Assembly: GCF_006345805.1 (NCBI RefSeq) | Contig: NC_043004.1 | Span: 51,026,001-51,090,000, forward strand | Reading direction: 5' to 3' | DNA length: 64,000 nt | DNA from: Octopus sinensis | Lineage: Eukaryota | Shown here: positions 1 to 64,000 of the stretch, piece by piece | How positions within the stretch are numbered: position 1 is the first letter of the stretch | How the letters are laid out: each line of letters begins with the position of its first letter | The notes under the pieces: model-generated | What the model was told of the DNA's origin: nothing | Database searches by the model: none | Seen by the model: only the letters and a program-made list of their open reading frames with translations | Made by a program: the position numbers and the translations under genes

Positions 1-226
1 GAAGACGTACAAGGAGATGGCAATCACCTGTGCAGGTGCAGTAATCACCATGTAAGTTTTCTCCTACTTTTAATTACTTGATATCTTCCTGTGCAGAGGG
101 AGCCGGTCTCTAACAAAAATACAAAGCTCAGTCGTTGAAATGTAAGTAACAAAAAGAAATTCTTAACTTGAACTTGAGAAGAGACTTGCATATGCTTATT
201 GTTCTGCTTACAGATTGTATTTGTAA

Positions 227-620
227 CTAGCAGTATCGCCCGGCGTTGCTCGAGTTTGTAAGGGAAATAACTATATAAGCATATTTAGAGAGTTATAGCC
301 AAAAAATAGCAAAAGATGCATTAAAAATGGAAAAAAATTATAGTAAATTTTTTTAAATCGTTGACTCATCGTAGACATTTTTAGAGAGTTACTTCCCTTA
401 TTTAATAGCGAAAAAATGCATTAAAATGGAAAAAAATGATGGTAAATTTTTTTTTAAATCATAGACTCATCGTAGACGCACGCTAATACCCAGAAGGGCT
501 CGATATGACTCACGACTATAAGATACCCGGTTTTGGTTAAACTGCACCGCAAAATGTGGGAGTAGTTAGAAATCTAAATCGTAGGAGACAGACACACAAC
601 CTTACTTTTATATATAAAAA
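227..620 (-). mobile_element. Non-autonomous Helitron (family H1), copy 1
   Basis: Reverse complement of 6899..7291. The 3' CTAG|T end is at 227-230, preceded by a GC hairpin; the 5' TC is degenerate. Confidence 0.8.
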
Positions 621-814
621 TGTGCGAGTTACTTTGTTGATTTCTTTTTTTCTGAAACTCTCAGCTTATTCAGACTGTCACTTAGGCATGTACTCACAAA
701 ACTAAATGCACTAATTATTACTGGTATAAATATGAATTCATAATCTGGGTATTGAAGCTGGAGATCCCGAAGTATTTGTTCATAGTTATCTTCTTTCTCT
801 TTCATTTCCTTATA

Positions 815-943
815 TAATCAGCCGAAATTGCTAGGATGATCCGGTTCTTGACTGAAGATTGAAGGCTTCGAATGTCCCGACCGTGTTTTTTGTATCGTCT
901 TCTAAATGTTTTACGTTCTTGTCCCAGTTTGTATTTTTCTACA
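815..943 (+). repeat. 5'-truncated terminal repeat of family R1 (reversed-order hammerhead family)
   Basis: taatcagccGAAAttgct...tcttgaCTGAAGA matches 12361.. and 55510..; an inverted copy of its tail lies at ~1505-1566; flanked by (TA)n. Confidence 0.75.
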
Positions 944-1004
944 TATATATATATAAATATATATATATATATTATATATATATATATATATAATATATAT
1001 ATAT

Positions 1005-1458
1005 AATTTCAACGGATTTTACCGAAAAAGCATAGTGTTACTGATTTTAACCCACGCTGGTGGAAAGGGGAGAGCAGAAATTCTTCGCTTGCATATTTTG
1101 GGTTTGCTGGCACTGTTAGTTTCGAGCAGATCTTCAGAAGCGATAAGAAGCCGAAAGGGTATGCTCCCACTTTCAGTGTTTTCAAATCCAAACCAAGGAG
1201 TTCTGAGCTGATGATAGAAATGTCGAGTTGACTAATCTTGAAACGTACATTCTCAATAACCTTTGCATTTGATTTTTTAATGTCTTTACCCCCATACTTT
1301 CGTGAGTTGAATTGAGCAAACACTATATGAGAGAGATTTTCTTTAAGTATTAGAAATAGTTTAAAAAAAGTTTTTTTAGCTACTATTTCTAATGAGTTCA
1401 GTATGTGGCAAAGTAATTTATTTTACTAAGCCCTTTTATATAATGTAATAATTTGAAT
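1005..1458 (+). mobile_element. Non-coding HHR-bearing element (family Z2, PLE-associated/retrozyme-like)
   Basis: Near-identical inverted copy at 11386-12102; type I HHR at 1204-1255; inserted in (TA)n. Confidence 0.7.
1204..1255 (+). ncRNA. Type I hammerhead ribozyme (stem III mismatch)
   Basis: tgag-CTGATGA-(stem II aga/tct, gtc/gac)-GAAAC-gtac-ATT-ctca. The C-G pair of stem III is mutated to C-A here but intact in the 11674 copy. Confidence 0.7.
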
Positions 1459-1475
1459 ATATATATATATAATAT

Positions 1476-1506
<31 letters not shown>

Positions 1507-1563
1507 GTAGAAAAATACAAACTGGGACAAGAACGTAAAACATTTAGAAGACGATACAAAAAA

Positions 1564-1627
<64 letters not shown>

Positions 1628-1714
1628 TATATATAGATATATATATATATATATATATAATATATATTATATATATATCTATATATATATATATATATAT
1701 AATATATATATATA

Positions 1715-1759
<45 letters not shown>

Positions 1760-1776
1760 ATATATATATATATAGT

Positions 1777-2029
1777 GGAGACGCGTGGCTTAGTGGTTAG
1801 GGTGTCAGTATCATGATCGTAAGATTGTAGTTTCGATTCCTGAACGGGCGACACGTTGTGTTCTTGAGCAAAACACTTCATTTCACGTTGCCCTAGTCCA
1901 CTCAGCTGGCAAAAATGAGTAACGCTGCGATGGACTGGCGTCCCGTCCAGCTGGGGAACACATACGCCATAGAAACCGGGAAACCGGGCCCATGAGCCTG
2001 GCTAGGCTTTAAAAGGGTGCATTTATTTT
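1777..2029 (+). mobile_element. tRNA-derived SINE (family B)
   Basis: A box tggcttagtgg, B box gtttcgattcc, central tgttcttgagcaaaacac and gatggactggcgtcccgtccag motifs; related heads at 29494 and 34097. Confidence 0.8.
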
Positions 2030-2056
2030 ATCATATATAATATATATATATATATA

Positions 2057-2282
2057 GGGAGAGTTTACGAAAAAAAAAAACAAAAGACGAAAACAGGTGG
2101 TGTACAAAACAAACAGATGTATTAGTATAACGCTCAGGAATAGAAAAAAGTCTTTTACGTTTCGAGCCTACGCTCTTCTACAGAAAGGGACACAGAAAAA
2201 ACAAGGAGAGAAACAAGGATAGAAAAATGTGTGTAGTGGCTAACGATCTATCATGGCTTCTGACTCGGACAGACGCCATGAT
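2057..2282 (-). mobile_element. PLE-type terminal repeat fragment (family Z4) with minimal HHR-like motif at 2151-2188
   Basis: Minus strand reads ttt-CTGTAGA-a-gagc-gtag-gctc-GAAAC-GTA-aaaga; homologues at 37272, 38442 and 42428. Confidence 0.65.
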
Positions 2283-2300
2283 ATATATATATATATATAT

Positions 2301-2700
2301 GGCCCAGTGGTTATAGAATTGCGGTTTCGATTCCCAGACCGGGCGTTGTGAGTGTTTATTGAGCAAAATCACCTAAAGCTCCACGAGGCTCCGGCAGGGG
2401 GGGGCAAACACTGTTATACTCTTTCACCTCAACTTTCTCTCACTCTTTCTTCCTGCTTCTGTTGTACCTGTATTTCAAAGGGCCAATCTTGTCACATTCT
2501 GTGTCACGCTGAATCTCCCCATGAACTATGTTAAAGATACACGTGTTTGTGGAGTGCTCAACCTGAATCTTCCCGAGAACTACGATAAGGGTACACATGT
2601 CTGTGGAGTGCTCAACCACTTATACGTTAACTTCACGAGCAGGCTGTTCCGTTGATTGGATCAGCTGGAACTCTCGCCGTCGTAACCGACGGAGTGCCGT
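2301..2700 (+). mobile_element. tRNA-derived SINE (family C) with internal ~60-bp duplication
   Basis: ggcccagtgg A box, ggtttcgattccc B box; homologous to 18039-18385 (-). Confidence 0.8.
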
Positions 2701-2737
2701 AGTAACGTATATATGTGTGTGTGTGTGTGTGTGTGAA

Positions 2738-3200
2738 TTAAAATTGTTTGATTTGGCACCATGCAACTTAATAAAGTTTCGTAGTGTTCTTACAGAAACC
2801 TGGCGCGACGGGCTCAGTCCACACACCAACGAGTTGATGCCATCAGCTTTCACCCAAATGCCAAACCCTCTCATACTCATACGTAGTAGATACATACGCA
2901 TAGGCATCATCTGCGCTTACAAAACATCTGGTATACACATACCCATCGCCGGCCATGTCTGATGGCCCGCAAGTCCCTTCAAAGACCGCCCAGACAGCAA
3001 AATACCACCAGTTACGCATCTGTTGTCGCTGTAATATCGATCTCACTTCTAACCCCATGTGACTAGCCTTGAGCAATAGCAGCCCAGTTTGCAGGAACCA
3101 TCTTAAACTTCCTTCATCCCTCAGTTCTGTTAAAGAGCTACGTTTCTGTAGGAAGCCCACGAAACACTAAGTCGCATGGAACTAAATCAAATTATTTTAA
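2738..3200. repeat. ~460-bp element with ~60-bp imperfect terminal inverted repeats
   Basis: ttaaaattgtttgatttggcaccatgcaactta...cagaaac versus gtttctgtagg...gtcgcatggaactaaatcaaattattttaa. Confidence 0.55.
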
Positions 3201-3519
3201 ATAGTAATATATGTAACTCTTACTAAATGTGTCGAATGCTTCTTTCGTTCTTTTGTCCACTCACGCGTATATATATATAGAGCTGAAGTGAAGACAGCAT
3301 GTCCTTTATCTATCTCCTTACCTTACTGGAGATTTAGATAAAATTATACTAATGTGTCTATCTGCTTTAATTTAATTAAATTCTATGTCTTTATGCAGCT
3401 GAGGATTGCTCTGCATTTAAATTGATGTGATGGTTGCATTGTTCAATTAAATGGAGTTGCTTGAAACGATCGCACTGCATTACCTTTGGATATCCTTGTT
3501 GCTTATTTTGATTATATAT

Positions 3520-4141
3520 ATATTCCCGCCGAAACTAATGCCACGTGGACATAATACTCTGGATGGGAAGTGATACCACCCTTCCTGCGCATGCATGAAA
3601 ATTTCCGCGCCAGTAGGCCGTGTTAGTACCTGGCATGGTGTACAGATGTGTGGTGCATGCTCCGCTGGGTTTTCGTTTTCAGGCAAGATGACCGAAAGCA
3701 ATTTCCTAGATTGTTACACAACAGTCTTCATGACTATTTGTCGAACCTTCTGAATCAGTACCTCGTTTCGGCTTGAGGCTGACCTGTCTGAGAGTACCTC
3801 GCTCTTCGCTGAGCTGCGGCCATGTCTGAAGCAGCTGTATCCAATCCTTGATCTATGTTCTGCCCATGGCATCATCAAAGGCCTGCTGAATCTCCTGGAT
3901 TGTTGAGCTTGAGTATTACTAAGCTTTTGGCAAAATTTCATGCAACGTCTCTGATCGATGTGTTCGGTGAAAACGAAAATGTGACGAGCGATATATCTCT
4001 GTACTGTAGGCGTAATAGACAGCGCGAAAATTTTCACGCTTGCGCAGGAAGGGTTGCGGCACCTCTCACTTGAAGGATTTTGCCTATGGCATTAATCTTG
4101 GTGAGAAAAAATAAAATCGGATAACTTTTGAACGTACTTCA
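3520..4141 (-). mobile_element. Internally deleted mariner remnant
   Basis: Minus-strand HTH fragment TEHIDQRRCMKFCQKL...SDRSASSRNEVLIQKVR; inverted repeats 3578-3610 and 4022-4056; mariner-like TIR ending at TA 4142. Confidence 0.7.
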
Positions 4142-4289
4142 TACATACATAGCTGGAGGAGATGTCTTCCTGGAGTTATAAATATCAGTAGCACTGTCCT
4201 GGTTAGGACGCCACACTTAGTTCACAAATATATGTTACGGTTTCGTACTGCTACTGTTTATATATCTCTCAGAGATTTAATATAACAGT

Positions 4290-4367
<78 letters not shown>

Positions 4368-4371
4368 TATA

Positions 4372-5618
4372 CAGGGGTTGGACAAAATAATGGAAACACC
4401 TTAGAATTTCGAACAAATTTATTTTAATATGGGATAAAACCGCCTTTGGCAGTAATTACAGCTTGAATTCTACAAATTATGGACTCGTACAAAGTTTTAA
4501 TTGCTTCCAAAGGAATTTTTGTCCATTCTGCAGCTAAAACAGTCTCCAGTTCTTGTAGGATACAAGGAGGATATCGACCCCTTACTTGCTTTTCTAAAAT
4601 GCACCATAAATGTTCAATAATATTGAGATCTGGGGACTGTGGTGGCCAGATAAGATGTTCAACTTCACTAGAATGTTCTTCGTGCCATTCAGTAACAACT
4701 TTAGCTGTGTGAATTGGTCCATTATCAACCTGAAAGATTGTACTTCCCTCCGAAAACAGTTCCGCAATCATAGAATGTCTTGACTATTAATTCTGCCATG
4801 AAGGGAAACGATTGGGCCGGCGGATTTCCAAGATATAGCCCCCCCCCCGATCATCATGGATCCTCTTCCATGTTTAACAGTTGGAACAAGGCAGTCTGGG
4901 TCAAATGCTTCTTTCGGCTGTCTCCACACGTATACTCGGCTGGTGGTCAGAAATAGGGTAAAGGATGACTCGTCTGAGAAAATAACATTCTTCCACTGCT
5001 CTAGGGACCAATTCTGTAGTTTTTTACTGCACTCTAAACGCTTTGCAACGTCTGTTTTTGAAAGTAGTGGTTTTCTGATTGCAGCCCTTCCGTGAAATTC
5101 GACTTTGTGCAGCTCCCAGCGAACAGATTTTGTGGAAACTGTGTTCTCGGGGTGGTCATTAAGCTCTGCAGTAATTTTGGGAGCTGTATTTTGTGATCCT
5201 TTCTAACAATTCGCGTAAAAGTCCGACGGTCCCTATCTGAAAGTTTTGGTTTTCTTCCAGAATTTTGTTTCGATGAGGAGGTTTTTCCCTCTTTCTCAAA
5301 GGCTGTCATTACGTTCGAGACAGTACTTCTTGATACACGAAACATTTCGGCTGTTTTCGTTACGCTAGCGCGTGCCATACGTGCATCAACAATTTGACCT
5401 CTTTGAAAGTTCGATAGATCAGTCATTTGATGAATTTTAATTACCTTTTTATGATGATATCTGAAAAGAAACAGCAATTTTACCAAAAGATATTAAGCAA
5501 CACTAATAATAAATAAATAAAAAAACATTAAAATAAACAAGCTTTTGACGCTTTTATAGATATTTCAAAATTATGATGCTATGATGCTAGATGTTTCCAT
5601 TATTTTGTCCAACCTCTG
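4372..5618 (-). mobile_element. Tc1 transposon, full length, frameshifted transposase pseudogene
   Basis: TIRs caggggttggacaaaataatggaaaca with TA flanks; ORF pieces SGRKPKLS, FQVDNGPIHTAK, WPPQSPDLNIIEHLW. Confidence 0.95.
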
Positions 5619-5633
5619 TATACACACACACAA

Positions 5634-5664
<31 letters not shown>

Positions 5665-5694
5665 CACATACACATATAGATAACTTAATACGCG

Positions 5695-5849
5695 AAGGTG
5701 TGAATATGTGGTAAGAGGATTGCTTTCCAAGTCCATGGTTCCGGGTTCAGTCCCACTGCGTGGCACCTTAACCAAGTATCTTCTACTAAAGCCTCGGCAC
5801 TATCAAACCCTTGGGAGCAGATTTGGCAAACAGAAGCAGAAAGAAGCTC

Positions 5850-5850
<1 letters not shown>
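5695..5850 (+). mobile_element. tRNA-derived SINE family A, head only
   Basis: ccatggttccgggttcagtcccactgcgtggcacctt motif shared with 8181.. Confidence 0.75.
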
Positions 5851-5907
<57 letters not shown>

Positions 5908-6898
5908 ACACACACACACACACGTGCCCGCGCGCCCGCGCCCCCTGCCCGCCAACGTATGTAAAGAAAATTCACAGAAAATAATAAACTCGATCACTTT
6001 CACATCGAGGATAATTTAATCAAAACCATCTTTCCTCGTCTACTCGTCACCTCTCGGGTTACCCTAAGTCTTATTGCAATCAGTTTACAGTCGTGTGGGA
6101 TGGGTGCGCGTTTGTCGGTATCTCTTATTATAAAAGGCAGATTTTATCTGCCTCCCTTTGTCAGTTATAGAAATCTACAATATAGGATTTCTTCAATTAC
6201 AATTTACCTAGCATTTTTAAGAGTAGAATGCATCGGGTTTTGCCAGGTCCAGTTTTTAAAATTTAAACTCCAATTAAGCAAAATTTACAGAAAACTCACA
6301 TTCTGGTGTGTATGTCAAATGCTTTTCTTAGTCTGGTTTACAACACACGCAAACGCACACACACAGTGTGCAACGAATAAAGTGAAACTAGATGTAATAT
6401 TTGTTTCTGTCTATCACGCTGATAGATACATGAGTAAAATGTATGGCAAGTTAACAGATAAGAGTGAGTGAAAATGTTCTTGGAAGAGAGTAAATAGCGA
6501 CAGAGTGATTTGAGGAAGACTAAACTGAAAGTATGAAACAGTGTTTATGTATAAACAGACGACACTTATATAAACCCTTTCGTTACCAAACCGCCCGAAT
6601 TTACCTATTCATATTTAAATGAGAATATCAGAGTAAATCTCTTTAGTACATTCGTGAAAACACGTATTGTACTTCGTAAACACTTCAAATACAGTTTTGT
6701 ACAAAAATCGAAGTGTAATTTTATTCCGTGAATTATGGGAGATTTTTTTCCGAAATTTGTTCCTATTGTGTTTTCAAAATTGTAATTCTGACAAAAAAGG
6801 GATACGAATTTCATTATATCAAGCAGCGAGTCAGAATTCGAAGGATTTTCTACTGAAGACCTTCATAAATCTAACTCTATGACTGAAAAAAAAAAGCA

Positions 6899-7291
6899 TC
6901 TTTATATAAGAGTGAAGTTGTGTGTCTGTCTCCTACGATTTAGATTCGTAACTACTCCCACATTTTGCGGTGCAGTTTAACCAAAAGCGGGTATCTTATA
7001 GTCGTGATTCATATCGAGCCCTTCTGGGTATTAGCGCGCGTCTACGATGAGTCTATGATTTTAAAAAAATTTACCATCATATTTTTCCATTTTAATGCAT
7101 TTTTCGCTTTTATATAATGGAAGTAACTCTCTAAAAATATCTACGATGTGTCAACGATTTAAAAAAAAATTTACCTTAATTTTTTTTCAATTTTTAATGC
7201 ATTTTTTTGCTATTTTTTGGCTATAACTCTCTAAAAATGCTTATATAGTTATTTCCCTTACAACCCGAGCAACGCCGGGCGATACTGCTAG
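6899..7291 (+). mobile_element. Non-autonomous Helitron (family H1), complete
   Basis: A|TC start at 6899, CTAG|T end at 7288-7291, hairpin cccgagcaacgccggg 8 nt upstream, no TSD. Confidence 0.9.
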
Positions 7292-7394
7292 TCAATAAAT
7301 ATGAACGAGTTACTGTAAAATATATATATATTCTTAGAAATGGATGTGTGGCGTTCAATCAAATAACAATATAAATAATATATACGTATGCACA

Positions 7395-8150
7395 TATACA
7401 CACATATGTACATACATACATACATATGTATATAGCTATGCATATATGGGTACAGGACGTCACAAAACGTAAACAACATGAAATACGAAAATAACGTTGG
7501 CTACGCAATGAACGAGAGAAAGAAATGGAAAAAAAGAAAGTAACATAAAGAACGACCCTTCATCAGTTTCGGCTGTCCTTCTACTCCTTATTTCGAGCAT
7601 CCCTATTCCTCCTTTACTCTCTCTCTCTCTCTCTCTCTCTCGTTGCTCACACTTGACCGTCGTCCATCTTTCCTTTCCTCACATGATCATCTTTCTGTTC
7701 TTTCAGTCTGTTGCGCAGTCCTGACACATTCCTACCTGTCTCCTCTCCTATATTTTCTCTTATCAAAGAATCTTCTTCCAGCGTTTGCTAGCTTACCTCA
7801 TCTGAGCCTAAAGGCCCTCTTTGTTTTTATATTCGTTTGGTTCGGTTTGTGTATGTCCTGTTTTTGTTACCAGCTTTGACCTTCCGCAAATCCCAAATTT
7901 TATTTTGGTTCGTAGGAGCAACTGCCTTCACAGTCTTATCTTGTCGTTCATTGCTCGAAATAGGGAGTAGAAGGGCAGCCGACAACTGATGAAGGGTCAT
8001 TTTTTATGTTACTTGTCTGTTTTCCATTTGTCTCTCGTTCTTTGCGTACCCAACTTTATTTTCGTATTTCATGCTGTTTACGTTTTGTGACGTCCTGTAT
8101 CCATATATGCATACCTATATACATACATATGTATGTATGTACAAATGTGT
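7395..8150. mobile_element. PLE-type element with ~200-bp inverted terminal repeats (family R2)
   Basis: ~7395-7600 is the reverse complement of ~7950-8150; the + arm carries the reversed-order HHR at 7922-7997. Confidence 0.7.
7922..7997 (+). ncRNA. Putative reversed-strand-order hammerhead ribozyme (family R2)
   Basis: ctgccttc-acag-tctta-TC|-ttgtcg-ttcatt-gctc-GAAA-taggg-agta-gaagggcag-c-cgacaa-CTGATGA-a-gggt. Stem I ttgtcg/cgacaa is a perfect 6 bp, stem II gggt/gctc, stem III tctta/taggg. Confidence 0.7.
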
Positions 8151-8180
8151 GTGTATGGGCATATATATATATATATATAT

Positions 8181-8630
8181 GCGCAGGAGTGGCTGTGTGG
8201 TAAGTAGCTTGCTTACCAACCACATGGTTCCGGGTTCAGTCCCACTGCATGGCACCTTGGGCAAGTGGTCTTCTACTATAGCCCCGGGCCGACCAAAGCC
8301 TTGTAAGTGGATTTGGTAGACGGAAAATAGAAGCCCGTTGTATATATATATATATATATATTATATATAATATATATATATGTGTGTGTGTGTGTATGTG
8401 TGTGTGTGTGTGTGTGTGTGTATGTTTGTGTGTATGCGTTTGTCCCCCACACCGATGGTGTGTTTACGTCCCCGTCACCTAGCGGTTCGGCAAGAGAGAC
8501 CGATAGAACAAGTACTAGGCTTACAATGAATAAGTCCTGGGATTGATTTTATTCGACTAAAGGCGGTGCTCCAGCACGGCCGCAGTCAAAATGACTGAAA
8601 TAAATAAAAGAATAAAAGAATAAAAGAATA
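8181..8630 (+). mobile_element. tRNA-derived SINE family A, full
   Basis: ggagtggctgtgtgg A box, gggttcagtccc B box, ccttgggcaagt motif, internal TA/TG microsatellite, (aaagaata)n tail. Confidence 0.9.
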
Positions 8631-8978
8631 TAGGAGTGGCTATGTGGTAAGTAGCTTGCTAACCAACCACATGGTTCCGGGTTCAGTCCCACTGCGTGGC
8701 ATCTTGGGCAAGTGTCTTCTGCTATAGCTCCGGGCCGACCAATGCCTTGTGAGTGGATACTGAAAGAAGCCCGTCGTATATATCATCATCGTCATCATCA
8801 TCGTCGTTTAGCGTCCGTTTTCCATGCTAGCATGGGTTGGACGGTTCTACTGGGGTCTGAGAAGCCAGAAGGCTTCATCAGGCCCAGTCAAATCTGGCGG
8901 TGTTTCTACGGCTGGATGCCCTTCCTAACGCCAACCACTCCGTGAGTGTAGTGGGTGCTTTTTACGTGCCACCCGCAC

Positions 8979-9025
<47 letters not shown>

Positions 9026-9235
9026 TTGTGTGTCTGTGTTTGTCCCCCTAGCATTGCTTGACAACCGATGCTGGTGTGTTTACGTCCCCGTCACTTAGCG
9101 GTTCGGCAAAAGAGACCGATAGAATAAGTACTGGGCTTACAAAGAATAAGTCCCGGGGTCGATTTGCTCGACTAAAGGCGGTGCTCCAGCATGGCCGCAG
9201 TCAAATGACTGAAACAAGTAAAAGAGTAAAAGAGT
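8631..9235 (+). mobile_element. SINE family A with nested insertion at ~8783-8977 (LINE/SINE-type 3' end on the minus strand, CAT tail)
   Basis: Head 8631-8780, tail 9025-9235, interrupted by catcatc...ggatgcccttcctaacgccaacc. Confidence 0.85.
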
Positions 9236-9606
9236 ACGTATACGTGACACCCCCTACCTCCCATGATCCGTTATTGTTATTGTTGTAGTTGTAGTTGTCT
9301 GTCAGTCTGTCTCTCTGTCCGACTGTCTGTCTTTTTTTTTGTCTGTCTCTTTCTTAGTAGCTGCATCTCTCTCTTTCTCCCCCCCTCTTCTGTGTCTTCC
9401 TTTCTTCCTCCCCTTCTGTCCGTTTCTCTCTCTCTCTCTCTCTCTCTCGTCTCTCTACTCTGTCCTCTCCTTCTTTCCCTCTCCCTCTCACCCTTCCCCG
9501 TCTCCCTCTCAGTTATCATTGACCTGACCTACAATCTGATACGTTAGTTTAGGTGTGTGAGACTATATTTAGAGATTAAAAATCTGTACCGAAATTCATT
9601 AATGCA

Positions 9607-9651
<45 letters not shown>

Positions 9652-9972
9652 ACACCCATACACACACACCCATACACACACACACACACACACAACACAC
9701 ACACACCACACACACACACACACTCGCGCGCGCATATTCAAACTCTTTCGTACAACTGCACACATCTCGCCTAATGTCACACTTACACAGATGCGCGTGC
9801 GTTCACTTTGGTATTGATGTGATCGTCATAGTAGCCGTTGCTGTGGACAACATGAGTTAAAGGAAAATATTTCTCTACCACTGATTACCAGCACCACCAC
9901 CACCACCGCCACTGTTGATTAAATCAGTAGACAAGTAGAATCTCATTATGTTTCTTCCAACCACTTGAAGTA

Positions 9973-10492
9973 CCGTTAATCCTAGAGTATAGTCCGCCCT
10001 TGCGTATAATACGCAGGGGATTTTTAGGGGGCTGTACCTCTGAAAAACCTAAACCTTATGTATAATACGCACCCCTTCTCTAACTTGAGTCATGGAGGTC
10101 TATATAACGCCCTTGGTTTGTAAAAATGTATACGGTAACGTCCTTTATTATTATTGTACATTTAACATAACGCAAACGTGTAGGTTTTTTGTGCATTTTG
10201 TTTGCAGAAAATAAAGAAATAACAGTAATAACAGAAATAATGTTTAATAAATGTTGCTTATTGCAAGTTATGGATGATTATTTTATGACTTCATTGCTTT
10301 CGGGTTTAGCTTAAGGTATTTTCACACCCGACATCACAAAATGCGTCTGAATAAACATAGCCAGACAGCAAATAGAGACTCGAGCATTGTTAGAAAATAA
10401 TTTTCATTTTTAACCTCGTATATAGTACGCACTAAGGATTTTGACCTTTAAATTTTGGGAAAAAAATTCATATTATACTCGAGGATTTACAG
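9973..10492. mobile_element. pogo/Tigger-like MITE
   Basis: TA|ccgttaatcctagagtata ... tatactcgaggatttacag|TA terminal inverted repeats. Confidence 0.8.
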
Positions 10493-11350
10493 TAGTTATA
10501 GTTTTCACCAAATTATTTTCAAAAATTAAAAGTAAATATAGTTTTGCACACTGACGACGAAAAGCGCATTTTACTGCCTAGAAATTAATAATAAAGTATC
10601 TCATGCATTTAAAGTTACGTGTATTTAGCCAATCAGAAATCTTCATTGCCTACATATCGGATACAAACCGATAGAATAAGTACGAGGCTTGAAAATTTAA
10701 AAAAATGTGTATTGGAGGTCGATTCACTCGTCTAAAACTCTTCAAGGCGTGACCCCAGCATGACCACAGTCCAATGACTGGAGCAAAAGAAAAAAAGATA
10801 AAAGATAAAAATGAAAGAAAGAAGTCAACCAATCCTAACAACTGAATTTGACTTTCGTGAACTGAGCTAGAAGAAAGCTCAGGAATTTGTCAAGGCAGCT
10901 TGGAGAAGTTGTTAGCCTGTACTTAAACTCTCAGCTCAATACGATACAGTATTTGTAAACGTTGTACAAGATTCGTTCAACAACATGAATGGGATAACGG
11001 TGACCCATCAGTGAAATGAGCCCCGCGAGGTGGACTGGTTTCTGCAGCGAATGTCACTGGCCAGTCTACGCGGCAACGTCATCGCAGTCATTATAGCAGG
11101 GTGTGGGTGAGCACACCCTTTGGTCTGGGGTATGTGGCCCATCCCTTCCCTCTTCTGCTGCTTTACCACCCTCTATTTTTCTTTTCTTTCTTCTCCTTTC
11201 TTATCTCTCCCTTTTCCCTGTTTCTTCGTATTTAAATGTTATAATTTATTAACTTTTTCAGCTTTGACAATAGTGAAAGATGCTGAAAGTGGTCTAGCGA
11301 AGAGGAAGAGTCCCCAACCGGTGGAAATGTGCTACGGTTTTTTTTTTTTG

Positions 11351-11383
<33 letters not shown>

Positions 11384-11385
11384 TA

Positions 11386-12102
11386 TATAATTTCAACAAT
11401 TGAGGGTAAAATTAATTAATATTAATCAATTTCACCAAGTATTCAGTATGCAAAGGACCATTTAAGGCGAATTCAAATTATTACATTATATAAAAGGGTT
11501 AGTAAAATAAATTACTTTGCCGCTACTGAACTCATTAGAAATAGTAGCTACAAAAAACTTTTTAAAAACTATTTCTAATACTTAAAGAAAAACCTCTCTC
11601 ATATAGTGTTTGCTCAATTCAACTCACGAAAGTATGGGGGTAAAGACATTAAAAATCAAATGCAAAGGTTATTTGAGAACGTACGTTTCAAGATTAGTCA
11701 ACTCGACATTTCTATCATCAACTCAGAACTCCTTGGTTTGGACTTGAAAACACTGAAAGTGGGAGTATACCCTGTCGGCTTCTTATCGCTTCTGAAGATC
11801 TGCTCGAAACTAACAGTGCCAGCAACTCAAAATGCAAGCGAAGAATTTCTGCTCTCCCCTTTCCACCAGCGGGTTAAAATCAGTAACACACTATGCTTTT
11901 TGCGGTAAAATCCGAGCATTAAATAGAGAGAGATGAATTATAATTTCAACAATTGAGGGTAAAATTAATTAATATTAATCAATTTCACCAAGTATTCAGT
12001 ATGCAAAGGGACCATTTAAGGCGAATTCAAATTATTACATTAATAAAAGGGTAGTAAAATAATTACTTTGCCGCATACTGAACTCATTAGAAATAGTAGC
12101 TA
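11386..12102 (-). mobile_element. HHR-bearing non-coding element (family Z2), 1.3 tandem units of ~553 bp
   Basis: 11386-11550 is directly repeated at ~11939-12102; HHR at 11674-11725. Confidence 0.75.
11674..11725 (-). ncRNA. Type I hammerhead ribozyme (C3U in this copy)
   Basis: Minus strand reads tgag-TTGATGA-...-GAAAC-gtac-GTT-ctca. Confidence 0.7.
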
Positions 12103-12337
12103 TATTGCCGCAAAGGCATTTACTTCAAAATACGCCAGCTAAGATAAGTTAAACTGTCTAAAGTCATAAGATACCCGCTGTTTTTGTCCTGTTATTACTA
12201 TTCTTGTTTTTACCATTATTGTTTTTTGTATTTATATTCGTGTGGCATCGTCCGTTTGTCTGTCCTTGTTTCGTATACATTCGATCCCTTTTCCCAAGAA
12301 ATCTAATGCTCGCAGCTTAGTTTTTCCTTGGGGCTGG

Positions 12338-12413
12338 CCGGATCGGAGCGATATCAGGATTAATCAGCCGAGATTGCTAGGATGATCCGGTTCCTGACTG
12401 AAGATTAGAGGCT
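12338..12413 (+). ncRNA. Putative reversed-strand-order hammerhead (family R1; GAAA>GAGA in this copy)
   Basis: ccggatc-gg-agcga-TA|-tcagga-ttaatc-agcc-GAGA-ttgct-aggat-gatccgg-t-tcctga-CTGAAGA-ttaga-ggct. Stem I tcagga/tcctga covaries with tcaaga/tcttga of the 55487 copy. Confidence 0.65.
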
Positions 12414-12502
12414 TCGAATGACCCGTCCGTTTTTTGTGTCGTCTCTTTGTGTGTTTTGCGTTCTTGTCCCATTTTGTATTTTTATATATAATTTTTATAT
12501 AT

Positions 12503-12988
12503 GAGTGTCTGTCACCTTCGATTTAGATTCCTAACTACTCCCACATTTTGCGGTGCAGTTTAACCAAATTCGGGTATCTTATAGTCGTGATTCATATCGA
12601 GCCCGTCTGAGTATTAGCGCGCGTCTACGATGAGTCTACGATTTTAAAAATAATTTAACATAATTTTTTATTCCATTTTAATGCATAATTTTTCGTGTGT
12701 CGATGGCGGCAGAGTTGGCGTCCATGGTCACACCTGCACCTGTTTGCTTCTCCCCCTTCTTCCCTCCCTCGTGAAGCTGTGGGGAAGGGAGTGTAAGGAA
12801 ATCAACGTCGTAAAGCGTTGTCAAGGAGACCAGCGTTCTTTTAGAACAACGACTTCATGGCTTGAAGACACCAAAACAGAAATGGCTAAGAAAGCCCGAA
12901 TTGGCATCTATAAGGGAAGTAACTCCCTAAAAATGCTTTTATAGTTATTTTCCTTACAAACCCGAGCAACGCCGGGTGATACTGCTAG
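12503..12988 (+). mobile_element. Helitron H1 variant with ~215-bp extra internal segment
   Basis: Same 5' body and CTAG|T hairpin end as 6899..7291; 12695-12908 is absent from the other two copies. Confidence 0.8.
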
Positions 12989-13096
12989 TATATATATATA
13001 TATATACCCTCCTTTTCTTCTTTCCTGAGCGCCAATAATGCTATATTTGTTCCACGTCCTCGCGTTGTTGTGTTTTTTGTGCTTTCTTGTTTGGAT

Positions 13097-13155
<59 letters not shown>

Positions 13156-13179
13156 GTTGGAGTATATATATTTGTGCAG

Positions 13180-13544
13180 GTGTAGGAGTGGCTGTGTGGT
13201 AAGTAGCTTGCTTACCAACCACATGGTTCAGGGTTCAGTTCCACTGCGTGGCACCGTGGGCAAGTGTCTTCTACTTGTGAGTGGTTTTGGTAGACGGAAA
13301 CTGAAAGAAGCCCATCGTATATGTGTATCGTATACGTGTGTGTATTTGGTTGTCTGTGTTTGTCCCCCCAACATCGCTTGACAACAGATGCTGGTGTTTA
13401 CGTCCTCGTAACTTAGCGGTTCAGCAAAAAGAGACCTATAGAATAAGTACTAGGCTTACAAAGAATAAGTCCTGGGGGCGATTTGCTAGGCTAAAGGCGG
13501 TGCTCCAGCATGGCAACAGTCAAATGACTGAAACAAGTAAGAGA

Positions 13545-13546
<2 letters not shown>
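13180..13546 (+). mobile_element. SINE family A
   Basis: Homologous to 8181-8630. Confidence 0.9.
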
Positions 13547-13597
<51 letters not shown>

Positions 13598-13761
13598 AAA
13601 TGAGAAAATGGAGAAACATACCTAAATCAATCATCAACCATCAGATAATACCCAATCAATACTTTATTAAACCATTACACAACAGCAATGACATTATACA
13701 TAATATATTACAAATATAACTAGACATAGAAATAGAAATAGAAAATACAATTACACTGTAG

Positions 13762-13870
13762 CTGACAGCTGTTTCGGCCGTGAAGACAGGTATGTCCCAT
13801 TTAACCTATTAGCCATATAAAGCAGGTATAAATGAGACATTAACAAGAATGTCTCACGGCCTCTTCAGAG
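13762..13870 (-). ncRNA. Type I hammerhead ribozyme with long stem II, in a PLE-type terminal repeat (~13597-14085)
   Basis: Minus strand reads ct-CTGAAGA-ggccgtga...tcacggcc-GAAAC-agct-GTC-ag; palindromic loop III; stem I only 2 bp. Confidence 0.75.
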
Positions 13871-14129
13871 AATTTAATGTAAGTATGAAAAAAATTTACA
13901 TATAAATATAAAAATGTGTGCATAGACACTCATAATTCTACACATATATATATATACACAATAATACAATATAAACAATATATATCAATATACATTAACA
14001 AACACAATAATGTTCCATATTGAACTCATAGTTCTATAACCAACATCAAGGAAATACATGTACACTCACATTTAAAGCAGGCATATATATATATATATAT
14101 ATATAAATAGATGATGTATATTTTACCTT

Positions 14130-14278
14130 ACTCTCTCTCTTTTTACTCTTTTACTTGTTTCAGTCATTTGACTGCGGCCATGCTGAAGCACCGCCTTTAG
14201 TCGAGCAAATCGACCCCGGGACTTATTCTTTGTAAGCCCAGTACTTATTCTATCGGTCTCTTTTGCCGAACCGCTAAC
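14130..14278 (-). mobile_element. SINE family A tail
   Basis: Reverse complement of the family A 3' end. Confidence 0.85.
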
Positions 14279-14451
14279 AATTAACACGGAAAAAATAAAT
14301 AAATATATACCAGGGTAGCAAAAATCTCACAAGTAAAGATGTTGTAACTCCTTGTTTATAAAGGTAGAAACTTCGTGTTTACGTTGAATATTTTGAATAA
14401 TATATGAATAAATAAATGGAGTTTAACGCAGGTGTAATCAAATATTTTTAC

Positions 14452-14533
14452 TTTCGACACATGTTTCGAAAATTCCACTGATACTACTCAAAAGAATAAA
14501 TGGCATAAACAATGCAATCTTCTCCTCAGGAAA
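14452..14533 (-). ncRNA. Type I hammerhead ribozyme
   Basis: Minus strand reads tttc-CTGAGGA-gaagattgca...tggaattttc-GAAAC-atgt-GTC-gaaa. Confidence 0.75.
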
Positions 14534-14788
14534 TTGAAAAAAGCGAAACTCGTCAATAAGACATTTTAGCAAAAAATGATGTATTTGTATAGCGATAGAC
14601 AGAACGCTATTAATATTGTTTAAAAAAACGTTATATGATATAACGTCATAAGTAGCTTACAGAAAGGGTAGGGATATTAATAGTGAATGTTAAATATAAA
14701 GGAAATTAAAGTTTAAATTATATATAATGATAGAGACTACTTATATGCACTAAATGTATATATTATATATATATGTTATATATATATA

Positions 14789-14832
<44 letters not shown>

Positions 14833-15179
14833 TATATAATATATATATATATATATATACCTGAGAAGGAAATTGGGCAGTTCAGCACCATCTTACGACT
14901 CAGCATCGAAGCAAAAATATTTTTCATTCTGTATATTAGCGACAGAAGCAGTACTACTGACAGATAACATTTATCCCTACGTAAATGTGAATGTTCTATT
15001 AGAACAAACTATACTGTTGTAGTTGCGTTGAAACTCTCACATTTGGCTTTTTGGTGCAAATTGCTCTCTTGTTTGTATCGTTATATTTTTCATTATCTTT
15101 TCCCGTCTGCCGACAAAGTTCCTCCTCCAAAAAGAGTACATTATACATTATAACAGAAAGGTGGGATCACTTGAACACC

Positions 15180-15436
15180 TGGCTGCCTGGAGGATATGAC
15201 GGCATATCACGCAACTCTTAATTAAAGCGAAGAAAGGCAAAGGATATCGGGTGGTTCTGTGACTGGCCTCACCAAAGGCCTCCCTCCGGCTCTATGTTGC
15301 ATAAGCTGCAAGAGGAAGTTTTTCGAAGTCACCATGTTCCCAGCTGGATCAACTGAGTGAGAGAAGGGGCCTGGTGCCGAAAGACCTGAAACTCCATCAT
15401 AAACTTGGAACGTCATTGATAGTTCATCCCAGAGCA
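15180..15436 (+). mobile_element. Degenerate 3' end of a HERO/NeSL-like RLE LINE with decayed reversed-order HHR (15353-15430)
   Basis: gaaagacctgaaactcc...acgtcattgatagttcatccc resembles the HERO-type 3' UTR as recalled from memory (not verified); pairings ctgagt/acttgg, gggg/ctcc, tggtg/cgtca. Confidence 0.45.
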
Positions 15437-16067
15437 TGAATGTGTGTGTGTGTGTGTATTTTTGTATATAAATCTTATACATAAATGGTAATTTCTGTCT
15501 GTCGATCTGACTGTTATTATCTTGCTGACTACACCAATGAACCAATCTTGGGGACACTTTGCAAACATATTAAACTTACATCCAGTTCAATTATAGGCTA
15601 ATTAGATTTCACTAAAATTATATAATGAACCCCCTAGGTGTGTGTATGTGGGGGGGTATTATTTCTTAAAATGAGAAAGATGCAAACAGTGTTAATGTGA
15701 GTGAAATGTGGTGGCTTAGTGAGTGTGGCTGATATCAGAGGTGGGTAGAAAAGCCTTGTGTAAACGACAAATATGGAGTGGCAGTAGGATGGTAACGTTA
15801 ATACAGCTACCATTCACAGATATACACGTGACGCTGCATACATGCTTTCGTAAATACATAGATACATGCATACACACACAGAGTACACACACACGCTACA
15901 CACACATACACATGCACACACGCATAACTAACTTTTAAACGCCGAGGAAGGGAAAGAAAGGTAGGTATGAGGAATACGTCGATTTAAGGAGAGACGGGTA
16001 GGTGGCTTTTCGGCTGTCCATCGCAAAGTAACACACACACACACACACGCACGCACACACACACACA

Positions 16068-16098
<31 letters not shown>

Positions 16099-16684
16099 GT
16101 CTACCATTTTAAACTCACGATTACCCGTGTGTACGTTTGTAAATGTGTCTGTGTGTGTTTGTGGGTGACGTCCTATAACTGTCTGCCTCTCTACTCTTCC
16201 ATGTTGCTGTCACATATTGTGAGATTTTAAGATTACGTCCAAAATTTTCAAATTTGGTATATTGAAATAATTTTCCATGTTAAATCCAATTTTGCTATTT
16301 ATTTGCTCCAGAAAAATTACAGAAACATGTTAATGAAGTTTAAATTTTAATCAATTTTACCTAATCAGAAAACAGAATTTGGAAGCTGGCATTTTCTGCA
16401 GATAGTTGTCTGTCACAAAATGAAAGCAAAATCATTACGACGAGGAATTTTTATTAAACAAGCGAAACCAAAGTTGTTAGAACTTCTAAAATTTTAATAA
16501 GTTTTCAAGAATAAAAACATGTGAAACGGTTGAACAGACATATAAATAATTTAAAAAGAAAAATCCTCAACGAAATTTTTTGCGAAAAATTGCAAAAATC
16601 TCTCCTGATCAAGAGGCCAATCTGTTGGGGAAGGTATGACCTGACATGGAATAAACGGGCTATTCAGCTAGTGTGTGTATATAG

Positions 16685-17094
16685 CCTTTTACTCTTTTAC
16701 TTGTTTCAGTCATTTGACTGTGGCCATGGTGCAGCACCGCCTTTAGTCGACGGAATCGACCCCAGGACTTATTTTTTGTAAGCCTAGTACTTATTCTATC
16801 AGTCTCTTTTTCTGAACCGCTAAGTTATGGGGACGTAAACACACCAGCATCTGTTGTCAAGCGATGTTGGGGGACAAACACAGACACACAAACATATATA
16901 AACACATACACACACATATATACATATATACGACGGGCTTCTTTCAGTTTCCGTCTACCAAATCCACTCACAAAACTTTGGTCGGCCCGAGTCTATAGTA
17001 GAAGACATTTGCCCAAGGTACCACGCAGTTGGACTGAACTCAGAACTATGTGGTTGGTAAGCAAGCTACTTACCACACAGCCACTCCAGCACCT
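16685..17094 (-). mobile_element. SINE family A
   Basis: Full reverse-complement copy. Confidence 0.9.
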
Positions 17095-17171
17095 ATTTTT
17101 TTATGTATGAAATATAATTAATTTAATAAAATCAATAAATTTCACCTAGTAGTGTTTCGGTATGGAAAGGA

Positions 17172-17238
<67 letters not shown>

Positions 17239-17424
17239 TATATATATATAGGTCTCAAATTTTGGCACAGCACCAGGAAATTCAGGTGTGTAAGTAAGTC
17301 AATTACATTGGTACCAATGCTCAACTGGTACTTATCTTATCGACTCTGAAGGGATGAAAGCCGACCGCGGTGGGATTCGAACTCAGATATATATATAGCG
17401 GCGTACGTACACTTTGTTCTCTTG

Positions 17425-17455
<31 letters not shown>

Positions 17456-17622
17456 ATATTCACATGAGTCTTGTACTATTAAGTCAGTTAGTCGGTTGCA
17501 ATTTTGTTTGTTTTGTTGTTGCTTTATCTTTTTTCAAATTAAAAAACAGACTACTTTTCAATTTCTTAATTACATTCTACTTTAATTAACGAAGTGGTTA
17601 ATGACCTATACATGTTAATTGT

Positions 17623-17702
<80 letters not shown>

Positions 17703-18038
17703 CATATAGGCAATCTTTATAAGTATGTATGTATATATGTATGTATGTATGTGTGTATGTATGTATGTATGTGTGATTATTTTGTCTTGGACAGGAAGCT
17801 GTAATTAATCACCACTTCGATAGAAATGTAATTAAGAAGTAATTAAAAATAGTTCGCCTCTTGCACACATCTTCACACACATAAACATAGGTACACACAT
17901 GTATTATAAATAATAGTCAGTGGCCAACTACAATGGCATGAAGTGGGATAGTGACTAAAATATATATATACAGTTAGGGGTCTTTTACCCGGTTTCCAGT
18001 AATCTGGGACTACTGTACTTTTCGTGCAATATACTGTG

Positions 18039-18385
18039 GGATATGGGTTCCGGTTGATCCGATCAACGGAACAGCCTGCTCGTGAAATTAACGTGTAAGT
18101 GGCTGAGCACTCCACAGACACGTGTACTCTTAACGTAGTTCTCGGGGATATTCAGCGTGACACAGAGAGTGAAATACAGGTACAACAGAAACAGGAAGTA
18201 AGAGTGAGAGAAAGTTGTGGTGAAAGAGTACAGCAGGGATCACCACCATCCCCTGCCGGAGCCTCGTGGAGCTTTAGGTGTTTTCACTCAATTAACACTG
18301 AATCGACGCCCGGTCTGGGAATCGAAACCGCGATACTACGACCGCGAGTCCGCTGCCCTAACCACTGGGCCATTGCGCCTCCACT
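18039..18385 (-). mobile_element. tRNA-derived SINE family C with 12-bp TSD
   Basis: TSD caatatactgtg at 18027-18038 and 18386-18397; A and B boxes on the minus strand. Confidence 0.9.
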
Positions 18386-19066
18386 CAATATACTGTGCGC
18401 TGTATAGTGTAAAGAGATCCTGTTTTTGAAATTGGCTAATTTGCTTACAGTGTGTTAATAGTTTTGTTCTTTAGTTTAAAAAAAAAACAACTGATTTGAT
18501 GAGGATTGAATTCGCTTTGCTTCAAAGCGTATTAATTTATTCCTGCATCTTTTAAATACATTTCAGTTTCTTTACTTTCCAGAGGTTATTTTATATTTTA
18601 AGCATATTAGTCAGTCTTCAGAAACCCGGAAGATGCAGAACTCTGACTCACTCCAAGCTTGCCGGATATTTAACCGGTACTGTTTATGCATGTATGTATG
18701 TATGTATGTATGTATGTATGTATGTATGTATGTATGTATGTATGTGTATGGAGGTATGTATGTGTGTATGTACGTATGTGTCTGTGTATGTATGTATGTA
18801 TGTATAAATATATAAATATTTATTCAAATATATACATATATATACAAATATATACATATATATACAAATATATACATATATATACAAATATATAAATATA
18901 TTGTATGTATGTATGTATGTATGTATGTATGTATGTATGCATGTATGTATGTATAAATACATACATATGTGTGTGTGTGTGTATAATAAGTATAAAGAAG
19001 AAAATTATTATTCATATGAATTAATATTAGTATATATACACATACATACATACATACATACATACA

Positions 19067-19100
<34 letters not shown>

Positions 19101-19213
19101 GGTGGCTGCCCCCACGTTATCGAGTATGGCCATTGCACGAAGCTTAATCAATGAACGGCAACGTGAAACTCAGAGTAACAGGTTTTGTTGAATTTTCTGC
19201 TGCTTTAAATAAA

Positions 19214-19251
<38 letters not shown>

Positions 19252-19542
19252 TTATCCGTAATAATGAAGGGTGAAATTAATTAATTTGGAATAATTATCA
19301 ATTACACCAAGTAGTCTCGGCATGTAAAAGCCTCATTCGAGGAAAATTAAGTAATACTAAGCAATAAAGGGGTTAGCAACGAATTGCCTTACCACATACC
19401 GAATTTAGAAATAGCAGTCAAAGAGTTATAGCTATTTCTTCTACTAAAAAGGGAGATCTCAGTAAAAACAGCAATTGGAAGGCAGACACAAACAGGTAAG
19501 AGAGAATGAATTGACGGCAATCTATCATACAATTTTAAGTTA

Positions 19543-19654
19543 TCTACGGACGTACGTTTCGAAATCAAGTTTAGGAAAGCATAAGAATTAAATATTAAAT
19601 ATTAAATATTAAATAATTCTATCTCACCAAAACTTCTTTTCTCTTCAGCGTAGA
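19543..19654 (-). ncRNA. Type I hammerhead ribozyme (Z1 unit)
   Basis: Reverse complement of the 21082 motif, with an intact core. Confidence 0.85.
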
Positions 19655-21081
19655 ATACTATAATCATAATGATTATATATGAATTTTGAGATACTAGAAG
19701 GCACCAACTCAACTCAGTATCAGAGCGAGCTAGAATCCGCAAATAGTATCACCAAATTCAATGTTTGAATGAAAAGATTGTGTCACCAGCCCCTTCCCAC
19801 CCGCGCGTAGCCAAAACAAGATGCTGTGGTCATCTACTGAGATAAAATATGGTTATCCGTAATAATGAAGGGTGAAATTAATTAATTTGGAATAATTATC
19901 AATTACACCAAGTAGTCTTCGGCATGTAAAAGCCTCATTCGAGGAAAATTTAAGTAATACTAAGCAATAAAGGGTTTAGCAACGAATTGCCTTACCACAT
20001 ACCGAATTTAGAAATAGCAGTCAAGAGTTATAGCTATTTCTTCTACTAAAAAAGGGAGATCTCAGTAAAAACAGCAATTGGAAGGCAGACACAAACAGGT
20101 AAGAGAGAATGAATTGACGGCAATCTATCATACAATTTTAAGTTATCTACGGACGTACGTTTTGAAATCAAGTTTTAGGAAAGCATAAGAATTAAATATT
20201 AAATATTAAATATTAAAATAATTCTATCTCACCAAAACTTCTTTTCTCTTCAGCGTAGAATACTATAATCATAAATGATGATATATTGAATTTTGAGATA
20301 CTAGAAGGCACCAACTCAACTCAGTATCAGAGCGAGCTAGAATCCGCAACTAGTATCACCAAATTCAATGTTTGAATGAAAAGATTGTGTCACCAGCCCC
20401 CTTCCCACCCGCGTGTAGCCAAAACAAGATGCTGTGGTCATCTACTGAGATAAAATATGGTTATCCGTAATAATGAAGGGGAAATAATTAATTAATGAAG
20501 AGAAAAGAAGTTTTGGTGAGATAGAATATTAATATTTAAATTTATATTTAATCTTATGCTTTCCTAAAAACTTGATTTCGAACGTACGTCCGTAGATAAC
20601 TTAAATTGTATGATAGATTGCCGTCAATTCATTCTCTCTTACCTGTTTGTGTCTGCCTTCCAATTGTTGTTTTACTGAGATCTCCCTTTAGTAGAAGAAA
20701 TAGCTATAAACTCTTGACTGCTATTTCTAAATTCGGTATGTGGTAAGGCAATTCGTTGCTAAACCCTTTATTGCTTAGTATACTTAAATTTCTCGAATGA
20801 GGCTTTTACATGCCGAAGACTACTTGGTGTAATTGATATTTATTCCAACTTAATTAATTTCACCCTTCATTATTACGGATAACCATATTTTATCTCAGTA
20901 GATGACCACAGCATCTTGTTTTGGCTACACGCGGTGGGAGGGGCTGGTGACACAATCTTTCCATTCACACACATTGAATTTGGTGATACTAGTTGCGGAT
21001 TCTAGCTCGCTCTGATACTGATTGAGTTGGTGCCTTCTAGTATCTCAAAATTCAATATATAATCATTTATGATTATAGTAT

Positions 21082-21194
21082 TCTACGCTGAAGAGAAAAG
21101 AAGTTTTGGTGAGATAGAATTATTTAATATTTAATATTTAATATTTAATTCTTATGCTTTCCTAAAAACTGATTTCGAAACGTACGTCCGTAGA
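21082..21194 (+). ncRNA. Type I hammerhead ribozyme, ~80-nt stem II; predicted cleavage after 21188
   Basis: tctacg-CTGAAGA-gaaa..agttttgg..agaatta/taattct..ctaaaaact..tttc-GAAAC-gtac-GTC|-cgtaga. Confidence 0.9.
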
Positions 21195-21683
21195 TAACTT
21201 AAAATTGTATTGATAGATTGCCGTCAATTCATTCTCTCTTACCTGTTTGTGTCGCCTTCCAATTGTTGTTTTTACTGAGATCTCCCTTTTTAGTAGAAGA
21301 AATAGCTATAACTCTTTGACTGCCTATTTCTAAATTCGGTATGTGGTAAGGCAATTCGTTGCTAAACCCTTTATTGCTTAGTATTACTTAATTTTCTCGA
21401 ATGAGGCTTTTACATGCCGAAGACTACTTGGTGTATTGATAATTATTCCCAATTAATTAATTCACCCTTCATTATTACGGATAACCATATTTTATCTCAG
21501 TAGATGACCACAGCATCTTGTTTTGGCTACACGCGGGTGGGAAGGGGGGGTGACACAATCTTTTCATTCAAACATTGAATTTGGTGATACTAGTTGCGGA
21601 TTCGAGCTCGCTCTGATACTGAGTTGAGTTGGTGCCTTCTAGTATCTCAAAATTCAATATATAATCATTTATGATTATAGTAT

Positions 21684-21796
21684 TCTACGCTGAAGAGAAA
21701 AGAAGTTTTGGTGAGATAGAATTATTAATATTTAATATTTAATATTTAATTCTTATGCTTTCCTAAAAACTTGATTTCGAAACGTACGTCCGTAGA
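21684..21796 (+). ncRNA. Type I hammerhead ribozyme; predicted cleavage after 21790
   Basis: Same fold as 21082; 602 nt between the two cleavage sites. Confidence 0.9.
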
Positions 21797-21979
21797 TAAC
21801 TTAAAATTGTATGATAGATTGCCGTCAATTATTCTCTCTTACCTGTTTGTGTCTGCCTTCCAATTGCTGTTTTTACTGGATCTCCATTTTAGTAGAAGAA
21901 ATAGCTATAAACTCTTTGACTGCTATTTCTAAATTCGTATGTGGTAAGGCAATTCGTTGCTAAACCCTTTATTGCTTAG

Positions 21980-22012
<33 letters not shown>

Positions 22013-22047
22013 TATATATATCTTTATATATATATATATATATAGAT

Positions 22048-22095
<48 letters not shown>

Positions 22096-22355
22096 ATATA
22101 TATATATTTATATATATAGACTATATACATATACATGTACACATATATATACATATTATGTATGTTAATGTAGCATGTATGTATGTATAAATACATACAT
22201 ATGTGTGTGTGTATAATAAGTATAAAAAATAAAATTATATTCATATGAATTAATATATAGTATATATGTGTGGATGTGTGTCTATATATATATTATCTAT
22301 ATAATATAGATATTTATATATATATATACATATATATACATATATATATAAATAT

Positions 22356-22412
<57 letters not shown>

Positions 22413-22593
22413 GCACACATATATATATATACATATATATGCATGTATGTATGTATGCATGTATGTATGTATAAATACATACATATGTGTGTGTGTATAA
22501 AAGTATAAAAAAGAAAATTATTATTCATATGAATTAATATTAGTATATATATCGTGTATGTATATAATATATATATATATATATATATGTGTG

Positions 22594-22652
<59 letters not shown>

Positions 22653-22695
22653 CATACATACATACATACATACATACATACATACATACATACAT

Positions 22696-23105
22696 GTTGG
22701 CTGCCCCGTCGTTATCGAGTATGGCCATTGCACGAAGCTTAATCAATGTTGTTATCGTGCAATGCCTGTGCAAGAAGATTTTTTGTAAGTTTGGGAAAGG
22801 CTGTGCACTGAGTCAATCCCACTCACTAAGCAACAGCAGCCATAATCCGAAAAGAAGAACAAGTCAACATCATCGGTAACCACTGAGCTGCAGGTTTTAT
22901 GTCGGAGTTATCCCAGTTAACTGAGTTACCTTCTCCCAGAAGGATGCCCTAACAAAGGCTGGGAGTCCTTCACTCCCAATGGTTTAACCGCGCGATCGGG
23001 TATTCAGTCCGATTATTTCTATGTCCCCGCGCATGATACTGCCTTAAGACATTTATTGGATGGCCATTGACTCTCAAGAGTTCCTCCGCCCTTTGACGGG
23101 TTTTG
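22696..23105 (-). mobile_element. Short non-autonomous RTE-like retroelement
   Basis: 3' hairpin cattgcacga/tcgtgcaatg; RTE-5'UTR-like ttctcccagaaggatgccctaacaaaggct; a truncated copy lies at ~19100-19152. Confidence 0.45.
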
Positions 23106-23352
23106 TACGAATGTTTATCCTTACATATCTATGAAAATGGCGGGCTTTTTCGCAATGCTTTTCGGTAACAAATTGCCTAGTCGGAATAAAAATTCAGTAT
23201 TGAACTATTCCGGTGAAAAATATAAATTAACAATTGAGGATAAAGTCATTTTCATAGATATGTAAGGATAAACATTCGTACATGCTACGATGAATTCTAC
23301 GGTTGGCTATCGAGTTTGTAATGTTATGTTTTTTCTTATATCTCTTGAGTTT

Positions 23353-23416
23353 GTTGCACTGACGAACATGAAATGCATATTCTGCATTAAATGCGAAATC
23401 ACATGTGATATGTAAC
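23353..23416 (+). ncRNA. Type I hammerhead ribozyme in a PLE-type repeat (~23104-23542)
   Basis: gttgca-CTGACGA-acat..aatgca/tgcatt..atgc-GAAA-tcacatgtg-ATA|-tgtaac; a 35-bp inverted repeat lies upstream at 23104-23139/23248-23282. Confidence 0.8.
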
Positions 23417-23568
23417 TGAATTCTTTTTTAAAATGTGTTTTGAAGTTTTGCATTCGGTAATATTTTGTTTATTTTTAGTAGTTTTGACCGCATTGGTCCC
23501 TCTTAGCGTGTTGGTATCTACTAATAGTAGTACCCTCATTATAATATATATATTATATATATATATAG

Positions 23569-23623
<55 letters not shown>

Positions 23624-23705
23624 CATATATATATATATATATACATATAATATATATATATATATATTATATATACATATATATATATATAATATATATA
23701 TATAT

Positions 23706-23802
<97 letters not shown>

Positions 23803-23857
23803 TATACATATATTATATATATATATATACATATATATACATAATATATATATCTAT

Positions 23858-23902
<45 letters not shown>

Positions 23903-23913
23903 TATATATAATA

Positions 23914-23948
<35 letters not shown>

Positions 23949-23949
23949 T

Positions 23950-24104
23950 ACGACGGGCTTCAATTCCGTCTACCAAATCCACTCACAAGGTTTTTGTTCG
24001 GCCGAGGCTATAGTAGAAGACACTTGCCCAAGGTAGCACTCAGTGGGACTGAATCCGGAACCATGTGGTTGGTAAGCAAGCTACTTACCACACAGCCACT
24101 CCTA
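23950..24104 (-). mobile_element. SINE family A head
   Basis: Reverse complement of the family A 5' half. Confidence 0.85.
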
Positions 24105-25058
24105 TTGGGATTTTTTTTTTTTTTTGGCTGCCAGCATTTCAAAAGTTTATCGAAAATTTAAAAATTTGGCTCATTAATGAAATTTTCCAAGCTGAATTGC
24201 TGGAGTTATTTCACTTTTTCCAGAAAAAATGTTTTTAAGAAGTTATTGAAGTTTAAAGTTTGATCATTTTTCACCCAGTCCAGAAACAGGATTTGGAAGC
24301 TGTCCTTTTGTGCGTGACTAAATGTTATTTAGCTATCATTTTTAGCACCAACTTGAAGTGGATGACGAAGCAAGTCCCCCGCAGATATTTCCCTAACATA
24401 GCTGTTGTAACCAACAGCTGTGCAATGGTTCATGCCCAGTTCTTCAACACAAAACCAGACTGAAGTCAATTCCTTAATCCATGAGTGAAGGAAAAGCCAT
24501 ACAGTCCTAAAAGGACCATGTGTCTTTCCTCACTGACACAGACTTCGTGCATTCTTGGCCAGTACACATGCCTACCGCGTTTCCTTGTGCTCTTAACACG
24601 CTTCTTCCTTTTACATAATTTTCTTTTGGGTATAACAGCCTTTTCTTGTAGTTACAACATCCACCTTTGTTCTCAGTGTCTCCGTCATAGACGCAAGGTT
24701 ACCGGAGCATGCTGCCATAATCAAACAGATCGGTAAAATTTCCAGGTGGATAAAACAGTAGAAGATAGCCTCAACAAGTGGTTTCACTATATTTGTCAAC
24801 ACTTGCTTTCACGCAGACAAAAGAGTTCTCATGTTCCTCTTGTTACTATGAAAACAGGCATGACTGTCTGTGGTTTACGATTTGCTAAAATTACCCAAAA
24901 TTTTCAAACTTTAATTGCTAATAACTATTTATTATTGATTTATAGCGAAAAAGATTTTCACGTAATTCATTAGCCTATAAAAGTGTATCATTACACAAAA
25001 TATGAAATCAATTCGAACAGAAATTGACGCCGGTAGCCAAATAGAAAAGATCCCTTAA
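24105..25058. mobile_element. Unclassified DNA-transposon remnant (TTAA/GGGAT-type ends); related decayed copies at ~16200-16620 and ~34770-35320
   Basis: ggga-ttt..tttggctgcc versus ggtagccaaatagaaaagatcccttaa; shared atttggaagctg and aaattaccc..aaacttt motifs. Confidence 0.4.
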
Positions 25059-25239
25059 TTATTCCAGTCTCAATACATGACCTCATATTACCTCACATGG
25101 CAAACAAATAAAACTAGGAAATATAAGTACAGGTATACCTCGACTTACGTCTGTAATTGGTTCCAAGGCATGCGACTTAACACTTAACACGAAAAATGTT
25201 TTTTTTTTAATTAACTTATATCTTCTTTAATAAATGATT

Positions 25240-25478
25240 TACTCTTACTCTCTCTTTTACTCTTTTACTTGTTTCAGTCATTTGACTGCGGCCATGCTGG
25301 AGCACCACCTTTAGTCGAGCAACTCGACCCCGGTACTTATTCTTTGTAAGCCCAGTACTTATTCTATCGGTCTCTTTTGCCGAACCGCTAAGTGACGGAG
25401 ACTTAAACACACCAGCATCGGTTGTCAAGCAATGCTAGGGGGACAAACACAGACACACAAACATATACACACATACAT

Positions 25479-25535
<57 letters not shown>

Positions 25536-25698
25536 CGACAGAGTTCTTTCAGTTTCCGTCTACCAAATCCACTCACAAGGCATTGGTCGGCCCGGGGCTA
25601 TAGCAGAAGACACTTGCCCAGATGCCACGCAGTGGGACTGAACCCGGAACCATGTGGTTGGTTAGCAAGCTACTTACCACACAGCCACTCCTGCGCCT
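25240..25698 (-). mobile_element. SINE family A
   Basis: Full reverse-complement copy. Confidence 0.9.
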
Positions 25699-26418
25699 AT
25701 TTGTATATATTCTGATATGTATTTTATTTGATCTTTCACTTCAGTGTTGACGTTTAGGTGAATAAAAAAAAACTTTACGCTTTTAAATGTCCTCCGTTTA
25801 ATTCAAAATCTAATGAGCAAATATTTTTTCCTTTTACCAAAATGTGTCTCCCTTAGAACGATTCTCTTCTGCGATAACCTGGGTTCACAAGTGACACATA
25901 TACAGACCAGTGTTTCTGAACCATTTTTTTTAATGGATCCCTTTGATTCCTATTTTACTGAGATGGACCTTCCTAGCCATTTGATGCCGAAAAATTCTTA
26001 TATTTTTTATTATTTCATGTTATTAGAAATTGTATAAAAAGAATTTGTTTGAAATAATTTGTGTATTGTAGAAGTATAAACAATTTATTGTAGATAAATT
26101 TTAAGCACCAAAATCATATATGGACCCCGACGCCAAGGGCCATAAATGGGCCTGAGGTGAAAACCAACATGAAACGCAAATCCAGACGCAAAGCCAGGAC
26201 ACACACACACACATTCTGTGCATTCAGACTTAAGCACTCTAGGATGTACCTCTCATGTATGTCGAAGCCAATAATTATTTTGGTCTGGTATATTCATTTT
26301 ATTGATGTACACACTTGAGTAATAGGTTAGCAAGAGTAATGCCCCCTTATATGAATCATAACCCTGCCTGATATGCCTATCGCGTTCAATATATGTGTAG
26401 GCACTTGTACATGTACAC

Positions 26419-26459
<41 letters not shown>

Positions 26460-27360
26460 TATATATATATATTTACGACAGAGTTCTTTCAGTTTCCGTC
26501 TACCAAATCCACTCACAAGGCATTGGTCGGCCCGGGGCTATAGCAGAAGACACTTGCCCAAGATGCCACGCAGTGGGACTGAACCCGGAACCATGTGGTT
26601 GGTTAGCAAGCTACTTACCACACAGCCACTCCTGCGCCTATTTGTATATATTCTGATATGTATTTTATTTGATCTTTCACTTCAGTGTTGACGTTTAGGT
26701 GAATAAAAAAAAACTTTACGCTTTTAAATGTCCTCCGTTTAATTCAAAATCTAATGAGCAAATATATTTTTCCTTTTACCAAAATGTGTCTCCCTTAGAA
26801 CGATTCTCTTCTGCGATAACCTGGGTTCACAAGTGACACATATACAGACCAGTGTTTCTGAACCATTTTTTTTAATGGATCCCTTTGATTCCTATTTTAC
26901 TGAGATGGACCTTCCTAGCCATTTGATGCCGAAAAATTCTTATATTTTTTATTATTAAATGTTATTAGAAATTGTATAAAAAGAATTTGTTTGAAATAAT
27001 TTGTGTATTGTAGAAGTATAAACAATTTATTGTAGATAAATTTTAAGCACCAAAATCATATATGGACCCCGACGCCAAGGGCCATAAATGGGCCTGAGGT
27101 GAAAACCACTGATATAGACGCAAAGCCAGGACACACACACACACACATTCTGTGCATTCAGACTTAAGCACTCTAGGATGTATCTCTCATGTATGTCGAA
27201 GCCAATAATTATTTTGGTCTGGTATTTTCATTTTATTGATGTACACACTTGAGTAATAGGTTAGCAAGAGTAATGCCCCCTTATATGAATCATAACCCTG
27301 CCTGATATGCCTATCGCGTTCAATATATGTGTAGGCACTTGTACATGTACATACACACAC
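25535..27360. repeat. Tandem duplication, period ~940 bp
   Basis: 25535-26420 recurs at 26475-27360. Confidence 0.85.
26850..27111. mobile_element. hAT (Charlie-like) MITE; second copy at 25908-26168
   Basis: cagtgtttctgaacc...gtgaaaaccactg ends; 8-bp TSD atacagac/atatagac. Confidence 0.75.
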
Positions 27361-27545
27361 ACACAGAGTTAGTTTGTTGGGCAGCTGAGTTTTTAGACGT
27401 AAGAGAATACATTCTCAATGTCCTTGGGGGTAAATATATATATTTCCAATGACGGTGCTTGCAATGAGTTGTTAGTCACCAATAAATTCACCCGTTCGGT
27501 AATTCGTTGTACCCGAATCAGAACTGTAAAAGTTCCTTACAGAGT

Positions 27546-27552
27546 ATACTAC

Positions 27553-27601
<49 letters not shown>

Positions 27602-27644
27602 GCTACTGCTGCTGCTGCTACTACTACTGCTGCTGCTGCTGCTG

Positions 27645-27686
<42 letters not shown>

Positions 27687-27695
27687 ATAATAATA

Positions 27696-27734
<39 letters not shown>
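27546..27734. repeat. (CTA/CTG/AAT)n trinucleotide microsatellite
   Basis: Direct reading. Confidence 0.95.
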
Positions 27735-27735
<1 letters not shown>

Positions 27736-28048
27736 TTTCAAAATACAAAGACCTGGAAATAGAGGTAACCAGAATGTGGAATCTAAAAACAGAAATAATT
27801 CCTATCATAGTAGGTACATTAGGCATGATAAAAAAGTATTCAGACAAATACATAACAAAAACACCAGGACTTACAAACACATATAACATACATAAAATTG
27901 CACTACTAGGCACTGCACACATCCTACGCAGAACACTTTCCATACAATAACCATCAGAGCATCACAACAAATCACAGCATATACCCAAGGCACACAGAGC
28001 TGCGCTCGGTAGTGAAGTGAAAGCACGCTATAAAAATAAAACTACTGA
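27735..28048 (+). mobile_element. 3' fragment of R4/Dong-like RLE LINE inserted in (AAT)n
   Basis: Translates SKYKDLEIEVTRMWNLKTEIIPIIVGTLGMIKK...LLGTAHILRRTLS*; AAT repeats on both sides. Confidence 0.85.
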
Positions 28049-28111
28049 ATAATAATAATAATGATAATAATAATAATAATAATAATAATGATAATAATAA
28101 TAATAATAATG

Positions 28112-28169
<58 letters not shown>

Positions 28170-28172
<3 letters not shown>

Positions 28173-28354
28173 CCCTGATGCAGTACTAGGCAGTGAGTCT
28201 CGTGGCTTTTGATCTTAACTGATTGGAAGTGTTATCATGTACATGTTTCATCTTGATATAAAAGATGGGCCACAGCAAACATGATAGGTATATTAGGCCT
28301 CGTATAGTTGTACTCCAGTGTCACTCTAATGGCATGCGCTGCTCTCTCACCCAA
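28170..28354. repeat. Internally deleted copy of the AAT-flanked repeat at 32700-33232
   Basis: Shared ctgatgcagtact..cttaactgattggaagtgttatc and ccagtgtcact..gctctctcac ends. Confidence 0.7.
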
Positions 28355-28887
28355 TGATAATAATAAAATTCTATGGCAAAGACGATAATGAACTTGAAGA
28401 ACTATTACGTACTGCGAAAGAATTCAGTGATGACATCGGGATGGAATTTGGTCTTGATAAATGTGCCAAGGCCACTTTCCAGAGAGGAAAATTGAAGACC
28501 TCACATTCAGTGGTGTTGGATGTTGACACAGACATAAAAGAACTCGAGCAGGAACAAACTTACAAATACCTCGGAATAAACGAAGGTTCTGGCATTCAAC
28601 ATGCAAGTTTGAAAGGGAAGATCAGGAAGGAATGTCACAGGAGAGTTCGAGCAGTCCTAAAATCCGAATTAAATGCACGTAACAAGGTTTTAGAAATAAA
28701 TTGCTTTGCACTTCCAGTTGTTATTTACAGTTTCAATGAGTTGATATGAAATATTAGCGAAATAAGGAAGAATGACAGGAAAATCCGTAAGCTGCTGACT
28801 TGCAATAAAATGCACCACCCAAAGGCAGATGCAGATCGTTTTTACCTACCCAGATCTCAAGGAGATCGAGGCTTGATAAAATTTGAA

Positions 28888-29296
28888 AGCTGCGGGCGAA
28901 GGCGAGCTTCAAAAGGCGGGCGTGAAGAGGCGGACGTCCAGAGGCGGACGAAGGCGAGCTTCAAAAGGCGGGCGAAGGCGGGCAAAAGCGGGCATCGATC
29001 GCGCCTACGTCCACGTGTACGTGGGCGACACCGCGAGGTTCGCTTCAGCCTCACTAGATCGGGCACGGTAGCGCGGCGGAGCTGCGGGCGAAGGCGGACG
29101 AAGGCGAGCTTCAAAAGGCGGGCGTGAAGAGGCGGGCGTGAAGAGGCGGGCGTGAAGAGGCGGGCGTGAAGAGGCGGGCGTGAAGAGGCGGGCGTGAAGA
29201 GGCGGGCGAAGGCGGACGAAGGCGGGCAAAGGCGGGCATCGATCGCTCCTACGTCCACGTGGGCGACACCGCGAGGTTCGCTTCAGCCTCACTAGA
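28888..29296. repeat. GC-rich dimeric insert with 14-bp minisatellite (ggcgggcgtgaaga)x6
   Basis: Two related ~170-215 bp units, both ending gaggttcgcttcagcctcactaga. Confidence 0.85.
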
Positions 29297-29493
29297 AAAC
29301 CACAAAAGGATTGGCAAAATATCTTGGAACATCTAACGACTGAATGCTAAAGCCCTTTGAAAACCACGAAAGACGTAAGAAGATTCATTCTGTGGTGAAG
29401 TAGAGCAAACATTTTCAAGTAAGTTTATGCATTGTACCCATGTGGAAGTGTAGCAACCGTAGTTGCTAAGAAGCGGAGATCAAAAGCAAAGTA

Positions 29494-29827
29494 GTAGGAG
29501 CACTCCGTCGGTTACGACGACGAGAGTCCCAGCTGATACGATCAACGGAACAAACAGCTTGCTCGTGAAATTAACATACAAATGGCTGAGCATTCCACAG
29601 ACACGTGTACCCTTAACGTAGTTCGCAAGGAGATTCAGCGTGACACAGAGTGTGACAAGGCTGGCCCTTTGAAATACAGGTATAACTCATTTTTGCCAGC
29701 TGAGTGGACTGGAGCAACGTGAAATAAAGTGTCTTGCTCAAGGACACAACGCGTCGCCGGGAATCGAACTTACAACCTTACGATCATGAGCCGAATGCCC
29801 TAACCACTAAGCCACGCGCCCTCACTT
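29494..29827 (-). mobile_element. tRNA-derived SINE (B-type head, C-type tail)
   Basis: Minus-strand tggcttagtgg and gttcgattcc boxes; degenerate TSD aaaagcaaagta/aatagcaacgta. Confidence 0.85.
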
Positions 29828-30605
29828 AATAGCAACGTAAAATGCGTCTGAACAATTGGTTGATAGGTGGGAACAAAAACCTCTGCATGGCAAATATGTG
29901 ACCCGTAGCAAACATACTGATGTAGATCAGAAGCACGCCCATCCGTGGCTACGGACTTCAGGGCTAAAGGCAGAGAGTGAAATTTTTCATCTTGGCTGTC
30001 CAGAGCTTATTGACCCAGAACTATCAAGTCAATGTGATGAAACATGGTGTAGACCCAAAGTGTTGATACTGCAACGATAGGATAGAAACAGTGGACCACC
30101 TAATCTCTGGTTGTGAAGTTTTAGCACCTGTAGAGTAGAAATCATGACATGACAGAGTTGGTCAATATCTACATTGGATAATGTGCCGGCATTATAAAAT
30201 CAGAATTGCCGACAAATTGTACAAGCACCACCCTGGGGCTGTAACTGAGGGAGAAAATGTAAATATTATTTGGGACTTAACCCGGACCATCAAAGCAAAT
30301 AAATAAGATATTGTAGTGAAAGACCAAAACAATAAAGTTTGTTTATTGATTGACATGAGCATACCGTGTGAACATAATATCTCGGCAAAAGAATTTGATA
30401 AGCTCAGAAAATATAAACATTTGCTAATCGAAATCGAAAAGATGTGGCATCTCAAGACAGTTACAATACCAGTAATTGTAGGAGCACTTGGAATGATAAA
30501 AAAAAGGAACTGAAAATTATTTAAGAATGATCCCTGGCTTACCATTCATGCAGGAAGTGCAAAAGACGTCTTAAATGGTACGTCACACGTATTGAGAAGA
30601 ATATT

Positions 30606-32438
30606 GGGCACTGTCATGCCTTTGGATGTCATTTTCACGTCACACTTTTTCTCGTCCATCTTCGTTTCTTTCCGTATAATTTACGCAAAATCAAAAACGC
30701 GTGTAAATATATCAAATTAAAAAACGCAAATTATTTAGAATGTAAAAATCAAATATATCAAATTAAAAAACGCAAATTATTTAGAATGTAAAAATCAAAT
30801 ATATCAAATTAAAAAACGCAAATTATTTAGAATGTAAAAATCAAATATATCAAATTAAAAAACGCAAATTATTTAGAATGTAAAAATCAAATATATTTAT
30901 TCTTGCATTATTCATTATTGTTTTTAAAAAAGAAATCACACCAAAATCTGCACAAATGAACCCCCATGACCATCACCGCGATTACATACACCAATCAGAA
31001 TGACCACTGACCACCACGTGCGTAATTCAAACTTTGAAATTTATTCAGTTAGAAACTTTCAGTGTGATATCAACACGTGCTAAACAATTTTTAATATGGC
31101 TTTTGCATATCCAAGTTTAAGAGGAATTAGTCACCGCGATATTGCCGTCTCCACTGCTACAACAGCAGATAGCATTAATTGGCTTAAGAGACATGGCCTT
31201 TTGAATACCCAGAAAATATGTACATCGTGTGGAGCTAGCATGAGTGAAGTAGGGAAAAAAAGTATATCTGATGAAGTAATATGGTCGTGTGGAAGGCCTT
31301 GTAGAAAATCCGTGTCAATTAGAAAAGGAACATTTTTAGAAAATAGCAAATTGAAGTGTCAACAAATCATAGATATTTTGTTTTACTGGGCCAAAGAAGA
31401 TTTAGCAAAAGGAATAGGACAGGAATGTCATTTAGCAAATGTAGCCGTGACAGATTGGAGGAATTTTTGCCGCGATGTATGTGCAGAATATTATGTTGCA
31501 CAGAATATTAAGCTGGGAGGACCCAACAGAATCGTAGAGATAGATAAAACCGCGTTTGTTAGGAGAAAATATCATGTTGGCCATCGGGTTAAAACGCAGT
31601 GGGTGTTTGGTGCTTTAGAAAGAGATACCAGAAGATGTATTTTAGTGGCAGTGGAAGATCGGACAGCGGACACTCTTTTACAGATTATACGAGAGCGTAT
31701 ATTGCCTGGTACAACAATAATTTCCGACCTTTGGCGTTCGTATAATACACTCAGTCAACTAGGATACAGACATTTGACCGTGAATCATTCAATAAATTTT
31801 GTTGATCCGGTAACATTTGCCACAACCAACCACATAGAATGTTTATGGAAACACGTAAAGACTCGAAATAGAAGAGAATGTGGAACAGCCAGAAATTTAC
31901 TTCAGACCCATCTCATCGAATTCATGTGGCGCTATGAATTTAAGGACGATATATTCGGGAAGTTGATAGAGCAAATTCGACAGCTATATCCATGTGTTGA
32001 GTATAAGTATCAAGACAGAATGAGTATCGCATTTATTTTTAAACTTAACTTCAAGTTTATATTTTGATAATCTCACCGTTGAAAATGATATTTGAAAATA
32101 ATTTGCGTTTATTAATTTGATATATTTGATTTTTACATTCTAAATAATTTGCGTTTTTTAATTTGATATATTTGATTTTTACATTCTAAATAATTTGCGT
32201 TTTTTAATTTGATATATTTGATTTTTACATTCTAAATAATTTGCGTTTTTTAATTTGATATATTTGATTTTTACATTCTAAATAATTTGCGTTTTTTAAT
32301 TTGATATATTTACACGCGTTTTTGATTTTGCGTAAATTATACGGAAAGAAACGAAGATGGACGAGAAAAAGTGTGACGTCAAAATGACGTCAGATTTTTC
32401 TTCTTTCACTTCTGACATCCAAAGGCATGACAGTGCCC
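30606..32438 (+). mobile_element. Merlin DNA transposon with ~290-bp TIRs containing 46-bp tandem repeats
   Basis: Perfect terminal gggcactgtcatgcctttggatgtca / tgacatccaaaggcatgacagtgccc; 46-bp unit x4 at 30705-30888, inverted at ~32096-32310. Confidence 0.93.
31096..32067 (+). CDS. Merlin/ISXO2-like (IS1595-family) DDE transposase, 323 aa, uninterrupted
   Basis: N-terminal CxxC..C..C zinc ribbon, SIRKGTFLE, VEIDKT, WVFG, IISDLWRSY, HLTVNHS..FVDP, TNHIECLW, HLIEFMWR. Confidence 0.92.
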   Translation: MAFAYPSLRGISHRDIAVSTATTADSINWLKRHGLLNTQKICTSCGASMSEVGKKSISDEVIWSCGRPCRKSVSIRKGTFLENSKLKCQQIIDILFYWAKEDLAKGIGQECHLANVAVTDWRNFCRDVCAEYYVAQNIKLGGPNRIVEIDKTAFVRRKYHVGHRVKTQWVFGALERDTRRCILVAVEDRTADTLLQIIRERILPGTTIISDLWRSYNTLSQLGYRHLTVNHSINFVDPVTFATTNHIECLWKHVKTRNRRECGTARNLLQTHLIEFMWRYEFKDDIFGKLIEQIRQLYPCVEYKYQDRMSIAFIFKLNFKFIF

Positions 32439-32638
32439 AATAGGCATTATTTTGTTTGTTTACATTTTTTCCTTTTATTCTCTGTCTTCTCCTTTTTCTC
32501 TATCAATTGACTTTGTAAATGAACAATCTGGTGTGTTTATTTTAATGACCTACCAATGTATACAGTACGTTTCTCTGCCTTAGGGGTCAGGAAGACACTT
32601 GGAAAGAAATGGAAACTGAATTGAAAGATGCTAATGCA

Positions 32639-32699
<61 letters not shown>

Positions 32700-33232
32700 T
32701 GCTCTGATGCAGTACTAAGCAGTGGTTTTCATGCCTTCTTTTCTTAACTGATTGGAAGTGTTATCATCTACATTGTTTTGTCTTGGTATAAAAGATGGGC
32801 CACAGCAAATATTCTGCTCAATACCACAGATTTGCTTGTCAGTTGTTTGACCTTAATCAGTTGTCCCTTAGTGGCTGACGATATGTGCATCTCTGATCAC
32901 GAGCAGAAGTAGTGGGGGAACATCATAGCCATGCAAGGAATTCTTTGGAGGTTTGGATAATTCACCTCTGGAAACATGGGTGTTTCGTTCAAACATCCTT
33001 AAACAAATCTTATTCAGGGACCTTTTGAGCGGAATGCGCTAATTCTAACTGGACCCCACCTGCAAGGTCATGCACTGTTTGTCTTGATATGAAATCACCA
33101 AGTCGTTCACATATGGTTGTGATGCATGTGCCTAGTGTACCCATATCAGACGGGTAGTCATGATGGGTATACTGGGCTTCGTATATTTTACCCCAGTGTC
33201 ACTTTGATGGCATGAACTGCTCTCTCACTCAA
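32700..33232. repeat. Unclassified AAT-flanked interspersed repeat (possible non-autonomous Dong partner)
   Basis: Homologous ends at 28170-28354; both copies are embedded in AAT/AAC repeats. Confidence 0.55.
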
Positions 33233-33835
33233 AAACAATAACAACAAGAAGGAGTATGGAGACTTGTACAGCCACTATTTCTATTTTATACTTATGTACA
33301 GTACATTTCACTGACAGTATTGTAAGGTTGCCTCTTCATCAATGTGCAGTCGTTGCAGTGGAAGTACGTGTAGGTCATTGTAATATGCTGTATATAACTG
33401 CAATATAAAAACAGTGGATGTACAAGTCTCCATGCTCCTTACTATTATTATTATTATTATTATTATTACACACACACACACACACAAACACACACACGCT
33501 CGCTCACTCACGCACACACACACATGCATGTATGCATGTTCTTCTCTTTTTGATTTAGGGTTAAATTTAACCGCCCGCCTACTTGGTTGCAAGGTCGTGA
33601 AGGAAAGAACATGATTTCACCATCATCCTTTAAATCTTTCGAAGGTCTTGCAGATTCTGCAGTCCCAGATATCGTCATCATTTGTTGTGTGTAAATTAAA
33701 GACTTGCATCTTCTCCCCCAAGATTCCAATTTCAGCCACACTTTGCTTCTGTTACTCCAATAATGGGTGCGAGGCTTAAAGTGTATCTTGGGAACTGGAT
33801 TTGCAAACTTCCCATCAATGAGCCATGTATGTATG

Positions 33836-33869
<34 letters not shown>

Positions 33870-34096
33870 TGTATGTATGTATGTATGTATGTATGTATGT
33901 ATGTGTGTATGTATGTATGTATGTATGTATGTATGTATGTATGCATGCACATATGTATGTATGTATGTATGTATGCATACATGTATGTAAGTATGTATAT
34001 ATGTATGTATGTATGCATACATGTATGTATGTAAGTATGTATGTATGTATGTATGTATGTATGTATGTATGTATGTATGTATGTATGTATGTATGT

Positions 34097-34432
34097 GAAG
34101 GCGCATGGCTCAGTGGTTAGAGCGTCGAGCTTACGATCGTGAGGTTGTGAGCTCGAATCCCGGACCGGGTTGCGTGTTGTGTTCTTGAGCAAGGCACTTT
34201 ATTTCACGTTGCTCCAGTTCACTCAGCTGTAGAAATGAGTTGCGACGTCACTGGTGCCAAGCTGTATCGACCTTTGTCTTTCCCTTGGATAACACTAGTG
34301 GCGTGGAGAGGGGAGGCTGGTATGCATGGGCGACTGCTGGTCTTCCATAAACAACCTTGCCCGAACTTGTGTCTATGAGGGTAACTTTCTAGGTGCAATC
34401 CCATGGTCATTCATGACCGAAGGGGGTCTTAA
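34097..34432 (+). mobile_element. tRNA-derived SINE (B-type head) in (TATG)n
   Basis: tggctcagtgg A box, gctcgaatccc B box, tgttcttgagcaaggcac motif. Confidence 0.85.
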
Positions 34433-34493
34433 GAATGTATGTATGTATGCATGTATGTATGTAAGTATGTATATATGTATGTATGTATGCATG

Positions 34494-34525
<32 letters not shown>

Positions 34526-36379
34526 ATAATATGTATGTATGTATGTATGTATGTGTGTATTGTATGTATGTATGTATGTATGTATGTATGTATGTATGTC
34601 TTCTCTTTCTCTTTTTAATTTAGAATAAATTTTTGTGGCTACCGACTTGGTAGCAAGGTTGTGAAGAAAAGTATCTTGATTCAACCACCATCCTTTAAAT
34701 CTTTTCTTAAGTGTATCTTGGATGTCCTCTTTCTCTTATATATTTCGAACCACATTGTTTTTGGCTGCACCGGTGGAAATTTTAAAGTTTAGTGAAAATT
34801 TTAACATTTGGTGTATGGATGTAATTTTCCACGCTGAATCTCGCGGGAATGTTTAACTTTTTCTAGAAAAAAATATATATAAAAAAAAGAAAAAGCTACA
34901 GAGGTTTCAAATTTGATTATTTTTACCCTGTCAGAAAACAGCATTTGGAAGCTGTCATTTTGTATTTGACTGCACGTGTTGCTAACTGTAGAAAAAAGGA
35001 CCACCTCATTAAATGCTTACTAAATGTTTTAAGCAGTTGATAAGCGAAAATAACCATGTTGGTAAGCAGCTTGATATCAGCTTGACTTGTTACTATGCAA
35101 ACAGGTACCTATACGTCTGTGGTTTTGGTTAAAATTACCCCAAATTTGCAAACTTTAAAAGCTATCGATTCTTTATTAATTGTTTTATGGTGGAGATAAT
35201 TTCGCGTCAATGCTTACCTTACAAAATTACATGGTTAAACCAATTATGGGATCAGTTGAAACAAAAATTGAAGAAATTGAAAAATAGCTGTCAAGCAGAA
35301 AAGATTAAAAAAACAAAGGCAAACAAAAATGCAGAAAAAACAAAAAAACAAACCAAAAATCAAACCACACAACCTTGCGCGCATGTATTCACAGAAACTC
35401 GCTCATCGCAAGAATTTAAAGATTTTTATTTGTACAGAAAGAATTCTTTTATTATCAACAGAGATAACAATTACATATATAAGACGTATATGTTAAAGTA
35501 GTGAGGAAAAGCAAGCAATTAGGCAATGCAGGACAAGGACTTTTAATTTCATTTAATTCAGTCTAAGATTTAATTCAGTCTAACATAACGAATGGTAAAA
35601 TTAATACAAAATGGTGAAGATAGACCGTGAGTCATCCTGACGAAAACCTCTCATTTTCTCTATATAACATGAATGTATAACATAAATTTATAATACAAAA
35701 CCACATTAAAATCTAAATCCCAAACCGAAGAAAACAGAAGTATGAGCCAAGAAAGAAAAACGAAGAGGAAAAGAGGAAGAAAGAAAAAAGAGGAGAAAAA
35801 AGAACACATCAATTCGCCACCGAATGCCTTAATTGATTGCACAGTACACGGTTCACGTTTCGTTAAACGACATCGGTCTAAAGGGAGGCTACTAAGCATT
35901 TTGAACAAGGGGAATAACTCTCTGTTCAAACTAATGCCATGCAAAGTTGATTTCTTTTTTCTTGCAAGATGGAAGTTTTTTATTGTCCTTTTCAATGCCT
36001 CTTAAACTAGAAAGAGTGGTAAATTAAGTTGTTCTCAGATTGAAATCGTGGTCCAAATGTATACAACACAAATTTTTTAGGTGGCGGACAGGTTGTCTAC
36101 CCCCCCCCCTTATTTGAAGGAGGAGCAATGAACACTTATTAAATCAACTCCTACCACGCCAACCACGAATACTTAACGGCTGTTTTATTGCTCCTAGAAT
36201 TACTAGATAAACCGCCGAAACCCAGATATCTTTCCGTCAACATAAGCCATTCTTGTGTGAACTGTCACTTAAAATGACTTACAAGACTTCACCAGATGAT
36301 AGCAAAATTATAAGTTCATGTCTATCTGTCTGTCTGTCTATATACATTCATAAACACACACACACACACACCATATATG

Positions 36380-36420
<41 letters not shown>

Positions 36421-36424
<4 letters not shown>

Positions 36425-36584
36425 TGCAGGAGTGGCTGTGTGATAAGCAGCTTGCTAACCAACCACATGGTTCCGGGTTCAGTCCCACTGCGTGGCATCT
36501 TGGGCAAGTGTCTTCTGCTATAGCCCCGGGCCGACCAATGCCTTGTGAGTGGATTTGGTAGACGGAAACTGAAAGAAGCCTGTC

Positions 36585-36656
<72 letters not shown>

Positions 36657-37227
36657 TATATATATGTATGTGTGTGTGTTTGTGTGTCTGTGTTTGTCCC
36701 CTTAGCATTGCTTGACAACCGATGCTGGTGTGTTTACGTCCCCGACACTTAGCGGTTGGCAAAAAGTGACCGATAGAATAAGTACTGGGCTTACAAAGAA
36801 TAAGTCCCGGGGTCGAGTTGCTCGACTAAAGGCGGTGCTCCAGCATGACCGCAGTCAAATGACTGAAACAAGTAAAAGAGTAAAAGAGTATACATACATA
36901 TATGTATTTATTTATATATGCACACACATACATACATATACACAAACACACATACATACACGTGTGTGCGTGTGTGTTGTGTGTCTATGTGTGTGTCTAT
37001 CGAACGCACATATTCCATATGTTTTGCTTCTTCGCCGGTTCGCTGCAGTGTAGCGATTTGAGGACAACTCCCTCATCGCTGTGGGCGTTAAAATACGTGA
37101 AAGGGCTGCGCGGGATCGTGCCCAAAGCGCTTTATCGCAGCGAACCGGTGGACAAGCAAGACACGCAGTGAGTACGTATATAATATCGATAATGTCTACA
37201 ACACTAACAGTGCTTTTCATTTGCAAA

Positions 37228-37273
<46 letters not shown>

Positions 37274-37793
37274 ACCGGAAGCTTTATGAAAATAAACAAA
37301 AGACGAAGGCAGGTGGAATACAAACAAACAATTGTATTAGTATGGCGCTCAGGAATATAAATAAAACAAGTCTTTTACGTTTCGAGCCTACGCTCTTCAA
37401 CAGAAAGATACACAGAAAATAAACACGGAGAGAAACAAGGAGAGAAAAAAAATGCGTGCAGAAGCTAGCGAATCAACATCTGTGTATGTGTGTGTGAGCG
37501 TGTGTGTATGTGCGTGTGCGTGTGTGTAGGGTGTGTGTATATACATATATGCATACATATATATTGATGTATATTAGATAAATATAGTTTTATATATATA
37601 TATATATATTATATATATATATATATATATAGGTGCAGGAGTGGCTGTGTGATAAGCAGCTTGCTAACCAACCACATGGTTCCGGGTTCAGTCCCACTGC
37701 GTGGCATCTTGGGCAAGTGTCTTCTGCTATAGCCCCGGGCCGACCAATGCCTTGTGAGTGGATTTGGTAGACGGAAACTGAAAGAAGCCTGTC

Positions 37794-37847
<54 letters not shown>

Positions 37848-38770
37848 TTGTGTGTCTGTGTTTGTCCCCTTAGCATTGCTTGACAACCGATGCTGGTGTG
37901 TTTACGTCCCCGACACTTAGCGGTTTGGCAAAAAGTGACCGATAGAATAAGTACTGGGCTTACAAAGAATAAGTCCCGGGGTCGAGTTGCTCGACTAAAG
38001 GCGGTGCTCCAGCATGACCGCAGTCAAATGACTGAAACAAGTAAAAGAGTAAAAGAGTATACATACATATATGTATTTATTTATATATGCACACACATAC
38101 ATACATATACACAAACACACATACATACACGTGTGTGCGTGTGTGTTTGTGTGTCTATGTGTGTGTCTATCGAACGCACATATTCCATATGTTTTGCTTC
38201 TTCGCCGGTTCGCTGCAGTGTAGCGATTTGAGGACAACTCCCTCATCGCTGTGGGCGTTAAAATACGTGAAAGGGCTGCGCGGGATCCGTGCCCAAAGCG
38301 CTTTATCGCAGCGAACCGGTGGACAAGCAAGACACGCAGTGAGTACGTATATAATATCGATAATGTCTACAACACTAACAGTGCTTTTCATTTGCAAATG
38401 AATATATATATATATAATATATATATATACATATATATATATAACGGGAAGCTTTATGAAAATAAACAAAAGACGAAGGCAGGTGGAATACAAACAAACA
38501 ATTGTATTAGTATGGCGCTCAGGAATATAAATAAAACAAGTCTTTTACGTTTCGAGCCTACGCTCTTCAACAGAAAGATACACAGAAAATAAACACGGAG
38601 AGAAACAAGGAGAGAAAAAAAATGCGTGCAGAAGCTAGCGAATCAACATCTGTGTATGTGTGTGTGTGAGCGTGTGTGTATGTGCGTGTGCGTGTGTGTA
38701 GGGTGTGTGTATATACATATATGCATACATATATATTGATGTATATTAGATAAATATAGTTTTATATATA
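36421..38770 (+). repeat. Tandem duplication (~1.2 kb) of SINE A + unique spacer + Z4 HHR-like repeat
   Basis: 36421-37590 recurs at 37631-38762; SINEs at 36421-36890 and 37631-38058; Z4 motifs at 37371-37408 and 38541-38578 (-). Confidence 0.9.
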
Positions 38771-39160
38771 TATATATAAAGAGTAAGGTATATATGCTTA
38801 TATACCTTACTCTATCCAAAAACTAAACCTTAACACCTCCTCACTCTACCCACCTCTCTTTCTATTTAATTTTTTTTCTTTCCTTTTACCACTTAATAGC
38901 TACCTCCACAACCATTCTGTTATTGAACGTTGATATGTTCGCGTCTTTTTTCTCTGGATGTTTACAATATCAGGATTCTAACCCGCATGGACCTACGCAG
39001 GATTGCACTTTTTCTACAACATCGGAAAGTTGAACTATGAACTTTTATACTTCTTTTTTCTTCTCTCTCTCTCTTCATCTCCTTATTCATTTATTCCCTT
39101 CCCCTATGTCATCATTTCATTAATATATACTTTTCTCATTTCCCCTATTTTCCCTATTTC

Positions 39161-39214
39161 TCTCTGATGACAGAATATCCCATACTCTGGCGTGTACCAG
39201 AAACAGCTATAAGA
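39161..39214 (+). ncRNA. Degenerate type I hammerhead motif
   Basis: tct-CTGATGA-...-GAAAC-agct-ATA-aga; stems II and III are imperfect. Confidence 0.45.
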
Positions 39215-39524
39215 CTTTGGAATTTTTTCCAATAATAATAATGTATGTTTTGACAACCGATGCTGGTGTGTTTACGTCCCCGTTACTTAGCGGTTCGGCA
39301 AAAAGAGACCGATGGAATAAGTACTGGGCTTACAAAAACAATAAGTCCCGGGGTCGAGTTGCTCGATTAAAGGCGGTGTTCCAGCATGGCCGCAGTCAAA
39401 TGACTGAAACAAGTAAAAGAGTAAAAAAGAGTAAAAGAGTATACATACATACATACATACATACATACATACATACACACACACATACACACACACACAC
39501 ACACACACATACACACACACACAT

Positions 39525-39558
<34 letters not shown>

Positions 39559-39594
39559 TATATATATATATACAATAATATGTTACATTACTCG

Positions 39595-39670
39595 ATAGTC
39601 AAGATAAAACTCTGAGTTTCAGATGCCGATGTGGAAATCCACAACACCATCTCTTCGGTTATCTGGCTAT
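39595..39670 (-). ncRNA. Type I hammerhead in the PLE pLTR, CCGAAGA core variant
   Basis: Minus strand reads atagccagataa-CCGAAGA-gatg..gtgga/tccac..catc-t-GAAAC-tcaga-GTT|-ttatcttgactat. Confidence 0.75.
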
Positions 39671-40524
39671 TTGAAAACGTTATGAAAAAATACCGTTATA
39701 TAAAGGGAAATTACTGTGTTATAACTCTGCTTGCCTGCGTACTTATACATCGCTCGCATTTTTCGTCATAAAAATTATATAAAAATACATAAAAATATAT
39801 AAAAATATATAAAATCTTCTTGGGACGTAACATAGAAAGCATGTCCTATCTGTTTTCTTTAGGGGACCAAAAACGTAACAGAAATTTAGTCACATATGGG
39901 CATGATCCGAAAAGTTCTGTCCTTGTGTTTAGACATGTAGTAGGGTCTAAGCTGCTTTTCCAGATAAGCCATCTCACCATGTCGCATAGACCGCACCTTC
40001 CGCTGCCGTTGGTATAGGGCTTACATCTGGCCAAAATCTTCCAATGTATGTTATAATCGACACCTTTATCTCTTAAAGACCAAATATGATTAGATAATTG
40101 TGTCGCTTTTCTTTTGTTCCAGTGCCTAAAGCTCAAAGTGTGGTTATTGAACCCTGGCCTTGAAATTACCCTCTGTAAGGCCCACGTATTTCTTCGTCGA
40201 AACGGTGTCTTTAGTTGTTATAGAGTTTACGGTAGCTTCATATATGATGGTCTTGGACATGCAAGCTCCATTTAGCGGGCACAATTCTTTATTCCTGCAT
40301 GAACAGCTGTTTTCTTGTTGTGTTTTTTGTATGTTATGTTTGATTATGTTTTTAAAATTGGTAGTGAACTAAAACTAATTTTTAAATTGTGTCTATTGAA
40401 GAGTTTCCTATAAGTGTGGTTAACTGGAAAATGTCTATCTATCAGTGCTAGGAAATATTTACCTATATTGAAGGCCACCTCGGGTGAGTAAGGGGGCGTA
40501 AACCAGATGACCTTCCTATTTCTA

Positions 40525-41028
40525 TTATTCCTTTTCCTTACTGTTGGGCGTATATTTTATTTTATCGCTAAAACGACTATCTTTTAAAGCCTTATTATAA
40601 ACTGGGGCAACGCCATTGAAGATGTCCTTATCAGAGGAGAGGCTAGAAATCCTCTTACTAATATTTTTAACTAAATTTTTGAATACTATAGGGGGATGGC
40701 ATGAACCTACATTAATATAACTTAGTCTATCATTGGGCTTCCTATAAGGCTTATAAATATTCTTATTAAGATCTAAGGAAACGTCTAAGAAATTGACAAC
40801 CGTCAGGTTAGTATCTATAGTTATACTAAGTCCGAAGTATTTCATTAACTGGATAATATCCTTCCTAAAACGATCTTGTGCTGGTCCATTTGTATTAGCT
40901 GTTAAGGCGAGGGCATCATCCTTGTAGATGGCGAAATGTACGTTAGGGAATGTCTTACCTAAGGTATCTAGGAGAAAAAGTCCAATTACATCACAGATGC
41001 CTGCCCCATCATATGAACCCATGCTCAC
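40525..41028 (-). pseudogene. PLE reverse transcriptase fragment
   Basis: MGSYDGA..IYKDD..NFLDV..YRKPN..HPP motifs; in-frame stop and frameshifts downstream. Confidence 0.92.
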
Positions 41029-41211
41029 ATCGAAAGCGCCCTCTGTGTCGGTGTTTTTTTACCCACTTTGCGTTCTCACTGAAAAGTAATGTCTTTCTAG
41101 AGTTTTATCTTGACTATCGAGTAATGTAACATATTATTGTATAGATAAATTTCCTCTATTTACATAATATTGAGGTCTCTTTCTTTCTTTTGTTATCTTA
41201 CCGTTTTACCA

Positions 41212-41273
<62 letters not shown>

Positions 41274-41282
41274 GGCGGAAAT

Positions 41283-41893
41283 AGCACATAAGTAAGTCTA
41301 AGACATTTCAATTTAAGAGGGAATTTATTTTTAAAAATCATAGAAAGAAAATATATCTGGTTTCGATGTATCTCATCAAATATCAGAAAAAATTTATAAA
41401 AATTTAAAGTAAAAACTGTTTATCTTCTCTCTGGGGGTCAAGAACATGTCTGGAGATTTTTCGTTGCAGTCTTCTTTAAATATAGTTTGGTATAGAGTTC
41501 AAAGTGTTAGAGAGTGAAAGAAGTGGTGTTTATTATCAAAAAGAAATCTTTGTGTGTTCCTGGACATAAAACCCATTCAATAAATGCTTTTTAGCCACTC
41601 ACTTGGCAGAAACACACATACATTTCTTTTAGAGAATAAACAACCCTTCTCTCGCTCTCTAACACTTTAAACTCTATACCAAACTATATTTAAAGAAGGC
41701 TTCAACGAAAAATTTCCAGACATGTTCTTGACCCCCAGACAAAAGGTAAACTGTTGTTAGCCCCTAGATAAATTTTTATAAACTTTTACTGATAGTTGAT
41801 AAGGTGAGAAACATCGAAACCGGTAAATATTTTCTTTATATAAATTTTCTATTAAATTCTCTCTTAAATTGAAATGTCTTAGATTTCTGTGCT
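41283..41893. repeat. ~610-bp diverged foldback (inverted arms ~280 bp) with decayed HHR in each arm
   Basis: 41283-41560 versus 41610-41893; right arm reads gttgataag-gtg..catc-GAAAC-cg-GTA-aatat. Confidence 0.75.
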
Positions 41894-42000
41894 TTCAAAT
41901 TCAGTCTCAAGGCGTGGTACTTTGGTAAGTTCCTTCTACTATGGACCCAAGCCGACCAAAGGCTCGTGAGTGGATTTGGCAGACGGAAACTGAGAGAATC

Positions 42001-42065
<65 letters not shown>

Positions 42066-42427
42066 TATGTCATTATTCAGTTTCATTTCAAGGTTTCTTG
42101 CCAGTAGAAAAAGAGCCGGTTTCTAACACAGATCCAAATTTCTTTTATTAGAATTTTAACAATATCAACAGGGTATTTTTGTGTGTATGCATGTATATGT
42201 TTCAGATGTGTATGCTTTGTTTTACGTGTATATTCTCATGCATACAGGTGCTTGTCAAGACATGTTCATGTATGTATGTATGTATGTATGTATGTATGTA
42301 TGTATGTATGTATGTATGTATGTATGTATGTATGTATGTATGTATGTATGTATGCATGTATGTATGTATGTATGTATGTGTGTGTGTATGTATGTATGTA
42401 TGTATGTATGTATGTATGTGCATATAT

Positions 42428-42618
42428 ATAAAGGAAAAGTTTACGAAAATAAACAAAAGACGAAGGCAGGTGGAGTACAAACAAATAAATGTATTAGTAT
42501 AGCGCTCAGGAATAGAAAAGTCTTTTACGTTTCGAGCCTACGTTCTTCGACAGAAAGATACACAGAAAAAAACAAGAAGAGAAAAAAATGCGTGTAGGAG
42601 CTAACGATCTATCATGGC
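42428..42618 (-). mobile_element. Z4 PLE-type terminal repeat with HHR-like motif at 42521-42558
   Basis: Minus strand reads tcttt-CTGTCGA-a-gaac-gtag-gctc-GAAAC-GTA-aaaga. Confidence 0.65.
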
Positions 42619-42809
42619 TGTATGTATGTATGTATGTATGTATGTATGTATGTATGTATGTGTGTATGTATGCATGTATGCATGTATGTATGTATGTATG
42701 TATGTATGTATGTATGTATGTATGTATGTATGTACGTACGTATGTATGTATGTATGTATGTATGTATGTATGTATGTATGTATGTATGTATGTATGCATG
42801 CATGCATGC

Positions 42810-43472
42810 ATGCTCAGAGGCTTATGCAAAGCTGCAGAAAGTGTATGGAGAGGAGTGTATGAGCCGCACACGTGTGTATGAGTTGTTCAGATCTTTCCGA
42901 GATGGCCGTAAAATGTCGATATAGACGAACGTTCTGGTACACCCGCAACCAGCACGACTGAGAAAAACATTCAGATGTGCATGCAGCTGTGAGGGGGAAA
43001 TCATCGAATCACCATCTATGAGTTATCAGAGGATGTGAAGATTAGTTACGGTTCAGTTCAGTCCATTAACACTGAAGATTAGGGTATGAGACGCGTGTCT
43101 GCTAAGTTTGTGCCAAAGTTGCTTTCAGCTGACGAAAAGGACACTCGGGTTTCAGTTGTACAAGATCTCCTTGATTGGGTCGAGAATGATGAAAACCTTT
43201 TTGAAAACTTTGCGTAGGCCTCTGAGCAGGTTTTGCCAAGCTTTTTGCAAAATTTGATGCAGATTCTCTGCTCAACTTTCTGTCATGGTCAATGCTACAC
43301 ACCATCCTTCCAAGCACTGCTCTAAGCACTGGAAGTAAGCCAAAACGTTAAAACTTAGTGCGCATGCATATCAGAGTTCGAGGTCAATCTGTGTCAAGTG
43401 GTTTCACTCTCCGCTCTTTAGCTTCGTTACTATGGCAACAGTCCGGATACTTATTGATCCGGATACTTATGT
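42810..43472 (+). mobile_element. Internally deleted mariner remnant
   Basis: CSEAYAKLQKVYGEECMSRTRVYELFRSFRDGR HTH fragment, then RRVSAKFVPKLLS; mariner-like TIR ccggatacttattgatc near 43470. Confidence 0.8.
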
Positions 43473-43789
43473 ATGTGTGTGTGTGTGCGTGTGTGTGTGT
43501 GTGTGTGTGTGCATGTATGTATGTAGTATGTATGTATGTATGTGTGTGTGTACATGTGCGTGTGCATTTGCATTTGTGCCTGTCCCTCCTGTTGATTTGT
43601 TTACGTTACCGTAACTATGCGGTTCGGTAAAAGTGACCTGCAGAATAAGTACAAGACTTTAAGAAAAAATAAGTACATGGGTCGATTTGTTTGATAAGAC
43701 CTTTCAAAGTGGTGCTTCAGCATGGCCGCAGTTGAATGACTGAAACAAGCAAAAGATTAAAAACGTAAGGAACATAAACCATGTTAACA

Positions 43790-45546
43790 TAACTAACCGG
43801 TGCAAAGCAGAGAAAATGTTTGAATACATCAAAGTAAAACCCGAATATTGATGAGAAAAATCCGAAGCAGAACAACTCAAATGAAAATATGAATAAAAGT
43901 GTAGGAAATTCCATTGGACCCACGAATTAAATTCAGACAATATTCTTGCCATTCTAAACAGAATAAAATATCATTTCCTAGATATTTATCAGGCATAAAA
44001 TAGATAAAATTGTATTCAATTTATTTGCTGAATTTTAGATAAAATAGGTAAAATTATGTAAATATTCTTGTAAATTTGTGCGGTATTACATCACCTTCAA
44101 CCTGCTAGGTTATGGGATGATGCTATATTTCTATGTGATGATGCAATTCTTACAAACTATTGCATAATCTTTTAGGAGAGTATAAATATGTGAGAGTGGA
44201 ATATCTGCCTTTAGTCTGCTAACAAATTTCATATAGTTCAGTTGTGCTTTCCAATATGCCTAGACATGAAAACATGAGTGAAGACGAAATATCGAAAAGG
44301 TTATTGGAATTAGATGAAGAATTGAAAGAAGATAGTAGTGATTCCTTCAATTAATCTGAAGATGATGGTGACAGTTATTGTGTTCTGGACAGCTTAGAAT
44401 CTGTGTCATCAGATGATGAAAATACTCAAAAGCAATTATCTGCAAGCCACCCAATTATGAATGAGCAATATGTTTCTAGAGACAGACAAGAAGTTTGGCA
44501 TTCTAATCCTCTCATTCAAGCAGCAGTAAGAACTTCATCTTGCAATATTGTGAGCCAAGAATGTGGACCATCCTGTTCCGCTAAAAGGTCTTGCGATAGC
44601 ATTGAAACACGATTGGCTCGAAACATGATTGGCTCGAAAGCTGATCAGCAAGAAAACTACTTTAGTTGGAACAATTAGAAATTACAGAGTTGCATTTCCA
44701 AGTACTTTCAAAAACAGAAAAGAAAGAGAAATCAACAGCAGTGTATTTGGATTTCAAAAGGTTTCGATGATCCTATCTTATTGTTCCAAGAAAAATTATG
44801 TAGTTACACTTATGAGTACAATGACTCTCAGCCTTCAATTGATTCAAAAAGTGCTGAGAAGAAACTTGAAGTTATTACATGTTACAGCAAAACAAAAGGA
44901 GGAGTAAATACCCTAGACAAGATGGTAAGGACATACACTTGCAAAAGAATGAAGCGAAGATTGGTTATATTCTAAACATGATTGATATAAGTGCAGTGAA
45001 TGTTTTCAGTTTTGCTAAACAGGTTCACTTGCAAAGTTTCAAGGATAAAAGAAGACAGTGCCTAATTCCGTTAGGAAAGGAACTTGCTGGAGTTAATGCT
45101 TAAACAAGAACATGACGAACAATCTTCTAGTTCCGCTAATATTTCTCAACCAAACAAGAAAAGAAGACGATCTTCAATCTCATTTGAGATTCCTCAGCCA
45201 AAGCAAAAAGGAAGATGTTTTTTGTGTGGCCCCAAAAAAGACAGGAAAACTCGCGTAAGAATTGTAATATCTATATTTGTCAAGAACATTCCAATGTTGT
45301 CTGCCTTCGTTGCCATAAAGAGCTGTAATTCTGTATTTTTGTAATTTTTATATTTATAAGATACTCAGTAAGCTGTATTTTTTTATTTATTAAAATTAGT
45401 GAGAAACAGTAATTCTTCATTCACCTGACAGCATATATAATGTAGCTAAAAAATAAAGGTAGTTTGAATAAAATTTAATTAAAAGAAAAATTTTGGGTCC
45501 ATTGGACCCAATTGTGACATATATTTTCCCTGGTGGGCCAAAGGTT
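43790..45546 (+). pseudogene. piggyBac (PGBD4-like) transposon remnant, internally deleted
   Basis: TTLVGTIRN, SYCSKKNYVVTLMST, YSKTKGGVNTLDKMVRTY, NMIDISAVN, C-terminal GRCFLC..DRKT; subterminal ccattggaccca at both ends; termini degenerate. Confidence 0.85.
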
Positions 45547-45917
45547 CATTATACCTCTATTATTTCGCTATGAAAGGAGAGAGAAGGAGGAAATGTTTTA
45601 GCATTTTGGGAATGGTAAGAAAGATATAACACGAAGGTATTTAATATTTTTTATCTTTGTTGATTTTTTTTCTTTTTGGACATAGTTTGTTAGTTGTGAA
45701 GGAAGAGAGAGCAGGGAAAATACAATTGGAAGTATTAAACAGGATATTAGACATTTCCTCGGAAACGGCACATTCAAGCATAAAACGTAAAGATGTAAGA
45801 AGAATGAAGAATCATTAACTGAGACCATTAATAAATTAAATAAATTAAAAATGAACAGTGGATAAAAATAAAAAGCGCTTCGTTAGTGAAGTAATGCACA
45901 CACGCACGCGCTCACAC

Positions 45918-45962
<45 letters not shown>

Positions 45963-46027
45963 CATATACGAGTGAATGGACAAACGAAAGAAGAGCACTC
46001 AGCACATTTATTGGGAGTTACATGTAG

Positions 46028-46139
46028 GGATCAGAACAGTTTGATTCAAATTCCGTGCTACTTAAATTTTGAAAGCCTCTAACGAGGTTTATCATCGGGT
46101 CAGTGAAATTTGGATTTCATACATACATACATACATACA

Positions 46140-46170
<31 letters not shown>

Positions 46171-46197
46171 GGAATTTGAATCAAACCTTTCTGATCC
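46028..46197. repeat. Small element with ~30-bp inverted ends enclosing (CATA)n
   Basis: ggatcagaacagtttgattcaaattcc versus ggaatttgaatcaaacctttctgatcc. Confidence 0.6.
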
Positions 46198-46599
46198 ATA
46201 TATATATATATATATGCCAATGAAAAATGCGGATGCATACTAACAATATAACTGAATTAGTGAGACTGCTTGGAAGACGCCGACTGCGACAAAAAAGCAA
46301 CGTTAAGAATATTGTTCAACTACCAGCGTAGTTGAATGATATATATACTACATAAATGTGAGTATGCGAGTGCGAGTGTATGTGGTTATGCATGTGTGTT
46401 TAGACCCGAGGGGCTCTGAAACTGCGCGTCCTCGGGAAATTCAAATTTCATTCTCGAAATCAGCGTCCCAAAGAAAATAAAAAAAAAAATGACTCAAACT
46501 TGTTGTTCGACAACTCTTCCACTATCTATTACCATTAATCTATCTCTCTCTATTATCTATTACTCTCTCTCTCTCTCTCTGTATATATATTTATTCATT

Positions 46600-46799
46600 T
46601 TTTTATTCTTTTACTTGTTTCAGTCATCTTCACCGCGGTCATGCTGGAGTACGGCCTTTCGTTGAACAAATCGACCCCAGGACTTATTCTTTGTAAGCCT
46701 AGTACTTGTTCTGTCGGTCTCTTTTACCGAACCACTAAGTTACGGGGGCGTAAATACACCAACATCGGTTGTCAAGCGATGGAGGGGTGGCAGACACAA

Positions 46800-46856
<57 letters not shown>

Positions 46857-47016
46857 CACGACGGGCTTCAATTTCCGTCTAACAAAACCACTCACAAGGA
46901 TTTGGTCGGCCCGAGGCTATAGTAGAAGATACTTGCCCAAGGTACCACACAGTGGGACTGAAACCGGAACCATGTGGTTGGTAAGCAAGCTACTTACCAC
47001 ACAGCTAGTCCTGCGC
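46600..47016 (-). mobile_element. SINE family A
   Basis: Reverse-complement copy. Confidence 0.88.
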
Positions 47017-47356
47017 TTATATGTGTGTGTGTGTGTATTATCTCTCATGTATTGCCTTCAAGATGGTTAAAACTTCGTCTTCTGTTTACTTCCATTTCAA
47101 TGACAGCTACCATGTATCAATCCTGTTTTCTGATTGGATAAAAATGACGAAGGTTTAAACCTCTGTAACATTAAAAAATATATTTTTCTGGAATACATGT
47201 ATCACAAACTCAGATTCAGCGCGAAAAAGTACATCAATATGCCAAATTTGAAAGTTTTCACTTAATTTTAAAATTCAAAAATCTGGGACAGCAACTGAAA
47301 AATTATCCTTATTTGTCTCTCTTTCATTTTTCGCTTTTCTCGTGGTAAATTTCCCT

Positions 47357-47398
<42 letters not shown>

Positions 47399-47423
47399 CA
47401 ATATATATATATATATTATATAT

Positions 47424-47457
<34 letters not shown>

Positions 47458-49095
47458 ATCAAAATAAGAAACAAGGATATCCAGATGTAATGCAGTACGA
47501 TCGTTTCATGCGACTCCATTTAATTGAACAGTGCAAATATTACATCAATTTTAAAATGTAGAGCAATTTGCAGGCTAAAGCTGATGGGGTAGGGAGAGTA
47601 AAACTTATAATACTTAACTATTTGACAACCATAAACCCTGTGTTATTTTTATATACTTAGGCACATTTTAGGGAATTGTTTTCACACACACAAAAAAAAA
47701 AAGAAAGAAACTCAGAATGATTTCAGTATTTTACACAATAGAGGGATGGAGAATATAGAAATAATTCCATATTTATATATTTGTATACGAACTTAACATA
47801 TATTTATAGTTAATTATTAAATAGTAATTTTTGGTATTAATAAGTTAAATTAAAGGAATATGTTAAAAATTCATATATTTTTTGTATGCTAATAATTTTA
47901 GAGCATATTTCTTGTATTATAAAATAAATAGTGAAATATACCAGTATAGTTTTAATATGAAATTTATAGAAATATATTATAAATAAAATGATATAGTGAG
48001 TAAATAAGTAAGAAAATTGGTTTAAAATTAAAATAAAGAAATGTAAATGAGTATAATGAAAAATAAATATAAATCTTTGTAGAATTTATAGACAAGGAGT
48101 AGAACAGATTTGTATTTTTAAAACTTATTATAAGATATACTTAGCTTATTTATATTAATAGTTAAGGTAAGTTGTTAGAAGAATTTTTTTTATAATTCTA
48201 TAATTTTTAGACCGACGTTTATTTTTACTTATCATGAGAATATCTATAAATGACTAGTGTTTAATGTCGGGTAAAGAGATGATCAAGTTATTGGGCAAAA
48301 ATTATATTATTAACAAAGCTTTTATGAAATTATGGGTTTTGTTATAGATTTAAGAAAATGCTATTATTAATCCTTATATGAGAAATTTCTAATTAATTGG
48401 TACTTATAAAATGTTATTTACTTATTTATTTATAATCTATTTATATAAAGCTTTCTAGTACAAACAAAGATCATGAGGGTAGAGTTGTTTTAGAGAAATA
48501 GAAACCAAGTAACTTTGATATTATTATCTATTCTTATCATGTTTTAAATATTAATTAAGGAGATTTAGAAGATCTTTTTAAGAGGAGATTCCCAGTAAAT
48601 AAGGTATTAATTGACTCACATACCAAAATCCTTAAAATGCAATGGAAGAGAGGTAACCAAAATGTAATTTTGAAAATGAAAATATTGAGGAATAGAATTA
48701 TTTTTTGGGAAATCCTATATTTCATATTAAGAGTAAAGTATGGTTATATGGGGTATAATAATTTAGGCTTATATAAAGGTAATATTTATAATATTGAAAA
48801 AGGATTAGGTGGAGTAGAATTCTCGTAGAAATAGATGTGAAAATTACCAAATCCTTAAAACTTTTTGTGAAGTAAGTATACAACTAAATAACTTCATTAG
48901 ATATATAGAATTTATGAAATAATTTTAGAAATTTATAAATTATTTTATTCAACTTTATTCAATTTGTCTATGTTATTAAATTTCTTAATACCTATTGCTG
49001 ATTAAATAATAAAATATAGCAGGGTATGCTATTTCCTTTTTGATTAAAAAAAAAAACATTAAGATCTAAAATTCAGGAATAAGAATGCTATTCTT

Positions 49096-49976
49096 TAAAA
49101 ATATTTAAAGGTACGGGTAGTACAATGTATACACGATACTCCTAGTTCAAAACGGTTATTTAATAAGTTTACATTATCCCTATGTTTCAAAATTTCATAT
49201 ATCTCCATGGAGCAAAGCTCACATCCATATCTACTATTTTTATAAGGTTGCACTTTCCTTACTATGTCCCATTTAAGGTTAAATCTAATTTTATTTTATT
49301 TTAACTCCCAAATTTTATTGGATAATGTTGTGCAACTTGCTTTATGTTTAAGTTTAAAACATGATTTGTGGTTATTTATACGTTTTTCAGATCCACCGAG
49401 CAACCGAAATAAAGTTATTAGTTGAAGTCATTACTGTACATTTATATACTACGTTTCGGACCAGACACTGACCAGATACCGGACAGTGGGACTTGGTTCT
49501 ACAATTACAACTAGGGGAATTATTTTTGATATTAGTATTATTTGGAAACAAGTTATTGTTATTATTATTATTTAAACCATTATTAACATTAATAGTATCA
49601 TCGTTATCTATAATTATATTATTAGGTAAGTTATGGTTTTGACTATTAGTTTCTAATTTTCCCACTACTCTCTTATCATTTAACTTTATCTTATTGCCAT
49701 CAGGTATACAAATAGTATCTATGTGCGCATATGCATTGGAACTGTATTCAGCAACATTAATATTATTGGTCCTAATATCATTTATATCATACACCCCATC
49801 AATTTCAATATTGTTATTTTCATTATAGATGTTTAAGTCTTTGTTAGTAGGAATATTATTATCATTTTTATTTCTATTCATATAATTATTATTTTTATTA
49901 CTATCATTTTCATTTTTATTTCTATTATTATTGTTAGTATCATTCTCATAATTAATGTTATTATTGATATTATTGA

Positions 49977-50025
<49 letters not shown>

Positions 50026-50417
50026 GTTGTTGTTGTTGTTGTTGTTACTTCCAACATTTCTGGCCAGTCTAATATTTTTCTATGTAATTTAGCTATGATG
50101 GTACTTATATTTGGTAGAGTAGAGTATGATATTCTAACTGTTTTACGAGAAAATATTTCGTTATATTTATGGGAAGTAGGGAAGTTTGTTTCTAATATGG
50201 ACATAAATTTGCTATATATATTAGTAGATATTGTCCAGTTAAAAGGTATATTCAGCCTTATGACATTTTTGTTTTTGAATTTCTTATTTAAGTAAGGGTA
50301 GGATAGATTAGTGTTATCTATATTCCCCAGAATTTTGTTATTATTGCCAAATGTGAGGATAAAATTCTTTTCGAAAAAAAATATTTTCTCGAAAAAAATT
50401 TTATCAATAGCCAGCAT
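49096..50417 (-). pseudogene. Naiad-type GIY-YIG endonuclease/thumb ORF, frameshifted
   Basis: NVIRLNIPFN..FPTSHKYNEIFSRKTVRISYSTLPNI..CNCRTKSHCPVSGQCLVRNVVYKC..RINNHKSCF..TLSNKIWELK..WDIVRKVQPY..CELC..E..LLNNRFEL..C.H. Confidence 0.85.
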
Positions 50418-50604
50418 ATTAAAAAATACCTTTAACGGTTAAATTTATAAACAATTCATAAATGAGGGCAAACGAAAAAAATTTCTAATGCCAAATATGC
50501 CGAAAAATTGGACATATTGTCCATTAACCATATAATTTTTTCACAATACGCACGCTACTCGAAAAAAGGCTGACAGAAATTTTTTTTAAAATTCCATTAT
50601 TACC

Positions 50605-50659
50605 ATATCGGACCGATTTCAGAGTTAGCTACTAAGAGCCCTCTCTTCGTCAGTGATAC
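50605..50659 (-). ncRNA. Type I hammerhead in pLTR
   Basis: Minus strand reads gtatca-CTGACGA-agag..ctct-GAAAT-cg-GTC|-cgatat; the first stem I pair is mismatched. Confidence 0.65.
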
Positions 50660-52210
50660 ATGTGGCAAAAGAAATAAATGAGATACTTACTCATACTCAT
50701 GGAAGAAGCAAATACTAAGTCACGGGCACAACTAAGTACCCCAAATACACACAAAATAGAAATACTCCAGTCCATTCGAGGCACGTGCGATTTGAACTGA
50801 GGCTCTCACAGAGTGAGTTACTTAGTTCGGAAGCTCTTAGTAGCTAACTCTGAAATCGGTCCGATATGGTAATAATGGAATTTTTTAGAAATTTCTGTCA
50901 GCCTTTTTTCGAGTAGCGTGCGTATTGTGAAAAAGTTATATGGTTAATGGACAATATGTCCAATTTTTCGGCATATTTGGCATTAGAAATTTTTTTCCTT
51001 TGCCCTCATTTATGAATTGTATATATATATATATTGGGGTTTTTTTTATCAGTAGGAGTAATTTTTATGTTTTCGTTTACATTTATTTCATTTAACTTAA
51101 GTTACTCTTAAGTTCACTTTCTCTAAAAGTATAAAAGTTCACACCGGGTATGAGTGTGATTGTCAGTGCGTGAGAACTCACGTGTGTAAAGAATTTCTTG
51201 GGGTGACAGTAATTAAAAAAGGTATGTAAAAGATAATTTATTTTAAAGATATACTTTTCTGTTTGTAAATGTTTTTTCTTACACGCATACACGGGCGCGC
51301 GCGGGTACGCACACACGCTCATACACACACACGCGCGCGCGCGCGCGCACGGAATGACTTGGTGAGGGGTGGGGAATTAAAAACTCAAATTACAAAGTTT
51401 TGGGTTTTTGTTGTTGCTTAAAATTCCAGCAATGGACCACCACCTCATCATTCTATAAAATGTGTTTATGGTTTAAAAGAATTAAAAAACATCAATACAA
51501 GTGAGAAAGAAATGGGATGCGTTAGAAACAACAGCTCAAGCTCCCTTAAATCACACACCTGTCGTTCGAAAATTAATTTGAAATGAAAAACAGAAGCAAA
51601 TTGCTGATTCGGACTAGCTGTATTTGAAGACCATGATTTTAAGAAATTTCGAAAAGAAGCCAAAATTTTAGTTTTTATGTGGGAGGTGGATGGTGGGGCT
51701 AATGAAAATAAATTTCAAACTTCCACTATTGTTTTAAAATTATTCTTTATTTTATTTTATTTTTTGTTTTGTTTGAAAATAAAGACAGTGGGAATTGTAA
51801 TGATGATCACCGATCACGAACATTTTTTTAAAACTTCAAGTTTTCTCCCATTGTTTTTCAGTTTATAGTGTAAAAGAAACTTGGTCAAAATCAGAACTGA
51901 GTAGGGAAGGGGCATTCTAAAAAATTTATGAATTTTCAATTTTTTTTTACGAAAATGGCGAAACCCATTGTTTTTAGATGCTCACTGAGAAAAAAGCAAT
52001 AAAAAGATAAAATAAACGGGTAGACGAGGGGATTCATATATTTTCAAAAAATTCTGTTCATTTGCAAGGGTGTGGTAAAATAAAATTTGAAAAATCCCCT
52101 TCAAAACGGAGAAAATTCAATTTAAGCGGGTGTGTCCGCCAAGGGATTCTAGCCTGAAACTTGCCCGGCAACGACAGGATACTCAGATAGTGTGTGTGTG
52201 GGTGGGTGTA

Positions 52211-52330
<120 letters not shown>

Positions 52331-52416
52331 CACATACATACACATACATACATACATACACACATACATGCATACATACATACATACATACATACATACA
52401 TACATACATACATACA

Positions 52417-52450
<34 letters not shown>

Positions 52451-52462
52451 CATACATACATA

Positions 52463-52600
52463 TAATCAGTCGAAATTGCGAGGATGATCCGGTTCTTGAT
52501 TGAGGATAAAAGGTTTCGAATGACCCGTCCTTGCTTTTTTGTATCGTCTATCTAGTTGTCCGGATGTTTTGCGTTCTTGTCCCATTTTGTATTTTATTTT
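52463..52600 (+). repeat. 5'-truncated family R1 terminal repeat
   Basis: taatcagtcGAAAttgcg..gatccgg-t-tcttga-TTGAGGA; same start point as the 815 copy. Confidence 0.7.
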
Positions 52601-52619
52601 ATATATATATACATACAGC

Positions 52620-52676
<57 letters not shown>

Positions 52677-52758
52677 CAGAGATACATAGATTTACATATA
52701 CAAAAATAGATTCATATATACGTACATACATACATACATACATACACATACATACATA

Positions 52759-54013
52759 CAGGGATTGGACAAAATAATGGAAACACCTAGCATCAGAGCA
52801 TCATAATTTTCAAATATCTATAAAACCGTCAAAAGCTTGTTTATTTTTATGTTTTTTGATTTATTACTAGTGTTGCTTAATATGTTTTGCTAAAATTGCT
52901 GTTTCTTTTCAAATATCATCAGAAAATGGTAATTAAAATCCATTAAAATGACAGATCTATCGGACTTTCGAAGAGGTCAAATTGTTGGTGTTCGTATGGG
53001 AGGCGCTAGCGTAACGAAAACAGCCGAAATGTTTGGTGTATCAAGAAGTACTGTCTCGAAAATAATGACAGCCTTTGAGAAAGAAGGAAAAACCTCCTCT
53101 TCGAAACAGAACTCCGGAAGAAAACCAAAACTTTCAGATAGGAACTGTCAGACTCTTACGCGTATTGCTAGAAAGGATCACAAAAGAACTGCTCCCAAAA
53201 TTACTGCAGAGCTTAATGACCACCTCGAGAACACAGTTTCCACAAAAACTGTTTGCTGGTAGCTGCACAAAGCCGGATGTCACGGGAGAGCTGCAATCAA
53301 AATACCACAATTTTCAAAGCAAACGTTGCAAAGCGTTTAGAGTGGAGTAAAAACCTACAGAATTGGTCCCTAGAACAGTGGAAGAATGTTATTTTCTCGA
53401 ACGAGTCATCCTTTACCATATTTCCGACCACCGGCCGAGTATACATGTTGAGACAGCCGAAGGAACATTTGACCCAGACAGCCTTCTTCCAATTGGTAAA
53501 CGTGGAGGATTTGTGATGATCTGGGTGACTATATCTTGGAAATCCGCCGGCCCAGTGGCAGAATTAATAGTCAAGACTATTTAAGCATTTTATCTGATCA
53601 AATTTATCCTATGGTTGCGGAACTGTTTCCAGAGAGAAACGCAATCTTTCAGGATGATAATGCACCAATTCACACAGCTAAATTTGTTACTGAATGGCAC
53701 AAGGAACATTCTAATGAAGTTGAACATCTTATCTGGCTACCACAGTCCCCAGATCTCAATATTATTTAACATTTATGGTGCATTTTAGAAAAACAAGTAA
53801 GGAGTCGATATCCTCCACCATCGTCACTACAAGAACTAGATATTGTTTTAGCTGAAGAATGGACAAAAATTCATTTGGAAACAATTCAAACTTTTTACGA
53901 GTCCATACCTCGTAGAATTCAAGCTGTAATTACTGCCAAAGGCGGTGCTACCTCATATTGAAATAAATTCGTTTGAAATTTTAAAGTGCTTCCATTACTA
54001 TGTCCAACCCCTG
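52759..54013 (+). mobile_element. Tc1 transposon, full length, transposase pseudogene (same family as 4372-5618)
   Basis: TIRs cagggattggacaaaataatgg / tatgtccaacccctg with TA flanks; VIFSNES, FQDDNAPIHTAK, QSPDLNII. Confidence 0.95.
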
Positions 54014-54052
54014 TACATACATACATACATACATACATACACACATGCATGA

Positions 54053-54464
54053 TACTCTTTACTCTTTTACTTGTTTCAGTCATTTGACTGTGGCCATGCT
54101 AGAGCGCCGTCTTTAGTCGAGCAAATGGACCCCAGGAGTTATTCTTTGTAAGCCTAGTACTTATTCTATCGGTGTCTTTTGCCGAACCGCTAAGTTACGG
54201 GGATGTAAACACACCAGCATCGGTTATCAAGCGATGCTGGGGTGACAAATACAGACACACAAACATACACACACACATACATATATATATATACATATAT
54301 ACGACGGGTTTCTTTCAGTTTCCGTCTACCAAATTCACTCACAAGGATTTGGTCGGCCCGAGGCTATAGTAGAAGACATTTGCCCAAGGTGCTACGCCGT
54401 GGGACTGAAACTGGAACCATGTGGTTCATAAGCAAGCTACTTACAACACAACCATTCCTACGCG
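54053..54464 (-). mobile_element. SINE family A
   Basis: Reverse-complement copy. Confidence 0.9.
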
Positions 54465-54470
54465 TATATG

Positions 54471-54501
<31 letters not shown>

Positions 54502-54818
54502 GTGTGTGTACACACATACATATGAAAACATACGCAAGCACACACGCGCGCACACACACACACATACACACACACACACTCAGTCAACAGAGATCTTGAG
54601 AAACATATTTCCATGGAGACGTTATGTCTCTCCAAGCCAGGTGACAGGAAATATCAAGTACTGTTGATATTTCATTTGAAGATCTATTAATTGTTCGTCT
54701 GAGCTTGATAAAACAAATACCAGTAATACACCAGGTGCCTCATATCAACATTACCTTCGTGTCTTTATATTCTTACCGCCTTTGCCGCCAAATATAAAAA
54801 GGAGTGTATAAGAGAAAG

Positions 54819-54876
<58 letters not shown>

Positions 54877-55476
54877 GGTGGGGAGCGGCGGGTGGGGTAG
54901 AATGACTGCCATTGAAGCTTTTATTAGTTTTTAGACCAAACTTTTGTTTTTCTTGGCTGCAATGATAGTTGTGTGGCATATCCGGGCCCACCTTTCTTCT
55001 CTCTCTTTCTCTTTCCCTCTCTCCTCCCCCCTCTCTCTCTCTCTCTCTCTCTTACATACCGTACTCATGGTCTCTGGCTCCCAGCCTGATTTGATATCTA
55101 TGTCGCTTTCACAGCCTCTCCTGCTTCAGTTATTCTCTACTTCTCTCTCTCTCGCTCTCTCTCTCTCTCTTTCTCTCTTTACAACGCACATGCAAACATG
55201 TGCGCGTGTGGGTACGTGTTTGTGTGAGCGCGCGCGCGTGTGTGCATGTGCTTGTGTGTGTTGTGTGTGTGTGTGTGTGTGTGTTGTGTTTGTGAGCGTA
55301 TATGTGTGTGTGAGCATGTGTATGTGCGTGTGTGTGTTCGTACGTGAGTGTGCGTGTGTGTGTATGCCTGTGAGCGTGTGCGTTGTTTATGTATGCATAC
55401 GTGCTGGCATGTACGTCTGTGTGTATGTATGTATGTATGTATGTATATATATATATATATTATATATATATATATT

Positions 55477-56410
55477 GGCGGGCTGGCCATATCGGAGCAA
55501 TCTCAAGATTAATCAGCCGAAATTGCTAAGATGATCTGGTTCTTGACTGATGACTGAGGGCTTCGAATGTCCGTCCTGTGGTTCTGTGTCGTCTCTGTGG
55601 TGTTTCATGTTCTTGTCCATGTCTGTAATTAATTTTACTGTTTACCTATATAATCGGCGGCTACGTATCCACAATTGTCCTTATACGATAAGTATATTTT
55701 TTTCTCTAGCTTTGATACGACTCTTAATCTGTCTCTTTTTCTCTCTCTCTCTCTCCTCCCTTATTCCACTTCCTTTCTTTCCCTCTCCATCCGTCCCCCC
55801 CCCTTCTACGTTTCTCTATCTCTCTCACCTCCAGCCCCCTCGATCTGTCTCTTTCTTCTCCTCCCTCGTCCACCTTCTCTCCTCTTTTCATCTGTCCCTT
55901 TCTCCGTCTTTTGTTCTCACGTGACAGCTAGCCGCTGTTGAGCGCTCTTTTCGTTTTCAGCAGCCGCAGAAGCAACACGTATTTGTCGTCTCCCCGTGCC
56001 TTTAGCACTTCACAGCCAGCCCCAACTCAAATCGTCCTGTCGAAGACCCTTGTCCTACGTCCTGGTTTTGTTTGTTGTTTATTTTTTATTTTTACCGTTA
56101 TTGTTTTTACGTTTTTGATTCTTATTGGTGTCACGTATTCTGTATTTGTTTGTGTACTTCGATCGTTTTCCGTCCTTTCGTTGTATACATTCGAAGCTTT
56201 TTCCAGGGGATCTAATGCGCTTGGCTTAGATTTCCCTTGGCGGCTGGCCATATCGGAGCAATCTCAAGATTAATCAGCCGAAATTGCTAAGATGATCTGG
56301 TTCGACTGATGACTGAGGGCTTCGAATGTCCCGTCCTGTGGTTCTTGTGTCGTCTCTGGTGGTGTTTCATGTTCTTGTCCATGTCTGTAATTAATTTTAC
56401 TGTTTACCTA
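55477..56410 (+). mobile_element. Non-coding element with ~170-bp direct terminal repeats, each holding a reversed-order HHR (family R1); duplicated at 57007-57938
   Basis: 55477-55650 matches 56238-56410; 761 nt between predicted cleavage sites 55502 and 56263; (TA)n flanks. Confidence 0.8.
55487..55562 (+). ncRNA. Putative reversed-strand-order hammerhead (family R1, intact core)
   Basis: ccatatc-gg-agcaa-TC|-tcaaga-ttaatc-agcc-GAAA-ttgct-aagat-gatctgg-t-tcttga-CTGATGA-ctgag-ggct; further copies at 56248-56321, 57018-57091 and 57774-57850. Confidence 0.7.
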
Positions 56411-56967
56411 TATATATATATATATATAGATATATATATATATATATAATATATATATACTTTATTCAAAAGCAGCAGAAATTCAATAAAACCTGTTACT
56501 CGGAGTTTCAACGTTCCCGTTCGTCGGCAGTTTTGCTAAGTAAAGCATATTACTCTACCCCTGGTATTTGAGTACTCTTTTTTCCACCTTGTTTCACATT
56601 TATGTGTTTACTCCGGTATATATATATATATATAATAACAAAGGGTAAAATTAATTAATTAAGAAGTAATCGTTCAAATGTTTCTAGTACCTTCGGATTG
56701 TTACAGAAAATCCATACTGATGAAGAATATGGTTAGTAAAGTATATATTTTTATATTCTTTATGTAAAAACCTATTCAGAACGCGCGTCTATGGATGATC
56801 GGATATTGATTGATTTTCGTTTGCTTTACTTTACTTTCTGCTATGTGATTAAACTTCAAGTATTTTGGGTTCTCTGGAAGTAGAAGAAATGGCTAAGAGT
56901 TTTGGCTGCTATTTCTGAACTTCGGTGTGTGGTGAGGCAATTCTTTGCTGAACCCTTTTATTAGTAT

Positions 56968-57003
<36 letters not shown>

Positions 57004-58020
57004 ATATGGCGGGCTGGCCATATCGGAGCAATTCAAGATTAATCAGCCGAAATTGCTAAGATGATCTGGTTCTTGACTGAGACTGAGGGCTTCGAATGTC
57101 CGTCCTGTGGTTCTTGTGTCGTCTCTGTGGTGTTTCATGTTCTTGTCCATGTCTGTAATTAATTTTACTGTTTACTATATAATCGGCGGCTACGTATCCA
57201 CAATTGTCCTTATACGTAAGTATATTTTTTTCTAGCTTTGATACGACTCTTAATCTGTCTCTTTTTCTCTCTCTCTCTCTCCTCCTTATTCCACTTCCTT
57301 TCTTTCCCTCTCCATCCGTCCCCCCCCCTTCTACGTTTCTCTATCTCTCTCACCTCCAGCCCCCTCGATCTGTCTCTTTCTTTCCTCCCTCGTCCACCTT
57401 CTCTCCCTTTTCATCTGTCCCTTTCTCCTGTCTTTTGTTCTCACGTGACAGCTAGCCGCTGTTGAGCGCTCTTTTCGTTTTCAGCAGCCGCAGAAGCACA
57501 CGTATTTGTTCGTCTCCCCGTGGCCTTTAGGCACAACTTCACAAGCCAGCCATACTCAAATCGTCTGTCGAAAGACCCTTGTCCTACGTCCTGGTTTGTT
57601 TTGTTGTTATTTTTTATTTTTACCGTTATGTTTTACGTTTTTGTATTCTTATTGGGTCACGTATTCTGTATTTTTGTTTGTGTACTTCGATCGTTTTCCG
57701 TCCTTTCGTTGTATACATTCAAGTTCTTCCAGGGGATCTAATGCGCTTGGCTTAGATTTCCCTGGCGGGCTGGCCATATCGGAGCAATCTCAAGATTAAT
57801 CAGCCGAAATTGCTATAGATGATCTGGTTCTTGACTGATGACTGAGGGCTTCGAATGTCCCGTCCTGTGGTTCTTGTGTCGTCTCTGTGGTGTTTCATGT
57901 TCTTGTCCATGTCTGTAATTAATTTTACTGTTTACCTATATATATATATATATATAGATATATATATATATATATAATATATATATACTTTATTCAAAAG
58001 CAGCAGAAATTCAATAAAAC

Positions 58021-58059
58021 CTGTTACTCGGAGTTTCAACGTTCCCGTTCGTCGGACAG
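58021..58059 (-). ncRNA. Minimal hammerhead, CCGACGA core variant (also 56493-56530; truncated + copy 19152-19183)
   Basis: Minus strand reads ctgt-CCGACGA-acg-ggaa-cgt-t-GAAAC-tccga-GTA|-acag. Confidence 0.65.
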
Positions 58060-58235
58060 TTTTGCTAAGTAAAGCATATTACTCTACCCCTGGTATTTGA
58101 GTACTCTTTTTTCCACCTTGTTTCACATTTATGTGTTTACTCCGGTATATAAATATATATAATAACAAAGGGTAAAATTAATTAATAAGAAGTAATCGTT
58201 CAAATGTTTCTAGTACCTTCGGATTGTTACAGAAA

Positions 58236-58324
58236 ATCCATACTGATGAAGAATATGGTTAGTAAAGTATATATTTTTATATTCTTTATGTAAAAACCTA
58301 ATTCAGAAACGCGCGTCTATGGAT
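58236..58324 (+). ncRNA. Type I hammerhead (family Z3; second copy 56710-56796)
   Basis: atccata-CTGATGA-agaat..ggtt/aacc..attca-GAAAC-gcgc-GTC|-tatggat; stem I is 7 bp. Confidence 0.85.
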
Positions 58325-58859
58325 GATCGGATATTGATTGATTTTCGTTTGCTTTACTTTCTGCCTATGTGATTAAACTTCAAGTATTTTGGGTTCTCTG
58401 GAAGTAGAAGAAATGGCTAAGAGTTTTGGCTGCTATTTCTGAACTTCGGTGTGTGGTGAGGCAATTCTTTGCTGAACCCTTTTATTAGTATATATATATA
58501 TATATATATATATACATACATATATATTTATACACACATACACATGTATTAATATCTATATCTGTGTTTGTTTTGATATTCATATTTTCCTAAACACACA
58601 TTAACTTTTACAAGGAAAACAGTGACAGTGGTTCGAGCAGTAGTGAGAATGCTCTATGTGTATTCTCTCTTTGTGCTTTGTTAGCATGTACTCACTGCTG
58701 TCAGCATGCTAAGGCAAATTCTGTTGTTACTGATATAAAAAAAAAATTGAAATATCACTGATGTTTCACTTAAACGTCTAGCTGAATAAAAATTCATTAT
58801 GTGCATCAGAATCAATATTCTGTGTATCGTACTTAATGTAAATACATCACGAAAATCCT

Positions 58860-59950
58860 AATTAACTGAAGATGCACGTTTACCTCTTTGTCTTTAATCG
58901 ATTTCTGTTTCCACTTCGTCCATCATACTCAATTATGGTTACTAATTCTAAAGACCAGACTATGAAGCTTTTGAGATCGAATCTTTTAGCTCCAGTATTT
59001 GGCCATGATCATTTCTATGTGCACAACGGGCAGCTGATTTCGTTGGCAGAGCATATTTTTCTCTTGGTTCTAAACAATATCTGGCCAGTTGTTTTTAAAA
59101 ATGGTAGCTATTTAAATTCTTTAAGTTCCACCAATATTCTTTTGACCCATTGGTGTCAATATAGTCAAGTTTGTAATTTCCTTTTTCATATTCTGTGTCA
59201 GACTGTTCTGGCTATCACATCAGGCCTCATGGGAAGATGATATCTAGGATACATTCTCTTGCAGTTGGCAATAATGTGGCTGATGTCTTTGTTTTGCACG
59301 GCTTACATTTGTTGTCCGCCAATGTTTTCTGCCTTTTATGTTGCAGATACTTGGTGAAAATCTTTCCTTCTGGACGTAGCCTTCAAAGTGGCATGTCATA
59401 AACTTGCTAGCACTTTATACCAAGCTTTTGGTATGGTCTCTTTTCACTATAGTTTGTGTTTTTCGTGCCAAGTACTCGTGCACAACATTCTTAGTTAACT
59501 GGTCCATTATTTTTTATTTTGTTGTTCTGATAAATAAAACTGACCAACGTACCTCGAGATCTGCACCAGCTCTTATTTCATGCCTCTTCTCGAGTTCATT
59601 CGCCATCCTAATGATATTGTTATGCTTGCAACGCTGGACGCGATAGTCGCTGGTCTCTTTCCTCTGCTACAGATGTTGCTCTGATGTTTCAATACATGCT
59701 TCACATGATATCAATACGGATTTAAGACTGTGGCCACCATCCTGGCATTGTAAGTATAATCTGACTACATTTCCGTTGAAGTTTCCTGCAACACAGATCA
59801 GCTGGCGAATCCGTGCGTCTGTCGATTGGACCTCTTGAAGCAACCAGTTTAGAAGGCCAAAAGTGAACGTAACGATTGGCACTGCAAAGCTGTTATGGGT
59901 GATATGCTTGTTGTAAGGCGAGAGTTTGTGCCACTATATTTTTTCTCTCA
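58860..59950 (-). pseudogene. Decayed RLE LINE (R4/Dong-like) fragment
   Basis: FAVPIVTFTFGLLNW..DARIRQL..RLYLQCQDGG, a CCHC-like region and a PD-type endonuclease remnant. Confidence 0.75.
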
Positions 59951-60437
59951 TTCCTTCTCTTCTTACTGATGGGTTCATACATATGTATGAGTGTGTGTGT
60001 GTGTGGTGTGTGTGTGTGTGTGTGTGTGTTCTCTTGTGTTCTTAGTTATTTGAGATCTTCCTCTAATATTTCTTCTGGATCTTTACATTCTGAATTCAAA
60101 TCTCGCCGAGATCAACATTGACTTTCATCCTTCTGGGGTCGATAAATACCAGCCAAGTAGCGGAGCGAGTGGAAGGGATTAACCTCTTTCTTCATATTCC
60201 AAGCCTTATACCTATATTTAAAACATGAGCTAGCAGAATCCTTAGTGCGTCGGATAAAATGCTTAGAGACATTTCTTACGGTACTTTAAGTTCTGAGCTG
60301 AAATTCTACCGAGGTCGACTTTACTTTTTATCCTTTCGGGATCGATAAAATAAAGGACTAGCGAAGCATGGGGGTTGATGGAATCGAGTTATCCCTGCCC
60401 TGAAAACTGTTGGCTTGTGCCTATAGTGGAAGGGACC

Positions 60438-61315
60438 ATCATCATCATCATCATCATCACCATCATCATCATCATCCCCATCACCATCACCATCATCATC
60501 ATCATCGTCATCGTCATCGTCATTATCATCGTCATCGTCATCATCATCGTCATCGTCATCATCATCGTCATCGTCGTCATCGTCATCGTCAACATCATCA
60601 TCGTCGTCATCGTCATCGTCGTCATCGTCATCGTCGTCATCGTAATCGTCATCATCGTCATCATCGTCATCATCGTCATCGTCATCATCGTCAGTCATCA
60701 TCGTCATCGTCATCATCGTCATCGTCATCATCGTCTTCGTCATCATCGTCATCATCATCATGGTCATCATCATCATGGTCATCATCATCATGGTCATCAT
60801 CATCATCATCATCACCATCACCATCACCATCACCATCACAATCACCATCATTATCATCATCATCATCATCATCATCGCCATCACCATCGCCATCGCCAGC
60901 ACCATCACCATCACCATCGTCATCGTCATCGTCATCGCCATCGCCATCACCATCATCATCACCATCATCATCATCGCCATCGCCATCGCCATCTCCATCA
61001 CCATCACCATCACCATCCTCTTCGTCATCGTCATCGCCATCGCTATCGCCATCGCCATCATCATCATCGTCATCGTCATCGTCATCGTCGTCATCATCAT
61101 CATCATCATCATCATCACCATCACCATCATCACCATCACCATCACCGTCACCACCACCATCACCTCACCATCATCATCACCATCATCATCATCATCATCA
61201 TCATCATCACCATCGCCATCGCCATCGCCATCATAATCATCATCATCATCATCATCATCATCGTCATCGTCTTCGCCATCGCCATCACATCACCGTCACC
61301 ATCATCATCATCATC

Positions 61316-61346
<31 letters not shown>

Positions 61347-61622
61347 CCATCACCATCACCATCATCTTCATCATCACCATCATCATCATCATCATAATCA
61401 TCATCATCGCCGTCGCCATCGCCACGCCATCACATCACCATCACCATCATCTCATCATCATCATCATCATCATCATCACATCACCATCACCGTCACCATC
61501 ACCTCACCATCATCACCTCACCATCATCATCATCATCATCATCATCGCCATCGTCATCGCCATCGTCATCGCATCGCCATCGCCATCACCACCCATCACC
61601 ATCACCTCACCATCATCATCAC

Positions 61623-61656
<34 letters not shown>

Positions 61657-61872
61657 TATCATCATCATCATCGCCATCACCATCACCATCACCATCATCT
61701 TCATCATCATCATCATCATCATCATCACATCACCATCACCGTCACCATCACCTCACCATCATCATCACCATCATCATCATCATCATCATCATCGCCATCG
61801 TCATCGCCATCGTCATCGCCATCGCCATCGCCATCACCATCACCATCACCATCACCTCACCATCATCATCAC

Positions 61873-61915
<43 letters not shown>

Positions 61916-62342
61916 GCCATCACCATCGCCATCGCCAGCACCATCACCATCACCATCGTCATCGTCATCGTCATCGCCATCGCCATCACCATCATCATCA
62001 CCATCATCATCATCGCCATCGCCATCGCCATCTCCATCACCATCACCATCACCATCCTCTTCGTCATCGTCATCGCCATCGCTATCGCCATCGCCATCAT
62101 CATCATCATCGTCATCGTCATCGTCATCGTCGTCATCATCATCATCATCATCATCATCACCATCACCATCATCACCATCACCATCACCGTCACCACCACC
62201 ATCACCTCACCATCATCATCACCATCATCATCATCATCATCATCATCATCACCATCGCCATCGCCATCGCCATCATAATCATCATCATCATCATCATCAT
62301 CATCGTCATCGTCTTCGCCATCGCCATCACCATCACCGTCAC

Positions 62343-62392
<50 letters not shown>

Positions 62393-62559
62393 CCATCACC
62401 ATCACCATCATCTTCATCATCACCATCATCATCATCATCATCATCATCATCGCCGTCGCCATCGCCATCACCATCACCATCACCATCATCTTCATCATCA
62501 TCATCATCATCATCATCACATCACCATCACCGTCACCATCACCTCACCATCATCATCAC

Positions 62560-62602
<43 letters not shown>

Positions 62603-62987
62603 GCCATCGCCATCGCCGTCGCCATCGCCATCATCATCATCATCATCATCGCCATCGTCATCGCCATCGCCATCGCCATCACCATCACCGTCACCATCAC
62701 CTCACCATCATCATCACCATCATCATCATCATCATCATCATCATCGCCATCGCCATCGTCATCGCCATCGCCATCACCATCACCATCGTCATCGCCATCG
62801 TCATCGCCATCGCCATCGCCATCAACATCACCATCACCATCATCATCACCATCATCATCATCATCATCGTCATCGCCATCGCCATCGCCCTCGCCATCAT
62901 TATCATCATCATCATCGTCGTCATCGTCATCGCCATGTCCATCACCAACACCATCACCATCACCATCGCCATCACCATCACTATCAC

Positions 62988-63022
<35 letters not shown>

Positions 63023-63081
63023 CTATCACCATCATCATCATCATCATCATCATCATTACCATCATCATCACCATCCCCATC

Positions 63082-63113
<32 letters not shown>

Positions 63114-63304
63114 CATCATCATCACCCTCACCATCACCCACACCATCATCATCCTCATCATCGCCATCGCCATCATCATCATCGCCATCGTCATCGTCAT
63201 CGTCGTCGCCGTCGCCGTCACCGTCACCGTCATCGCCATCGCCATCATCATCATCATCATCATCATCACCACCATCATCATCATCATCATCATCATCATC
63301 GTCG

Positions 63305-63350
<46 letters not shown>

Positions 63351-63358
63351 TATTATTA
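60438..63358. repeat. ~2.9-kb degenerate (CAT/CAC/CGT/CGC)n array with ~1039-bp higher-order repeat
   Basis: The rare word catcgccagc recurs at 60891 and 61930; catctcc and cctcttcg recur at similar spacing. Confidence 0.92.
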
Positions 63359-64000
63359 TTATTACATATTTGACTTTTGCTTTATATTTGTACAAGTTGG
63401 CTCCAAGTCTCACCCAGAGACCTCAAGAGACAACAGGTTGGAAGTTCACGTTGTTGTTATACCTTGTGTGCCATATATTTGGTTGTTTTTCTGTTTTACT
63501 AGTGGATCTCTAAAAAAAAATGTTTGTTTTAAACCTTGAGATTACATAGAAAGTACTTTGCGTAGGGTATGAGTAGTTCCCATGAGCACTACCTTTTGAA
63601 TTTCTGCCATTTTTGGGTTTCCTGTTAGGTAGCAATCAGCCCCTTTTGCTATCATTCCCAGGGCACCTATGACAACAGGTATTGTTTTAGTCTTCAGGTT
63701 CCACAGTTTGCTGATTTCTATTTCAAGATCTTTATATTTGCTCAGTTTTTGGTAGGTCTTGACAGATACGTTTATATCGATTGGGACAGTCATATCAATG
63801 AGGAGGCATGTTCTTTGTTTGAAGTCTTTCAATATGGTGTCTGGCCTATTTGCATCTATCTTTCTGTCAGTTTGAATGGTGAAGTTCCAGAGGAGTGAGA
63901 TGTGGTCATTTTCAAGCACTGGGGGTGGTTTGTGTTCCCACCAGTTTTTTTCATGGGGAAAATCCAGGTTTTTGCAGATTACCCAGTGAATATATTGTGC
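63359..64000 (-). pseudogene. 3' end of R4/Dong-like LINE (restriction-like endonuclease)
   Basis: LLWNFTIQTDRKIDANRPDTILKD..CLLIDMTVP..KLSKYKDLEIEI..IPVVIGALG; (AAT)n tail adjoining the CAT array. Confidence 0.9.

What the first reader, a model, noticed from the sequence alone, without database searches (positions are those of the whole stretch)
15353..15430. Third, decayed instance of the reversed-order fold at the 3' end of a HERO-like LINE
Seen: ctgagt..gggg-CC-tggtgc-cgaaa-gacct-GAAA-ctcc..acttgg-a-acgtca-TTGATAG. The layout again shows a stem III extension, a 1-nt linker and strand I, followed by a degenerate CUGAUGA. From memory (unverified), HERO-clade 3' UTRs read GGGTGTA-TGATG..GAAAGACCCGAAACACCC..CATCACTGATGA, which would be an intact version. 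Inference: the motif may be shared by PLE repeats and RLE-LINE 3' ends and may define the RNA terminus used for retrotransposition.
Basis: inference. Interest (0 to 1): 0.7.

Follow-up and report, generated by a model that had tools for sequence, protein, structure and literature searches.

The report
Dead copy of split-core hammerhead ribozyme
This stretch is a broken remnant of a jumping gene's tail, whose intact relatives conserve a hammerhead-type RNA fold wired in an unusual order that likely cuts itself and would let these elements copy themselves from a circular RNA.

Summary
The letters are there, but this copy is dead. Window 15083-15343 is a decayed reverse-transcriptase piece fused to the 3' end (15339-15438) of an R2-group, HERO-like LINE family of this genome; cleavage triplet, C11.1 and CUGANGA are mutated and the upstream arms are deleted. 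Its relatives are the real result. Among 58 protein-picked relatives with enough 3' sequence, 33 keep an exact hammerhead core in reversed order; 0 of 1160 shuffles do. The wiring is not published type SGC: stem II pairs with a strand upstream of the cut, and two extra helices sit between A9 and G10.1. All helices covary. The same fold is intact in two other repeat families in this window and at a Naiad Penelope-like element's end. Copies span the predicted cut, ending about 90 nt past it, so it does not set the 3' terminus; head-to-tail and partial-tandem copies fit a ribozyme-made RNA circle. Cleavage is untested; I found no description in ten searches. This scan found the same fold earlier in other genomes.

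The parts
15083..15343 (+). Decayed, frameshifted reverse-transcriptase fragment of an RLE-type (HERO-like) LINE
   Evidence: blastn to L078 63.7% over 267 nt, E=5e-17; tblastn pieces match residues ~344-488 of full-length relatives
15339..15438 (+). 3' end of LINE family B, joined to the RT piece by an internal deletion that also removed the upstream arm of helix Pa and most of hairpin Pb
   Evidence: nhmmer E=5.5e-18; alignment with 30 copies
15346..15350 (+). Stem II 5' strand (G10.1 side), upstream of the cleavage site; one mismatch in this copy
   Evidence: position in family alignment; pairing tested in relatives
15353..15358 (+).
15366..15371 (+). Stem III 5' strand and cleavage triplet; U16.1 is replaced, so no NUH; homologous cut would fall after 15371
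   Evidence: sequence; family majority keeps NUH
15372..15378 (+). Stem I 5' strand (weakened)
15383..15395 (+). Stem II 3' strand (C11.1 lost), GAAA at 15388-15391, stem III 3' strand
15403..15415 (+). Clasp 3' strand and stem I 3' strand
15416..15422 (+). Decayed CUGANGA core (three substitutions)
   Evidence: sequence
15423..15432 (+). 3' strand of helix Pa; its upstream partner is deleted in this copy
   Evidence: family alignment; Pa pairing in relatives
7877..7999 (+). Intact instance of the same fold in another repeat family; predicted cut after 7940
   Evidence: descriptor hit; 5 of 19 other copies pass in full
55481..55560 (+). Same fold, 5'-truncated first unit of a young tandem repeat; predicted cut after 55502
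56200..56320 (+). Same fold, second tandem unit; predicted cut after 56263
57727..57848 (+). Same fold, intact tandem unit; predicted cut after 57789
   Evidence: 19 of 19 other copies pass

Best explanation
The window copy is a dead remnant, but intact relatives conserve at the tail of this LINE clade a hammerhead core split between A9 and G10.1 that likely self-cleaves and would turn multimeric transcripts into unit-length RNA circles copied by the element's reverse transcriptase. Shown: order 5'-Pa, hairpin Pb, stem II 5', clasp 5', stem III 5', NUH, stem I 5', stem II 3', GAAA, stem III 3', clasp 3', stem I 3', CUGANGA, Pa-3'; covariation in every helix tested; copies span the cut; head-to-tail and partial-tandem copies. 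Inferred: Pa and Pb stack as a four-way junction that holds A9 next to G10.1; cutting in two successive units of a read-through transcript releases a permuted monomer whose ends ligate; reverse transcription starts about 90 nt past the cut and can run more than once round, giving a 3'-end copy in front of the 5' UTR. My odds: dead copy 0.95, fold under selection 0.95, cleaves 0.7, circle route 0.45.
For: Exact core plus stems I and III in 32 of 58 protein-picked relatives, 27 with stem II and Pa upstream as well; 0 of 1160 shuffles, 0 of 58 reverse strands, 0 of 55 ORF stretches; 3 more further downstream. In 14 representatives under 70% identical, own versus swapped Watson-Crick pairing: stem I 0.97/0.36, stem II 0.96/0.40, stem III 0.86/0.50, Pa 0.84/0.32; clasp -10.9 versus -5.3 kcal/mol. 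On a sequence-only alignment of 20 relatives, 84.8% of cells pair, 20 of 24 pairs change on both sides, 0 of 500 shuffles reach the covariation score. Free hammerhead positions vary (N7 takes all four bases; triplets GUC 6, GUA 4, GUU 3, AUA 1). Tandem or partial-tandem junctions in 12 of 80 loci and in 3 of 5 places in G000 that reach the 5' UTR start. Related SGC/CSG hammerheads with the same four helices cleave (PMC10085705); the circle model was proposed for PLEs (PMC4209133).
Against: No cleavage or circle was observed. An insertion of two helices between A9 and G10.1 breaks a block that PMC10085705 treats as uninterruptible. In a PLE tested in vitro, hammerhead cleavage was not needed for insertion and no RNA-seq ends mapped to the cut (PMC11167929). 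25 of 58 relatives lack a strict hit (7 pass a relaxed scan; the rest are decayed, truncated or truly lack it). Pa is only 4 bp in 4 of 14 representatives. The descriptor was designed after seeing these sequences, and the swapped-pair controls on selected helices favour own pairing by construction. Tandems could come from insertion next to an existing copy; the two repeats in L313 share only 1 derived change, like unrelated copies. Some full 5' ends have no 3'-end copy in front (L109, L315, L320).
Confidence: 0.55

Rival explanations
1. [quoted passage not shown]
For: Most of the ribozyme lies 3' of the cut. Contig L080 starts at +2 of the predicted cut, with a 92%-identical copy of its own 3' end in front of the 5' UTR. 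Two of 15 deletions in 41 family-A copies abut the cut (after correcting a one-base offset). R2 RT copying across non-continuous RNA: title only, in the reference list of PMC6765202.
Against: Upstream 3'-end copies in L313, L319, L327 and L076 extend 5' of the cut. Only 1 of 92 Naiad-end copies starts at the cut. The deletion signal is post hoc and small; a contig start can be an assembly break.
Confidence: 0.2
2. The fold is a hammerhead-derived protein-binding structure (RT recognition of the 3' end) that cleaves little or not at all in vivo.
For: Copies span the cut intact; PLE insertion in vitro did not need cleavage; LINE 3' UTR stem-loops bind their RT (established knowledge, recalled).
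Against: The invariant letters are exactly the catalytic ones, and H17 is never G, across proteins 34-89% identical to the query; a pure binding site would not be expected to keep that pattern. The scan required those letters, so this holds for the 33 hits only.
Confidence: 0.13
3. Cleavage is a self-limiting switch: it removes the RT-priming tail and poly(A) from most transcripts, and only RNAs protected by the element's protein are inserted.
For: The cut lies after the stop codon in 29 of 30 parsed loci and about 90 nt before the 3' end, so a cut monomer loses its tail.
Against: Does not by itself explain head-to-tail junctions or the protein-less tandem family carrying the same fold.
Confidence: 0.07
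4. It is ordinary published type SGC, with stem II formed by the strand right after CUGANGA.
For: That helix shows a weak signal on the 20-row alignment (59% paired, 3 of 500 shuffles reach its covariation score), possibly an alternative fold.
Against: 88% paired for the upstream partner; a 4-bp partner lies upstream in 14 of 14 representatives (26 of 182 when swapped) but after the core in 1 of 14; own versus swapped pairing 0.33/0.30.
Confidence: 0.03
5. One reading: the cut defines the RNA 3' terminus at which reverse transcription starts.
For: The fold sits at the extreme 3' end in the LINE and Naiad families.
Against: Copies end about 90 nt past the cut and include the whole fold; none of the 41 family-A copies examined ends at the cut, although those were partly picked with 3'-side sequence.
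Confidence: 0.02

Closest known systems
Type-SGC (HRIMA-1 and variants) and type-CSG non-circularly permuted hammerheads, Eckert et al. 2023, PMC10085705 (main text parts 2-6 of 8 read; supplement not read)
   Same: Same core letters, same pseudoknotted connection of stem I directly to stem II by a short linker, same extra helix clasping stems I and II, cut near the 5' side.
   Different: Chain is opened between A9 and G10.1, not between blocks; two helices (Pa, Pb) are inserted there. Those RNAs came from metatranscriptomes or metagenomes and, bar one GCS candidate, not from genomes of known organisms; this one sits in animal retroelements.
Type I and minimal hammerheads of Penelope-like elements and non-LTR retrozymes (PMC4209133, bioRxiv 10.64898/2026.07.22.740005; passages)
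   Same: Hammerhead at the terminal repeat of a retroelement with tandem or partial-tandem copies; proposed circle route.
   Different: Those are type I with short stem III acting as dimers; this fold has full stems I-III in one copy, and also occurs in an RLE LINE.
Naiad 'HHR_half_core' note, Craig et al. 2021, PMC8557442 (passages and supplement search hits)
   Same: Eight Naiads were flagged with the two core halves 35-50 nt apart; the 3' end printed just before Naiad_Ovul (Naiad_Obim by file order) parses by eye into this fold.
   Different: The paper reports no structure for them and calls Naiads devoid of canonical hammerheads. I parsed one consensus only; 15 other ends shown gave no clear parse by eye.
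HDV-like ribozyme at the 5' end of R2 and L1Tc (review PMC6765202, passages)
   Same: Self-cleaving RNA in a non-LTR retrotransposon that could free the unit from a co-transcript.
   Different: Different ribozyme class, at the 3' end, with the cut inside the element.
HERO clade of RLE non-LTR retrotransposons (PMC4640811, PMC5678591; passages)
   Same: Single ORF with RT, CCHC knuckle and restriction-like endonuclease; dispersed or microsatellite-flanked insertion; fish and lancelet relatives.
   Different: No ribozyme mentioned in the passages seen; clade assignment by RT tree against named HERO sequences was not possible.

Membership tests
Hammerhead ribozyme (this window copy) | CUGANGA, C11.1-GAAA and NUH intact | tested here: not met
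   Core, triplet and C11.1 are mutated
Hammerhead ribozyme (intact relatives) | CUGANGA, GAAA, A15.1-U16.1, H17 not G | tested here: met
   33 of 58 relatives; 0 of 1160 shuffles
Hammerhead ribozyme (intact relatives) | Stems I, II (with G10.1-C11.1) and III, with covariation | tested here: met
Hammerhead ribozyme (intact relatives) | Stem I-II tertiary contact | tested here: met
   Clasp helix, own -10.9 versus swapped -5.3 kcal/mol, 0 of 5000 permutations
Hammerhead ribozyme (intact relatives) | A9 directly adjacent (0-2 nt) to the stem II strand | tested here: not met
   Two helices are inserted and the chain ends lie there
Hammerhead ribozyme (intact relatives) | Self-cleavage 3' of H17 | not testable with these tools
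   Only assembled contigs of uncertain type were available
Types I, II, III | Circular block order C-G-S without pseudoknots | tested here: not met
   Order is S, G, C; no Rfam hammerhead match in 10 loci at E<=1
Type SGC / CSG / GCS (Eckert 2023) | Reversed circular order and clasp helix | tested here: met
Type SGC / CSG / GCS (Eckert 2023) | Block C (stem I strand, CUGANGA, stem II strand) unbroken | tested here: not met
   Partner after the core in 1 of 14, upstream in 14 of 14; 59% versus 88% paired
RLE-type (R2 group) LINE | One ORF with RT, CCHC knuckle and PD-(D/E)xK-like endonuclease | tested here: met
   In relatives: Pfam RVT_1 and zf-RVT, motifs in alignment, best solved relatives are R2 proteins; window keeps only an RT piece
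HERO clade | RT phylogeny with named HERO elements | not testable with these tools
HERO clade | Dispersed or microsatellite-associated insertion, not rDNA/U2/SL targeting | tested here: met
   Copies on many contigs, often followed by simple repeats; criterion from PMC4640811
Penelope-like element (for the two other window families) | Linked telomerase-like RT / GIY-YIG ORF | tested here: inconclusive
   No such ORF seen within about 1.5 kb in 40 loci; tandem or inverted layout and TA flanks fit non-autonomous PLE derivatives

The most novel reading that the evidence does not exclude
A hammerhead architecture outside the six published block orders, opened inside its catalytic core and closed by a four-way junction, is a clade-wide part of HERO-like LINEs, Naiad Penelope-like elements and their protein-less parasites; it makes a LINE clade that transposes through ribozyme-made circular RNA, and the module has moved between unrelated retroelement classes.
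Probability: 0.4. Interest if true: 0.88.

Novelty: new variant of a known kind. Interest (0 to 1): 0.7.

Why it matters
The locus itself is an inert fossil. The family-level result matters for three reasons. It would extend non-circularly permuted hammerheads from anonymous metatranscriptome RNAs to animal genomes and break the rule that CUGANGA and stem II are inseparable, which every descriptor search assumes. It offers a concrete structure for the 'missing' hammerheads of Naiad elements. And it makes a long-open question directly testable in a LINE: whether tandem retroelement insertions come from ribozyme-made RNA circles. One 120-nt transcript and a few compensatory mutants decide the first point.

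Tried and rejected
Rfam: no hammerhead match listed for the window (150 of 272 rows shown) or for 10 loci. Direct DNA search with the decayed motif alone found only itself. Viral contigs gave no relative; genome contigs gave 2 short pieces, not used. Published SGC stem II rejected. Minimum-free-energy folding recovers Pa, Pb and nested parts but cannot show the pseudoknots. Junction hot spot at the cut: none in 92 Naiad-end copies; short duplications ending at the cut in L219 and L293 are explained by a nearby direct repeat; 2 of 15 family-A deletions abut the cut, weak. Expression: no RNA holder listed; contigs from 6 runs laid in two calls gave no table-6 ends; one contig in run X1 starts at +1 of the predicted cut but graph breaks at variants explain similar starts, so no conclusion. 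Shared derived changes between the two repeats of L313: uninformative. Tree of 46 rows: the fold occurs on both sides of the midpoint root and the label is not clearly clustered; three rows labelled 'none' (L103, L131, L133) proved to have it, and 12 of the 58 loci were left out for short alignments. tRNA-like words upstream of the fold in one subgroup: ARAGORN called 0 genes in 12 loci. The 2015 paper on hammerhead variants with extra stems was not held, so overlap with those variants is unchecked; PMC13725137 says variants with additional helices exist. In one search's relaxed rows the GAAA label is printed even where the first letter differs.

Full report
Observation. The quoted string is at 15353-15422. 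A DNA search of the own genome G000 with 15150-15445 found two weaker places, both RT-coding remnants. A short pattern then led to LINE 3' ends with C-terminal endonuclease remnants, and two DNA searches collected 30 loci each of two families, A and B. The window copy belongs to B: a profile of 30 B copies hits only 15339-15438, E=5.5e-18, with 71 of 103 letters equal to the majority. Upstream, 15083-15343 matches the RT region of an intact relative at 63.7%, E=5e-17, while 0 of 20 shuffles hit. So an RT piece is fused to the last 100 nt of the element. The triplet, C11.1 and CUGANGA are mutated and the upstream arms are gone; the descriptor fails even with three core mismatches. This copy is dead. 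Old genomic copies mostly are: 3 of 30 A and 0 of 30 B loci pass in full.

What the element is. A translated family-A piece retrieved 163 proteins, mostly from fish, some from lancelet. They carry RVT_1 and zf-RVT, a CCHC knuckle and a PD-(D/E)xK-type tail, and their best solved relatives are R2 proteins. That is an RLE-type LINE. The name HERO is recalled; its dispersed, microsatellite-flanked habit fits the description in PMC4640811 (passages), but no tree with named HERO sequences could be made.

Test in relatives. Eighty metagenome loci were picked by protein alone; 58 had at least 180 nt after the ORF. Reading them showed the blocks in the order site, GAAA, CUGANGA, but no stem II after the core. 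The partner of the strand before GAAA lies upstream of the cut, the strand after CUGANGA pairs further upstream (Pa), and a hairpin (Pb) fills the gap. A descriptor found exact core plus stems I and III in 32 of 58, with upstream stem II and Pa of 6 bp or more in 27; controls gave 0 of 1160 shuffles, 0 of 58 reverse strands, 0 of 55 ORF stretches. Refined, 30 loci have the upstream stem II, and in 26 of them Pa, Pb and stem II abut with no unpaired base, a feature the score favoured. Three more lie 670-820 nt downstream, making 33 of 58. Seven others pass a relaxed scan; the rest are truncated, decayed or lack it.

Covariation. In 14 representatives under 70% identical, own versus swapped Watson-Crick pairing was 0.97/0.36 (stem I), 0.96/0.40 (stem II), 0.86/0.50 (stem III), 0.84/0.32 (Pa), against 0.33/0.30 for the published SGC position. 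These helices were selected to pair, so two fairer tests follow. With only the core as anchor and a fixed window, a 4-bp stem II partner lies upstream in 14 of 14 (26 of 182 swapped) and after the core in 1 of 14. On a sequence-only MAFFT alignment of 20 of the 30 loci, 84.8% of cells pair, 20 of 24 pairs change on both sides, no shuffle of 500 reaches the score and slid controls fall to 36-48%. The rival stem II reaches 59% with a weak signal (3 of 500). A helix joining the outer ends of stems I and II, not part of the descriptor, averages -10.9 versus -5.3 kcal/mol swapped. N7 and H17 vary as in hammerheads.

Spread. The same fold is intact at window 7877-7999 and in the tandem repeat at 55480-58300 (5 of 19 and 19 of 19 other copies). 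Craig et al. 2021 flagged eight Naiads with distant half cores (PMC8557442, passages and supplement hits). The octopus Naiad end printed parses by eye into this fold; a short word from it has 775 matches in G000 against 0 for the control, and 8 of 12 fetched loci parse, 5 in full. No RT ORF was seen next to those 12, so the PLE link rests on that one published consensus; 15 other Naiad ends seen gave no clear parse. The two window families have no linked ORF.

Mechanism. Copies run through the predicted cut: family A ends about 90 nt past it, and of 92 Naiad-end copies only 1 starts at it. So the cut does not set the priming end. Twelve of 80 loci show a 3' end joined to a 5' UTR or a terminal overlap, and in G000 three of five places that reach the 5' UTR start have a whole 3'-end copy directly upstream. 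The simplest account is the one proposed for PLEs (PMC4209133, passages): cutting in successive units, ligation to a circle, internal priming and more-than-unit copying. All of these steps are inferred. Against it, a PLE inserted in vitro without needing cleavage (PMC11167929, passages), tandems can arise by adjacent insertion, and some full 5' ends stand alone. L080 starting at +2 of the cut and two deletions abutting it point instead to linear 5' trimming. Public contigs could not decide.

Comparison and novelty. It works like the SGC/CSG hammerheads of Eckert et al. 2023 (PMC10085705, parts 2-6 read), which have the same four helices and cleave, but it is not a member: block C is broken. 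Rfam has no match. Ten literature searches and passages of PMC6765202, PMC3088659, PMC6155905, PMC10162972, PMC13725137, PMC5678591 and two 2026 preprints showed no hammerhead in HERO or with helices between A9 and G10.1. Variants with additional helices are mentioned, and the 2015 paper on them was not held; subscription papers and Repbase were not searched. Earlier notes of this scan describe the same fold in other genomes; my structure counts predate those look-ups, I took the word 'split-core' from them, and they raised my weight on the circle route, without being evidence.

Verdict. Observation confirmed; interpretation partly supported. The locus is an inert fossil of a real, conserved and apparently undescribed hammerhead variant. 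Novelty: new variant of a known kind. Interest 0.7.

Noticed in passing
window 55480-58300: Young protein-less tandem repeat, unit about 760-780 nt, TA-flanked, 98% identical copies, 1634 candidate places in G000, each unit carrying the intact fold; looks like a non-LTR retrozyme.
   Followed up: partly
window 7500-7620 (-) and 7877-7999 (+): Two copies of a second fold-bearing repeat in inverted orientation; 2439 candidate places in G000.
   Followed up: partly
L313 1052-2030: One insertion with 3' end, 5' UTR, internally deleted ORF and 3' end again, period 771 nt: a 1.25-mer of a non-autonomous LINE derivative.
   Followed up: yes
L096, L098, L100, L107, L111, L114, L119, L143, 3' UTR: tRNA-like box words by eye between the stop codon and the fold in one subgroup, perhaps a Pol III promoter; ARAGORN called no gene.
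   Followed up: partly
L074, L076, L078 and relatives, hairpin Pb: The Pb loop often holds a six-letter palindrome, a possible kissing site for RNA dimers.
   Followed up: no
window 39600-41058 (-): Fragments resembling a Penelope-like RT and endonuclease (recalled; no Pfam hit), followed by what reads by eye as a minimal canonical-order hammerhead near 39610-39660.
   Followed up: partly
window 31084-32067 (+): Open 327-aa frame with an ISXO2-like transposase domain (PF12762, E=1.5e-18).
   Followed up: partly
window 4424-5492 (-) and 52933-53262 (+): Tc1/mariner-like transposase remnants; DDE_3 hit at 4427-4783.
   Followed up: partly
window 29970-30510 (+) and 63557-63890 (-): Remnants of another RLE-bearing LINE, weakly similar to the C-terminus of the HERO-like proteins.
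   Followed up: no
window 60300-63500: About 3 kb array of trinucleotide-like CAT/CAC repeats with strong GC skew.
   Followed up: no
L154, L155: HERO-like pieces on sub-kilobase scaffolds of two bacterial assemblies, probably animal contamination.
   Followed up: no

Follow-up and report, generated by a model that had tools for sequence, protein, structure and literature searches.

A head-to-head array of hammerhead-bearing units with two different fixed ends in the genome of Octopus sinensis

RESULTS

Layout of the array and its surroundings

We analysed a stretch of 64,000 nucleotides from the genome of Octopus sinensis (contig NC_043004.1, forward strand, positions 51,026,001 to 51,090,000), called the window in the following and numbered from its first base. 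Positions 19246–21982 (2,737 nt) hold 4.56 copies of a 600-nt non-coding unit, arranged in two head-to-head arms with (TA)n on either side; they are 95–97% identical to the reference copy, in agreement with an earlier note on this DNA that had described about 4.5 near-identical non-coding units. Counting unit positions from the first base past the predicted hammerhead cut, the minus-strand arm (19246–20493, ~2.07 units) consists of the pieces 19246–19548 (unit 1–302), 19549–20151 (a full unit) and 20152–20493 (unit 263–602); its outer, RNA-sense 3' end lies at what we call site B (unit ~302) and its inner end at unit ~263. The plus-strand arm (20496–21982, ~2.48 units) is made up of 20496–20590 (unit 503–602), 20591–21188, 21189–21790 and 21791–21982 (unit 1–196), with its inner end at unit 503 and its outer RNA-sense 3' end at site A (unit 196). 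The two arms, referred to as the B arm and the A arm, meet at a junction (20494–20496) with ~2 nt between them, in an error-rich stretch. Indeed, we counted 9.3 gap openings per unit at this locus against a median of 4.4 (noise rank 3 of 74), so that single-base readings at its junction are weak. The (TA)n target tracts span 19215–19249 on the left and 21980–22110 on the right, and since both flanks are (TA)n a target-site duplication is unreadable. As for the dsRNA of >1 kb that had been suggested for a read-through transcript, the geometry stands (1.0–1.14 kb by arithmetic from the arm lengths); the read-through itself is hypothetical.

About 200 nt of flank are found in direct repeat on both sides of the nested insertion (18946–19153 and 22555–22748, part of it also at 22143–22267 and 22422–22625); the last 69 nt are 94% identical, and the repeat may stem either from a long duplication of the target or from a duplication introduced by the assembly. 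A TA-inserting element with a hammerhead-like CCGACGA core is present at 19153–19213, 56460–56615 and 57990–58145, and a 5'-truncated copy of it abuts the array on the left. Elsewhere in the window we observed an intact 327-aa ISXO2/IS1595-like transposase frame, presumably of Merlin type, at 31084–32067 (Pfam PF12762, E 1.5e-18), flanked on either side by 46-bp tandem repeats, and a (CAT)n-type microsatellite of 2.9 kb (60437–63350).

The hammerhead motif and the unit

On the plus strand, cuts are predicted after 20590, 21188 and 21790, with the spacing of 598 and 602 nt reported before, and on the minus strand after 20152 and 19549. The plus-strand motif at 21082–21194 (cut after 21188), recognized by its core and backed by covariation and energies, comprises a 6-bp stem I, a CUGAAGA core, a stem II of 82 nt, GAAA and a self-complementary helix III (ACGUACGU), so that the 6-bp stem I, the ~80-nt stem II and the palindromic loop III of the first description are all recovered in the window copy. 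Intact type I motifs were also identified by their cores at 21684–21796 (plus strand, predicted cut after 21790) and at 19549–19655 (minus strand, predicted cut after 19549). A type I hammerhead had been ascribed to each unit; this applies to three of the five sites and fails at the other two, i.e. at 20590, where C3 and the 5' strand of stem I are missing and GAA stands in place of GAAA, and at 20152 (20152–20259, minus strand), where the core motif carries a singleton G12>A that is either a mutation or a consensus error. The consecutive complete motifs at 21188 and 21790 give the locus the two or more tandem type I hammerheads by which retrozymes are defined. The (AATATTT)n tract, whose repeat number differs among loci, does form the loop of stem II as had been noticed, but it is not confined to the loop and makes up much of the distal stem as well.

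A scan of the 64-kb window against Rfam at gathering thresholds gave 0 matches; the assignment as a ribozyme is therefore based on the core motif together with covariation: in 10 copies (stems I and II), one pair of stem I is seen as U-A, U-G and C-G, and two further pairs change on both sides. The calculated energy of helix III is -9.8 kcal/mol for the dimer and +2.4 kcal/mol for the hairpin, and the predicted helix favours the dimer form. Folding of the unit departs from that of shuffled sequences with z = -5.6 (linear) and -5.7 (circular). Its coding capacity is limited to an ATG frame of at most 47 aa (66 aa from stop to stop), an ORF with RT and GIY-YIG domains is absent, and its G+C content is below 50% (206 of 600 bases). 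In three loci (L135, L131 and L138) an A-run 8 nt past the cut site is expanded by ~10–30 A, with a length that differs from unit to unit in L135.

A dispersed family with two fixed ends

A 29-nt motif of the window family and its nearest sister has 2,560 exact matches in the genome and 0 in the control, and because of these matches and of the folding score the array is not a product of chance. Genome searches with the unit yielded at least 201 matches (best 40 of 1,332 candidates) and at least 246 matches (best 39 of 520); for families 1 and 2, scaling up from the first 100 motif matches gives an estimate of roughly 1,400 loci. Copies of one subfamily are 98–100% identical. The units thus belong to a young, dispersed, multi-copy, non-coding repeat family.

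Parts of the unit are also present in 20 of 24 public sequencing runs, none of which is on record as RNA. When the contigs of 4 runs were compared with 20240–20520, matches came from two runs guessed to be RNA (one contig of 1,346 nt in X12, four contigs in X7), and these contigs are evidence neither of transcription nor of circles or strand. Within the same 4 runs and the same interval none of the contigs listed spans the junction of this array; the contigs depart from the window near 20480, where the window itself departs from the family, so that the gap there proves nothing. A short-read contig of another sample (X2) holds a different head-to-head joint of the window family, which is a weak hint given its depth of 39 and a short side of 21 nt.

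For ends and haplotypes we used 77 loci (the window and 76 of 78 others), which were chosen as best matches to full units and therefore over-represent long arrays; L069 (same array as L035), L070 (overlapping L036) and L072, L074 and L089 (overlapping other family-2 loci) were left out of the counts. In 43 of the 77 loci an inverted 5'-truncated copy lies beside a direct copy (foldbacks), the other 34 are one-way arrays, and none has an LTR-like layout. The RNA-sense 3' ends fall on site A (unit ~196) or on site B (unit ~289–304, with two main sub-positions), which lie ~100 nt apart, and 49 of 120 ends are identical to the base at site A. Almost every foldback has one end of each kind: we found 35 with A+B, 1 with A+A and none with B+B, and 7 had one end elsewhere or unscored, i.e. 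35 of 36 scorable foldbacks are A+B, which by arithmetic has a probability of <1e-9 if the ends were independent. One-way arrays end in A in 29 cases and in B in 5. The strand switches among the first 100 genome matches in coordinate order are tails-out without exception (16/16), and 134 of 154 flanks across the family are TA-rich. These two different fixed outer ends are the main feature of the array and were absent from the earlier note.

Junctions between the arms

The inner ends of the arms are scattered over the unit, with 3 of 70 lying within 15 nt of A or B, and the number of junctions that are symmetric within 40 nt (7 of 43) is close to the 5.8 expected by chance. At the joints the arms overlap by 1–3 nt in 18 cases, are blunt in 5, overlap by 4 nt or more in 7 (one of them spurious; null 2%) and show an insert or are unresolved in 13. 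At the window locus the plus arm does begin at the U of C|UGAAGA, i.e. the orientation flips at 20496 inside the core, as had been pointed out; as the inner ends of the family are scattered, this is a coincidence, and a special meaning of a junction in the ribozyme core is ruled out. By BLAST coordinates, 7 of 70 inner ends fall at the cut site; part of this apparent excess is due to clipping, and we did not accept it as an enrichment. Three of ~300 unit-unit junctions, one each in L128, L113 and L067, have additional nucleotides at the cut site (15 in the case of L128), possibly scars of template jumps or of ligation.

In LINE-1 twin priming, the RNA is primed from either strand of the target, the first cDNA stops at the second primer, and the product is an inversion with a microhomology joint. 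The inversion and the microhomology joint, and the two-strand priming presumed here, are common to both systems. In the window family, however, both arms cover the same sequence several times and, as stated, hardly any inner end lies near A or B, which rules out a single-pass priming of the LINE-1 type. The scattered, non-symmetric junctions likewise lead us to reject mirror-image chimeras, and snap-back synthesis as a rule.

Haplotypes and the spectrum of variants

Units inside one locus share one haplotype, to which assembly polishing may contribute by homogenising them. In 40 of 43 foldbacks the two arms do not differ at any informative site, compared to 212 of 1,806 cross-locus pairs, and 13 variants private to a single locus occur in both of its arms (9 loci). 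The 20 arrays with at least 4 full units carry 17 haplotypes; arrays reach ~14 units. In L045 two variants alternate in an ABABAB order, and in L050 and L040 a variant stays in register across both arms. Exceptions are fixed variants in one arm only in two foldbacks (T484G in L127, G583C in L132) and partial, non-periodic variants in five arrays (L036, L053, L104, L124 and L133); as judged from these sequences, they would not be explained by a single monomer circle.

With a polarity that depends on the consensus, array-wide private variants on the ribozyme strand are skewed towards A>G (11 versus 4 T>C, p 0.02) and C>T (6 versus 0 G>A, p 0.03); in variants present in at most 3 loci the former skew persists (19 versus 7, p 0.002) and the excess of C>T fades (8 versus 4, p 0.39). 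Singleton variants are strand-symmetric. This difference between array-wide and singleton variants points to changes fixed at the RNA stage. A-to-I editing is common in cephalopods and is a candidate for the cause of the A>G skew.

The A-B element and sister families

Alignment and structure delimit a conserved structured segment common to four families, the A-B element (unit ~96–300; 21284–21489 on the plus strand of the window), in which sites A and B each lie ~13 nt 3' of a GGU...ACC hairpin. In the consensus structure of the four families 97.5% of cells are paired and 5 of 45 pairs changed on both sides, which 3 of 500 shuffles reach; as the structure was derived from the same 9 related sequences on which it was scored, and such sequences can beat shuffles without structure, we regard the conservation of the predicted fold across the four families as suggestive. 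Eleven pairs vary through G-U on the ribozyme strand, and this polarity favours that strand as the working RNA. The A-B element is likely to be the binding and priming region of the enzyme.

The sister families have only unit 96–300 in common with the window family, at 70–80% identity. The end rule is found in them, too, in samples biased by the query towards A ends for family 2 (foldbacks 11/11 A+B) and towards B ends for family 4 (7 A+B and 1 B+B). Family 2 is represented in the window at 56621–56967 and 58149–58491, with a CUGAUGA core, a stem II of ~54 nt and a CGCGCG helix III; this copy has a short B arm and an A arm, an A-B element ~78% identical to that of the window family, and lies inside a local duplication of ~1.53 kb. 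Pieces of further A-B-bearing sister families with units of ~545–560 nt were seen at 11382–11790, 11939–12104, 1340–1458 and 17116–17175. A structure-based A-B pattern has 6,381 matches in the genome and 2 in controls. A purine-rich box (CACG...GG.AAGGGG, unit ~345–365, ~21530–21550 in the window) is kept in families 1–4, 45–65 nt past site B and outside the A-B element. An internal snRNA promoter was considered as well and dropped: the U1 upstream element was unmatched in 8 profile tests (best 7/100 shuffles), 1 of 16 pairwise tests beat shuffles, and 8 U6 flanks have no obvious element in common.

A fifth hammerhead tandem family occupies 50348–51020, with a unit of ~500 nt, a foldback and two fixed ends ~95 nt apart. 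Its B-like end runs straight into a broken endonuclease region of the Hydra type (49100–50350), after which a long AT-rich tail extends as far as (TA)n at 47460. Compared with the A-B element, it is significantly similar to families 3 and 4 (0/200 shuffles reach the score each) and borderline for family 2 (3/200), and shows no similarity to the window family (62/200).

Search for a partner element

Neither an autonomous Penelope-like element (PLE) that carries the A-B element nor a PLE pLTR with similarity to the unit was found among 30 + 45 + 30 loci, which sample few PLE families. Around related endonuclease domains (45 loci, 20 taken at 9 kb) A-B matches occur only as separate insertions or at chance level, and none of 30 loci from the structure-based pattern has an RT frame joined to the A-B element; Pfam and PDB sequence searches with PLE proteins gave nothing useful. 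Two candidates were rejected. The endonuclease fragment at 49–50 kb dropped out as a partner ORF when its 5' neighbour turned out to be the fifth non-coding tandem family. The second, a 717-aa PLE family, has its own hammerhead and its own end and no A-B match. A fragment of this young, abundant family (150 genome matches) lies at 40525–41058, and its locus L141 has the 717-aa frame with RWK, DKT and CxCX5C, and a CCGAAGA-core hammerhead in its 3' end. These three motifs are marks of the Hydra clade of PLEs, which targets (TA)n (PMC8557442). Hydra-clade PLEs are abundant in this genome, and the mobilising enzyme of the window family is likely to be one of them by virtue of this abundance and TA targeting, its partner element not being found among the loci examined.

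DISCUSSION

Formation of the foldbacks

On balance, we consider the window family to be probably a non-LTR retrozyme with two fixed 3' ends, mobilised by a PLE enzyme that would prime from both (TA)n strands on one RNA, probably a circle. The ribozyme strand would be transcribed, cut by dimeric hammerheads and ligated to circles of ~600 nt, some of them dimeric. A PLE protein, likely a dimer, would bind the two hairpin modules of the A-B element, and its endonuclease would cut both strands of (TA)n; one 3'-OH would then prime at A and the other at B, each enzyme heading for the RNA 5' end and circling the template a variable number of times. Joining of the two cDNA ends to each other with 0–7 nt of microhomology would leave a head-to-head array, and a single successful priming, mostly at A, with the cDNA joined straight to the target, would leave a one-way array. 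There is a biochemical precedent in a PLE of the anole, which cleaves the two strands of its target, extends both of them and begins synthesis at two sites inside the RNA, downstream of its hammerhead (PMC11167929). The earlier note had proposed a retrozyme-like element, a PLE-style inversion and a concatemer made from one template; these parts gain support from the end rule, the shared haplotypes and the dimer-favouring helix III, and the rolling-circle part we infer.

In the main alternative, the same two-site priming by a PLE would take place on a linear multimer that is transcribed from an array already present and stays uncleaved, or on two RNAs from one source locus, which we regard as unlikely on the whole. 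Such templates account equally well for the end rule, the scattered junctions and the shared haplotypes, and they are a better fit to the two arm-specific variants and to the non-periodic partial ones. Furthermore, uncleaved RNA is the main substrate of the anole enzyme and cleavage is not needed (PMC11167929), which keeps a linear template alive; for Xenopus retrozyme dimers, 8 of 9 were without cleavage in vitro (bioRxiv 10.64898/2026.07.22.740005). However, copying from a linear multimer can only shorten arrays. The many haplotypes found in long homogeneous arrays require a bottleneck of one unit followed by re-amplification, which favours a circle, and a dimer circle would agree with L045, where the period of two units is perfect.

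Expansion at the level of DNA, with short PLE-type insertions later enlarged and homogenised by unequal crossing-over or gene conversion, has been proposed for retrozyme arrays by Li, Clavereau and Pollet (bioRxiv 10.64898/2026.07.22.740005). Neighbouring units in L036 and L053 do share late variants, and the ABAB pattern could be a two-unit duplication. This reading nevertheless seems improbable to us here, as private variants are common to inverted arms, the arrays are young and dispersed, and array-wide variants are strand-asymmetric in contrast to singletons.

Even less can be said for an inversion by self-priming (snap-back) on an antisense template, as proposed for Adineta Penelopes (PMC3846280): the model was built to explain head-to-head orientation and a few near-symmetric junctions (L045, L065) would suit it, yet symmetric junctions are about as frequent as chance predicts, one A and one B end are not predicted, and the polarity of the G-U pairs speaks for the ribozyme strand as the RNA that folds, so that we hold it to be very improbable. 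An artefact of chimeric reads or of assembly, be it the whole array or just the inversion, is barely credible in spite of the error-rich window locus and its duplicated flank of ~200 nt: a fold-back chimera has mirror-image arms and flanks, whereas in 35 of 36 scorable loci the two arms differ in the fixed site at which they end and in the place where they start. To this the X2 contig adds its weak hint.

Relation to known systems

Published descriptions are cited here as far as the accessible text of each source goes. With the metazoan non-LTR retrozymes (PMC7229834; bioRxiv 10.64898/2026.07.22.740005) the window family has in common the dispersed tandem arrays of non-coding units, one type I hammerhead per unit and a GC content below 50%, and for both a circular RNA intermediate and mobilisation by PLEs are proposed. 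The unit was previously singled out as large; with 600 nt it falls within the 51–972 bp reported (bioRxiv 10.64898/2026.07.22.740005) and is not exceptional. What differs is stem II, with ~70–82 nt in the window family versus 4 bp in the canonical form and 6–8 bp in PLE variants (PMC4209133), and the frequent head-to-head arrays with the A+B rule, the word 'inverted' being absent from the accessible text of PMC7229834. Also, no pLTR homologue was found for the window family among the 30 + 45 + 30 loci, and the family is known here from its sequence.

EN+ Penelope-like elements (PMC8557442, PMC3846280) resemble the array in their head-to-head copies, the extension at one end only, the (TA)n targets and a hammerhead upstream of the ends. 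Their one-sided tail is 30–40 bp long, whereas the distance between the A and B ends amounts to ~100 nt; moreover, the window unit is without an ORF and its arms are multimers of the 600-nt unit. The element Poseidon from Anolis carolinensis, studied in vitro (PAc, PMC11167929), is similar in that two internal starts past the hammerhead define the genomic ends, the target is AT-rich, both strands are extended and a dimer is predicted. In PAc, the start sites are 30–40 nt apart and inside the ORF, the template is linear and no difference in start site was seen between the strands; a pairing of one of each per insertion is unreported in the accessible part of PMC11167929.

Retrozymes, their proposed circles and their mobilisation by PLEs have been published (PMC7229834, PMC4209133, bioRxiv 10.64898/2026.07.22.740005), as have inverted PLE copies, one-sided tails of 30–40 bp and the (TA)n bias (PMC8557442, PMC3846280). 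In a search of mainly open-access literature we found no report of cephalopod retrozymes, PLE twin priming or rolling-circle reverse transcription of retrozymes; such elements, or variants with a long stem II, may be listed in the supplements of PMC7229834, PMC8557442 and the bioRxiv preprint, and the word 'ribozyme' has 0 occurrences in the accessible text of PMC13282606. Neither the class nor the qualitative architecture is new; what is added here are the counts and the cis-element.

Significance

The accessible text of PMC8557442, PMC7229834 and PMC11167929 lists two questions as open: how tandem and inverted PLE insertions originate, and whether reverse transcription of retrozyme circles really takes place. 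The window family provides countable constraints on them, namely the pairing of an A end with a B end in each foldback, a haplotype common to the two arms and the scatter of the junctions. As it also offers a defined 200-nt cis-element and two start sites predicted to the base, the two-site and circle hypotheses become testable in the published in vitro assay once the partner protein is found. Our most far-reaching proposal is a tentative one, which may well prove wrong: each foldback could be the fossil of one PLE dimer, its two subunits seated on the repeated hairpin modules of one RNA circle that in some cases was A-to-I-edited, with rolling-circle copying from both target strands. If true, one mechanism would lie behind three features of all EN+ Penelope-like elements, their inverted repeat, their one-sided tail and their tandem arrays, and the 200-nt A-B element would be a portable loading signal kept by at least four RNA families in this genome.

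What the first reader, a model, noticed from the sequence alone, without database searches (positions are those of the whole stretch)
55487..55562. Hammerhead ribozyme with its three strands in reversed cyclic order (family R1): candidate new topology
Seen: all HHR core parts are present, but in the order [III' agcaa-TC|-I' tcaaga]-ttaatc-[II' agcc-GAAA-III ttgct]-...-[I tcttga-CTGATGA-(5 nt)-II ggct]. Known: types I, II and III are circular permutations of one order (CUGANGA strand > GAAA strand > NUH strand). Here the order is NUH > GAAA > CUGANGA, which no permutation or circularisation restores. Support: the diverged copy at 12338-12413 has a compensatory stem I change (tcagga/tcctga versus tcaaga/tcttga). 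It also keeps an NUH triplet (ATA versus ATC), varies at free position N7 (CTGAAGA versus CTGATGA), and covaries in the stem III extension (ccggatc/gatccgg versus ccatatc/gatctgg). Inference: the 6-nt I'-II' linker bridges the neighbouring helices I and II. Only 1 nt separates the stem III extension from strand I, so the fold is either a cis pseudoknot or a strand-swapped dimer. A standard HHR descriptor or covariance-model search would be expected to miss it. I know of no description of this arrangement but cannot check the literature.
Basis: partly seen in the sequence, partly recalled or inferred. Interest (0 to 1): 0.95.

Follow-up and report, generated by a model that had tools for sequence, protein, structure and literature searches.

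The report
Rewired hammerhead ribozyme in animal retroelements
Thousands of small mobile elements in this animal genome carry what looks like a self-cutting hammerhead RNA whose parts are in a reversed order already described from environmental RNA, but which is also opened in the middle of its catalytic core in a way not found in the papers searched, and which may explain why a group of Penelope-like retrotransposons seemed to lack this ribozyme.

Summary
The hammerhead core and the reversed order (cleavage block > GAAA > CUGANGA) are real. That order is not new: it is 'type SGC' of Eckert et al. 2023. Its C11.1 pair fails in 30 of 65 copies, and that strand pairs about 110 nt upstream instead. 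The G10.1 strand lies 5' of the cleavage block (55481-55485). The core is therefore opened between A9 and G10.1, where two extra helices (P0, H1) form a four-way junction; Eckert assumed this block cannot be split. Two unrelated families in the same genome keep every helix with different sequence: one at window 7878-7998, and the 3' UTR of the autonomous Penelope-like element Naiad_Ovul, published as 'HHR_half_core'. The motif sits in a non-coding, roughly 780-nt head-to-tail retrozyme (over 7,000 exact motif hits) that inserts into (TA)n. 5' insertion ends pile up just 3' of the predicted cut, which suggests cleavage in vivo. No cleavage assay has been done, and monomer versus swapped dimer is open. 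Verdict: new variant of a known kind.

The parts
55481..55570 (+). Flagged ribozyme copy, subfamily A, 5'-truncated (no P0 5' strand, no H1)
55481..55485 (+). Stem II strand carrying G10.1 (55481); pairs with 55514-55518
   Evidence: 97.8% paired on 65 copies but almost invariant; best partner of C11.1 in all 7 subfamily representatives; same place, different sequence in two other families
55487..55493 (+).
   Evidence: 3 of 7 pairs change on both sides; correspondence inferred from PMC10085705
55496..55508 (+). Cleavage block: stem III' strand, U16.1-C17, predicted cut 3' of 55502, stem I' strand
   Evidence: 5' insertion ends cluster just 3' of this site
55514..55527 (+). G block: stem II strand ending in C11.1 (55518), G12-A13-A14-A15.1, stem III strand
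55541..55553 (+). Stem I strand and CUGAUGA (C3-A9); A9 is not followed by stem II
55556..55570 (+).
55475..56408 (+). Retrozyme insertion 1: about 1.2 head-to-tail units in a (TA)n run; the 3' end falls at the unit's internal TATATA (55647 in the first unit)
56187..56330 (+). Second, complete ribozyme (P0 5' strand from 56187, hairpin H1 about 56203-56240); 2-nt gap in stem I
57006..57936 (+). Retrozyme insertion 2 (duplicate of insertion 1): truncated ribozyme near 57008, complete one at 57710-57869
12272..12432 (+). Subfamily B ribozyme with P0 and H1; A14G
815..935 (+). Subfamily C copy beginning 7 nt 3' of the predicted cut
52463..52610 (+). Decayed copy beginning 7 nt 3' of the predicted cut
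7878..7998 (+). Unrelated family T with the same architecture: P0 7878-7883 with 7993-7998, H1 7884-7915, G10.1 7916, cut after 7940, C11.1 7956, C3 7986
   Evidence: found by the descriptor

Best explanation
The motif is a hammerhead ribozyme in the reversed (SGC/CSG) cyclic order that is opened between A9 and G10.1. From 5' to 3': P0 - hairpin H1 - stem II (G10.1 strand) - P4 - cleavage block - short linker - G block - P4' - stem I + CUGANGA - P0'. The chain leaves the core after A9 into P0 and re-enters at G10.1 from H1, with 0-2 unpaired bases at each step. P0, H1, stem II and the core stack thus meet as a four-way junction (inferred). It sits once per unit in a non-coding retrozyme of about 760-875 nt. 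Proposed cycle: a tandem copy is transcribed; each ribozyme cuts after C17, releasing unit-length RNA that may circularise; a Penelope-like RT/endonuclease supplied in trans, most likely a Naiad, nicks (TA)n and starts reverse transcription at an internal UAUAUA about 110-146 nt 3' of the cut. A cut linear template gives short insertions that end at the cut. An uncut or circular template gives longer, multi-unit insertions. Shown here: sequence, helices, covariation, copy structure and end distribution. Inferred: catalysis, junction geometry, circles, and the identity of the helper.
For: Fold: 93.8% of cells paired on 65 copies, 13 pairs with two-sided change, covariation above all 500 shuffles and all slid controls. 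RNAalifold independently recovers P0, P4 and stem III. Subfamily H adds a C-G to U-A change in stem III and another P0 sequence. 139 of 161 core sites have a 5-bp G-initiated partner for C11.1 upstream of the cleavage block; 2 of 161 have one 0-2 nt after A9. Family T has every helix with unrelated sequence, 0-nt linkers at the junction, and within-family covariation including 2 stem II pairs (0 of 500 shuffles as high on the covariation score). The published Naiad_Ovul and Naiad_Obim 3' UTRs show the same order with a third set of stems (read by eye); their 14-mer has 507 exact hits in this genome against 14 control, and a second Naiad-like subfamily has a 7-bp P0 directly after A9. Core: 11 of 13 core positions are identical in 7 subfamily majorities while 46 of 134 other columns vary; N7 and H17 vary freely. 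Cleavage footprint (0 = boundary exactly at the cut): 21 of the first 100 genome matches start at 0..+7 (6 exactly at 0) and 3 at -8..-1 (counted by eye), versus 6-8 of 100 in +14..+27. 13 of 48 copies end at -4..+7 and none at -69..-20. Element: unit lengths 761-787 (A), 825-875 (C), 828 (E), 769-795 (G); fixed 3' end in TA runs and variable 5' ends; no ORF common to the unit. Naiads prefer (TA)n and were reported to lack canonical HHRs (PMC8557442). PLE RT starts internally (PMC11167929).
Against: No cleavage assay exists. Within family R1 the new stem II is nearly invariant (1 two-sided cell), so its support comes from the other families. G10.1 is A in the G2 majority (4 of 65 copies) and G12 is A in the G majority (10 of 65 copies; CpG decay or an inactive branch). 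The Naiad copies show no within-family covariation (487 of 500 shuffles as high), and their proximal P0 is only 65% paired. Single-sequence MFE folds never give the catalytic form, which is pseudoknotted, and give competing helices; RNAalifold pairs the G10.1 strand inside H1 instead. The end pile-up is broader than the cut: in 30 unselected loci 9 ends lay at +5..+19 and none at 0..+4, and 12 of the 21 ends lie at a TA microhomology. Only about 1 of 30 Naiad copies ends near its cut. For the Anolis PLE, HHR cleavage was not needed for insertion in vitro and required protein. No sequence homology links R1 to Naiad, and no autonomous element carrying the R1 ribozyme was found within 1.5-kb flanks. 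Alignment A2 was picked to favour near-consensus copies.
Confidence: 0.76

Rival explanations
1. Same pairings, but active only as a strand-swapped dimer. The cleavage and G blocks of one unit meet the stem II strand and CUGANGA strand of a neighbouring unit, so only tandem transcripts are cut. This is a sub-case of the best explanation; the confidence given is conditional on activity.
For: P4 is 1 nt from distal stems I and II at one end and 0-3 nt from stem III at the other. About 14 stacked layers must be spanned by 7 bp plus linkers (my estimate from A-form rise; not modelled). Units are tandem. Dimeric hammerheads are known in newt/axolotl repeats and viroids (PMC7229834; PMC6155905).
Against: Fraying of the last stem III pairs lengthens the linkers to 2-3 and 6 nt, as in subfamily E, Naiad and T, which may allow a monomer. 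Eckert noted the same geometric puzzle in SGC RNAs that cleaved during transcription.
Confidence: 0.4
2. One reading: an ordinary type-SGC hammerhead whose stem II is AGCC with the 3' GGCT, with a 5-nt insert after A9.
For: The 4-bp helix can form in subfamilies A-D. It may form in 5'-truncated copies such as 55477, where P0 has no partner.
Against: It fails in E, G and H: C11.1 unpaired in 30 of 65 copies, no covariation. That strand covaries with the upstream P0 strand instead. There is no such helix in the Naiad or T consensus. Known alignments allow at most 1-2 nt there (PMC10085705).
Confidence: 0.07
3. A conserved but non-cleaving (or strictly protein-dependent) structure, kept as a binding site for the PLE protein. 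The 5' end cluster comes from TA microhomology or from a transcription start.
For: HHR cleavage was dispensable and protein-assisted in the Anolis PLE. Many ends lie at TTAA. A subfamily majority has G12A. There is no end cluster for Naiad.
Against: Three unrelated families conserve exactly the catalytic nucleotides and let N7 and H17 vary. Several ends fall exactly at the cut without a TA run, and end density drops sharply 5' of it.
Confidence: 0.14
4. A chance arrangement, an assembly artefact, or another ribozyme class (for example HDV-like, suggested by GGCUGGCC...CGAAUG).
For: The window copies carry indels and a 1.5-kb duplication.
Against: 7,042 and 7,281 exact motif hits against 4 and 0 control; 0 descriptor hits in shuffles; no Rfam match. 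I could not fit HDV P1.1/P3/L3 by eye.
Confidence: 0.02

Closest known systems
Type-SGC and type-CSG non-circularly permuted hammerheads (Eckert et al. 2023, PMC10085705)
   Same: Same reversed cyclic order of blocks, same core, a short linker from stem I' to stem II', and a helix joining distal stems I and II (P4 here).
   Different: There the CUGANGA block is contiguous with stem II (descriptor requires CUGAUGA(U)G); here it is split and P0/H1 are inserted. P4 is tied to both strands of stem III. Their SGC examples came from metatranscriptomes, with none in genomes of known organisms; this one is a high-copy animal repeat.
Metazoan non-LTR retrozymes (PMC7229834; bioRxiv 10.64898/2026.07.22.740005)
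   Same: Non-coding head-to-tail repeats with one hammerhead per unit, thought to be mobilised by Penelope-like elements.
   Different: Those carry type I hammerheads in units of about 150-450 nt; these units are 760-875 nt with a permuted, split-core ribozyme. Circular RNA was not shown here.
Naiad Penelope-like elements (Craig et al. 2021, PMC8557442)
   Same: (TA)n preference, tandem/inverted 5'-truncated copies, and the same ribozyme architecture 80-105 nt from the 3' end (Naiad_Ovul, Naiad_Obim).
   Different: R1 has no RT or GIY-YIG ORF and no sequence similarity to the Naiad ribozyme beyond the core. The paper recorded only an 'HHR_half_core'.
Pseudoknot (PK) hammerhead, pistol-like (PMC11300833)
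   Same: A hammerhead core with an extra helix and pseudoknot.
   Different: There A9-G10.1 stay adjacent and the pseudoknot forms in the loop of a 1-bp stem II; the strand order is not reversed in this way.
Hammerheads with one extra base after A9
   Same: They show that the A9-G10.1 step tolerates a bulged insertion (the SGC descriptor includes it; De la Pena and Flores 2001, title seen, content recalled).
   Different: One base there; two helices and the RNA's 5' and 3' ends here.

Membership tests
Hammerhead ribozyme | Core C3 U4 G5 A6 N7 G8 A9 / G12 A13 A14 A15.1 / U16.1 H17 | tested here: met
   (G12 is A in 10 of 65 copies, other core positions 60-65 of 65)
Hammerhead ribozyme | Stems I and III flanking the core, with covariation | tested here: met
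   (stem I 4 of 6 pairs two-sided; stem III one-sided only in A2, two-sided in subfamily H)
Hammerhead ribozyme | Stem II closed by G10.1-C11.1 | tested here: met
   met only with the 5' strand
Hammerhead ribozyme | Site-specific, core-dependent self-cleavage after H17 | not testable with these tools
   indirect only: 5' end clustering
Types I, II, III (circular permutations) | Cyclic order CUGANGA > GAAA > NUH | tested here: not met
   Rfam 0 hits
Type SGC (Eckert 2023) | Order cleavage block > G block > C block | tested here: met
Type SGC (Eckert 2023) | CUGANGA followed within 0-2 nt by G10.1 and stem II | tested here: not met
Type SGC (Eckert 2023) | Helix joining the distal sides of stems I and II | tested here: met
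   P4
Non-LTR retrozyme | Non-coding head-to-tail units, one ribozyme per unit, dispersed copies | tested here: met
Non-LTR retrozyme | Type I hammerhead | tested here: not met
Non-LTR retrozyme | Expressed as unit-length linear and circular RNA | tested here: inconclusive
   only contigs from runs guessed to be RNA
Naiad / Penelope-like element | RT plus GIY-YIG ORF in the element | tested here: not met
   no ORF in the unit
Naiad / Penelope-like element | (TA)n targeting, fixed 3' tail, 5' truncation, partial tandem and inverted copies | tested here: met
Naiad / Penelope-like element | Mobilisation by the Naiad protein | not testable with these tools
   inferred from the shared ribozyme architecture and target

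The most novel reading that the evidence does not exclude
A seventh natural hammerhead connectivity: the catalytic core is cut open between A9 and G10.1 and plugged into a four-way junction. It has spread through at least three unrelated retroelement families of an animal genome, including an autonomous Naiad, and processes their RNA in vivo, possibly as an obligate swapped dimer that restricts cutting to tandem transcripts. Naiads, reported to lack canonical hammerheads, would then commonly carry non-circularly permuted ones (type CSG in nematodes, the split form in octopuses).
Probability: 0.62. Interest if true: 0.88.

Novelty: new variant of a known kind. Interest (0 to 1): 0.8.

Why it matters
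If active, it breaks the published rule that the CUGANGA strand and stem II must be contiguous, and adds a connectivity outside the six listed permutations. It shows a place where whole domains can be inserted into the core, which matters for ribozyme structure and for switch design. It moves non-circular permutations from unassigned metatranscriptome contigs into an animal genome, with thousands of dated copies and three independent sequence solutions. It makes an open point of retroelement biology testable: Naiad elements were said to lack canonical hammerheads, and eight were flagged as having only half a core, but the published octopus consensus fits this fold and six nematode ones fit type CSG. 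Standard descriptors and Rfam miss all of these, so ribozyme counts in invertebrate genomes may be far too low.

Tried and rejected
Rfam at gathering thresholds on the whole window: 0 hits.

Alternative stems II using the bases right after A9 were checked by eye and fail in B, E or G, or use G8/A9. HDV-like and PK/pistol-like folds did not fit (by eye).

Pattern scans of metagenome contigs (53 loci) and viral contigs (1 locus): 0 of 54 form stems I and III or have the 5' stem II strand, so all are chance.

No RNA holder is listed on record. Contigs of three runs only guessed to be RNA cover 29, 29 and 20 of 29 bins of the unit and join unit end to unit start, which tandem DNA also does, so this is no evidence on expression or circles. 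It did reveal subfamily H.

An autonomous element carrying the R1 ribozyme was not found in 1.5-kb flanks. Pfam named none of 4 short RT-like fragments near Naiad 3' UTRs; the Naiad label rests on by-eye identity with the published consensus.

Within-family covariation for the Naiad ribozyme is absent. Units within one insertion differ by 1.2 substitutions against 2.6 between insertions, which does not separate circular from tandem-linear templates.

The covariance model could not be run on the whole genome; on the window it found only the 7 R1 copies and not family T. No earlier findings of this scan matched. Weinberg 2015 (PMC4509812), cited for hammerhead variants with extra helices, is not held; bioRxiv supplements were closed.

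Full report
Observation. The window holds seven copies of the family. Rfam finds nothing in the window. The window lies in a 2.72-Gb, 13,516-contig genome rich in microsatellites.

The reversed order is known. Eckert et al. 2023 (PMC10085705; I read main-text parts 1-6 of 8, plus a supplement term search and supplement parts 1 and 8 of 42) divide the hammerhead into blocks C, G and S, list six orders, and validate type SGC by cleavage and disrupt-rescue. They assume block C (stem I, CUGANGA, stem II) cannot be interrupted by more than 1-2 nt. They report no SGC example in genomes of known organisms, and 'Octopus' and 'Mollusca' do not occur in their supplement text.

The element. Genome searches gave 40-45 scored matches each out of 858-3,128 candidates. 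Exact motifs give 7,042 and 7,281 hits against 4 and 0 control; subfamily H alone gives 1,024. Copies end at a fixed 3' point running into (TA)n, are variably 5'-truncated, and are often head-to-tail: units of 761-787 nt in A, 825-875 in C, 828 in E and 769-795 in G. In A the 3' end lies at an internal TATATA 146 nt after the predicted cut. No common ORF is present. This is the anatomy of a non-autonomous Penelope-type retrozyme (PMC7229834, passages; bioRxiv 10.64898/2026.07.22.740005, part 1 of 5 and passages; PMC11167929, parts 1-2 of 4).

The fold needs correcting. 170 distinct full-length copies clustered into subfamilies A, B, C, D, E, G and G2. I aligned 65 of them, chosen nearest to each cluster majority and without large gaps (A2). 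P0 encloses a long hairpin H1, which is followed within 0-2 nt by GGCTG, the complement of the CAGCC that ends in C11.1. The full structure (P0, H1, 5' stem II, P4, III, I) is 93.8% paired with 13 two-sided pairs, above all 500 shuffles and all slid controls; related sequences inflate such shuffle tests. The 5' stem II itself barely varies in this family.

Independent families supply the missing covariation. My descriptor (stems I and III plus core, no sequence from R1) found 161 sites in 260 loci: 139 with an upstream G10.1 strand, 2 with a canonical one after A9, and 0 sites in 10.5 Mb of shuffles. The scan also found an unrelated family T at window 7878-7998 (2,202 candidates). On 33 of its 42 extracted copies (duplicates and deleted copies left out) the same seven helices are 88.9% paired with 13 two-sided pairs, two of them in stem II, and P0, H1 and stem II meet the core with no unpaired bases. 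Craig et al. 2021 (PMC8557442; passages; supplement rows, part 24 of 59 and 43 sequence ends) say that Naiads favour (TA)n, lack canonical hammerheads, and in eight cases have a 'half core', among them Naiad_Ovul. Read by eye, the Naiad_Ovul and Naiad_Obim 3' UTRs have the same order with a third set of stems (stem II GACAC/GTGTC, stem I CTGCCC/GGGCAG). Copies in this genome confirm it, but on 24 of 30 of them there is no within-family covariation and P0 is weak; a second subfamily has a 7-bp P0 right after A9.

Structural reading (inference). Joining A9 to G10.1 and cutting between stem III and P4 turns this RNA into type CSG, so it is a circular permutation of the SGC/CSG/GCS class opened inside block C. 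The natural one-base bulge at that step makes it a plausible exit point. P0 stacked on H1, and stem II stacked on the core, would form a four-way junction whose exchanging strands are A9-to-P0 and H1-to-G10.1. P4 links distal stems I and II to distal stem III with short linkers, a tight fit for a monomer; a swapped dimer between tandem units is a real alternative. No 3D model was built.

Evidence for cutting in vivo. With 0 meaning a boundary exactly at the cut: 21 of the first 100 listed matches begin at 0..+7 (6 at 0, 3 at +2, 12 at +5..+7) and 3 at -8..-1 (counted by eye). In a control window at +14..+27, 6 truncations and 2 internal deletions were seen in 100 (Fisher p about 1e-4). Of 48 copies scored from 60 loci, 13 end at -4..+7, 3 at -19..-10, none at -69..-20 and 32 further upstream. 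A separate set of 30 unselected loci gave 9 ends at +5..+19, none at 0..+4, 2 at -36 and -19, and 19 beyond -70. The cluster therefore runs from the cut to about +13 rather than sitting on it, and part of it coincides with TA microhomology. The sharp fall 5' of the cut fits reverse transcription of a cleaved RNA with a few bases lost at joining. Naiad copies show no such cluster. Core conservation agrees: 11 of 13 core positions are fixed across 7 subfamily majorities while N7 and H17 vary, the exceptions being G12A in G and G10.1A in G2.

Literature status. Ten searches found only Eckert 2023 for 'type-SGC', nothing for 'between A9 and G10.1', and no paper linking Naiads or cephalopods to permuted hammerheads. 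Passages of PMC3088659, PMC6155905, PMC13725137, PMC10162972, PMC6962438 and bioRxiv 10.64898/2026.09.16.752053, and parts 1-2 of 6 of PMC11300833, describe no such form. Most subscription papers, Weinberg 2015 and bioRxiv supplements were not visible.

Verdict. The feature is real. The reversed order is already known; the split-core connectivity and the animal retroelement setting appear undescribed. New variant of a known kind, interest 0.8, awaiting a cleavage assay.

Noticed in passing
PMC8557442 supplement, 3' ends of Naiad-1/-2/-3_Nbra, Naiad_Hcon, Naiad_Hpol, Naiad_Asuum: Read by eye, six nematode Naiad ends (of 43 ends seen) hold complete type-CSG hammerheads with a long helix joining distal stems I and II; Eckert 2023 had only two natural CSG sequences.
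   Followed up: partly
PMC8557442 supplement, 3' end of Naiad_Ptep and some Darwinula Naiads: GAAA lies upstream of CUGANGA with plausible stems I and III but a weak stem II; possibly further SGC-order forms.
   Followed up: no
PMC8557442 supplement, bivalve and hemichordate Naiad 3' ends: Mussel/clam ends share a hairpin resembling twister P4/L4; oyster and hemichordate ends share an HDV-like-looking motif. Both resemblances are recalled, not tested.
   Followed up: no
window 56409-57005 and 57937-58490: A roughly 600-nt segment between the retrozyme insertions carries a canonical-order (type I) hammerhead at about 58236-58315, with a gapped copy near 56710-56790. The whole 1.5-kb block is duplicated at about 95% identity with many indels, possibly an assembly artefact.
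   Followed up: partly
window 7440-7600 (- strand): Inverted, 5'-truncated second copy of family T next to the 7878-7998 copy, a typical Penelope-like arrangement.
   Followed up: no
window about 21087 (+), 23358 (+), 13347 (-): Further canonical-order hammerhead candidates from the loose descriptor; the one near 23358 lies beside a Penelope-like RT fragment on the minus strand.
   Followed up: no
window about 30625-32391: A 327-codon open frame from 31084 that looks like a DDE-type transposase, between 272-nt inverted repeats; label by eye.
   Followed up: no
L186, L189, L191, L195, L198-L200: Some subfamily H copies carry a duplicated 3' arm of hairpin H1 upstream of the ribozyme, giving alternative H1 pairings.
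   Followed up: no
L008, L020, L037/L054: Copies of different subfamilies are inserted tail-to-tail in the same TA run, so new insertions target the TA tails of old ones.
   Followed up: no
L318:2530 (+): One GC-rich descriptor hit in SGC order that belongs to none of the three families; may be chance.
   Followed up: no

Follow-up and report, generated by a model that had tools for sequence, protein, structure and literature searches.

Do two direct repeats in the genome of Octopus sinensis, each with the blocks of a hammerhead ribozyme, mark a retrozyme, and is its RNA cut and copied as a circle? The repeats lie in a 64,000-nt stretch of DNA (the window, in which positions are given). They span 55477-55652 and 56238-56414 and are 97% identical across about 175 nt, and both contain UH, then GAAA, then CUGAUGA. 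The AUC cut triplets end at 55502 and 56263, which delimits a segment of 761 nt (55503-56263). The interior is 72% pyrimidine (88% within one 191-nt tract), has a GC content of 45%, and holds no credible open reading frame: 10 ATG-initiated frames of at least 30 amino acids overlap 55400-56500, but none exceeds 190 amino acids and several are read-throughs of microsatellites. A (TA)n tract lies on either flank. These features (Table 1) bear out the initial annotation of the locus, which had described two motif-bearing direct repeats of ~170 bp, a non-coding, pyrimidine-rich interior of ~590 bp, and a location within (TA)n.

Table 1. Positions of the element's parts and of its second copy in the window.
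Feature	Position	Strand	Support
(TA)n target tract, 5' side	55446-55476	.	sequence
Repeat 1: 5'-truncated start (26 nt ahead of the cut site), motif 1, tail, internal TATATA at 55647-55652	55477-55652	+	
5' strand of the P4 fold-back helix and non-bulged strand of the predicted kink-turn	55487-55496	+	two-sided changes at 4 of 7 P4 pairs among sister families
Block S: stem III strand, AUC (predicted cut after 55502), stem I strand UCAAGA	55497-55508	+	5'-end pile-up
Block G after a 6-nt linker: stem II strand AGCC, GAAA (55519-55522), stem III strand	55509-55526	+	
3-nt bulge, tandem GA, 3' strand of P4 (predicted kink-turn arm toward stem I)	55527-55540	+	
Block C: stem I strand UCUUGA, CUGAUGA (55547-55553), 5-nt insert (55554-55558), stem II strand GGCU	55541-55562	+	
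Predicted monomer between the two cuts (761 nt in the assembly; family unit ~779 nt)	55503-56263	+	
Pyrimidine-rich non-coding interior of the unit	55653-56237	+	
Repeat 2: motif 2 (predicted cut after 56263; 2 nt short in stem I), tail to the fixed 3' end	56238-56408	+	
(TA)n target tract, 3' side	56409-56459	.	sequence
Second element copy within the 1.5-kb duplication	57007-57936	+	indel-dominated differences

The copy at the locus differs from the unit at locus L007 by 5 substitutions and 17 indel events, with 19 nt missing. The whole 1.5 kb (the element and a 550-nt spacer) is repeated directly downstream, with 3 substitutions and 42 indel events between the two. Because the duplicate has so few substitutions and so many indels, we read it as a false duplication or a poor consensus, and the 1.5-kb duplication is likely to be an assembly artifact. 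Three of the four motifs in the element and its duplicate hold differing indels of 1-2 nt. In particular, motif 2 as assembled is missing 2 nt of stem I, which the duplicate retains (the duplex is at +0.6 kcal/mol, versus -4.8). Unless this gap is an error, one of the two cuts at the locus would fail, whether the motifs act in cis or swap strands. The monomer of ~761 nt in the initial annotation is exact for the spacing as assembled, but this spacing is likely a product of assembly indels: the family unit is about 779 nt, and the cut-to-cut spacing is 766-785 nt in copies outside the locus.

We searched the 2.72-Gb genome for relatives. Repeat 1 yielded 1,253 candidates, and the best 40 of these 1,253 are 98-100% identical to it. 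We fetched 60 loci, which merge to 44 insertions. (These are the top-scoring matches, which biases them toward young full-length copies, and two pairs among the 44 are possibly assembly duplicates.) Within the fetched stretches, and with a few degenerate motifs undercounted, 13 insertions have one motif, 15 have two, 13 have three, and 3 have four; arrays reach four or more motifs. In 40 of the 44 insertions, the 3' end is at unit position 150-154, about 146 nt beyond the cut site, and the other 4 extend beyond the fetched DNA. The 3' ends stop at a TATATA that, inside arrays, runs on into the interior. The 5' ends are scattered over unit positions 1-753 and mostly abut (TA)n. Exact matching, which gives lower bounds, found at least 805 3' ends, at least 333 internal junctions, and at least 752 motifs that span the cut. 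A 68-nt core is matched exactly by 75 of 87 family motifs. Judged from these copies, the family is young and non-coding, with at least 805 insertions.

The locus is a 5'-truncated insertion, 1.2 units long, of this tandem family. Since the 5' ends are scattered, the 3' end is fixed, and the units are in tandem, the two repeats are pseudo-LTRs of a truncated array. So the initial view of LTR-like repeats that flank an interior does not hold: the repeats are where the array overlaps itself. Partial tandem structure, a fixed internal 3' end, variable 5' truncation, and a microsatellite target are all present, and tandem arrays with pseudo-LTRs are a pattern reported for Penelope-like elements (PMC8557442). 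We also considered a coding parent and rejected it, as all 30 of the loci that were fetched with their interior fall in tandem units.

Sister families B, C, D, and F carry the same motif. Of these, we examined B, C, and D and found all three to be non-coding; the unit measures about 856-875 nt in C and 673 nt in D. Widely spaced copies of family D might have been 4-kb elements, but on examination we rejected this. The window contains 5'-truncated copies of C (815-942, + strand; 858 candidates in the genome), B (12221-12485, + strand; 3,552 candidates), and F (52463-52601, + strand; 1,713 candidates). At another locus (L261), family D arrays form a cluster, and between the arrays, long runs alternate a short 3'-end piece with (TA)n and (TG)n.

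We then examined the ribozyme. The blocks are in the order cut site, GAAA, CUGAUGA, with the core nucleotides conserved. This is type SGC, the non-circularly permuted order of the hammerhead (Eckert et al. 2023, PMC10085705). In that survey, constructs with a single SGC motif cleaved at 0.007-0.19 per minute, and no SGC motif was found in the genomes of known organisms. In our structure model, stem I has 6 pairs, stem II has 4, and stem III has 5, plus an arm. The arm has a 3-nt bulge and tandem GA pairs, and it ends 1 nt ahead of the stem I strand. We predict that the arm is a kink-turn, as it fits the kink-turn consensus. This conserved fold-back arm is predicted to deliver to each motif its own CUGAUGA strand.

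We aligned six sequences, which represent five subfamilies. Pairing holds in 96% of the cells, and both partners change in 6 of the 25 pairs, of which 2 belong to stem I and 4 to the fold-back helix P4. None of 500 shuffles scored as high, a control that overstates significance because the six sequences are related; controls with slid pairings were 29-50% paired. These compensatory changes in the sister families support two helices, stem I and P4. Stem II is invariant across the six sequences and hence has no covariation support there. Stem III has one-sided changes and, in family D, a paired insertion. A helix of 3 pairs that closes the free ends of stems I and II is 88% paired, with no covariation.

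The core block is interrupted: in all five subfamilies, 5 nt of variable sequence lie between CUGAnGA and stem II. Known hammerheads tolerate 1-2 nt between a core block and the stems (PMC10085705), so this insert is longer than the published limit. Core position 7 is U, A, or G, depending on the subfamily. We rejected a split core in which the second GA would serve as G8/A9. In family F the second GA is missing, whereas C3 and the first GA are retained, so we prefer an ordinary core plus an insert. The insert is complementary to the linker between stems I and II in some families; in the family of this locus the pairing is unstable (+1.6 kcal/mol).

Standard methods did not recover this fold. 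Nested folding, which excludes pseudoknots, gave a different structure that pairs the core, with stability no greater than that of shuffles (z of -0.1 to -0.9). An Rfam scan of the window had no hammerhead among the 150 of 152 matches listed. A conventional type I reading was also rejected: the window has 12 matches in the normal order, all of them outside the element.

The same layout (SGC order, kink-turn, and insert) occurs at the 3' end of the published Naiad_Ovul consensus (by our own reading of the supplement of PMC8557442) and in its genomic copies, with a differing sequence and a 4-nt insert. Two other SGC families in this genome have inserts of 1 nt. One is unrelated in sequence and lies in the window at 7520-7620 (- strand) and 7900-8105 (+ strand), with 2,733 candidates that are 86-91% identical; it would be a good natural control for the 5-nt insert. 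The other is on the minus strand of locus L112 (at ~2790-2870 in the coordinates of that strand), where it is inserted downstream of a Penelope-like element.

Is the RNA cut at the predicted bond? If the reverse transcriptase sometimes copies cut RNA, then insertions should start at the first base past the cut. We counted 5' ends that adjoin a TA tract, on the minus strand and with one count per locus. There are 56 insertion 5' ends from -22 to +5, and 11 of these lie upstream of the cut. The ~45 at +1 to +5 amount to about 9 per nt, versus 0.5 per nt upstream, or a density that is ~18-fold higher just past the predicted cut than ahead of it. From +6 to +25 there are 53 more (2.65 per nt). Among the matches listed, there are at least 28 distinct loci, with 22 that start at +1 to +5, including 9 at +1. 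Across all 21 loci of family D, 13 start at +1 to +5 (9 at +1) and 8 start upstream; none of the 21 starts at -2, despite identical microhomology. The 5' ends pile up exactly at the cut position that the initial annotation had predicted, which suggests, indirectly, cleavage at that bond. We consider it likely that the RNA is cut in vivo after C55502.

A transcription start or a stall at the +1 base would look alike, but the peak coincides with the bond that is predicted from the structure. It could be that the motif no longer cuts and is kept as a folded signal for the reverse transcriptase, with the pile-up due to such a start or stall. This would fit with the insert, which violates the published block rule (PMC10085705), with the shoulder of 5' ends that runs on over +6 to +25, and with the fact that RNA ends at the site were not observed. 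Nevertheless, the peak is at the hammerhead-predicted nucleotide in two subfamilies that are only ~75% alike, and the catalytic positions are all kept although position 7, the insert, and the stems vary. We find it improbable that the motif has ceased to cut.

If it does cut, does each motif act alone? The initial annotation suggested that neighboring motifs on one transcript could each lend the other the CUGAUGA strand, so that cleavage would take place in a swapped dimer. Known dimeric hammerheads compensate for a weak stem III, whereas stem III here has its 5 pairs and a covarying arm that reaches to within 1 nt of the stem I strand. Hammerheads associated with Penelope elements or found in axolotl are known to cleave as dimers (PMC7229834; reportedly also Lunse, 2017), the near identity of the motifs here makes swapped pairing feasible, and the insert could weaken the cis fold. 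But the partner motif is about 780 nt away, and in the Naiad consensus a 4-kb element contains this design a single time. Also, a swap is not needed, because SGC ribozymes cleaved as single motifs (PMC10085705) and the predicted fold-back arm would supply each motif's own strand. Overall, cleavage is probably in cis, and we give little credence to the swapped dimer.

We propose that each motif likely folds and cuts alone at AUC, that ligation then probably closes the freed monomer into a circle, and that a borrowed Penelope-type reverse transcriptase/endonuclease likely copies the circle into (TA)n. The enzyme would nick (TA)n, prime at the internal TATATA, and copy toward the 5' end. (A Penelope-like reverse transcriptase starts inside its own RNA; PMC11167929.) If the template were a cut linear monomer, the enzyme would reach its end at the cut, and a solo fragment would result. 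If it were a circle, copying would continue until the enzyme fell off, which here would be after ~1.2 turns, with the cut site crossed twice. We moderately favor this explanation as a whole, from cis cleavage by the SGC motif through circularization to Penelope-type copying into (TA)n. For the circle as the main template, our preference is slight.

The template deserves closer argument. The 752 exact motifs that run through the cut mean that most cDNAs were copied past it (at this locus, twice), so the template must have been uncut, ligated, or jumped. About 750 motifs were copied across the cut, versus roughly 90 stops, and uncut tandem transcripts would explain this equally well. In contigs from three presumed RNA runs, the element is present and the sequence continues across the cut site, as would be expected from a circle, a precursor, or DNA alike; no run that is certain to be RNA represents the element well. 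Units within an array are more similar, at 0.0020 substitutions per site (25 pairs), than units from different arrays, at 0.0077 (1,571 pairs), with the pyrimidine tract masked. Similarly, markers are in all of the covering units in 28 of 49 cases, versus 4.0 expected, and 12 variants are private to a single array yet present in all of its units. The other 21 of the 49 cases are discordant; some of these are alignment artifacts in an A/T run, and others look real (as at L005). This sharing of unit haplotypes within arrays fits a circular template, without proving one. If linear arrays are copied with 5' truncation, then the number of units cannot rise, so a step through a single unit is needed time and again. 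The simplest form of this step is a circle, with template jumping or DNA duplication as alternatives.

It could instead be that the ribozyme cuts but the templates are uncut tandem transcripts, or linear monomers that the reverse transcriptase jumps between, with circles rare or irrelevant and arrays that expand again by DNA-level duplication or template jumping. Besides the many cDNAs that cross the cut site, this is favored by a precedent: a Penelope-like element from the anole did not require hammerhead cleavage, and its main substrate in vitro was unprocessed RNA (PMC11167929). Also, some arrays mix haplotypes, and the unit has no special circular structure (folded as a circle, it is no more stable than shuffles, with z of -0.24 and 41% paired). 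On the other hand, animal retrozymes do produce circles (PMC7229834), and arrays with three or four motifs hold private variants in all of their units. A linear template still needs the recurring single-unit step, which template jumping or unequal crossing-over could provide. We regard linear templates as unlikely, if a serious contender, and continue to prefer the circle.

What supplies the enzyme? We are confident that mobilization is of the Penelope type. The insertions share (TA)n targeting, pseudo-LTR partial tandems, and 5' truncation with Naiad elements and with non-autonomous Penelope-like derivatives, MRC1 among them (Craig et al. 2021, PMC8557442), and the 3' end of Naiad_Ovul has the same ribozyme layout. 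In contrast to Naiad, the retrozyme family has no open reading frame. By blastn, the unit had no meaningful match to 42 GIY-YIG loci or to 47 Naiad loci, where the one strong match was to a sister non-coding family, so the likeness to Naiad is in RNA architecture and not in sequence. An autonomous partner with a related 3' end was not found among these 42 and 47 loci. Nor was there any sign, in the fetched loci or in these comparisons, that the interior is the UTR of an ordinary autonomous element.

Naiad as a living helper was rejected for the copies that we scored, although a distant intact Naiad may exist. Two 20-mers taken from the published consensus of an octopus Naiad have exact matches at 59 and 5 places in the genome. 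The 145 reverse transcriptase matches (from the best 150 of 816 candidates) are all broken, with a longest open frame of 320 amino acids. This agrees with the published remark that cephalopod Naiads are remnants (PMC8557442). A young element that, by our own reading, is of the Neptune type has intact 781-amino-acid open reading frames (2032-4374 at L121) with a reverse transcriptase, a CX4CXXC linker, and, at the C-terminus, a GIY-YIG domain. Its end is a T-rich run followed by TAC and TATATA in (TA)n, which resembles the ends of the retrozyme and its sister families; its hammerhead is type I-like and not SGC. From these sequences, it is the best candidate for the helper, and we give it an even chance. 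At L121:2032-5455 and at L122-L124, copies of this element have a hammerhead whose core is a U3/A8 variant, and tandem repeats in the element's 3' UTR contain ATTGG and TGACGTC motifs that are reminiscent of promoter boxes. Elsewhere, head-to-head inverted 5' arms beside an insertion, a hallmark of Penelope-like elements, are seen in family F (L269 and L273) and family E (G000:C2:153458925-153461422).

Another candidate helper, an R4/Dong-like LINE, was rejected: it ends in (TAA)n, and we found no hammerhead in the 3' UTRs of 15 loci. Its C-terminal domain has 69,575 candidates in the genome. Fragments of this LINE are in the window at 63545-64000 (- strand), 28330-28746 (+ strand), and probably 59000-59900 (- strand). 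A 2.9-kb microsatellite of the (CAT)n type (60437-63350) is at the 3' end of a copy of this LINE. The window also contains a likely DNA transposon (30625-32391), in which inverted repeats of 272 nt (99% identical) surround an open frame of 327 amino acids (31084-32064).

How does the family compare to known retrozymes? Like the non-LTR retrozymes of metazoans (PMC7229834; bioRxiv 10.64898/2026.07.22.740005), it consists of non-coding tandem units with one hammerhead core each, dispersed as dimers to multimers, with about 45% GC and with intact Penelope-like elements in the genome. The ribozyme is different, with SGC order instead of type I. The unit of ~779 nt is also longer than those of coral, mussel, and axolotl (about 220-350 nt). 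More broadly, the typical metazoan retrozyme monomer is about 300 bp with low GC (PMC7229834), so units of 766-785 nt are over twice the typical size, while the GC content of the interior fits. Those retrozymes are expressed as monomers in linear and in circular form, whereas the octopus family is known from genomic copies and contigs. Because of the SGC order, the type I descriptors of published surveys would be expected to miss it.

With the SGC ribozymes (HRIMA-1 and variants; PMC10085705), the motif shares the order of site, GAAA, and CUGAnGA, three mutually crossing stems, a short linker between stems I and II, and an intact core. Those ribozymes are from environmental sequence, whereas this one is in an animal retroelement, with a 5-nt insert after A9, a 6-nt linker, and the predicted kink-turn arm on stem III. 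(The main text of PMC10085705 does not mention "kink.") The single copy at this locus also resembles plant LTR retrozymes, with two ribozyme-bearing repeats about 700-800 nt apart. However, the plant elements have type III hammerheads in true LTRs and 4-bp target duplications (PMC7229834; bioRxiv 10.64898/2026.07.22.740005), while here the 5' ends are scattered over the unit and an insertion may have four or more motifs. The initial label of a retrozyme-like element is therefore apt for a non-autonomous, ribozyme-bearing retroelement but not for an LTR-like form.

Our literature searches found no printed report of an SGC retrozyme or of a cephalopod hammerhead; subscription papers and the supplements of bioRxiv 10.64898/2026.07.22.740005 and PMC10085705 were outside their scope. 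As far as its sequences indicate, the family behaves like a metazoan non-LTR retrozyme with an SGC-order hammerhead and an interrupted core block, which would be a new combination. A young and large family with a fixed start of copying and a readable cut footprint offers a way to test if Penelope-type enzymes use circles as the template for animal retrozymes, and if a hammerhead can accommodate five additional bases beside its core. More tentatively, and with some doubt, we suggest that there is a class of retrozymes that is invisible to type I searches. Its members would be animal circular RNAs of 670-870 nt, made by an SGC hammerhead with an opened core and a kink-turn brace, inherited from a now-dead Naiad and copied by an unrelated enzyme of the Neptune type. 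If this is true, then surveys of retrozymes that are based on type I miss whole families, and a ribozyme topology that was known only from environmental RNA has a place in an active mobile element of an animal.
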